The notes under the pieces are model-generated. The model saw only the letters and a program-made list of their open reading frames with translations, was not told the DNA's origin and made no database searches. The position numbers and the translations under genes were made by a program. 64,000 nucleotides of DNA from positions 4,849-68,848 of the forward strand of contig CAMYVO010000006.1 in assembly GCA_947302485.1 (NCBI GenBank), written 5' to 3'. This DNA comes from an uncultured Clostridium sp. Its GTDB lineage: Bacteria; Bacillota; Clostridia; TANB77; CAG-508. Positions 1 to 64,000 of this stretch are shown here, piece by piece (positions within the stretch are counted from its first letter, which is position 1; every line of letters begins with the position of its first letter).

Positions 1-157
1 AATTAAAGACATGCTTTTTACAATAGATAACATATACTTTACCTACCTTCTTTCATATTTAGTTTTGTTTGTTTTGGAAATATTTTTAGAAAAAAATTTT
101 TAGAATTAAAATTTATATATTTTTTATATCACTATTTACAAATTTTGTAAAGAGGGG

Positions 158-186
158 GGCCAAAAAAGGACTGTTCTTTTTTGGCC
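158..186 (+). repeat. REP-like palindromic element, variant stem (copy 1)
   Basis: ggccaaaaaaGGACTGTTCttttttggcc. Perfect 10-bp stem. The loop matches the REP core GGAC(G/T)GTTC. Just downstream of the yitT-like stop. Confidence 0.6.
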
Positions 187-194
187 TCCTTTAT

Positions 195-1073
195 TTACTC
201 CTTAAATCCTAGGCCAAATGCTTCCCTGGCATTAGAAATTACTATAAAAGATTTTGGATCTATCTTTCGTGCAATTTGTTTTATTTTTAAAACTTCTCCT
301 CTAGATCCAATACACATAAGCATCATTTTTTCTTCTTTACTATACATTCCTTTTGCTAAAATACCAGTTGCACCTCTTCTTACCTCTTTTCCTACTTGTT
401 CTGCAATTTCTTCATATTTAGACGATATAATAAACATCATTTTAGTAAAATAAATTCCTTCAAAGAAAATATCTATTACTTTCCCATATAAATATATTGC
501 AACTGCCGAATATAATCCAATTTCTATTTTTTTAAAAACTATTACATTTAACGTAACAATAATAATATCAAATACAATAACAATTTCACTTGTTCTAAAG
601 TTAGGTTTGTAGTGTCTTATTAGATTTGCTATTAAATCTGTCCCACCTGTTGATCCATACGCTCTTAATACTAATGCTGTTCCTAATCCCAAAATACATC
701 CTCCATAAATACATGCTAAAACTTTATCCCCCGTTAATGGCTGATATTTATCAAATAGATCTATAAATATAGATAATGATATTGTTCCAATTAACGATTT
801 TATAAAAAATTCTTTTCCTAACTTAAACAATCCCCAAATAAAAAAAGGAATATTTAAAATTAAATTAACGGTACCTACTTGAAATCTAAATAAATAATAA
901 AACACTGTAGAAATACCTGTAAATCCTCCAGAAGAAAGTTGATTTGGAAGTAAAAAAAGAGATACACCAACTCCCATAATAGCTGCACCAGCTATTACTA
1001 ACATAGTTTCTAAAATTAATTTCTTAATATATCTTTTTGATATTAACTTTTTATTAAAAATATATTCTTTCAT
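195..1073 (-). CDS. YitT-family (DUF2179) integral membrane protein
   Basis: ORF track 195..1118. Start trimmed to ATG at 1073, preceded by AAGGTG. Multi-pass hydrophobic N-domain plus soluble C-terminal domain typical of the YitT/YqfU family. Confidence 0.7.
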   Translation of the reverse strand: MKEYIFNKKLISKRYIKKLILETMLVIAGAAIMGVGVSLFLLPNQLSSGGFTGISTVFYYLFRFQVGTVNLILNIPFFIWGLFKLGKEFFIKSLIGTISLSIFIDLFDKYQPLTGDKVLACIYGGCILGLGTALVLRAYGSTGGTDLIANLIRHYKPNFRTSEIVIVFDIIIVTLNVIVFKKIEIGLYSAVAIYLYGKVIDIFFEGIYFTKMMFIISSKYEEIAEQVGKEVRRGATGILAKGMYSKEEKMMLMCIGSRGEVLKIKQIARKIDPKSFIVISNAREAFGLGFKE

Positions 1074-1138
1074 AATTACACCTTTACATGTAATTATTTC
1101 CAAACTTAAAAGAAACATGCATCTTTAACTTAAGAAAA

Positions 1139-1167
1139 TTGCCATTAGGGACGGAGCTTTTTGGCAA
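1139..1167 (+). repeat. REP-like element (copy 2, forward)
   Basis: ttgccattagggacggagctttttggcaa. Exact reverse complement of 1211..1239. Confidence 0.85.
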
Positions 1168-1210
1168 TTTTTTGATGTGCAGTGATTCTTTTGATTTATA
1201 AATGAAAAAA

Positions 1211-1239
1211 TTGCCAAAAAGCTCCGTCCCTAATGGCAA
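1211..1239 (-). repeat. REP-like element (copy 3, reverse). Forms an inverted doublet with copy 2.
   Basis: ttgccaaaaagctccgtccctaatggcaa, 43-bp spacer to copy 2. Confidence 0.85.
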
Positions 1240-1250
1240 TTTTTTTCTTA

Positions 1251-2327
1251 CTACAGATTAATTTTTTCTCTTACTTGTTCTACATATTCATCATAAGTCT
1301 GAACTATTTCTAGTTTAGACTTTCCTTGTTTTATATTATTATCTCCTTGAACTTTAATATCAACTTCATATGTATCTTTTAATTTTTTTACATTTGCCCT
1401 CTTGTGTCCTATTACATTATTTACATCTACTGGATTAACTTTTATATTTACTTCTTTTACTTTTACATTTATTTTTTTAATTTTATCTACAATGCTATCA
1501 TACCATATACTATCTTCTACAAGTTGTCCAAAGGCTGGATGATATGGTCCTGCAATTACATCACTTTTATCTGAACCTGGTTCTGTAATAAGATCTGTAT
1601 TTTGAAGTCCAATCCTTATAACTTTAATTTTCTTTTTATTAAATAAATAAACAAGTTCTTTACATCTTTCAATAGCTTGATTTAAATTAATTGGCTCATA
1701 TTCACCTGATTCATATTCATTTGCAAGTTCTGTATTTTTAATTACTAATACTGGATAAATTCTTATCATTTTTGGTTTTAGTTTAATTAAATCTTTTGCA
1801 GTATTTAATTCATCTATTTTTGTACTGTCTGGAAGTCCAACCATTATTTGATGTCCTAAATTAAACCTATATCTACGAATTAATTTAGAAGCTTTTTTTA
1901 CATCTTCAAATGTATGTCCTCTTTTACATCTTTTTAATATGTAATCATTAGTAGATTGTACCCCTAATTCAATAGTTTTTACATTATATTTTTTTAGCAT
2001 TTTTAAATTATCTTTACTAATATAGTCTGGTCTAGTAGATATACGAATAGAGTCTATTTTCTTTTCTTTTATATATTCATTTGCAACTTTTAACAATTTT
2101 TCTTGTTCTTCTATTTCAATTCCTGTAAAACTTCCTCCAAAAAAAGCTATTTCCTTTCTATAATTATCCTCTTTAAAACTTTCTAAATATTCATCGATTG
2201 TTCTTCTTAAGTTTTCTTCTGTAATTATATTTTTTTCACCACTAATACTCTTTTGATTACAAAAAGTACAATCATTTGGACAGCCTAAATGTGGTACAAA
2301 TATTGGTATTACATACAATCCACTCAT
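1251..2327 (-). CDS. Radical SAM protein, ELP3-like (COG1243-type, no acetyltransferase domain)
   Basis: N-terminal CPNDCTFC (CxxxCxxC) cluster motif and TIM-barrel-like length. Often sits next to rnc in Clostridia. Confidence 0.7.
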   Translation of the reverse strand: MSGLYVIPIFVPHLGCPNDCTFCNQKSISGEKNIITEENLRRTIDEYLESFKEDNYRKEIAFFGGSFTGIEIEEQEKLLKVANEYIKEKKIDSIRISTRPDYISKDNLKMLKKYNVKTIELGVQSTNDYILKRCKRGHTFEDVKKASKLIRRYRFNLGHQIMVGLPDSTKIDELNTAKDLIKLKPKMIRIYPVLVIKNTELANEYESGEYEPINLNQAIERCKELVYLFNKKKIKVIRIGLQNTDLITEPGSDKSDVIAGPYHPAFGQLVEDSIWYDSIVDKIKKINVKVKEVNIKVNPVDVNNVIGHKRANVKKLKDTYEVDIKVQGDNNIKQGKSKLEIVQTYDEYVEQVREKINL

Positions 2328-2385
2328 ATACTCCTCCTTTTTCTTTGGGCGAGCTACTAGCTCTCCTCTACATGTCTTGCAATAT

Positions 2386-3054
2386 CTACTTTAATTCATC
2401 TAATGCTTTTCTTGCCGCTTCCATTTCAGCTAATTTTTTTGATTTTCCATCTCCTTGTGCAAGAAGCTTTCCATCACATTCAACTTGTGCTGTAAATTTT
2501 TTATCATGGTCTGGTCCCTCTTCACGAATAATAGTATATTTAATATTAACTTCCCCATTTATTTGAAGTTTTTCTTGCAATACTGTTTTATAGTCTTTCA
2601 TACCAACATGCATACTAGCCGTTTTAACAGTATTTGATAAGTTAGATAGAATAAAATTTTTTGCACATTCAATTCCTCCGTCTAAATATATAGCTGCAAT
2701 TACTGCCTCAACACTGTCTGCTAATATTGCTGGCCTTTTATTTCCATGGCTTGCTACTTCACTTTTTCCTAAATACAAGAAATCACTAAAATCACGCTTT
2801 AAAGCTACATTATATAAACTATCTTCACATACAACAGAAGCTCTAACTTTAGTCATTTCTCCTTCTTTTAAATTATCATAATTTTGGAACAATACATCAC
2901 TTATAACAAACTCTAAGATACTATCTCCTAAATACTCTAATTTTTCATTACTCTCACACTTATGTTCATTCGCATATGATGTGTGAGTTAATGCAGTTTT
3001 TAATAATTCTTTATTATTAAAAGAATATCCTATATTATTTTCGAATTCTTCCAT
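2386..3054 (-). CDS. rnc: Ribonuclease III
   Basis: RNase III signature EKLEYLGDSILEF and a C-terminal dsRNA-binding domain (KDYKTVLQE...GKSKKLAEMEAA). Confidence 0.92.
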   Translation of the reverse strand: MEEFENNIGYSFNNKELLKTALTHTSYANEHKCESNEKLEYLGDSILEFVISDVLFQNYDNLKEGEMTKVRASVVCEDSLYNVALKRDFSDFLYLGKSEVASHGNKRPAILADSVEAVIAAIYLDGGIECAKNFILSNLSNTVKTASMHVGMKDYKTVLQEKLQINGEVNIKYTIIREEGPDHDKKFTAQVECDGKLLAQGDGKSKKLAEMEAARKALDELK

Positions 3055-3132
3055 CTTAAATTTTCACCTCCTTTTTTAAGTTTATTATATACTCATTTAT
3101 CGAATTTTGGCAAGTAAAAAATAAAATAGTAC

Positions 3133-3181
3133 AAAAAAAAGCGAAATCCGGTTTACCTTATTGGTATTTTACCGTTTTCGC
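3133..3181 (-). terminator. Rho-independent terminator after acpP
   Basis: Hairpin gcgaaa..ccggt..tacc / ggta..accg..tttcgc, followed on the minus strand by T8. Confidence 0.6.
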
Positions 3182-3205
3182 CCCCATTTTTAAATTGAAT
3201 TTTTA

Positions 3206-3445
3206 TTATAAATTATCTTTAATGTATTCAACAACATCATTGACAGTTACTATTTTTTCTGCATCTGCATCTGGAATTTCCATATCAAATTCTTCTTCAA
3301 GAGCCATGATTAATTCAACAATGTCTAATGAATCTGCACCTAAATCATCTATAAAAGATGCATCACTAGTTACAGAACCTTCTGTAACACCTAATTGCTC
3401 TACTATAATTTCTTTTACCTTCTCAAAAACCTCTTCTGAACTCAT
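3206..3445 (-). CDS. acpP: Acyl carrier protein
   Basis: 79 aa and acidic, with phosphopantetheine attachment motif [11 protein letters not shown]. Confidence 0.92.
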
Positions 3446-3541
3446 TATATAAGTTCACCCCCTCTCGATTTATCTTTAGTTTCGTTAATATTATATATAT
3501 TACATGTTTAATATATTGTCAAGCAAAATTTAAATTAATTT

Positions 3542-4564
3542 TTAGTTTATTTTATTAAACTCTTCTATCATCATTTCAACTGATTTTTTCTTAGCAAAAT
3601 CCTCTGCTTGTTTAATTGTATAGTAAAATAATCTTTCATCACTACTTCCATGTGCCTTTACAACAGGTTTCTTTACTCCTAAAAACAAAGCCCCTCCGTA
3701 TTCTTTGTAATCCATTGTCTTTGCAAATCTTTTAATAGACGGTAATGCAGGCACTGATGCAATTTTAGATAAAAAATTTTTCTTTAAATTTTCGGTCAAT
3801 GATCTTTTTACAAGTTTTCCAAATCCTTCTACAGTTTTTAAAAATACATTACCCGTAAATCCATCTGTAACAACAATGTCAATTTTGCCTGTAAAAGCAT
3901 CTCTTCCTTCAATATTACCAACAAAATTCATATTATATTTTGGGCTATTCTCTTTTAATAATTTATATGCTTCTTTAACAAGTTCATTACCCTTTGTGTC
4001 CTCTGTTCCTATGTTTAATAAACCAATAACTGGTGATTTTATATCAAATGTATTTTTTAAATATATATCTCCCATTTGAGCAAATTGAAATAGATTTATT
4101 GGTTTACAATTTGTATTAGATCCCGCATCTATTAACATAACACGTTTTTTATATGATGGAAGCATCGGTGCTAAAGCTGGTCTATCTATGCCTTTAATTC
4201 TTCCGATAAGAAGCGTTGCACCTGTAAGTAATGCACCTGAATTACCCGCAGAAATAAACACATCTCCTTTTTCTTCTTTTAATAATCTAAATCCAACAAC
4301 CATAGAAGAATCTTTCTTATGTTTAATTGCCATTGTTGGTATGTCTTCCATTTCTATTGTTTCTGTTGTATGATATATTTCAAATTTATTTGATATCTCT
4401 TTTATATCTTTTTTTCCATATAATTCTTTAACTCTAGAATTGATTATTTCTTTATTTCCTATTAATGTTATATTTGATTCAATTTCATTTATTGCTTTTA
4501 CCGCTCCTTTTATTACTGCATCTGGTGCGTTATCTCCACCCATAGCATCAAGTAATATTGTCAT
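3542..4564 (-). CDS. plsX: Phosphate acyltransferase PlsX
   Basis: Full-length PlsX-like sequence (MTILLDAMGGDNAP..., ...VKAHGSS...). Confidence 0.9.
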   Translation of the reverse strand: MTILLDAMGGDNAPDAVIKGAVKAINEIESNITLIGNKEIINSRVKELYGKKDIKEISNKFEIYHTTETIEMEDIPTMAIKHKKDSSMVVGFRLLKEEKGDVFISAGNSGALLTGATLLIGRIKGIDRPALAPMLPSYKKRVMLIDAGSNTNCKPINLFQFAQMGDIYLKNTFDIKSPVIGLLNIGTEDTKGNELVKEAYKLLKENSPKYNMNFVGNIEGRDAFTGKIDIVVTDGFTGNVFLKTVEGFGKLVKRSLTENLKKNFLSKIASVPALPSIKRFAKTMDYKEYGGALFLGVKKPVVKAHGSSDERLFYYTIKQAEDFAKKKSVEMMIEEFNKIN

Positions 4565-4670
4565 GTACTATCCTCCTTAATTGTCTTATTACTTCATATA
4601 TATTTAAGACTAATTAATTGTATTATTATTTTTTTAAAAAAGCAAGTATTTTAAATAATAATATTTAAGT

Positions 4671-4705
4671 AAAAAAAATGGAGCATATACATGCTCCATT
4701 TTTTT
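4671..4705. terminator. Bidirectional-type terminator after tuf
   Basis: A8, then tggagcat atac atgctcca, then T7. Confidence 0.8.
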
Positions 4706-4719
4706 ATAAATTATTTAAA

Positions 4720-5922
4720 CTACTCTATTATATCAGAAACGATACCAGAACCTACTGTTCTACCACCTTCACGAATAGCAAATCTTAATCCTTTTTCGAT
4801 AGCAATTGGTGTAATTAATTCGATTGTCATAGCTATGTTATCACCAGGCATTACCATTTCTGTTCCAGCAGGTAATTCGATAACACCAGTAACATCTGTT
4901 GTTCTAAAATAGAATTGTGGTCTATATCCATTGAAGAATGGAGTATGTCTTCCACCTTCTTCTTTTGTTAGAACATAAACTTCTGATTTGAATTTTGTAT
5001 GTGGATGAATTGTTCCAGGTTTAGCTAAAACTTGACCTCTTTCAATTTCATCTCTTTGAATTCCTCTTAAAAGAACTCCTATGTTATCTCCAGCTTCTGC
5101 TTGGTCTAATAATTTTCTGAACATTTCAACACCTGTAACAACAGTTTTTGAAGATTCATTTTTAAGTCCAACTATTTCAACTTCGTCAGATAATTTAACA
5201 ACTCCTCTTTCTACTCTACCTGTTGCAACTGTTCCTCTACCTGTGATAGAGAATACATCTTCAACTGGCATTAAGAATGGTTGATCTGTTGGTCTATCTG
5301 GTGTTGGGATATAGCTATCAACTGCATCCATTAATTCTTTCATTGGAGCATATACAGGATCATTAGGATCTGTAGATGATGATTCTAATACTTGTAATGA
5401 AGATCCTTTAATAATTGGAATCTCATCTCCAGGGAAATCATAGCTTGATAATAGGTCTCTAACTTCCATTTCAACTAATTCTAATAATTCTGGATCATCA
5501 ACCATATCACATTTATTTAAATATACTACGATATATTTAACACCAACTTGTCTTGCAAGTAATATATGCTCTCTTGTTTGAGGCATTGGTCCATCTGCTG
5601 CTGAAACTACAAGTATTGCACCATCCATTTGTGCAGCACCAGTAATCATGTTTTTAACATAATCAGCATGTCCAGGACAGTCAACGTGTGCATAGTGTCT
5701 ATTTTCTGTTTCATATTCAACGTGTGCAGTATTAATTGTGATTCCTCTTGCTTTCTCTTCTGGAGCACCATCGATTTGATCATATGCTTCATATTGAGCT
5801 CTTCCTAATAATGATAAGAATTTTGTAATAGCGGCTGTTGTTGTTGTTTTTCCATGGTCAACGTGACCAATTGTACCGATATTAACGTGTGGTTTTGTTC
5901 TTTCAAATTTAGCTTTTGCCAT
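4720..5922 (-). CDS. tuf: Elongation factor Tu
   Basis: [17 protein letters not shown] and NKCD GTPase motifs. Full-length EF-Tu. Confidence 0.98.
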
Positions 5923-5988
5923 TTTTGAATCCTCCTTTAATTTTTTATATTTTTAAAATTTAATATCCTTTTAATTATAGGCAAATGT

Positions 5989-6017
5989 ATTTTATAATAA
6001 TTTTCCTAATTTTGCAA
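5989..6017 (-). promoter_or_regulatory. Putative internal promoter for tuf
   Basis: TTGCAA, 17 nt, TAAAAT on the minus strand in the fusA-tuf spacer. Confidence 0.45.
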
Positions 6018-6039
6018 GTATTTTTTATAAATACTCTTA

Positions 6040-8124
6040 TTAATCTTCATTTTTTGCTTTAGAAGCTACTATATTATCTAATATTGATTTTGGTACTTCT
6101 TCGTAATGACTTGGTTCCATTGAATAAGTACCTCTACCTTGTGTTTTAGAACGTAAGTCTGTTGCATATCCAAACATTTCAGATAATGGAATAAATGCTC
6201 TAATTTCTTGCATTCCGTCACTTGCTTCCATACCTTCCATTCTTCCTCTTCTTGAATTTACATCTCCAATAACATCTCCCATATATTCTTCTGGAACTGT
6301 TATTTCAACCTTCATAATTGGTTCTAATATAACTGCTTTAGCTTTTTTACATCCTTCTTTGAACGCCATAGATCCAGCAATTTTAAATGCCATTTCTGAA
6401 GAGTCAACATCATGGTAAGATCCATCAACAAGTGTTGCTTTAAAGTCTATAACTGGATATCCTGCAAGAATTCCGCTTTCAGCAGCTTCTCTAATTCCTT
6501 CTTCAACTGGTTTAATATATTCTTTTGGAACAACACCACCAACGATTTTGCTCTCAAATTCTATACCTTTACCTGGATCTAATGGTTCCATTTCTAGCCA
6601 TACATGACCATATTGTCCACGTCCACCAGATTGACGAATGAATTTTCCTTCTACTTTTACAGAATCTCTAATAGTTTCTTTATATGCAACTTGTGGTTTA
6701 CCAACATTACATTCTACTTTAAATTCTCTTTTTAATCTATCAACAATTATATCTAAGTGTAATTCACCCATACCTGCTATAATGGTTTGCCCAGTTTCTT
6801 GATTTGTATATGCCTTAAATGTTGGATCTTCTTCTGCAAGTTTTGATAATGCAATACCCATTTTTTCTTGAGCAGCTTTATCTTTTGGTTCAATAGCAAT
6901 ATCAATAACTGGCTCTGGAAATTCCATTGATTCAAGTATTATTGGATGATTTGGATCACATAAAGTGTTTCCAGTTGTTACATCTTTTAATCCAACTGCT
7001 GCTGCAATATCTCCAGCATATACTTTATCGATATCTTCTCTGTGATTTGCATGCATTTGTAAGATTCTTCCTATTCTTTCTTTCTTTCCTTTACTTGAAT
7101 TTAAAACAGTTGAACCTGATTCTAATGTTCCTGAATAAACTCTAAAGAAACATAGTTTTCCAACAAATGGATCTGTAGCAATTTTAAATGCAAGTGCAGC
7201 AAATGGTTCTGAATCTGAAGTTTTAGCTTCTGTTTCTTCTCCCTCTTCTGTCTCGCCTTTAATATTTGGTATATCTAATGGTGAAGGCATGTAATCAACT
7301 ATATTGTTTAACAATTCTTGAACACCTTTATTTTTGTATGAAGAACCACAACATACTGGAACTATTTTATTTGCAATAGTACCCTTACGAAGTCCTAATT
7401 TGATTTCAGCTTCTGTTAATTCTTCTCCTTCTAGGTATTTCATCATTAATTCTTCATCTTGATCACAAGCAGCTTCAATCATTGCTGCTCTATATTCTTC
7501 TGCCATAGATTTTAAATCTTCAGGTATATCTGTTTCCTCAATTTCTTTTCCTAAATCATCTTTATGAATAAATGCTCTCATTTTAACTAAATCAACTATA
7601 CCTTTGAAATTATCTTCTGCTCCAATTGGTAATTGAATTGGAACTGGATTTGCTTTTAATCTATTTTTTAATTGATCTACACAAAGCATAAAGTTTGCTC
7701 CAGTGATATCCATTTTATTAACATATACCATTCTTGGAACATGATATTTATCAGCTTGTCTCCATACTGTCTCTGTTTGTGGCTGAACACCACCCTTTGC
7801 AGCAAGTACTGTAACAGCTCCATCTAATACTTTAAGAGATCTTTGAACTTCTACTGTAAAGTCAACGTGCCCTGGAGTATCTATGATATTAATTCTATTT
7901 TCATTCCAAAAACATGTTGTAGCAGCAGAAGTAATTGTTATACCTCTTTCTTGTTCTTGTTCCATCCAGTCCATTGTAGCAGCACCTTCGTGTACTTCTC
8001 CAATTTTATGAGTTTTTCCTGTATAGAATAATATTCTTTCTGTTGTTGTAGTTTTCCCTGCATCAATATGAGCAACTATTCCTATATTTCTTGTTTTCTC
8101 TAATGAGTACGCTCTTCCTGCCAT
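6040..8124 (-). CDS. fusA: Elongation factor G
   Basis: [17 protein letters not shown] and NKMD motifs, 694 aa. Position after rpsG. Confidence 0.98.
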
Positions 8125-8293
8125 TTATTTTATTTCCTCCCTTCATTTTTTCCTCTCAAATTACTTGGATTTGAATTTCAGAATGGTAAGATACGCATTT
8201 TTTGAATTTAATGCAAGACGAGATAGTACGATTGTACATCGAGGTTTGCATTAAAGAAGAAAATGTGTAGATTGCCATTATCAAATTCTAATC

Positions 8294-8764
8294 CTACCAC
8301 TTATAGTGTGCAAATGCCTTATTAGCTTCTGCCATTCTGTGTGTATCTTCTTTCTTTTTAAATGCTCCACCGTTTTCGTTAATTGCATCAATAATTTCTC
8401 CAGCTAATTTTTCAGCCATTGTTTTTTCATGTCTATTTCTAGCATATGTTACAAGCCATCTTAAACCTAAAGTTTGTCTTCTTTCTGGTCTAATCTCTAA
8501 TGGAACTTGGTATGTTGCTCCACCAACTCTTCTTGCTTTAACTTCAAGAACAGGCATGATATTATTTAATGCTGCTTCAAAAACTTCAAGTGGATCTTTT
8601 TGCTCTTTTTCTTTTATAATATCAAATGCATCATAAACTATTTTTTGAGCAACTGTTTTTTTACCATCTAACATAATATTATTAATTAGTTTTGTTACTA
8701 TTTTACTATTATATATTGGATCTGGTAAAACATCTCTTTTTGCAATATATCCTTTTCTTGGCAC
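8294..8764 (-). CDS. rpsG: 30S ribosomal protein S7
   Basis: 156 aa, canonical S7 sequence (MPRKG...AFAHYKW). Confidence 0.98.
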
Positions 8765-8908
8765 TTTTCTTCCCTCCTTAATATAATTTGATACTAAATA
8801 AGTATCTAGGTACTCGGGATTATAATCCCGTCAGTGCTATCATCTATTCTAAATTTAAGCACCTTCAAATTTAGTAATATTAATTAGCACTAATAATCTA
8901 CTTTAAGA

Positions 8909-9322
8909 TTATTTTTTTGGTTTTTTTGCTCCATACTTAGATCTAGCTTGCATTCTATCTTTTACACCAGCTGTATCTAATGTTCCTCTGATAATGTGAT
9001 ATCTAACACCAGGTAAATCCTTTACCCTTCCTCCTCTAATTAGAACAACGCTATGCTCTTGAAGGTTGTGTCCAATACCAGGAATGTATGAAGTTACTTC
9101 ATAACCGTTTGAAAGTCTAACTCTGGCTACTTTTCTTAAAGCAGAGTTTGGTTTCTTAGGTGTTACTGTTTTTACTACTGTACACACACCTCTTTTTTGT
9201 GGTGATCTTGCGTCTGTTAATTTTTTGTTTTTAGAGTTATATCCATGTTGTAATGCTGGTGCAGTAGATTTTGTAGTAGTACTTTTTCTCCCTTTTCTTA
9301 CTAATTGGTTGATTGTTGGCAC
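8909..9322 (-). CDS. rpsL: 30S ribosomal protein S12
   Basis: Canonical S12 ([11 protein letters not shown]..., [16 protein letters not shown]). GTG start preceded by AAGAGGTGA. Confidence 0.98.
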
Positions 9323-9400
9323 TTAAATTTCACCTCTTTTCAAAATAAAATAGAACGTTACGGAAATGCACATTTAACGCATTTTACACTAACGTTTTAT

Positions 9401-9429
9401 ATTTTAACATAATTTGTTGTTCATGTCAA
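9401..9429 (-). promoter_or_regulatory. Sigma-A-type promoter of the str operon (rpsL)
   Basis: Consensus TTGACA, 17 nt, TAAAAT on the minus strand, about 80 nt upstream of the rpsL start. A structured leader follows. Confidence 0.65.
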
Positions 9430-9601
9430 TACTTTTTAACGCTCTTCTCCATCTGATTCTCCTACGGATTTCCTTAATTTACTTATATTATTTTCATACT
9501 CTCTACGAATTCTTTTTGTTCCTTCAACATCATATTCAAATTCCTCATAAACTCTTCTATTTTTAATATAAATGTAATATTTTATTAATATTATTATTTC
9601 A

Positions 9602-10960
9602 TTATATATGTTTTAATAGTCCATCCAATCCATCTAAAGATCTTTTTGATAACATATTATATCTTTCTCTCTTATCTCTAATTTTTTCTCCTTCTAGCTC
9701 TGGTAAAATGCCAAAATTAGCATTCATTGGTTGAAATTTTGTATTTTCTGTAGAAATATATTTTGCAAGTGCACCTATTATTGTTTTTTCTGAAAAAATA
9801 ACACTTTCTTTTTTTTGAAATTTTTTTACTGCATTAATCCCAGCAACCAATCCTGAAGAAATTGATTCTACATACCCTTCTACTCCAGTAATTTGTCCTG
9901 CAAAAAATAGCTTTGGATTCATTCTCATAGAATAATCTGCAAATAATAATTTACTAGAATTTATATATGTATTTCTGTGCATTACTCCATATTTAACAAA
10001 ATCTGCATTTTTAAGTCCTGGTATACTAGAAAAAACTTTTTTTTGTTCTCCAAACTTCAAATTAGTCTGAAATCCTACCAAATTATATATTGTAGCTTCG
10101 CTATTATCTTGACGTAGTTGAACAACTGCATAGGGTCTTTTCGCAAACCTTGGATCATCAAATCCTACTGGTTTTAAAGGTCCAAATCTTAATGTATCTA
10201 TTCCACGCTTTGCCATAACTTCGATTGGCATGCAACCTTCAAATATTTCTCTTTTTTCAAATTCGTGAAGTGTCACAACTTCAGCACTTACAAGTTTATT
10301 CCAAAAATTCTCATATTCTTCTTTGTTCATTGGTAAATTTATATAGCTTTTTTTCTCTTTTTCTTGTCTAATTCTCCACTCATCTATAGATTCTTCTTTC
10401 TTTTTCTCCTGTGAATATCTATCCCCATAAAACGCTATACCAAAATTAATGCTTTCTTTTGTTACAATAGGTGCTGCTGCATCATAAAAATACAATTCAT
10501 CATTTCCAGTTATTTCGGTAATTTTTTTTGCCATAATATCTGAAGTTAATGGTCCAGTAGCAATAATAACTATACCATCTTCTGGAATTTCTTTGACTTC
10601 TTCACGAATTATCTCAATATTTTTCATATTATATATTTTTTTTGTTACCAACTCAGAAAATTTTTGTCTATCAACAGCTAATGCTTGTCCCGCTGGTACA
10701 CAAGTTTCATCTGCACAGCTAATTAATAAAGAATCTAATCTTCTCAATTCCTCTTTTAATAAACCACATGCATTAGAAAGTAAATTTGATTTAAGAGAAT
10801 TACTACAAACAATTTCTGATAAATTAGAATTTGTATGTGCAGGTGAAAACTTTTGTGGTTTCATTTCATATAGTTTTACATTTATTCCTCTTTTTGCAAT
10901 TTGATAGGCGGCCTCACAACCTGCAAGGCCACCTCCTATAACAGTAATATAATCTACCAT
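9602..10960 (-). CDS. trmFO: Methylenetetrahydrofolate--tRNA-(uracil54-C5)-methyltransferase TrmFO
   Basis: FAD-binding VIGGGLAGCEAAYQ and full-length TrmFO/Gid similarity. ORF track starts at 10990. ATG 10960 (MVDYITVIGGG) avoids overlap with the upstream ORF, whose stop is at 10962. Confidence 0.9.
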   Translation of the reverse strand: MVDYITVIGGGLAGCEAAYQIAKRGINVKLYEMKPQKFSPAHTNSNLSEIVCSNSLKSNLLSNACGLLKEELRRLDSLLISCADETCVPAGQALAVDRQKFSELVTKKIYNMKNIEIIREEVKEIPEDGIVIIATGPLTSDIMAKKITEITGNDELYFYDAAAPIVTKESINFGIAFYGDRYSQEKKKEESIDEWRIRQEKEKKSYINLPMNKEEYENFWNKLVSAEVVTLHEFEKREIFEGCMPIEVMAKRGIDTLRFGPLKPVGFDDPRFAKRPYAVVQLRQDNSEATIYNLVGFQTNLKFGEQKKVFSSIPGLKNADFVKYGVMHRNTYINSSKLLFADYSMRMNPKLFFAGQITGVEGYVESISSGLVAGINAVKKFQKKESVIFSEKTIIGALAKYISTENTKFQPMNANFGILPELEGEKIRDKRERYNMLSKRSLDGLDGLLKHI

Positions 10961-10961
10961 C

Positions 10962-31315: not shown

Positions 31316-31507
31316 TAATTCCTCCTTTTTTTGTTAGCACAAAATAAATCTCTAAATACTGAGACCTTGCTATTTATTATTAATTTAAAATAAAAATGGA
31401 ATTTTAAAATTGTGAACACAATTTTAAATGAAAAAAATAATCAACTATAGTATATCAAAAATATACTGATAGTCAATTATTTTTAAACGTCATTATTCTA
31501 CAATTTT

Positions 31508-32539
31508 CTACACTTCTATATATCTATATCCACATGCTCTTATAAGTCTATTCATAATAGCAAGCCCTAGCCCTTTATTTTCTACTCCTTCTATAATAAC
31601 TAAGTTTGCATCATATTCATCTACTTGTCTAAGCCTTTTAAATATATTATGTGCAATTTCTTCTAATGTATTTCCTATATCTAATTTATACTTCGAATTA
31701 TACTTATCTAAATTGTTTGTACTTCCAAGCACAAGAACTTTACTATTTTCTGCAGATAGTTCATTTACCTTGTCAATTAACTTTTTATTATCCTTACTGT
31801 ACACCAATATACATTGTGCTTCTGGAGCATAATGTTTATATTTAACCCCAGGTGATAAAACTTTTTCTCCACTTTTATAAGGTTTTAATACATATTCATC
31901 AACTTCTACCGCTCCTATTTTTTCTTTTATTTGTTCTAAAGTAATTTTTCCTGGCCTTAAAACACGTACCTTTCCATCAGTTACTCGTACAACTGTAGAT
32001 TCTATACCTATATCTGAATTTCCTGTATCGATAATATAGTGAACTTTACCATCTAATTCTTGTCTAATATCTTCTATTAAAGTCCCACTTGGTTTACCAG
32101 ATTTATTTGCACTAGGAGCAGCAATTGGTACATTTGCATATTCTATTAATTTTCTAGCAACATTATTATTTGGCATTCTAACTCCAATTGTATTAAGTCC
32201 ACTACTTACATTATCTGGTATGATATCTTTCTTTTTCATAATTATTGTTAAGGGTCCTGGCCAAAAAGCTTGAATCAACTTTTTCTCTATATCTCCTATT
32301 TCTTGTACTATATCTTTTAGCATATCTATACTTGAAATATGTACTATTAGAGGATTATCAGATGATCTACCTTTTGCTTTAAATATATTAGAAACAGCAT
32401 CCTTGTTTAAGCTATTTGCCCCAATCCCATATACTGTTTCAGTAGGAAATACTATTAGTTTTCCATTTTTTAGTTCCTCTCCTAGTTCTTTTAATATACT
32501 ATCATTTTCTTTTTTTAATTTTATAATTTTTGTAATCAT
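31508..32539 (-). CDS. tsaC: L-threonylcarbamoyladenylate synthase (Sua5/YwlC type)
   Basis: YrdC domain VFPTETVYGIGAN plus a C-terminal Sua5 domain, 343 aa. Confidence 0.88.
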   Translation of the reverse strand: MITKIIKLKKENDSILKELGEELKNGKLIVFPTETVYGIGANSLNKDAVSNIFKAKGRSSDNPLIVHISSIDMLKDIVQEIGDIEKKLIQAFWPGPLTIIMKKKDIIPDNVSSGLNTIGVRMPNNNVARKLIEYANVPIAAPSANKSGKPSGTLIEDIRQELDGKVHYIIDTGNSDIGIESTVVRVTDGKVRVLRPGKITLEQIKEKIGAVEVDEYVLKPYKSGEKVLSPGVKYKHYAPEAQCILVYSKDNKKLIDKVNELSAENSKVLVLGSTNNLDKYNSKYKLDIGNTLEEIAHNIFKRLRQVDEYDANLVIIEGVENKGLGLAIMNRLIRACGYRYIEV

Positions 32540-32613
32540 AACCTTTTTTCTTTCTAAATAATTAGGCGACTATAAGTCGCCATATTTTTATTTTATATTT
32601 TATATTTTATATT

Positions 32614-33384
32614 TTATTTTATTTCAGCAGCTTTTACTATTAATCTTTGTTTTCCATTATTTGCACAAGTAATTAGTGTTACTTCTTTTTTACCTCTCGT
32701 TAATTGACTTGTACAAGATACATCTGTTGGCTCTACAATATATGAATCATATATTCTATATCTTAGTGTTCTTCCTGTTAAATCAGTTAGCTCTATCTCA
32801 TCTCCGTTTGATAATTCATTCAGCTTGCTAAAAAATTTTGTATTTTTATAATTATGTCCTACTATACAATAATTTCCTACTTCATTTGCCTCTGGTCCCC
32901 AATATTTGTTTAAAGAAATTTTTAATAATTCTACAGAAGTATCTGATAATACCGGATAATTAATTCCAAGTTTAGGTATATTTAAAACAGCTGCTGTGTA
33001 ATATTCTTGACCATTTTGGGTCGTTTGTATGAATTTTTCTTTTGAAAGTTCACTAACATTTACTTCTTGTGACTGAACAGGCTGTTGTCCTACATTTTCT
33101 TCATTATTATATGCAACACTACCAAGTGCTACATATAATACATTATCTTCTATACGAACTGTTTTATCATCATATTCATTTGCAATATCTTCCATATCAA
33201 TTGTTGATAAAATATCTTGAGATACTTTTTCATTTTTATTTCTGTCATACTCTGCATAAATATAGTAGGAAAACAAAATGCATGCTAAAAAAACTGAAAC
33301 GAAAAAATCAAATTTATAAATCTTCTTTTTTCTTTTCATATTAGGTGTTACATATACTTTTTTAGTAATCAGAATCTGATTCAT
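32614..33384 (-). CDS. Sortase-family transpeptidase
   Basis: N-terminal membrane anchor, His motif IVGHN and catalytic Cys motif TLITC. Confidence 0.75.
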   Translation of the reverse strand: MNQILITKKVYVTPNMKRKKKIYKFDFFVSVFLACILFSYYIYAEYDRNKNEKVSQDILSTIDMEDIANEYDDKTVRIEDNVLYVALGSVAYNNEENVGQQPVQSQEVNVSELSKEKFIQTTQNGQEYYTAAVLNIPKLGINYPVLSDTSVELLKISLNKYWGPEANEVGNYCIVGHNYKNTKFFSKLNELSNGDEIELTDLTGRTLRYRIYDSYIVEPTDVSCTSQLTRGKKEVTLITCANNGKQRLIVKAAEIK

Positions 33385-33514
33385 ATTATCCTCCTATATT
33401 ATCACAATTTTATTATACCATTTTTGTTTCTATTTTGGAAGTCTTTTCATAAAAAAAATGCTAAAAATACGTCAATAGAATCTCCTCTACTGACGCATTT
33501 GTTCTTTTTAATTT

Positions 33515-34636
33515 TTACTTCTTTATTCCGTTTTTATAATCAATATAATCTAAAATAAACAAACGTATTATAGCCATAACTGGAACTGCTAAAAACATAC
33601 CCAGTATTCCAAAATATGCTCCGCCAAATGTAACCGCAAATATTACAAGCAATGGGCTAATCTTTAGTGAGTTTCCAGTAATCTTTGGATTTATTACATT
33701 TGCATCAATTTGTTGCAGTATTGTAGCAATTACTGTTACCCAAATACCTTGTCCAAGTCCTCCTGTAAATATTGTTATTATTACAGCAATCATTATTCCA
33801 ATTATTGCTCCTAAGTATGGGATTAGATTAAATAATCCTATTAACATACCAAGTAATACTGCATATTTTACATTTAATATTAAAAGCGCTATAGATATTA
33901 AAATTGCAACTATAATTGCGTCAAGTAATTGGCTTGACAAGAATCTAAAAAATACTTCATTTGTTTTATAAAAATATTTTTCTATAACCATATATGTATC
34001 TTTTTTAAATATTGCATTGACTAATTTTTTAAAAAAGCTTAAAATCTCTTTTCTTTCTGCTAGTACATATATTGAAACAACAATAGTTACAAAAACATCA
34101 AACATGCCTGTTGCAACATTTATTACTCCTTTTGCATATTTCGAAATTGCATCAAAATTCAAAAATTGTTCTATATTTATATTTTGCATATTCTCTAGTA
34201 TCTGTTTTACATTAATTTTATTAAATATAGAATCTTCTGGCAAATTACTTATCATCTCTTTTGTATTACTATAATATTGCGGTAAATTATTAATTAAATC
34301 CATAATACTTTGTGAAATTGAAGGTACAACAAATCTAAAAATCATAATTATTAATATTAATGCTATTAAATATACTATTAGTATTGAAATTGATCTTTTA
34401 TGATTTTTTATTAACTTTAGTTTTCTTTTTGAAAGCCAAGCTTCTACCTTTCTGCAAGGTAAATATAATATGTATGCAATTAATATTCCGATTAAAAATG
34501 GCATTAATACACCAAATAGTTTACCTACAAATTGTGATATTTCATTAAAGTTATCTAATAATTTATATACACATACAACTGCTGCAAGTAATATAAATGT
34601 ATATAACCATTTAGTCCATACTTTACTATCTTTCAT
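33515..34636 (-). CDS. AI-2E family transporter (PerM/YdbI-like)
   Basis: About 8 TM helices. The conserved C-terminal half (NLIPYLGA..., LAVPV) is typical of UPF0118/AI-2E. Confidence 0.8.
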   Translation of the reverse strand: MKDSKVWTKWLYTFILLAAVVCVYKLLDNFNEISQFVGKLFGVLMPFLIGILIAYILYLPCRKVEAWLSKRKLKLIKNHKRSISILIVYLIALILIIMIFRFVVPSISQSIMDLINNLPQYYSNTKEMISNLPEDSIFNKINVKQILENMQNINIEQFLNFDAISKYAKGVINVATGMFDVFVTIVVSIYVLAERKEILSFFKKLVNAIFKKDTYMVIEKYFYKTNEVFFRFLSSQLLDAIIVAILISIALLILNVKYAVLLGMLIGLFNLIPYLGAIIGIMIAVIITIFTGGLGQGIWVTVIATILQQIDANVINPKITGNSLKISPLLVIFAVTFGGAYFGILGMFLAVPVMAIIRLFILDYIDYKNGIKK

Positions 34637-34651
34637 TTTTTATTTTCTCCT

Positions 34652-35404
34652 TTAATCTATTTCTATTTCTACAGGGCAATGATCACTTCCATATATTTCA
34701 GGATGTATACTTGCACTTTTTAATCTTTTTTCTAATCTTTTAGATATTATAAAATAATCAATTCTCCACCCTATATTTTTACTTCTTGCATTTCCCATAT
34801 ATGACCACCAAGTATATGCCTCTGTTTGTTCTGGATAAAAGTATCTGTAGCTATCGGTGAAATTGCTATTTAATAACTTAGTCATTTTATCTCTTTCTTC
34901 ATTAGTAAATCCTGCATTATTTCTATTTGTTTTTGGATTTTTCAAATCTATTTCTTTATGCGCTACATTTAAATCTCCACATAGAATTACTGGCTTATTA
35001 TTATCTAACTCTATTAAATAATTTCTAAATTCATCTTCCCATTTCATACGATATTCAAGTCTTGTTAATTCTCTTTGAGAGTTTGGTGTATAGCAATTTA
35101 CAAGATAAAAATCTTCATATTCTAATGTTATTACTCTACCTTCATTGTCTAGTTCTTCTATATTTATTCCATAACTTACACTAATTGGATCTATTTTTGT
35201 AAATATTAAAGTTCCAGAATATCCTTTTTTTACTGCACTATTCCAGTACTGTTTATATCCTTCAAATTCTACTTTTATTTGCCCTTCTTGCATTTTCGTT
35301 TCTTGAACACAAAAAATGTCTGCATCTGTATGTTTAAAAAAATCTTCAAATCCTTTTTTTAGTACAGCTCTAAATCCATTTACATTCCACGAAATTAATT
35401 TCAT
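34652..35404 (-). CDS. xth: Exodeoxyribonuclease III
   Basis: MKLISWNVNG, CVQETK and C-terminal GSDHCPV motifs. Confidence 0.93.
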   Translation of the reverse strand: MKLISWNVNGFRAVLKKGFEDFFKHTDADIFCVQETKMQEGQIKVEFEGYKQYWNSAVKKGYSGTLIFTKIDPISVSYGINIEELDNEGRVITLEYEDFYLVNCYTPNSQRELTRLEYRMKWEDEFRNYLIELDNNKPVILCGDLNVAHKEIDLKNPKTNRNNAGFTNEERDKMTKLLNSNFTDSYRYFYPEQTEAYTWWSYMGNARSKNIGWRIDYFIISKRLEKRLKSASIHPEIYGSDHCPVEIEID

Positions 35405-35485
35405 TATCTACCCCTTATTATCATTTAATAGTATTTTTTCTTTTAAATTATATCATAAAATGATATATTAATTTCTCTTTCTATC

Positions 35486-35517
35486 AAAAAATCTACCTTA
35501 TAAAAGGTAGATTTTTT
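35486..35517. terminator. Terminator hairpin after the G5/3D gene
   Basis: aaaaaatctacctt ataa aaggtagatttttt. Confidence 0.75.
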
Positions 35518-35527
35518 ACATATTATT

Positions 35528-36478
35528 TTAATCAACTAATTCAACGTTTAAATACCTAACACCCCATGCTAAAGCTTGAGAATGTGTATCCATATAAATA
35601 TCAATTCTATTACCACTTATTGCTCCGCCTCTATCTTCAACAGTATATATATTTCCATTAATTTTAAGTTTTGTACCCATTGCAAATCTTGATGAAGCAG
35701 CTACAGTATGATTTGCTGTTGCTTTTGTTCCTGATGATGTAATACCATTTGCTTTTCCACAACATTTTGCACACGAACAATATGCTGTAACTTTGAATTT
35801 ACCTAAACTTGTTCCATCTATACTACTATTGTCATTTGCAACTTCAGTTCTACTAACAGTAGTAGATCTTGAAGTAGTAGCTGTTTTTACTTGAACAATT
35901 TTATTGACAGGTTGTTTTATTATTTTTTCAGTAATTACTGTTTTTTCAATTTCAACATCATTTTGATATTTTATACGGTAAGTAACTTCTTTTAAACCAT
36001 CTTTCCCATTCTGTAACACCTTATTGGTTGTTGTTGCTGCACTATTTGACGCATCTTTTGTTACAGTCTCATATGGAATTACAACTTGCTCTGTAGTTAT
36101 TTTTTCTGTAATAGGTGCATAACTTCCTATTATTTGATCAACAGAAATTTTTTCACTTTCACTCGCAAGTCTAACTACTTCTGCATGACTTTGAGATACA
36201 TTTGTAATTATAATTGTTTTATCTTCACTTATTTCAGATTCTAAATCAGGTACAACTGTTTCTTCTGGTAAAATAATTATATGATTTTCTTCTAAAATTT
36301 CAGAAACTGTCGTTTTTGTTGTTAAAACGTTCATCTCATAATGGTTTGAAAGTATTATTTTAACGTTATTAATTTGTGAATTAAAAGCCTTTACTCCTAC
36401 TCCTAATAAAAGTAACATTAATATACTGATTAATGAAATTTTTATTAATGATAAGGAAGCCTTTTCATTACTTTTCAT
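35528..36478 (-). CDS. G5 and 3D domain-containing cell-wall protein (YabE/RpfB-like)
   Basis: N-terminal anchor, G5-like middle region and a C-terminal 3D domain (VTAYC...VAAS...TVEDRGGAISGNRIDIYM). Confidence 0.75.
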   Translation of the reverse strand: MKSNEKASLSLIKISLISILMLLLLGVGVKAFNSQINNVKIILSNHYEMNVLTTKTTVSEILEENHIIILPEETVVPDLESEISEDKTIIITNVSQSHAEVVRLASESEKISVDQIIGSYAPITEKITTEQVVIPYETVTKDASNSAATTTNKVLQNGKDGLKEVTYRIKYQNDVEIEKTVITEKIIKQPVNKIVQVKTATTSRSTTVSRTEVANDNSSIDGTSLGKFKVTAYCSCAKCCGKANGITSSGTKATANHTVAASSRFAMGTKLKINGNIYTVEDRGGAISGNRIDIYMDTHSQALAWGVRYLNVELVD

Positions 36479-36753
36479 AACTATAAACTATCCCTCCTTC
36501 AAGCGACATTATTATTATACTATAATTTTATAGATTTGTCAAATTTTGGTACAAAGCTCTCATATGTTGGCTTTCCCTATTTTATCATTATTATAAAAAA
36601 ATCATAAAAATTGATAAAATCGTTATACTATAGTATATGTAGCTTGTACGTGTGATATTACATTTTTTTAAAAATTATTTTTATATTTAAATTATTGTAT
36701 AACTTACTTTTTTATGATATTATAATCTATATTAATATAAAGGAGGATTATAT

Positions 36754-37308
36754 ATGGTTTGGATTATAATTGCTGTTGTTATTATTCTTGTTATAGCTAT
36801 TATTGCTATCTATAATGGTTTAGTAACATCTAGAATGAAAGTTAAAAATTCATGGAGTCAAATTGACGTTCAATTACAAAGAAGATTTGATTTAATACCT
36901 AATTTAGTAGAAACAGTTAAAGGATATATGGAACACGAAAAGAGTACTTTAGAAAAAATAGCAGAATTAAGAACTGCTTGGTCAAATGCAAATTCTGTAG
37001 GAGAAAAGGCAGAACTTGATAATCAATTATCAGGTACTTTAAAAACTATTATGGCTGTTTCAGAAAACTACCCTGAATTAAAAGCAAGTCAAAACTTTTC
37101 TGAATTACAAGAAGAATTAAGAAACACAGAAAATAAAATTTCTTACTCTAGACAATTTTATAATGATAGTGTAACTATGTATAATACAAAATTACAAGTA
37201 TTCCCATCTAATATTATTGCATCAATATTTTCTTTTAAACCTGAAGAATTATTTAAAGCAGAAAGTGAAGAAGCAAGAAAAAATGTAAAAGTTGACTTTA
37301 ATAAATAG
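36754..37308 (+). CDS. lemA: LemA family protein
   Basis: N-terminal TM helix plus LemA core (YNGLV...[23 protein letters not shown]). Confidence 0.87.
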
Positions 37309-37373
37309 AAAGTAGAGGTTAGAGGTAAGAAGTAAATAATTTCTTTCCTCTATTTTTATACTAGGAGGATTAT

Positions 37374-38267
37374 ATGTACGAAGATATAAAAAAAAATAAA
37401 ATTAAATCTGGATTTATAGTTGCATGTTTTATACTTGTTATTACTCTTATTGTTTATTATATATGTATGGCCTTTAATTTAGGAACACTTTCAATAATAA
37501 TTGCACTTAGTATTTCAATTATTACAGCTTGGGCATCATATTATAATAGTGATAAAATTGTACTCAAATTAAATGGTGCAAAGCCTGCAACCCACGAGGA
37601 AAATCAAAAAATAGTAAACATTTTAGATGCTTTATTGCTTAGCTCAGGACTTAATACAAAGCCAGCATTATATGTAATAGAAGACAGCCAACCAAATGCT
37701 TTTGCTACTGGTAGAAATCCTGAGCATTCAGTAATATGTGTAACTACTGCACTGCTTGAAAAATTAGATTATTATGAACTAGAAGGAGTAATTGCTCATG
37801 AATTATCTCACATAAAGAATTATGATATACTTTTATCTTGTGTTGTTAGTGTAATGGTTGGTTTTGTTGTAATGTTATCTGACATATTCACAAGATCTTT
37901 TTTCTTTAGTAGGGGAAGAAAAGGTCGTGATAATGATGGAAATGGAATATTAATGATAATAGGATTATTGTTTTTAGTACTTGCTCCTATATTCGGTAAG
38001 TTAATGCAACTTGCAATTTCTCGTCGTAGAGAGTATTTAGCTGACGCAACAGCAATACAATTTACTAGAAATCCTGATGGATTAATTTCTGCACTTCAAA
38101 AACTTGAAGCTGACTCAAACGAGTTAAAATATGCAAATACTGCAACAGCACATATGTATATCTCAAATCCTTTTAAGAAAAATGCAAATAATAAAAGAAG
38201 AATTAATTTATTTTCTACTCATCCTGATACAGCATCTAGAATTGAAGCTTTAAAAAACTTAAAGTAA
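37374..38267 (+). CDS. htpX: M48-family zinc metalloprotease HtpX-like
   Basis: HELSHIKNYD (HExxH), four TM segments and a downstream EYLAD glutamate motif. Confidence 0.85.
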   Translation: MYEDIKKNKIKSGFIVACFILVITLIVYYICMAFNLGTLSIIIALSISIITAWASYYNSDKIVLKLNGAKPATHEENQKIVNILDALLLSSGLNTKPALYVIEDSQPNAFATGRNPEHSVICVTTALLEKLDYYELEGVIAHELSHIKNYDILLSCVVSVMVGFVVMLSDIFTRSFFFSRGRKGRDNDGNGILMIIGLLFLVLAPIFGKLMQLAISRRREYLADATAIQFTRNPDGLISALQKLEADSNELKYANTATAHMYISNPFKKNANNKRRINLFSTHPDTASRIEALKNLK

Positions 38268-38308
38268 TTCATTGACTTAAAAATAAGAATACTTCTTTGT
38301 ATAAAATC

Positions 38309-38343
38309 AAAAGCATATAACAATTATGTTATATGCTTTTTTT
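38309..38343. terminator. Bidirectional terminator between htpX (+) and the LPXTG gene (-)
   Basis: aaaagcatataaca attа tgttatatgctttt-type hairpin: 14-bp arms 38309..38322 and 38327..38340, flanked by A and T runs. Confidence 0.75.
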
Positions 38344-38369
38344 GTATCTTTTATTTAGCAAATATAAAA

Positions 38370-39045
38370 TTATATATCCATTTTTTTGTATTTAATATAA
38401 CCAAAAACAGCTGCAATTAAAGCTACTAAAATTCCAATAATTACCCAGTCACTAACTCCTGTTTGAGGAAGTTTGCTTGTTCCTGATACTGTAGCTTGAT
38501 TTAAAACTCCTTCAACAGCATTATCTCCGAGCCACTTTATTGTTTTTTTGATTTATTTTTACTGTAACTATTTTATTTGATTTTTCTGTATCTGTAGATC
38601 CGTAACTTGAATATACATCATTTAAATTGATTACTCCTGAAGATGCTGTAGTTCCTGATTTAATTGTTGCTTTTAATTGTGCAACTGTTTGTGTTGTCTT
38701 TGCACCTGTTAAATTACTAATTACAAATCTACCTTTTCTATCACTGTCAGTTAACTGATTAAATGTTACACTCCAGTTTGATTGGTTTGTAATAATCTCT
38801 ACTTTTTCAAATATACTTTCATCATATGCTACATTTCCTTGCATAGCATGAATTCCATCTGTAGTTTGATCTATATCAGCTATCCCTAAATTAATTGTAA
38901 CTGTATCTCCAGGTTCTGCAGTTACTTCTGTAGGATTTACTGTAAAAGTAAAAGTATATGTCTCGGCTTTTGATTCTATAGCTATACTTAACAATGCAAT
39001 GAGCATTAGTATTATAGTACAATTTTTTAAAATCTTACTTTTCAT
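38370..39045 (-). CDS. Cohesin-like domain surface protein with LPQTG sortase signal, in two frames joined at an in-frame CGG (38529)
   Basis: ORF 38521..39045 ends ...KVARR*. Coding strand reads GTG GCT C GGA GAT. Omitting the C continues as GDNAVEGVLNQATVSGTSKLPQTG, then a hydrophobic helix and KYKK, to TAA at 38370. Confidence 0.6.
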
Positions 39046-39661
39046 TTGTTTTCCTCTCCTTTTTAATTTTTACAATTACTAATAGTGTTATAATAATAAC
39101 TGCGACTATTAATACAAATATATAGTAATTTTTAGTTTCTTTTTTTATATTATCATTCGAGTTGTTTTTTACAATTTCAACATTATTATTATTTATCTCG
39201 ATATTAATATCTTTATCACTTGTCTGAATTTTCTTAGATTGATAACTTGATTCAATTTGTTCAATTTTTATTTGTGTTTTTACGTTCTTTATATTTGGCT
39301 TTAATTTGAATAATATTTTTGCAACATCTGTTGTTTCAGTTATATTTCCTGAAGTTGTAATTAGCACAAACTTTCCTCTATTTTTATTTCCTTCTTCGTC
39401 ATTATATATTACGCTCCAATTATTAATTCCTGATAATGATATATTCTCAAAAACATTTTCATCATATATTATTTTACCACTAATGGCATTAATACCTTCT
39501 GAATTTTTTTCAAGGTCTGATACTTGTAAAGTAGTATTAAATGTGTTTTCATATAAATTTTTACTATCAATATTTATCAATAAATCAAATGCATATACAT
39601 TAGTAGAGATTCCTAATATTGACAATATAATTAATACAAATAGAACTTTTTTCTTTTGCAA
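39035..39661 (-). CDS. Cohesin-like domain protein with signal peptide and C-terminal membrane anchor (paralogue of the downstream gene)
   Basis: TTG start after AAGGGGGGA. Signal peptide ...STNVYA. INAISGKIIYDENVFENISL parallels IHAMQGNVAYDESIFEKVEI in the neighbour. C-terminal TM helix plus KKERK. Confidence 0.55.
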   Translation of the reverse strand: MQKKKVLFVLIILSILGISTNVYAFDLLINIDSKNLYENTFNTTLQVSDLEKNSEGINAISGKIIYDENVFENISLSGINNWSVIYNDEEGNKNRGKFVLITTSGNITETTDVAKILFKLKPNIKNVKTQIKIEQIESSYQSKKIQTSDKDINIEINNNNVEIVKNNSNDNIKKETKNYYIFVLIVAVIIITLLVIVKIKKERKTNEK

Positions 39662-39848
39662 GTTTCAATCCCCCCTTTTAAAAAATACTAACACTGTTTA
39701 TTTTAATTGTCAATAATAATGTCTTTAAAGTAATATAAATGTAATATTTAATTCATATTTTATTGTTTACCGAATAAAGTTAAATATACCAATTTTTCTC
39801 TTGACTTTAATATATATTTTTGTTATTATATTAGTTGTTAAATTTGAT

Positions 39849-39924
39849 GCGGGAATAGCTCAGTTGATAGAGCGCCGCCTTGCCAAGGCGGAGGTCGCGG
39901 GTTTGAGCCCCGTTTCCCGCTCCA
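39849..39924 (+). tRNA. tRNA-Gly (anticodon GCC)
   Basis: Hand-folded cloverleaf: acceptor GCGGGAA/TTCCCGC, anticodon stem CCGCC/GGCGG with loop TTGCCAA, encoded CCA. 76 nt. Confidence 0.9.
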
Positions 39925-39973
39925 GTTTTGTATTTTACATTATATATTAAATGTATATTATTTATGAATATTC

Positions 39974-40048
39974 GGCGACATAGCCAAGTGGTAAGGCACG
40001 AGTCTGCAAAACTCTGATTCCCCGGTTCGAATCCGGGTGTCGCCTCCA
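39974..40048 (+). tRNA. tRNA-Cys (anticodon GCA)
   Basis: Acceptor GGCGACA/TGTCGCC, anticodon loop CTGCAAA, T-arm CCGGTTCGAATCCGG, encoded CCA. 75 nt. Confidence 0.88.
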
Positions 40049-40056
40049 AAATATAG

Positions 40057-40096
40057 AAAAATAATGCAATTTCATTATAATTGCATTATTTTTTAT
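40057..40096 (+). terminator. Terminator after tRNA-Gly/tRNA-Cys
   Basis: ataatgcaatt tcattat aattgcattat, followed by a T-rich tract. Confidence 0.7.
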
Positions 40097-40349
40097 TATC
40101 TTTTATTATCTTTACGGCTTCAAGGGTTTTATCGGTTTTTTTATAGAAAAAATAATTCAAAAATTTTATTATTTAAACATTGTTTTTTATTGTTTTTCAA
40201 AAAACTGCATAAAAATTGCATAAAAATATCTGAATTTTATAAAACCGCATTAAAAAAATGAGAATATGAAACATTTGCATAGTAAAAACAGACTAAATTG
40301 GTATAATAAACAATGAATGAAATTTATAGATGTTAGGAGGGATTGTTAA

Positions 40350-42971
40350 ATAAAAAAAGATAATATTACAGAAAAACAAAAAGAAGTAGAAAATTTTTTA
40401 AGAGAAAATAGCACTATAAAAATAAATGAATTATTTGAAAAATTACGAACCTCCTATGAAGGAATTAGTATTGTAGAAACCTATGATAGAATTGATCAAT
40501 ATGGTAAAAATACCATAGAAATAAAAAATAATAATAATTTACTGCATAAAATCAAAGAAACAATAATAAATCCTTTTAATATTGTTCTAATTGTTGTTGC
40601 AAGTATAACTTTACTTACAGATGTAATATTTGCTACTAACAAAGATTATTCAACTTTTCTCTTAATATTGGGTACAATAATTATTTCTGCAATTATATCA
40701 CTTAAGGAGCAAACAAAATCTGATAATGCAGCAAAAAAACTTCAGAAAATGATTTCTAATAAAATGGAAGTAATTAGAGGTAATATGCAATCAACAATTG
40801 ATATTGAGAATATTGTTCCAGGTGATATAGTAAAACTTTCTTCTGGAGATATGATTCCAGGAGATATAAGGTTTTTAGAAACCAAAGATTTATTTATAGA
40901 TCAGGCATCTTTGACTGGAGAAGCAAACCCTATAGAAAAAAATAGCTACTGTAAAGAAAGTAATGAATATATAACTGATATTTCCAATATTGGATTTATG
41001 GGAACTAATATAATAAGTGGAACAGCAACAGCAGTTGTCCTTTCAACAGGAAATAATACCTATTTTGGAAGTATGGCAAAATCATTATATAGCATAAATG
41101 AAAAAAATAGTTTTGAAAAAGGCATTGATGATATTACAAAAATACTAATTAAATTTATGATGATAATGTTACCAATTATATTAATTATAAATTTATCTAC
41201 CAAAAACGATTTCTTGTCTTCATTATTATTTGCAATAACAATTGCCGTTGGACTAACTCCAGAAATGCTACCTGTTATTATGACATCCACCCTTGCTAAA
41301 GGTGCTGTAGAAATGTCAAAAAAGAAAACCATTGTAAAAAGATTAAGCGCTATTCAAACCTTTGGGCAAATGAATATATTATGCACAGATAAAACTGGAA
41401 CCTTAACCAAAGATGAAGTAGTCTTAGAAAAATATATGGATGTTTTAGGAAATGAAAGTTTACGAATTTTAAGACATGCATTTTTAAATAGTTATTTTCA
41501 AACTGGTTTAAAAAATTTAATTGATGTTGCTATAATTTCAAGAGCTGAAAAAGAAAATTTAAATATACTAAAAGAAAAATATAAAAGAGAAGATGAAATA
41601 CCTTTTGATTTTTCTAGAAGAAGAATGAGTGTGGTTTTAAAAGATGATAATGGTAAACGCCAATTAATAACTAAAGGTGCTGTAGATGAAATAATATCTA
41701 TTTGTTCGTATGTTGACATAGATGGAAAAATTAAAGAACTTACAGATAATTTAAGAAAAAAAATATACTCTGTTTATGAAAAAAATAATACCGATGGTTT
41801 AAGAATACTTGCTATAGCACAAAAAAATGACATACATGATATAGAAACATTTGGAGTAAAAAATGAAAGTAACATGGTTTTAATAGGATTTGTTGGATTT
41901 TTAGATCCTCCAAAAGAAACAGCAAAAAATGCAATAGCAGCTTTAAAATCACATGGTATAGATACCGTAGTTTTAACAGGAGATAGTGAAGGTGTTGCTT
42001 TAAATGTTTGCAAAAAAGTTGGTATAGAAGTAACTAATAGACTAACAGGAAAACAAATCGAAAAACTTACCGATGAAGAATTAAAAATAAAAGTGAAAAA
42101 TTGTCATCTATATTCAAAATTATCACCGCTTCAAAAACAAAGAATTGTTAGAATATATCAAGAACTTTGTAACACTGTAGGATATATGGGAGATGGTATA
42201 AACGATAGCCCTCCTTTAAAACAGGCAGATGTAGGAATATCTGTTGATACAGCTGTTGATATTGCAAAAGAAACTGCGGATATTATTTTATTAGAAAAAG
42301 ATTTGAATGTTTTAGAAGAAGGTGTTATAAATGGAAGAAAAACATTTATAAATCTTCTAAAATATATAAAAATGGCTACTAGTGGAAACTTTGGAAACAC
42401 GTTATCTGTTGTTATTGCTAGTATTTTTATCCCATTCCTACCAATGCTCCCTGTTCATATACTAATACAAAATTTACTAAATGATTTTGCTCAAATTGGA
42501 ATGCCTTTTGATAATGTTGATAAAGATTATTTAAAAAATCCAAAGTCATGGAATACCAGTGGTATAAAAAAATTTATGTTCGTATTTGGAATAATTAGTA
42601 CTATATTAGATATCTTATGTTTTATAATTTTATGGTTTATATTAAAATTTAATAGTATAGAAAAAGCTCTATTATTTCAAAGTGGATGGTTTGTTTTTGG
42701 TATTCTATCGCAAACACTAATTATTCATATGATTAGAACAAGCAAAGTTCCATTAATTGAAAGTAAATCTTCTAAGCAACTATTAATTTCAACTTTTACT
42801 ATTGTAATTATTACATTAATAATCTCATTTACAAATATTTCTTCGATATTTGATTTGTATAAATTACCATATAATTACTTAGCATGGGTCGTACTTTTAT
42901 TAATAATATACATTTTCTTTATTCAGATATATAAAAAAGTCTATATAAAAAGATATAAAGAATGGCTATAA
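40350..42971 (+). CDS. mgtA: Magnesium-translocating P-type ATPase MgtA (start codon unclear)
   Basis: DKTGTLT phosphorylation site, GDGINDSP and the typical MgtA N-terminus (...YGKNTIE...). The frame is open and homologous from 40350, but the first canonical start in frame is TTG 40668. AGGAGG at 40335..40340 sits 9 nt before ATA 40350. Confidence 0.85.
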   Translation: MKKDNITEKQKEVENFLRENSTIKINELFEKLRTSYEGISIVETYDRIDQYGKNTIEIKNNNNLLHKIKETIINPFNIVLIVVASITLLTDVIFATNKDYSTFLLILGTIIISAIISLKEQTKSDNAAKKLQKMISNKMEVIRGNMQSTIDIENIVPGDIVKLSSGDMIPGDIRFLETKDLFIDQASLTGEANPIEKNSYCKESNEYITDISNIGFMGTNIISGTATAVVLSTGNNTYFGSMAKSLYSINEKNSFEKGIDDITKILIKFMMIMLPIILIINLSTKNDFLSSLLFAITIAVGLTPEMLPVIMTSTLAKGAVEMSKKKTIVKRLSAIQTFGQMNILCTDKTGTLTKDEVVLEKYMDVLGNESLRILRHAFLNSYFQTGLKNLIDVAIISRAEKENLNILKEKYKREDEIPFDFSRRRMSVVLKDDNGKRQLITKGAVDEIISICSYVDIDGKIKELTDNLRKKIYSVYEKNNTDGLRILAIAQKNDIHDIETFGVKNESNMVLIGFVGFLDPPKETAKNAIAALKSHGIDTVVLTGDSEGVALNVCKKVGIEVTNRLTGKQIEKLTDEELKIKVKNCHLYSKLSPLQKQRIVRIYQELCNTVGYMGDGINDSPPLKQADVGISVDTAVDIAKETADIILLEKDLNVLEEGVINGRKTFINLLKYIKMATSGNFGNTLSVVIASIFIPFLPMLPVHILIQNLLNDFAQIGMPFDNVDKDYLKNPKSWNTSGIKKFMFVFGIISTILDILCFIILWFILKFNSIEKALLFQSGWFVFGILSQTLIIHMIRTSKVPLIESKSSKQLLISTFTIVIITLIISFTNISSIFDLYKLPYNYLAWVVLLLIIYIFFIQIYKKVYIKRYKEWL

Positions 42972-42998
42972 TGATGGAATAAATTGATTTACATTTAT

Positions 42999-43037
42999 AA
43001 TAAAGTGGATGTAATATTATTTTACATCCACTTTATT
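42999..43037. terminator. Bidirectional terminator between mgtA (+) and the carboxypeptidase gene (-)
   Basis: 16-bp perfect arms aataaagtggatgtaa / ttacatccactttatt. Confidence 0.75.
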
Positions 43038-43045
43038 CTTATTAA

Positions 43046-44305
43046 TTAATCACTTCTTATTGCCTTTTCGATAAATTTACTATATCCAGTAATTAATTCA
43101 TTAAAATAATCTTGAATTTCTTTTTTATTTATACTCTCACTTGCATTGATTTTAACAGTTAATAATTCATTGTTATTAACTAAAATTTTTAGTTCCCCCA
43201 CTTCCTTACCAAAATAAATTGGTGCTTCTATTTCTTCTAATATTTTTATCTGCACATTAATATCTTTAACCTCTTTTTTATTAATAGGATAGTTATTTAA
43301 ATTAGTAGCATCTAAATTATATTCTAAACTTTCTTTTTTTCCTTTTATAACGTTTATGCAATTATTTGTTTTAAAATCTTCAAATTCTTTGCCAGCTATT
43401 TTATTTAAATCTATCATTTCAAAATTTGCAAATGCATATTCTATTAATTTAGTACTGTCAGACGTTCTGTATTTTTTAGTATCTGCTCCTAAAACTACAC
43501 AAATAATATCCATATCTCCTCTTTTAGTTGAACTTACTAAACATCTATTAGCTCCATTTGTAAATCCTGTTTTAACTCCATATACTCCATTTAAATTCCC
43601 TAATAATTCATTTGTGTTTAATATGTTTTTAGGCACTCCATTAATATATATAGTATAATTCTTAGTTCCTACTATACTCTTAAACTCCTTTATATTTAAA
43701 GCATAATCTGTTATTTTTGCAAGTTCAAAAGCAGTTGTATAATGATTATCCGCATCTAATCCATGAGGAGTTACAAAACTAGTATTTTCAAGTCCTAATT
43801 CTTTAGCTTTTTTATTCATCAAATCTGCAAATTCATCTGCACTTCCTCCTATATATTCAGCAAGTGCAATCGCTGCATCATTTCCTGAACATAACATTAA
43901 TCCATATAATAAATCTTTAACAGTTATCTTATCTCCAGTTCTTAAACCTAGCCTTGATCCACCAATTCCTGCTGCCTTTTTAGATATCTCTACTTCATCA
44001 GATAGATTTGAATTTTCCAATACTACCATAGCTGTCATAATTTTAGTCGTGGATGCCATAGGTCTTTTTATATTTTCATTTTTTCCATATAATACCACTT
44101 TAGAGTTCCTATCATATATAATAGCAGCTCTTGAGTTAAGATTTGGTATTTTAATTGGTTCTGCCGATATATTTTCCAATTCTTCAGTAATAAATCCGCT
44201 GTTAAATTCATCTATTTCTTCATCTAATATATCATCTGCATAATTAAAATTTGAATTAAATATATTTAAAAATATTATAAAAACTATTATTATAATTTTT
44301 TTCAT
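43046..44305 (-). CDS. D-alanyl-D-alanine carboxypeptidase (S11 family, DacB/DacF-like)
   Basis: Signal peptide plus ASTTK (SxxK), SGN and KTG motifs, and a C-terminal beta-sandwich domain. Confidence 0.86.
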   Translation of the reverse strand: MKKIIIIVFIIFLNIFNSNFNYADDILDEEIDEFNSGFITEELENISAEPIKIPNLNSRAAIIYDRNSKVVLYGKNENIKRPMASTTKIMTAMVVLENSNLSDEVEISKKAAGIGGSRLGLRTGDKITVKDLLYGLMLCSGNDAAIALAEYIGGSADEFADLMNKKAKELGLENTSFVTPHGLDADNHYTTAFELAKITDYALNIKEFKSIVGTKNYTIYINGVPKNILNTNELLGNLNGVYGVKTGFTNGANRCLVSSTKRGDMDIICVVLGADTKKYRTSDSTKLIEYAFANFEMIDLNKIAGKEFEDFKTNNCINVIKGKKESLEYNLDATNLNNYPINKKEVKDINVQIKILEEIEAPIYFGKEVGELKILVNNNELLTVKINASESINKKEIQDYFNELITGYSKFIEKAIRSD

Positions 44306-44358
44306 AATAAAATCACCTTATAAATTATATTTTTATAAGATGATTTTTATACTTCATT

Positions 44359-45549
44359 CTATCTCTCTGATATTTTTTCATCTTCTGTTATACTTCTATT
44401 TAGTACGTCATTTACTCTATTAATATTCAAATTTAAAACACTAACTATAGTTTCTCTTTTAAATCCTTTTTTATTTAATTCTATTATTTTTTTATCAATC
44501 TCTTGTTCATAATTAACTATATCTATTACATTTCCTGTTAATATCCTTAGTGTGCTTGCTATTTCTCCATAACTCATACCCTTTTGATGATATTTCATTA
44601 CTTTGTATCTTACTTCTTTTCTTTCAATTTCTTTTATTATATTAACTAAAAACATATTGTATGTTTCATCATCATAAATACTTCTTGCAAATGCTTTAGC
44701 TTCTTCAAATTTATTCAGCTGTAAGAATATTTCTACAACAGCTTCAACATCAACTCTATTTTTTTTAATAGTGTTTTTTGCTTTCATAGCTCTTACTATT
44801 TTTTTGAATTTATCCGGATCATATCCCTTTCCTGTTACTATATCTTGTCTTATTCTATATAGTGCATCATATTGCATATTACTTTCTAAAAATCTATCTG
44901 AATCTAAATCATATTTTAATTCTTTTTTAAATACAATATTAATTTTTTCTTTTAATTTAGTTGGTACTGGAGTATCATTTTTATCTTGGATTTTTTCTTC
45001 ATCTTGCTGTATTTTCCTTCTATATCCTAGTAATACTATTATATTTGCCCCATCATTTTTACATTTGTAATAATAATGCCTACTTACTCCCAAAACATCA
45101 TTTGCAAATCCAATTTCACTCATATTTTTTCCTAAAGCACTATATAAATATGAAAACTCTGCATAATTAATACTTTTTCCTGCATAACCAGCATCTATAA
45201 GTCTTTTTATTATTTGTTTTCTCTCTATATCAATCCTTTTTTCTATGATAGCTTTTCGTTTTTCTCTTTCAGCTTTTCTATCTATTGATTTATTAATTAC
45301 TCTATCTATTTCGTCTTTGGTATCTGATGAATTATTTACTGCTTTTTTGTATCTTTCCTTAGATTTTCCTATGTACTCATCTTCTCCTCTTTTTCTTATT
45401 TCTCTCATTATGTATTGTAGATTATTCTCTCTAATCCTTTCTACTTGTTCTACTGAAATATTTCTTTCATCTGCAATTAACTCAGAACCAATACCATTAA
45501 TTAACATTCTTATAACAAATTTTTCTTGTAAATCTTGATCCATTTTCAT
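44359..45549 (-). CDS. Hypothetical multi-HTH protein (tandem paralogue A)
   Basis: 396 aa. N-terminal sigma-region-4-like HTH (IADERNISVEQVERI) and two C-terminal HTH-like modules. Collinear with the neighbouring gene. Confidence 0.45.
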   Translation of the reverse strand: MKMDQDLQEKFVIRMLINGIGSELIADERNISVEQVERIRENNLQYIMREIRKRGEDEYIGKSKERYKKAVNNSSDTKDEIDRVINKSIDRKAEREKRKAIIEKRIDIERKQIIKRLIDAGYAGKSINYAEFSYLYSALGKNMSEIGFANDVLGVSRHYYYKCKNDGANIIVLLGYRRKIQQDEEKIQDKNDTPVPTKLKEKINIVFKKELKYDLDSDRFLESNMQYDALYRIRQDIVTGKGYDPDKFKKIVRAMKAKNTIKKNRVDVEAVVEIFLQLNKFEEAKAFARSIYDDETYNMFLVNIIKEIERKEVRYKVMKYHQKGMSYGEIASTLRILTGNVIDIVNYEQEIDKKIIELNKKGFKRETIVSVLNLNINRVNDVLNRSITEDEKISER

Positions 45550-45586
45550 TCATCTCCGTATAATAATATTTTTATTATTTATTCAT

Positions 45587-46735
45587 TTATCTTTCTTCTG
45601 GTCCATCTGAATATGTTCTATTCGGATTATTATTTTCTGATACTCTACTAGATAATGCATCTCTAATTCTATGAATATTTACATTTAATCTATTCACAAT
45701 CATCTCTGTGTTTATTCCACTATTATGTAATTGTATTATTATTTCATCTAATCTTTCTTGCGTTTTAATTATTCTTGTTACTTCTTCAATAGTAATATTC
45801 CACTCTTTAGAAATATCTTCAACTTTCATTCCCTTTCTGTATACTAACATAACATTATATATTTTTTCTTGATTTTCTATAATTCTTAACAATGACTCTG
45901 CCTGATCTTTATATTCTTCTTCATACATTTCATCTACAAATTGCTTAGCTTTTCCATAGTCGTTTAATTGTATATATACATCTACAATAGCTTCTATAGA
46001 TGTTCTATTCTTTTCAATAATATTATCAAGTTTAGTATCATTTATTATTCTTTCCAATTCATCTTCATCATACTTTATACCCATCGCAATATTTTGTCTT
46101 ATTTCATATAATATAGCATTACTCATTGTGCTATATACTAAATTATTTTCCTCAAAATCATCTTCTTGTGTAGTTCTATCTTGCATTTCATAACTTGGTA
46201 TAGAAGTTAATATATTAGTATTTTCAGGCTCCATTGATTTTTTTTCAACTTTTCTGTCAAATTTGAATTTTTTAGTTAAATTTGTTGATGATGCTTTTCT
46301 TTTAGGTTTATATAGTCCAAGTATAGTAATCTTACTATTATGCAATTTACATCTATGAAATTGATTATTATCTACTCCAAGGATAGCTATAGCAAATTTT
46401 GTTTCACTCATATTATCCCCATATTCTTCATATAGTTTTTTAAATTTATCGTAATCTATTTCTCTACCAACATATCCTAAATCAATTAATTTATTTATTA
46501 TATTTATATTTCTCTCTTTATCACTATCTTTCCATGAACTCTGAGAATGTTCCTTTGTACTTTCTTTTATCTTTCTATTTCTTTCTGACCTAATAAAATC
46601 TTTATTCCTTCTTTTTATATCTCTTACATCTTGTAGACTAATTCCTCTATCATCAGCTATTATTTCATCTCTTACACCATTTATCATCATTTTTAAAATA
46701 AATTTTTCCTGTATTTCATTCATATATAACTTCAC
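45587..46735 (-). CDS. Hypothetical multi-HTH protein (tandem paralogue B)
   Basis: 382 aa, same architecture as 44359..45549 (IADDRGISLQDVRDI; MKVEDISKEWNITIEEVTRI; INTEMIVNRLNVNIHRIRDAL). Confidence 0.45.
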   Translation of the reverse strand: MKLYMNEIQEKFILKMMINGVRDEIIADDRGISLQDVRDIKRRNKDFIRSERNRKIKESTKEHSQSSWKDSDKERNINIINKLIDLGYVGREIDYDKFKKLYEEYGDNMSETKFAIAILGVDNNQFHRCKLHNSKITILGLYKPKRKASSTNLTKKFKFDRKVEKKSMEPENTNILTSIPSYEMQDRTTQEDDFEENNLVYSTMSNAILYEIRQNIAMGIKYDEDELERIINDTKLDNIIEKNRTSIEAIVDVYIQLNDYGKAKQFVDEMYEEEYKDQAESLLRIIENQEKIYNVMLVYRKGMKVEDISKEWNITIEEVTRIIKTQERLDEIIIQLHNSGINTEMIVNRLNVNIHRIRDALSSRVSENNNPNRTYSDGPEER

Positions 46736-46747
46736 CTATTACTTTTT

Positions 46748-49351
46748 TTATTTACCATAATATGCATCTAAAAGTATTTGTTTTAATTCGCTTACAAGTG
46801 GCATTCTTGGATTTGCTGTTGTGCATTGATCTTCAAATGCTCTGTCAGCAAGCACATCTACCTTGTTTAAAAAATCCTCTTCATTAATTCCAGCTTCTTT
46901 AAATGAACTTGGAATCTCTAAATCTCTATTTAACTTTTTAATTTCCTCTATTAAAGAATTAATGCCTTCTTCATTTGTATAAGCTGGGAAATTCATTCTT
47001 CTTGATATATCTGCATACTTTTTGTCTGCAATAAAATATTCATATTTAGGGAAAGAAACAAATTTAGTTGGTACCTGAGCATTATATCTAATTACATATG
47101 GAAGTAAAATTGCATTTAATCTACCATGCGCCATATGGAATTCTGCCCCTAATTTATGAGCTAGAGAATGATTTATTCCTAAAAATGCATTTGTAAACGC
47201 CATACCTGCAATAGTACTTGCATTATGCATTTTTTCTCTTGCAAATTTATTATCTGGATTGTTATAGCATTCTCTCAAATTCTCAAATACAAGCTGTATT
47301 GCCTTTTCTGCTAAAGCATCTGTAAAGTCTGATGCCATATTAGAAACATATGCTTCTATTGCATGTGTTAAAACATCCATACCTGTATCTGCTGTAATTC
47401 TTTTTGGAAGACTCATTACTAAATCAGGATCTATGATAGCAACATCTGGTGTTAGTTCATAATCAGCAAGTGGATATTTTTTCTCATTTTCTTTATCAGT
47501 AATAACTGCAAAAGAAGTTACCTCAGATCCAGTTCCAGAAGTAGTTGGAATAGCCACCATCTTTGCTTTCTGGCCAAGTTTTGGAAATTTATATGTTCTT
47601 TTTCTAATATCCATAAATTTTAATTTTAATCCTTCGACATCTGCATCTGGATGTTCATAAAATAGCCACATTCCCTTTGCAGCATCAATTGGGCTACCAC
47701 CACCAAGCGCTATAATTATATCTGGTTTAAATCTATTCATTGCTTCTAATCCTTTATTTATTGTATCAAAAGACGGATCAGATTCAACATCTGAAAATAT
47801 CTCAGAATGTACATACTTTTCTCTTTTTCTTAAATGATATAAAATTTTATCTACATATCCAAATTTAACCATAGATTCATCTGTAACAATAAATGCTCTA
47901 GTTATATCAGGCATCTTTTCTAAATATTGTATTGAGCCTGCTTCAAAATATATTTTTTCAGGAACTTTAAACCATTGCATATTAACCCTCCTCTTTGCAA
48001 CTTTTTTTATATTAATAAGGTTAACTGAAGATACATTTGCTGTTGTTGAATTACCACCAAAAGTACCACAACCAAGTGTAAGAGATGGCATATTTGTATT
48101 ATATATGTCTCCAATTGCACCGTGAGTTGATGGTGAATTTACAATAATTCTTCCTGCCTTTATAACTTTTGAGAACTTTAATATAGTATTTTGATCTTCA
48201 GAGTGAATAACAGCAGAATGTCCTAATCCACCAAATTCAATTATTTTCTCTGCAAGTTCTATTCCTTCATCGGAATTATTTACCACGTAATATGCAAGAA
48301 CTGGACTTAATTTTTCTTTAGAAAGAGGGAAATCCACTCCAACACCCATTTCTTTTACAACTAATACTTTTGTGTTTTCTGGTACATTTATTCCTGCACG
48401 CTTCGCAATGTTATATGGACTTTTCCCAACAATATCAGCATTTAAAGCACAACCTTTTTCTTGTATAAACATACTTTGAAGTAACTTTTCTTTTTCTTCA
48501 TCTGTTAGAAAATAACATCCAGCACTTTTCATTAAATCTTCAAACTCACTTTGTATTTCTTTGTCTACAATAACTGCTTGTTCAGATGCACAAATCATAC
48601 CATTATCAAACGATTTAGATAGTACTAAGTCATTTACAGATGTTTTTAACTTTGCTGTTTTATCTATATAGCATGGCACATTTCCTGGTCCAACACCAAG
48701 AGCAGGTTTACCACAAGAATAAGCTGCCTTTACCATGCCAGTTCCACCTGTTGCTAAAATCAAATTAACATATGGATGATTCATTAGCATATTTGTTGCC
48801 GTAACAGATGGCTCTTCAATCCATAAAATACAATTTTCTGGTGCACCAGCTTTGACTGCCGCATCTCTTAATATTTTAGCCGCTTCTACACTGCACTTCT
48901 GTGATGATGGGTGAAATCCAAATACAATTACATTTCTTGTTTTAGCAGCAATAATTGATTTAAACATTGTTGTAGAAGTTGGATTTGTAACTGGTGTTAC
49001 ACCTGCAATAATACCAATTGGTTCTGCAATCTCCTCATATCCTTCTTCTTCGTTTTCAGATATAACACCAACAGTTTTACCATATTTTATACTATGATAT
49101 ACATACTCTGTTGCAAACATATTCTTTATAATCTTATCCTCATAAATACCTCTATTTGTCTCCTCTACTGCCATTTTTGCAAGTTTCATATGATTTTCAA
49201 GTCCGGCCATAGACATTGCTTTAACAATATTATTAACTGTATCTTGATCAAGCTTTAAGTATTCCTCAGATGCCTTTCTTGCTTTTTCTAAAAGATCATC
49301 AATCATATCTTTAATATGAACTTTTTCTTCCTCACTAACTTCATGTACCAT
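46748..49351 (-). CDS. adhE: Bifunctional acetaldehyde-CoA/alcohol dehydrogenase
   Basis: 867 aa. N-terminal aldehyde dehydrogenase domain and C-terminal iron-type alcohol dehydrogenase domain (GGGSPIDAAK, His-rich metal site). Confidence 0.96.
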   Translation of the reverse strand: MVHEVSEEEKVHIKDMIDDLLEKARKASEEYLKLDQDTVNNIVKAMSMAGLENHMKLAKMAVEETNRGIYEDKIIKNMFATEYVYHSIKYGKTVGVISENEEEGYEEIAEPIGIIAGVTPVTNPTSTTMFKSIIAAKTRNVIVFGFHPSSQKCSVEAAKILRDAAVKAGAPENCILWIEEPSVTATNMLMNHPYVNLILATGGTGMVKAAYSCGKPALGVGPGNVPCYIDKTAKLKTSVNDLVLSKSFDNGMICASEQAVIVDKEIQSEFEDLMKSAGCYFLTDEEKEKLLQSMFIQEKGCALNADIVGKSPYNIAKRAGINVPENTKVLVVKEMGVGVDFPLSKEKLSPVLAYYVVNNSDEGIELAEKIIEFGGLGHSAVIHSEDQNTILKFSKVIKAGRIIVNSPSTHGAIGDIYNTNMPSLTLGCGTFGGNSTTANVSSVNLINIKKVAKRRVNMQWFKVPEKIYFEAGSIQYLEKMPDITRAFIVTDESMVKFGYVDKILYHLRKREKYVHSEIFSDVESDPSFDTINKGLEAMNRFKPDIIIALGGGSPIDAAKGMWLFYEHPDADVEGLKLKFMDIRKRTYKFPKLGQKAKMVAIPTTSGTGSEVTSFAVITDKENEKKYPLADYELTPDVAIIDPDLVMSLPKRITADTGMDVLTHAIEAYVSNMASDFTDALAEKAIQLVFENLRECYNNPDNKFAREKMHNASTIAGMAFTNAFLGINHSLAHKLGAEFHMAHGRLNAILLPYVIRYNAQVPTKFVSFPKYEYFIADKKYADISRRMNFPAYTNEEGINSLIEEIKKLNRDLEIPSSFKEAGINEEDFLNKVDVLADRAFEDQCTTANPRMPLVSELKQILLDAYYGK

Positions 49352-49422
49352 AATATTCCTCCTTTACTTTAAAAATAGTTTATCCTTAAATATTATATAA
49401 TATTCCATTTCTTTGTCAATAG

Positions 49423-49451
49423 TTGCCATTGGGGACGGAGCATTTTGGCAA
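49423..49451 (+). repeat. REP-like element (copy 9, forward)
   Basis: ttgccattggggacggagcattttggcaa. First of two tandem copies upstream of the RAYT-like gene. Confidence 0.85.
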
Positions 49452-49453
49452 AT

Positions 49454-49482
49454 TTGCCATTGGGGACGGAGCATTTTGGCAA
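49454..49482 (+). repeat. REP-like element (copy 10, forward)
   Basis: Identical to copy 9, 31-bp period. Confidence 0.85.
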
Positions 49483-49604
49483 ATTTGTAAAATGAAATTT
49501 TTTTTTTACATTTTACAAATTTCGACAAACAATTCTACAAAATATATTATATGATATTTTATATTTAATTCTTTTAATTTTTTTAATCTAAAGGAGGCAA
49601 TTTC

Positions 49605-50372
49605 ATGCCAAGAAATCCAAGAAAATTATTAAATACATCTTTTTATCACATAATGACACAGGGGATTAATAAATATTTTATATTTAACAATTCTACTGAT
49701 ATAAAATACTATATTAAAACTATGTACAAATTACTTAAACAACATAATATAGAAATTATTTCTTACTGTATAATGAATAATCATGCACATATTTTAATAA
49801 AATCTAATAATATTAAAGACTTAAGTAAATATATGCAAAGATTAAATACCATATATGGAATATACTATAATAAAAAATATGATAGGGTAGGATATGTGTT
49901 TCGTGATAGATATAAATCAGAAGGAATATATAGCCAAAGTCATTTATATAATTGCATAAATTATATTTATAATAATCCAGTAAAAGCAAATATCTGCAAA
50001 CATCCCAAAGATTATCCATATTCAAATTATAAAAAAGTAAAAAATTTTAAAAATGATGAATATTCTTTTATAGATACAGATGAGGATATTGAAATTATAA
50101 TTGATTATTTTATAAATAGCTTTTTAAAAAAGCATAATATTTCATTAGATTTATTAAAAAAGGATAATGATTTATTAAAAGAATTGGTTGTTAAATTAAG
50201 GCAAATATATAATATATCATATAGAACAATTTCTAAAAAAATTAATATAAGTAGAGAAACAATTAGAACAATATATAATAAACATAGTAATTTGCCAAAA
50301 TCCTCCGTCCCTAATGGCAAAAATGGCAAAAATGAAGCCACTGATTTAAGATTTAAATCAGTGGCTAGGTAG
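49605..50372 (+). CDS. Y1 HUH transposase of the IS200/IS605 TnpA family, REP-associated (RAYT-like), with C-terminal HTH extension
   Basis: HUH motif NNHAHILI and catalytic Tyr region YIYNNPVKA. HTH-like ISYRTISKKINISRETIRTIY. No tnpB partner. Flanked by inverted REP copies. The last ~27 codons run through REP copy 50292..50320 and a hairpin. Confidence 0.8.
   Translation: MPRNPRKLLNTSFYHIMTQGINKYFIFNNSTDIKYYIKTMYKLLKQHNIEIISYCIMNNHAHILIKSNNIKDLSKYMQRLNTIYGIYYNKKYDRVGYVFRDRYKSEGIYSQSHLYNCINYIYNNPVKANICKHPKDYPYSNYKKVKNFKNDEYSFIDTDEDIEIIIDYFINSFLKKHNISLDLLKKDNDLLKELVVKLRQIYNISYRTISKKINISRETIRTIYNKHSNLPKSSVPNGKNGKNEATDLRFKSVAR
50292..50320 (-). repeat. REP-like element (copy 11, reverse) inside the 3' end of the RAYT-like ORF
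   Basis: ttgccaaaatcctccgtccctaatggcaa. Confidence 0.8.
50336..50366. terminator. Perfect 14-bp hairpin between the convergent RAYT-like and Cys-rich ORFs
   Basis: agccactgatttaa gat ttaaatcagtggct. No clear U-tract, and it overlaps the last RAYT codons. Confidence 0.5.
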
Positions 50373-50374
50373 CA

Positions 50375-50695
50375 TTAGTGTTTGCAGTAATCCATATTGA
50401 TGCAAACAAGCTTTTCGTTATGGAGAAATATATAATCTCCACACAACTTGCATCGCACATATGGCCTAGTATTAGCAAACATTCTTATTTCTTCGGTATG
50501 GTAAAACATTTGATGTCCTGCGGAACATCTAGCTACCACCCCAACATTATGACAGCATATGATTTTTTCCTTTTTATCTTCTTCGTTAAAAAGAAATTCA
50601 TAATTTGTTCCACATGTTGACCGAATAATAGAATATTCACTTTCTACACCGCAAACAATGTTGCTATGGAATAGCTTACACACAGGCAGTGCCAT
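50375..50695 (-). CDS. Hypothetical Cys-rich small protein (possible zinc ribbon)
   Basis: Start moved to ATG 50695, behind a strong AAGGAGGG. 12 Cys including CKLCGD. Contains the only in-frame CGG in the window that does not need a frameshift (50621..50623). Confidence 0.4.
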   Translation of the reverse strand: MALPVCKLFHSNIVCGVESEYSIIRSTCGTNYEFLFNEEDKKEKIICCHNVGVVARCSAGHQMFYHTEEIRMFANTRPYVRCKLCGDYIFLHNEKLVCINMDYCKH

Positions 50696-50788
50696 TCCTT
50701 TTCCCTCCTTTACATTATGCTTATGCAAAAGATTTTCTTTATTATTTTATATTATTTATGTTAAATTGTCAATATAATAATAAAAAGA

Positions 50789-50817
50789 TTGCCAAAATGC
50801 TCCGTCCCTTTTGGCAA
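50789..50817 (-). repeat. REP-like element (copy 12, reverse)
   Basis: ttgccaaaatgctccgtcccttttggcaa. Lies between the gatB stop and the Cys-rich ORF start. Confidence 0.85.
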
Positions 50818-50826
50818 TCTTTTTAT

Positions 50827-52269
50827 TTATTTTGAAAGTTCGTCTTTGAACATTTGATTTAACATTTGAGGATTTGCTTTTCCTTTTGTTTCTTTCATTG
50901 CTTGTCCTACTAAAAAACCAAGTGCTTTTTCTTTTCCACCTTTATAATCACTTACAGATTGAGGATTTGCACAAATTACTTTTAAAACAACTTCTTTTAT
51001 TGCACCTTCATCAGAAATTTGTATCCATCCTTTTTCTTCTATTATTTTTGATGGGCTATGTGGATTTTCAAACAATTCATTTAATACCTTTTTACCTATT
51101 GTTCCATTTATAGTGTTTTTTTCAATTAATTGTATTAATTCTGCTAAATGTTCTTTGGTAAATGGTATCTCTTCTGGTTCCATCTCTTTTTCATTTAGTA
51201 CTTTTGCAATATCTGACATTATCCAGTTAGCAACTGCTTTTGGATTATTACATATATTAGTTGCTCCTTCAAAAAGATCAGATAAATATTTTGAACCTGT
51301 TAAAATATTTGCTTCTTTTTCAGTTAATTTATATTCCTTTAAATATCTCTGTTTTCTACTTTCTGGTAGTTCAGGTAGATTGTTTTTTATGTTTTCTATA
51401 TATTCTTCAGACAATCTAATAGCTACCAAATCTGGATCTGGAAAATATCTATAATCTTGTGCATCCTCTTTATCTCTCATTGAAAATGTTCTTCCAGAAA
51501 CATCATCCCAACGAAGAGTTTCTTGCTCAACTTTTCCTCCATTCTCTATAACATCTATTTGTCTTTCTATCTCATATTCTATTCCTCTTACTATAGAACG
51601 GAAAGAATTCATATTTTTCATTTCTGTTCTTGTTCCATATTCTGCCTGACCTTTTTTTCTAATAGAAACATTTACGTCAGCCCTTAACGATCCCTCTTGC
51701 ATTTTACAATCAGATACTTCAATATATTCAAGTATTGATTTTAATTTTCTTAAATAATCCTCAGCTTCTTTACTAGATCTGATATCTGGCTCAGATACTA
51801 TTTCAATTAGCGGAACTCCCGCTCTATTTAAATCTACTAAACTTCCTCTTCCGAATTCATCATGATTTAACTTTCCAGCATCTTCTTCAATATGAATACG
51901 ATTTAATCTTATTTTCTTTATATTACCTTCTTTATCTTCTATCTCTACATATCCTTTTTCACATAAAGGCATATCATATTGCGAAATTTGATATGCTTTA
52001 GGTAGATCTGGATAAAAGTAATTTTTTCTATCATTTTTACTATTTCTTGATATATTACAGTTTGTTGCAAGTCCTGCCTTTACAGCATACTCTACTACTC
52101 TTTCGTTAAGTACAGGAAGAGTTCCTGGCATAGCCATACATACTGGACAACAGTGTGTATTTGGTGTTCCTCCAAATTCTGTAGGACAAGAACAGAATAT
52201 TTTTGTTTTTGTTGAAAGTTCTGCATGTACTTCTAATCCAATTACCACTTCATAATTTTCTTTTGACAT
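50827..52269 (-). CDS. gatB: Asp-tRNA(Asn)/Glu-tRNA(Gln) amidotransferase subunit B
   Basis: Full-length GatB (YEVVIGLEVHAEL..., C-terminal GatB/YqeY domain). Confidence 0.96.
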   Translation of the reverse strand: MSKENYEVVIGLEVHAELSTKTKIFCSCPTEFGGTPNTHCCPVCMAMPGTLPVLNERVVEYAVKAGLATNCNISRNSKNDRKNYFYPDLPKAYQISQYDMPLCEKGYVEIEDKEGNIKKIRLNRIHIEEDAGKLNHDEFGRGSLVDLNRAGVPLIEIVSEPDIRSSKEAEDYLRKLKSILEYIEVSDCKMQEGSLRADVNVSIRKKGQAEYGTRTEMKNMNSFRSIVRGIEYEIERQIDVIENGGKVEQETLRWDDVSGRTFSMRDKEDAQDYRYFPDPDLVAIRLSEEYIENIKNNLPELPESRKQRYLKEYKLTEKEANILTGSKYLSDLFEGATNICNNPKAVANWIMSDIAKVLNEKEMEPEEIPFTKEHLAELIQLIEKNTINGTIGKKVLNELFENPHSPSKIIEEKGWIQISDEGAIKEVVLKVICANPQSVSDYKGGKEKALGFLVGQAMKETKGKANPQMLNQMFKDELSK

Positions 52270-52374
52270 ACTTTACACTCCTTTTTAATTTTTTAAAGTA
52301 ATTGCTTCAATATAGGAACGTTCTTAACTTACGGACGACCACTGGTCCCTCTACATTCCCCATAAATTATTTTA

Positions 52375-53847
52375 TTATTTTTTATTTTTAAATGTTGGTT
52401 TATTCTTTTTAAAATCTGTATTTTTCTCATACGTATATGCTGCATTTAATATTGTTTCTTCATCAAAGTAGTTTCCGATTAATTGCATACCAATCGGCAT
52501 TCCCTCGCTGTTTATTCCACATGGAATACTTATTCCTGGAAGTCCTGCAATATTAACAGAAACTGTACAAATATCAGCTAAGTACATTTCTAAAGGATTA
52601 TTTGATCTTTCTCCAATTTTAAATGCAACAGTTGGTGCTGTAGGTGTTAATATAACATCATATTTTTCAAATGCTTTTGTAAATTCTTCTTTTACAAGTG
52701 TTCTAACTTGTTGTGCTTTTTTATAATATGCATCATAATATCCAGATGAAAGAACATAAGTACCAAGAATTATTCTTCTTTTTACCTCTGGTCCAAAACC
52801 TTCTGTTCTTGAATTTATATATATCTCTTTTAAATTATTAAATTCTTTTGATCTATATCCATATCTTATTCCATCAAATCTTCCTAAGTTTGAACTAGCT
52901 TCTGCACATGCAATAATATAGTATGTAGCAAGTGCATATTCAGCAATATTTAAAGAAAATTCTTCAACTTCTGCGCCCATTTCTTTATATTTTTCTATTG
53001 CTTCTTCTAGTTTTTGCTTTACTTCTTCATTAATTCCGTCTCCAAAATATTCTTTTGGAATTCCTATTTTTAATCCTTTAACATCATTCTTTAAACATTT
53101 AGTATAGTCTTTTTTCTCTGTCTTAACAGATGTTGTATCTTTTTCATCATATCCTGCTATCATATTTAGTAAAATTGCTGCATCTTCTACATCTTTTGTA
53201 ATTGGTCCTATTTGGTCAAGAGATGAAGCAAATGCTACAAGTCCATATCTTGAAACAAGTCCATAAGTTGGCTTTAGTCCAACAACACCACAAAAGCTTG
53301 AAGGTTGTCTAATACTTCCTCCTGTATCAGACCCTAATGCCCAAGGTACCATGTTAGCAGCAACTGCAGCAGCTGATCCACCACTTGATCCACCTGGTAC
53401 TCTATTTAAATCCCATGGATTTTTTGTTTTCTTAAAATATGAATATTCTGTAGATGCACCCATTGCAAACTCATCCATATTTAATTTACCTAAATTAATT
53501 AAATTCTCATCATTTATTTTATTTATTACTGTAGCATCATAAGGTGATATAAAATTTTCTAGCATTTTAGATGAACAGGTAGTTTTTATTCCTTTGGTAC
53601 ACATATTATCTTTTATTCCTATTGGAATTCCAGCATAAGAAGACTTAATTTCCCCGTTTTTTACTTTTTCCTCAATTTCCTTAGCCTTTTGTATAGCCTC
53701 ATCTCCTAATGTTGTTACAAATGCTTGTACATCTTTTTCTTTCTCGTTAATTCTATCTACATAGGCCTTTGTAATATCTGTAATAGTTATTTCATTATTA
53801 TCTAACTTTTCTTTTAATTCATGAACTGATAATTCATATAATTCCAT
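52375..53847 (-). CDS. gatA: Glu-tRNA(Gln) amidotransferase subunit A
   Basis: Amidase signature [12 protein letters not shown]...[11 protein letters not shown]. Confidence 0.96.
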
Positions 53848-53868
53848 GTAATTATTTTCTCCTTCCCT

Positions 53869-54156
53869 CTAGCTTATTACCTTAGGGATTCTAAACATTC
53901 CCTCTTCTTGTTCTGGTGCATTTTGTATTAAAAGATCTTTATCCTCAAAATCTATAATTTCATCTTTTCTGAAAACATTAAATTTATCATTTGCACCAAT
54001 TGTTTCCTTTAATCCTTCTACTGGAGCACTCTTTACAATATTTGCAAAATTTAAAATATCTTGAAGATTTTTAATATATTCATCTATTTCATCGTCATTT
54101 AATTTTAAACGTGCAAGTTTTGCAATATGAATAATTTCTTCTTTACTTACTTCCAT
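53869..54156 (-). CDS. gatC: Glu-tRNA(Gln) amidotransferase subunit C
   Basis: 95 aa with GatC-like sequence (IAKLARLKL...). Position upstream of gatA. Confidence 0.9.
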   Translation of the reverse strand: MEVSKEEIIHIAKLARLKLNDDEIDEYIKNLQDILNFANIVKSAPVEGLKETIGANDKFNVFRKDEIIDFEDKDLLIQNAPEQEEGMFRIPKVIS

Positions 54157-54244
54157 CTTTTCTCTCCTTTACGTAAGTTTTTATAAATACCTGCTTATTA
54201 TATATCCAAATGTATAAAAAATCAACTATGACACTGTAAAAAAA

Positions 54245-54273
54245 TTGCCAAAGAGAACCGTCCCTAATGGCAA
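54245..54273 (-). repeat. REP-like element (copy 13, reverse)
   Basis: ttgccaaagagaaccgtccctaatggcaa. Lies between the CAP-protein stop and the gatC start. Confidence 0.85.
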
Positions 54274-54282
54274 TTTTCCATG

Positions 54283-55059
54283 TTATTTACCTATAAACAT
54301 CTGTACATATATCTTTCCGTATCTACTACTGTTTACAACTCCTATTCCAGTATAATTAAATGAACTATTTAATATATTTGCTCTATGCCCTTCTGAATTC
54401 ATCCATGCCTCTACTGCTTTTGTATTACTGGAATTTCCTGCTAAATTTTCTCCTGCAGATTTATAGCTAATTCCATATTTTTTTAGCATATCAAACGGGC
54501 TACCAAATGTTGGTGAATTATGTGCAAAATAATTATTGTTTACCATATCCTTTGCTTTATCACGTGCAACTACCATAACCTCATTATCTATAGCTAGAGC
54601 CTTTAATCCATTTGCTATTCTTTTTTCATTAATTAAATTAAATATTTCTAGCTCATCTTGTGTTAAATTTGATCCTGAAGCTACATTATTAGCTTTACCA
54701 GAGCTTTCTGTATTACCTATTGATGGATAAATTGGCTTAATATAACTTGAACTAACAGCTCCAATATAGTCATTATCTGTTTGTATTACATACCAATTTC
54801 CTATTTTAGCAAACACTCGAATGTATTGATTTTTATACACTTGTGTTATTACTTTATATGAAGTACCTGGTCCTTCTCTGACATTTAATGTAGATGCTGT
54901 TACAAGTCCAGTTGAAAAATCAACTTTCTGATAATGTTGCATTGCATAAGAACTACTAAATATATTAAATGAAATAACTATTCCTAATAAAATGGAGATC
55001 ATAAGTATTTTAACTTTTGAAATTTTAAACTTTGGTAATTTCAATACCTTTATATACAT
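54283..55059 (-). CDS. Membrane-anchored SH3b plus CAP/SCP (YkwD-like) domain protein
   Basis: N-terminal TM helix, SH3b-like LNVREGPGTSYKVI...GNWYVIQ and a C-terminal CAP domain (NEKR...FAHNSP...GENLA...W..S.GHRANIL). Confidence 0.75.
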   Translation of the reverse strand: MYIKVLKLPKFKISKVKILMISILLGIVISFNIFSSSYAMQHYQKVDFSTGLVTASTLNVREGPGTSYKVITQVYKNQYIRVFAKIGNWYVIQTDNDYIGAVSSSYIKPIYPSIGNTESSGKANNVASGSNLTQDELEIFNLINEKRIANGLKALAIDNEVMVVARDKAKDMVNNNYFAHNSPTFGSPFDMLKKYGISYKSAGENLAGNSSNTKAVEAWMNSEGHRANILNSSFNYTGIGVVNSSRYGKIYVQMFIGK

Positions 55060-55120
55060 AAAAAACCTCCTAAAATATTCATAATTAATAATATGAATAT
55101 TTTAAGAAGTTATGACAAAA

Positions 55121-55550
55121 TTATATCTTTTCTACTTTTTGGAATCTAATTTCATTTCTATCATTCTGTTTTTCAAATACTTCTAATATTTCATTTTTAG
55201 TTGTTGAAATCACATCATCTATTACATCTATTGTCTTTCCAAATTGATCTAAAATTCCGTTTAAAATGAAAATCTACTTTTTCATCTAGCTTATTGATTC
55301 TTTCATCTAACTCATTATATTTCGTATCTATTTTTTCATCTAACTCATTATATTTCCTATCTATTTTCTCATCTAACTCATTAAATTTCCTATCTATTTT
55401 CTCATCTAATTCATTAAATTTCCTATCTATTTTCTCATCTAATTCTCGTACTTTTGTATCTAACTTTTTGTCTAAATTATCTACCTTTTCAGATAATTTT
55501 CCAAAATTATTATTCAGCTTAACTAATTCTTCTAATATTATTTTTTCCAT
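55121..55550 (-). CDS. Hypothetical coiled-coil protein with 11-aa tandem repeats, in two frames joined at an in-frame CGG (55259)
   Basis: ORF 55215..55550 reads ...TTT AAA C GGA ATT. Omitting the C keeps the frame open for 45 more codons (GILDQFGKTIDVIDDV...RFQKVEKI*) to TAA 55121. Confidence 0.45.
55302..55433. repeat. 33-bp tandem repeat, four good copies (degenerate copies extend to 55269..55466)
   Basis: The unit ttcatctaactcattatatttcgtatctatttt repeats head to tail. Encodes NELDEKIDRKF repeats on the minus strand. Confidence 0.85.
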
Positions 55551-55784
55551 TTTATTTTTCTCCTTTTTTAATATTTTCTATTAAATTATAAAGAATAAAT
55601 TTATTACTAAATTTTTATAAATTACCTTACACTATCTTGTTTTAAATTATATGTTTTTTCAGTCTTTTTGTCAATAATTATTATAGTTAATTTTTCATCA
55701 CCTCCTACAATTACATATTTAAAATTGTGTGGATTTTTAGAGATTAAAAATTATATTTTGTATAGCTAAGATGTATTATCAGAT

Positions 55785-55822
55785 AAAAAAGAGAGCAAAT
55801 ATCAGTTTAACCTGATTTCTGC
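55785..55822 (-). terminator. Rho-independent terminator of the exported-protein operon
   Basis: Minus strand: gcagaaatcag gttaaa ctgatatttgc, then tctcTTTTTT. Confidence 0.6.
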
Positions 55823-55920
55823 CCCCTATAATTATTATATATTAGTTAATTTATATTATCAACAATTTTCGTTATCTATAATTCGACATTATTATATATT
55901 TTTAAGATAATTCTTTTTAC

Positions 55921-55949
55921 TTGCCAAAAAGAACCGTCCCTAATGGCAA
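55921..55949 (-). repeat. REP-like element (copy 14, reverse)
   Basis: ttgccaaaaagaaccgtccctaatggcaa, 2 nt after the stop of the 454-aa ORF. Confidence 0.85.
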
Positions 55950-55951
55950 CA

Positions 55952-57316
55952 CTATTCAAGATTGAATGACATTACAAAGTCTGTTCCTTCTTTTAATTTC
56001 ATAATTATTGTAAGTTTTTTAGTTTTTGAATCTTTTTGTGTTTTATCAGAAAGTGTAAGTTCAAATATATATGTATCACCTTCATTTGAAAACTTATCAT
56101 ATGTTACATTATTATATTCAAAAAAGTTTGCTTTTATATATTGTTTATATGAATCTTCCGTCTGAAAATATTTATTTTTAAATTCATCATATAGTAAAGC
56201 ATATGAATTTTTATAATCTTTTGTGTTTATCATTTTTATAAATTTATCAATATTAAATTGAACTTTTTTTGTTATATCTGCATTATTATATTGCTGTAAA
56301 AATTTTTCTGAATCAATAGTATATGTATCTAGTTGTACAGTATAATCTACTAATCCATTATTACAGATAATTAAATAATAATTATTACTATCATCCATTA
56401 ATAAATATGTTTTTTTATTATTTATAGTATCAATACCATATTGTGATAATTTAGAGTTTTTTAATTTCTCTTTTATTTCAGAAACATATTCTTCAAAAGT
56501 TGAATAATCTGGAAATCTTTTTTTTCTATATTCAGCATCTAATTTATTATACTCTTCTTTAAAATCATATAATAAATTATTTTTTTGAATATTGAAATAC
56601 TCTTTAGCCATTTGTTCATCTGTAACATTTCCTAAAATAACTTTATTATACATGTTTGCTTCTATATTTGTTTTAGATATGTTAATATCTTTTTTATTTA
56701 TATTGTAGTTATTTTCTTCAATATAATCAGACAAAAAGACTGAACAAGCATTAGTACTACTATCATATTTTATTAATAAATTAAATTTATTATCCTTTAT
56801 TTTAGAAAAAACTAAAAATAATGTAATATTTTCAGTATACTGATATTCATACATTTCGTTTAGTATTACATTGTAAATTACATCTGGTCTTGTATAATCT
56901 CCTTGAATCATATATTTTTTTGACTCATTTGTATAAAAATCTTCATCAATCTTTTTATTTTCTTTATATTGTTCATCAATAAGACTATTTAAAGATTTTA
57001 GTGCCTCTTCTTTTCTTGTCTTAATTGCTTCATTTCGACTAACTTTTAATGTATCATTATTTATATAGTTATCTCCATTTAGGTTTTTAATATCTTCTAT
57101 ATATCTATCAATAATATTTTTTGCTATAAAATAATTATTTTCATTTTCTATATTCCTAAATAATCCCATATTGATTTGATTATTTGATTCTTCAATATTT
57201 GTTTTTTTGAAACTTCCTTTTTTGCTTAAAAACATTAATATCATTGCTAATATTATTATAATTATTACTAAAAAGATTATCATATATTTTATATACTTTT
57301 TCATAATAAACCTCAT
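55952..57316 (-). CDS. Hypothetical membrane-anchored extracytoplasmic protein
   Basis: 454 aa with N-terminal TM helix (MIIFLVIIIIILAMILMFL). Asn/Lys/Tyr-rich ectodomain, with a C-terminal part of NTF2-like flavour (weak). Last gene of the operon starting beyond 64000. Confidence 0.45.
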   Translation of the reverse strand: MRFIMKKYIKYMIIFLVIIIIILAMILMFLSKKGSFKKTNIEESNNQINMGLFRNIENENNYFIAKNIIDRYIEDIKNLNGDNYINNDTLKVSRNEAIKTRKEEALKSLNSLIDEQYKENKKIDEDFYTNESKKYMIQGDYTRPDVIYNVILNEMYEYQYTENITLFLVFSKIKDNKFNLLIKYDSSTNACSVFLSDYIEENNYNINKKDINISKTNIEANMYNKVILGNVTDEQMAKEYFNIQKNNLLYDFKEEYNKLDAEYRKKRFPDYSTFEEYVSEIKEKLKNSKLSQYGIDTINNKKTYLLMDDSNNYYLIICNNGLVDYTVQLDTYTIDSEKFLQQYNNADITKKVQFNIDKFIKMINTKDYKNSYALLYDEFKNKYFQTEDSYKQYIKANFFEYNNVTYDKFSNEGDTYIFELTLSDKTQKDSKTKKLTIIMKLKEGTDFVMSFNLE

Positions 57317-57337
57317 CTATATTATATAATCAATATT

Positions 57338-60300
57338 CTATTTGTAGTATTTTTGTGCAGCTGCATATCTGTCTTCTATATTCCAAACTGCTGGATTTTC
57401 AAAATCTGCCATAAATCTATATGTACACTCGTATAAATCGTTAGATGTTTGTAACGTATTATATAAATCCGGTGAATATGTCTGTATCCAATCTATAATA
57501 GTTTCTAATTGTCCTTCCATATCAGCAATTGATCTTCCTTTTTCAACTGTATGCTCATATAATGACTCTTTTAGAGGTGGCCATGTAAATCCAACTAGAC
57601 CATATCCATTACCATTTGGTCCATTATATATAAAATCATTTTTTGAAATTTCACCTGAATCTACCTTACGTGTATATTCTATTCTATATTCTTCTCCATA
57701 TAAATACCAGCTCTCAACACTATCTGGTAAAAATGATCCTTCGCATGCTATATTACCCATTATTCCTGCAGCTCCTGCATTCGTAAATCCTTGTCCAATC
57801 AAATAATTATAAATACCTTCCTCATCTTGTGATGATAAAGTACTAGTTCCACTTGTTGTACGCATTTTTCCTGGGTCAAACATATCAAAGCTAAAATTCT
57901 CATCAATATCGTAATTTTTTCCAAACGCTATACCAAATAAATATTTCATCAAATCTAATTTATCACATAATATTCTATTTTTTTCAATTGATTCAAAGAA
58001 CCATTCAGCAATACTTCTTAGGCTTCCTCTTGCTTTTCCATTTTTCTTTAATAATGTTATAAAATTATCTTCAGTATCATTAGGATCAGTCTTTTCAATA
58101 ATTTGTCCAGATGAACTAGAATATTTATATGTTACTGTAGTTATTTGCAAATTTGTATCTACATTATCAATTTTAGAATAATTTGTTGTTATTGAACTAG
58201 AAATTTGTGGATCCCAATCTCCAGTTTGGTATATTCCAACAAGTATATCTTCAATTGCATCTTTTAATTTATTTCTTTCACTTGATGAAGAAGTAAGTCG
58301 ATTTACCACTTTATTAATTCTAGCTTGCAACTCATTGCTAGCCAATGAAGACTGTAATGATATTGCAGGATTACTAGAAATACCAGATTGAATATCTTTT
58401 TTAGTAATTTTATAACTTGCATTTCTAGTTACTCCTTGCAATTTGTCTGATGGATATACAACTAAATTGCCACTCCTTAATAAAGCAATATATGCATCTA
58501 TTATATTTTCGCTTTCAAATAAAATAGCATTTTTTGCATTATTCAATATTTCTGAATTAATACCATTATTTTGGTAATCAACTATGTATTTTTTAATATT
58601 TTGATTTAAAACATTTTTAAATGCATCTTCTGTACTTAATTCCTCTGTACTCATCTGTTCCCAGTCAGTGGTTTCGTTTGAACTATCGACTTTTTGCTCT
58701 TCATATTTATTATCTGGGGAGTCTAGTACTTCACTGTTGTTTGTATATATTGCTATCCAACTATTAATATAGCTAACTTTTAATTCTGTTGTACATGTTG
58801 TAGTATATATAGTATATGTTATAGTTGCAGTTTCAGTGCTACTACTTTTACCAGTAGTTGAATATTGCTGATTAGTTGACATTGCTGAGTCTTCACTCTT
58901 ATTTGCTATTTGAATTGTTTTAGTATATGTTTGGCTTGTTTGTGTAATTTTATCTAATGCTGTTATAGTAATTTCAGAATTATTTATTAAATTTGTTAAA
59001 TCATATATAAAATCATAGTCTCCACCATATATTAACAATGACCACAATAAATCAAATGGCATTGTATGTTGATATATTTGAGATAAGTATGAAATAGGTG
59101 CACTCTGAGATATTTCATAACTAGAAGAATAAGTCATAAATTCCTGATACTTTTCAGTTAAATTTATAGAAGTTTGATTATTAACTAATCCCCCTGGTTC
59201 ATAACGTGTTGCTTTCCATTGTGCAACAATAATTCCTCCTGTTGAATTAATAGTAAAATGGTTTAACGCTTCACTATCATTATCACTACACATTTTAGTA
59301 AATTCATCATATGGTATATATGATAAATAATATGGGTCTTCTTCCTTTTCATTTTCATAATCAATCGACTTTCTTTGTATTCTAATTATTCCTTGTAATT
59401 CATCTTCTGGAGTTTCTGTACTAAATAAATTTGAAAAGAAATCTAATAAAGTATTATTTTCTTTTGTTAAACTATCTGTTATTTTTTTAATATAACTAAA
59501 GTATAAACTTTCCATAGTATCTACATCGTATCCACTTGCTACTGCTTTACTATTTAAGGTTGTATAAAACATGTTATGAACACTTTCTCTTGTTATATTT
59601 CCATTTACTATTAAATTTTCTATTTTAGTTTGAACATTTTTATTTTGCAAGCTTTTAAAAACATATTCTTCCATTTCTTCTGTATTTTTTTCTTCTGATA
59701 TTTTATATATCTCAAAAGTAGTATCTGATGTTTTTTCTATACCATAATTTGTCCCATTTTGTGTGTAAGTATATACTTTATTTCCTTCATTTTTATAGTT
59801 AATATTTTTAGAACTTAAATCATCTAATTTTGCTTTTAAAGCTGTATCTAATTCTTCTTTAGTCTCGTAGTTTTCAGTAGATATTATACTTTTATTTTCT
59901 TTAACATCTGTGGCATGTATTAGCTCTACATTATTTATTGCATCTGGCAAATTTTTCTTTACATCTTTTAATGCTGCTTGTTTTTTTGCAGATTTTTCTA
60001 TTTCTTCTGCACTTCTTAAATCTGGAAATTGTGTTACAAGTTCTGCTTTAAGCATTGCTTTTAAATATTCTCTTTTTTTACTTGTTTTTAAAAAATAATC
60101 TACATCCTTAATTTTGCTTTTTTCTAAAAGTTTTAGCATTTCTTCTACTTTTTCATCTAGATCAATATCAATTTTATATCCACCTCTATCATTTGGTACG
60201 ATATATTGTGCAATATTACTTGTTAAATTCCCAACCGAATAACCAGAAGTATTTCCAGCTCCACTACTTAAAATTGCATCTTTAATATTTTGTGCAAAAA

Positions 60301-64000: not shown

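Follow-up and report, generated by a model that had tools for sequence, protein, structure and literature searches.

Canonical REPtrons are exemplified by E. coli TnpA_REP/yafM with its REP/BIME elements and by the group 3 RAYTs of Pseudomonas and Stenotrophomonas with their REPINs (PMC2817692, PMC3333891, PMC3479197, PMC8266576, PMC3116915). Nearly all of the REP/RAYT literature that we found concerns Proteobacteria, and we found in it no description of a REP/RAYT-like system in the phylum of the present host. The signature of class-2 TnpA_Y1 proteins is Y---NP (PMC6006769), and a large HTH-bearing branch of these class-2 Y1 proteins had been reported without REP-like partners. This branch comprises the TIRYTs (Di Nocera et al. 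2013, PMC3733652), which are probably the same as subclass 2.1 (2.1.2) of Quentin et al. 2018 (PMC6006769) and likely correspond to the Group 1 RAYTs of Bertels et al. 2017 (PMC5581495). The C-terminal extensions named in the relevant sections of the first two reports are Bac_DnaA_C, HTH_23 or HTH_28 (PMC3733652, PMC6006769); among the hosts that the TIRYT report gives as examples are Proteobacteria and Acidobacteria, and the words "Firmicutes" and "Clostridium" do not occur in that main text (PMC3733652). The sections of Quentin et al. that deal with subclass 2.1 report no REP-like secondary structures beside these genes (PMC6006769).

The window analysed here, that is, the whole stretch of 64 kb, contains a gene for a Y1 HUH nuclease lying between inverted copies of a short hairpin repeat (Table 1). 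With canonical REPtrons this locus shares the class-2 Y1 HUH fold and the Y-x3-NP motif, a single-copy chromosomal gene inside inverted copies of its own repeat, a separate repeat type for each paralogue, and vertical inheritance; moreover, the repeat is short, palindromic, extragenic and mostly downstream of genes, and it occurs as singlets, BIME-like tandem clusters and REPIN-like inverted doublets. It differs from them in that GTAG is absent from the 5' foot of the hairpin in the flanks examined while a conserved asymmetric motif is found within the large, 11-17-nt loop, in that short stems extended by A/T replace GC-rich ones, in that a predicted HTH domain of about 80 aa is added, and in its host, a Gram-positive anaerobe with 27.6% GC and an apparently small genome. 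The HUH/Y1 fold is also that of the IS200/IS605 TnpA proteins (IS608, ISDra2), and by analogy with these the recognition of a subterminal hairpin on single-stranded DNA may be shared as well; however, the motif is Y-x3-NP here and Y-x3-Q there, the ends are inverted here and direct there, and the locus shows neither a TnpB nor multicopy behaviour.

Because GTAG is absent and an extra HTH domain is predicted, the closest described type, as judged from published descriptions, is the HTH-bearing TIRYT ("TIRtron")/subclass 2.1 rather than the canonical group 2/3 RAYTs. As in TIRYTs, the RAYT-like Y1 protein exceeds canonical RAYTs in length, and its C-terminal helical domain may, from sub-threshold Pfam matches, be the HTH of that type; the gene lies at a roughly fixed distance between inverted repeats, which sometimes overlap its 3' end; the repeats can be partly self-complementary, are moderately abundant and form dimers or clusters; and there are few gene copies per genome. 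The motif of the TIRYT repeats, given as GGGGWSAS in the main text of its report (PMC3733652), is matched at 7 of 8 positions by GGGGACGG, with G for A at position 7, and in some lineages the G-rich motif GGGGTCGG takes the place of GGGGACGG. In contrast to subclass 2.1 as published, the flanking repeat here forms a short hairpin, its stems covary and its scattered copies reach a REP-like density. We interpret the locus, with a probability of roughly 0.75, as a REPtron-type unit made up of a chromosomal, essentially single-copy class-2 Y1 HUH-HTH nuclease and its cognate non-autonomous hairpin repeats.

Table 1. Features of the Y1 locus and positions of all hairpin copies in the 64-kb window
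Feature	Position	Strand	Remarks
Class-2 Y1 HUH nuclease, RAYT/TIRYT-like	49605..50372	+	255-aa ORF
Hairpin, forward copy 1	49423..49451	+	TTGCCA-N17-TGGCAA, loop motif GGGGACGGAG; covariance model 36.9 bits; exact match to the 29-mer; the -35 box of the divergently oriented adhE promoter is 3 nt away
Hairpin, forward copy 2	49454..49482	+	Exact tandem of copy 1, 2-nt linker; starts 151 nt 5' of the Y1 ATG
Hairpin, reverse copy closing the bracket	50292..50320	-	At the position of the stop codon in homologues; 2 mismatches to the 29-mer
Hairpin copy behind gatB	50789..50817	-	9 nt past the gatB stop codon; 3 mismatches to the 29-mer
Inverted doublet, left unit	1139..1167	+	Converging, REPIN-like
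Inverted doublet, right unit	1211..1239	-	11 nt past the stop codon of ORF 1251..2327
Singlet, loop variant GGGACGGTTC	54245..54273	-	9 nt past the stop codon of ORF 54283..55059, T run next
Singlet, loop variant GGGACGGTTC	55921..55949	-	2 nt past the stop codon of ORF 55952..57316
Separate palindrome, 12-bp stem	49483..49520	.	ATTTGTAAAATG / CATTTTACAAAT, between repeats and promoter
Promoter-like site	49522..49550	+	TCGACA-17-TATTAT
Terminator-like hairpin, 14-bp stem	50336..50366	.	Common to the converging Y1 gene and Cys-rich ORF
Cys-rich orphan ORF	50375..50728	-	117 aa as listed; 106 aa from MALPVC...

The first-pass annotation had assigned HUH and catalytic Tyr motifs to the protein, and both are present, as NNHAHILI and YIYNNPVKA, within a Y1 core of residues 1-145 (H60, H62, Y120-x3-NP). 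H60, H62, Y120, N124 and P125 were invariant in 40 aligned homologues, and at the sequence level this conservation of the HUH histidines and Tyr-x3-NP across the family argues for retained catalysis. The Pfam Y1_Tnp model matched the window protein with E=1.2e-11, and NF047646 (REP-associated tyrosine transposase) gave 70.9 bits, a score below its 80-bit equivalog cut-off, as against 19.4 bits for the IS200 model; all 40 aligned homologues matched NF047646, with a best E of 3e-24 compared with 2e-6 for IS200. The sole PDB sequence match was 4ER8 (E. coli TnpA_REP), and a Foldseek search with the AlphaFold2 model (pLDDT 85) also placed 4ER8, which is bound to a REP hairpin, ahead of IS200, ISDra2 and IS608. 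By its HUH motif, its Y-x3-NP motif and its fold the protein is thus a class-2 TnpA_Y1, or RAYT sensu lato. Residues 159-228 were confidently modelled as a helical C-terminal domain, for which an HTH is predicted from Pfam matches that were all sub-threshold in the 40 homologues (HTH_11 in 18/40, Sigma70_r4 in 14/40, HTH_23 in 5/40 and HTH_28 in 1/40); Bac_DnaA_C had no Pfam match in this region of the same 40 proteins. Homologues end at about 226 aa as compared with 255 aa for the window ORF, which runs through the bracket-closing hairpin copy and then through the terminator-like hairpin, and therefore its last ~27 residues (about 229 to 255) are repeat-encoded, an incidental read-through of repeat and terminator. 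As had also been stated, the gene has no TnpB partner, either in the window or among the gene calls of a sister strain, and a second copy of the Y1 gene was likewise absent from both. The GC content of the gene is about 20% compared with about 30% in its flanks.

To describe the repeat we used the 29-mer TTGCCATTGGGGACGGAGCATTTTGGCAA. Its four copies around the Y1 gene lie exactly where they had been placed by the first-pass annotation, and 0.00 chance matches were expected from the shuffled window. That annotation had counted ten further copies or variants in the window, a number that did not hold: the total is 8, where about 0 would be expected, with four copies at the Y1 locus and only four beyond it. 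A fuzzy search allowing up to 7 edits, a scan for hairpins containing GGGACG (mean of 0.17 in shuffles) and an unfiltered search with a covariance model of the hairpins of 49 species each returned 8 copies, not 14. The covariance model scored the eight at 31-38 bits and the next best match at no more than 13 bits, and neither it, nor fuzzy matching, nor relaxed loop motifs, the counts of which were not above those in shuffles, gave any further copy in the window. An Rfam search found no family for the hairpins and matched only two tRNAs in the window. On its own the 29-mer folds only weakly (6 bp, 17-nt loop, -3.2 kcal/mol, z=-0.8), and stability depends on the A/T flanks, which are rich in A 5' of the hairpin and in T 3' of it; the inverted doublet at 1139..1239 folds at -45 kcal/mol.

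The separate palindrome between repeats and promoter could be an insulating terminator or an operator. A TTTCGACAAA box is kept 5' of the homologues in many species, and in many homologues a long palindrome (ATATGATATAA...TTATATCATAT) extends across the gene's own -10 box. The copy behind gatB is likely the gatB terminator, since a T run follows the 19-bp stem that copy and flanks make together. In another species (L038) a hairpin occupies the same gatB position without a Y1 gene nearby. This outer copy had been taken to enclose the Cys-rich ORF, which was proposed as possible cargo or an accessory gene; in fact the copy is simply the post-stop hairpin of gatB, and we rejected the cargo role on the grounds that the ORF is absent from homologous loci, is without homologues and has its own promoter (50772..50744) and terminator. 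The ORF adjoined 0 of 80 homologues and was absent from 198 loci examined; it had no homologue beyond itself among 5.8 billion proteins and belonged to no Pfam or NCBIfam family. This ORF is outside the system.

The bracket itself recurs widely. Converging hairpins surround the Y1 homologues in about 60 of 80 other Clostridia species at conserved distances, one hairpin lying ~100-200 nt 5' of the gene and the inverted one at or over the stop codon. The stems are species-specific and covary across species while the loop motif GGGACG is kept; in an alignment pre-selected for stems of at least 6 bp, all 8 stem pairs showed compensatory changes and 0 of 500 shuffles reached the observed score. Stem covariation would also arise if a dimeric HTH read the arms as a duplex inverted repeat. 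Genomes with two Y1 paralogues, L108 among them, carry two distinct hairpin types. A simple co-divergence of stem and protein was rejected, since the L080 and L035 proteins, which are only 40-42% identical to the window protein, share its TTGCCA hairpin, yet proteins 60% identical use a TGTCAA stem. The proposal of a solitary RAYT-type Y1 transposase bracketed by an inverted, dispersed palindrome is thus supported by the protein class, by the recurrent bracket and by dispersal.

Dispersal was assessed on 257 copies. ORF-free DNA made up 15% of the total but held 82% of the copies, and the median distance from the upstream stop codon was 7 nt. Copies are enriched in intergenic DNA, as the first-pass annotation had proposed to check, and are abundant in related genomes. 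At least 30 related assemblies carry the hairpin, three of them with at least 66, 41 and 24 copies, respectively. Copies stand singly, in tandem or as converging doublets, A and T runs often lengthen their stems, and close pairs were converging in 57 cases and diverging in 1. Singlets favoured the G-rich strand by 65 to 38 (p=0.01), a bias that is real but modest, is confounded with gene orientation and gives no evidence of mechanism. Strain comparison, likewise proposed at the outset, revealed turnover of repeats: at two sites the copies differ in number and sequence between the window and a sister strain with 93-97% identity. A single copy with loop GGTTCT stands at site 55921 of the window, where the sister strain has two tandem copies with loop GGAGCA, and 5' of the Y1 gene the sister strain has a 14-nt partial hairpin copy. 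Slippage or gene conversion could give rise to such differences with no help from the enzyme. Altogether, inverted copies of a short, palindromic, extragenic repeat of high copy number flank the gene, and the REP/RAYT reading is supported.

An autonomous insertion sequence of the IS200/IS605 family, in which hairpin, gene and hairpin move together and the dispersed copies represent solo ends or MITE-like derivatives, is an unlikely explanation, though several observations would suit it. Chromosomal position is not kept among the closest homologues: those of ~60% identity show little synteny, no homologous locus in other species is syntenic with adhE or gatB, and therefore the gene relocates over long times. 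In addition, the GC content of the gene is 10 points under that of its flanks, a tract of ~0.2% divergence between two strains has its left edge exactly at the upstream repeat, one same-genome pair of paralogues is 92% identical, and Group 1 RAYTs, which also occur in Clostridia, are described as more IS-like than any other RAYT group except Group 6, which derives from IS200 (Bertels et al. 2017, PMC5581495). However, the low-divergence tract continues beyond the outer repeat and has its right edge inside gatB; it is therefore not bounded by the repeats, and we rejected its interpretation as a repeat-bounded mobile unit. The two end hairpins have opposite orientations, in contrast to IS200/IS605, where both ends are on the same strand, and the protein fits the class-2/RAYT model and not the IS200 model. 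The first-pass annotation had named an ordinary multi-copy IS200 as one finding that would speak against its proposal, but the window has one copy, no sampled genome contained identical multi-copy Y1 genes, and apart from the one pair same-genome paralogues are 46-61% identical. Orthologues keep two-sided synteny across 4-9 species down to 46-55% protein identity, with three lineages syntenic to ~50% identity, and hardly any members of the family occur on plasmids or phage contigs (16 weak matches, to the N-terminal domain only, in 72,556 plasmids and 1 partial match in viral contigs). The Y1 gene is thus low in copy number, vertically inherited and not plasmid-borne.

Slightly less probable again is that the hairpins are host elements, either terminators or sites of a duplex-binding factor, which were spread by recombination or slippage, and that the main role of the Y1-HTH protein is regulatory or structural, as a DNA binder that uses but does not move them. 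The closeness of the copies to stop codons, often with stem-extending A/T runs, is consistent with this, as are the predicted HTH, the long palindrome over the gene's own -10 box in many homologues, the weakness of the bare hairpin as single-stranded DNA, and the fact that palindromic arms recognised by a dimer would covary likewise. It is at odds with the invariant HUH histidines and Tyr-x3-NP; furthermore, selection for termination alone would not give identical 29-mers with an asymmetric conserved loop, and simple slippage is a poor explanation for the one site where a copy has given way to copies with another loop sequence. That the bracketing of the gene is a coincidence might be argued from the frequency of copies in intergenic DNA, where some genes will be flanked on both sides by chance, but the same converging bracket with similar distances and species-specific stems in ~60 of 80 species makes this extremely improbable and, for practical purposes, refutes it.

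For the REPtron-type unit, known enzymes suggest how the parts could work together. By analogy with TnpA_REP and the IS608/ISDra2 TnpA proteins, the enzyme would bind the folded hairpin on transiently single-stranded DNA, reading the asymmetric GGGACGG loop instead of a 5' GTAG tag, and the loop would also set the orientation. One strand might then be cut and rejoined beside the hairpin, so that 31-nt units are added, removed or replaced; both hairpin cleavage and its site are postulated here from these relatives. The HTH may provide a second DNA contact, either with the palindromic arms in duplex form or with an operator that covers the -10 box of the Y1 gene itself. Many hairpin copies may double as transcription terminators or 3' mRNA stabilisers, which would explain their retention a few nucleotides past stop codons. 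More tentatively, and at somewhat less than even odds, the repeats may constitute a distinct, loop-tagged class of REP, in which GGGACGG in a large loop replaces GTAG, and which is mobilised by a vertically inherited, HTH-fused Y1 nuclease of small-genome gut Clostridia and co-opted as post-stop terminators.

If this loop-tagged reading is true, the long-term partnership of the REPIN-RAYT type would extend to Gram-positive bacteria, and subclass 2.1/TIRYT enzymes would have REP-like partners after all. The lineage is a clean comparative system of hundreds of species, in which the loop motif is conserved, the stems covary freely, the geometry of the bracket is fixed and repeats turn over at strain level; the same features supply concrete substrates for binding and cleavage assays, and the lineage allows one to ask how such enzymes pick strand and cleavage site without a GTAG guide. 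On the practical side, gene callers extend ORFs through post-stop hairpins in assemblies of gut Clostridia, as exemplified by the 27-residue tail of the Y1 gene.

The repeat unit is a 29-mer, TTGCCATTGGGGACGGAGCATTTTGGCAA, with palindromic ends, TTGCCA and TGGCAA; its orientation is set by an asymmetric core, GGGACGG(AG/TT)C. As the first-pass annotation had claimed, four copies bracket the Y1 gene, while dinucleotide-preserving shuffles give an expectation of 0.00 matches. The same annotation counted ten further copies, which we could not confirm, since three independent searches of the 64-kb window each find eight copies and no more, only four of them away from the Y1 gene. These searches were a fuzzy match with at most 7 edits, a scan for hairpins with GGGACG (shuffle mean, 0.17), and a covariance model built from 49 species' hairpins and run without filters, which gave eight window matches at 31-38 bits and nothing else above 13 bits. 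All eight copies lie outside ORFs with homologue support, and four of them lie 2-11 nt past the stop codons of - strand genes. The bare 29-mer folds as a weak hairpin (-3.2 kcal/mol), and the converging doublet away from the Y1 gene as a 39-bp hairpin (-45 kcal/mol).

Hairpin repeats and associated features in the window
Feature	Position	Strand	Remark
29-mer, tandem, upstream of Y1 gene	49423-49451; 49454-49482	+	exact
29-mer, downstream of Y1 gene	50292-50320	-	2 mismatches
29-mer, outer downstream	50789-50817	-	3 mismatches
Converging doublet	1139-1167; 1211-1239	+; -	away from Y1 gene
Singlet	54245-54273	-	
Singlet	55921-55949	-	
Genes with post-stop copy	1251..2327; gatB 50827..52269; 54283..55059; 55952..57316	-	
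Y1 ORF	49605..50372	+	255 aa, between the two repeat groups
Terminator-like hairpin	50336-50366		14-bp stem
12-bp-stem palindrome	49483-49520		directly past tandem repeats, before promoter
-10-box palindrome	49522-49590		degenerate
Promoter of Cys-rich ORF	50772..50744		TTGACA-17-TAAAAT
Converging inverted repeat	25141-25183; 25275-25317		in intergenic gap preceding ORF 25313..26560
Two related hairpins	15379-15426; 19293-19340		without GGGACG
Five 33-nt tandem repeats	55259-55480		within ORF 55215..55550 (-, 111 aa)

Hairpins of this kind are dispersed behind stop codons in other genomes as well. A pattern scan matched at least 118 chunks (each at most 8 kb) in at least 30 species-level assemblies, three of which hold at least 66, at least 41 and at least 24 copies within the chunks listed. 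Among 257 copies pooled from the scan matches listed and the window, 82% fall in the 15% of DNA without long ORFs, in line with the intergenic enrichment that the first reading had proposed to check; the median distance to the stop codon of the co-oriented upstream gene is 7 nt, close pairs converge in 57 cases and diverge in one, and tandem arrays are also seen. Units turn over between strains: L199, a contig from a sister strain 93-97% identical to the window, differs from it at two sites. The single unit at 55921, with loop GGTTCT, corresponds in L199 to a tandem pair whose loops read GGAGCA, the few bases preceding the unit differing too, and upstream of the Y1 gene L199 carries an extra 14-nt partial unit. 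In another species (L108, CANONT010000010.1, 4440-4560) a converging doublet from a second hairpin family (stem ATGATTTT, loop GGGGACGGAGGAA) lies upstream of the adhE promoter, in the gap occupied in the window by the Y1 gene and its bracket, and a TTGCCA-type singlet lies past the adhE stop codon.

The Y1 protein has a TnpA_REP-like fold, and its Y1 HUH active site is intact. Both the HUH motif (NNHAHILI) and the Tyr region (YIYNNPVKA) reported earlier are present in the ORF, and we found neither a TnpB near the gene, again as reported, nor a second Y1 copy in the window. The protein matches Y1_Tnp in Pfam (E=1.2e-11) and scores 70.9 bits with the NCBIfam REP-associated tyrosine transposase model (cut-off 80) versus 19.4 bits with the IS200/IS605 model, and 40 of 40 aligned homologues likewise score with the RAYT model over the IS200 one. 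Residues H60, H62, Y120, N124 and P125 are invariant in the aligned homologues; Y-x3-NP marks class 2 (TnpA_REP-like) Y1 proteins, and Y-x3-Q marks IS200 (PMC6006769). A profile search against the full set of PDB sequences matched only 4ER8, the E. coli TnpA_REP, and the AlphaFold2 model (mean pLDDT 85) was nearest to 4ER8 with its bound REP hairpin, followed by the IS200, ISDra2 and IS608 transposases. A helical domain, modelled with confidence, spans residues 159-228; its HTH matches are sub-threshold. Since the homologues end at about residue 226 and the window ORF continues across the 50292 repeat into the terminator-like hairpin, we regard its tail as incidental.

The bracket itself is conserved. 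Scanning one genome per species gave at least 534 related loci, and of the best 80, all from metagenome-assembled genomes of gut or rumen Clostridia (for example Clostridium sp. CAG:492 and CAG:452), about 60 show the same arrangement, with a forward hairpin ~100-200 nt 5' of the start codon and a reverse hairpin at or overlapping the stop codon. Stems vary by lineage (TTGCCA/TGGCAA, TGTCAA/TTGACA, ATGATTTT/AAAATCAT, TGAACTTTA/TAAAGTTCA, GTCCCCA/TGGGGAC), and the 5' part of the asymmetric loop keeps GGGACG, or in some lineages GGGTCGG, GGGCCGG or GGTTCCGGG. The arms covary: in an alignment of 49 distinct hairpins, picked for stems of at least 6 bp, 8 of 8 pairs have compensatory changes (103 cells), a score met by 0 of 500 shuffles and far above that of slid controls, with the caution that a dimeric protein on duplex DNA would give covarying arms too. 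Genomes with two paralogues have two hairpin types. Two proteins carry the same TTGCCA hairpin as the window despite being only 40-42% identical to its Y1 protein. Stem type thus does not simply track protein divergence, which points to the loop motif and the shape of the hairpin as the features recognised. The representatives of two different species (L148, CAWVJG01; L150, CAJFLB01) have 100% identical Y1 proteins and identical flanking hairpins; recent transfer could explain this, as could redundancy of the two assemblies.

A multicopy mobile IS200-type element, the outcome that the first-pass annotation had set against its own reading, does not describe how this gene behaves. Paralogues within one genome are only 46-61% identical (one pair, 92%); in three lineages the gene sits between the same neighbours in 4-9 species at protein identities down to 46-55%; viral contigs yielded one partial match, and 16 of 72,556 plasmids yielded weak matches to the N-terminal domain only; and the end hairpins are inverted, unlike those of IS200/IS605. 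On the other hand, the nearest homologues (~60% identity) share no synteny with the window and little among themselves, the Y1 gene (49605-50291) has a GC content of ~20% versus 27.6% for the window and ~30% for its flanks, and divergence between the window and L199 drops from ~6-7% to ~0.2% exactly at the upstream repeat (49420). From there divergence stays low to ~51400, across the Y1 gene, the 3' third of gatB and the orphan Cys-rich ORF between them, a pattern resembling a recent recombination tract that has one of its edges at the repeats. Therefore, the Y1 gene relocates or is exchanged over long time scales, and similar behaviour is described for Group 1 RAYTs (Bertels et al. 2017, PMC5581495).

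The REP/RAYT arrangement first proposed thus holds for the bracketed RAYT-type gene and the dispersed repeat, but one defining feature of canonical REPs fails because the hairpins here have no GTAG tag. The system works like a REPtron and probably belongs with the HTH-bearing subclass 2.1 defined by Quentin et al. 2018 (PMC6006769), who reported no REP-like structures beside subclass 2.1 genes; Group 1 RAYTs, which Bertels et al. 2017 noted in Clostridia, have flanking 16-mers that reach only ~12 copies. The best fit is the TIRtron/TIRYT described by Di Nocera et al. 2013 (PMC3733652), in which RAYT-like genes have inverted repeats on both sides at fixed distance; these share GGGGWSAS, and are sometimes self-complementary, moderately abundant, and present as dimers or clusters. 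We found no published description of this hairpin family or of any such system in Bacillota, and consider the system a member, arguably a variant, of the REP/RAYT-like systems already known.

By analogy with TnpA_REP and IS608/ISDra2 biochemistry (PMC3333891, PMC3479197, PMC8266576), the enzyme would bind the folded hairpin on single-stranded DNA, read the GGGACGG loop in place of a 5' GTAG, and cut and rejoin one strand beside the hairpin, by which units would be added, removed or replaced. The HTH may contact the hairpin arms in duplex DNA. Alternatively, it may be an autorepressor, because many homologues have a long perfect palindrome (ATATGATATAA...TTATATCATAT, 11-23-bp stem) over the -10 box, where the HTH of the encoded protein could have its operator. 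Most homologues (L120-L161, e.g. L144, L129, L134, L148) share a TTTCGACAAA box followed by TATGATATAAT ~50-85 nt 5' of the ATG. The window's 12-bp-stem palindrome (ATTTGTAAAATG-N14-CATTTTACAAAT) is a different one and is identical in the sister strain.

The Cys-rich ORF enclosed by the outer repeat had been suggested as cargo, which our results do not support: it has no family match in Pfam or NCBIfam, a protein homologue search returned only itself, it is missing from every other locus compared, and it has its own promoter and terminator. Together with its flanks the 50789 repeat folds into a 19-bp stem followed by a T run (-15 kcal/mol), and in another species (L038, CATGLK010000002.1, 1170-1800) three hairpins occupy the same place after gatB with no Y1 gene nearby; the outer repeat makes better sense as the hairpin that follows the gatB stop codon. 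The L038 cluster is BIME-like, with three tandem forward hairpins (different stems), an 83-aa small membrane-like ORF and three reverse hairpins.

Elsewhere in the window, the inverted repeat at 25141/25275 has 84% complementary arms set 91 nt apart, with a further palindrome in the spacer between them; its arm CTACCAATTGAGACG loosely resembles TTGCCATTGGGGACG. This inverted repeat scores only 11 bits with the covariance model and may represent a doublet, now decayed, from a related family. The 15379 and 19293 hairpins (CTGGAAAA-GAGAAC...-TTTTCCA(G)), in which the 3' half of the reverse-strand loop (GTTCTCTTT) agrees with the variant loop GGTTCTCTT present in the 54245 copy, may be distant or degenerate relatives of the repeat. 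The 33-nt tandem repeats at 55259 encode an 11-residue protein repeat.
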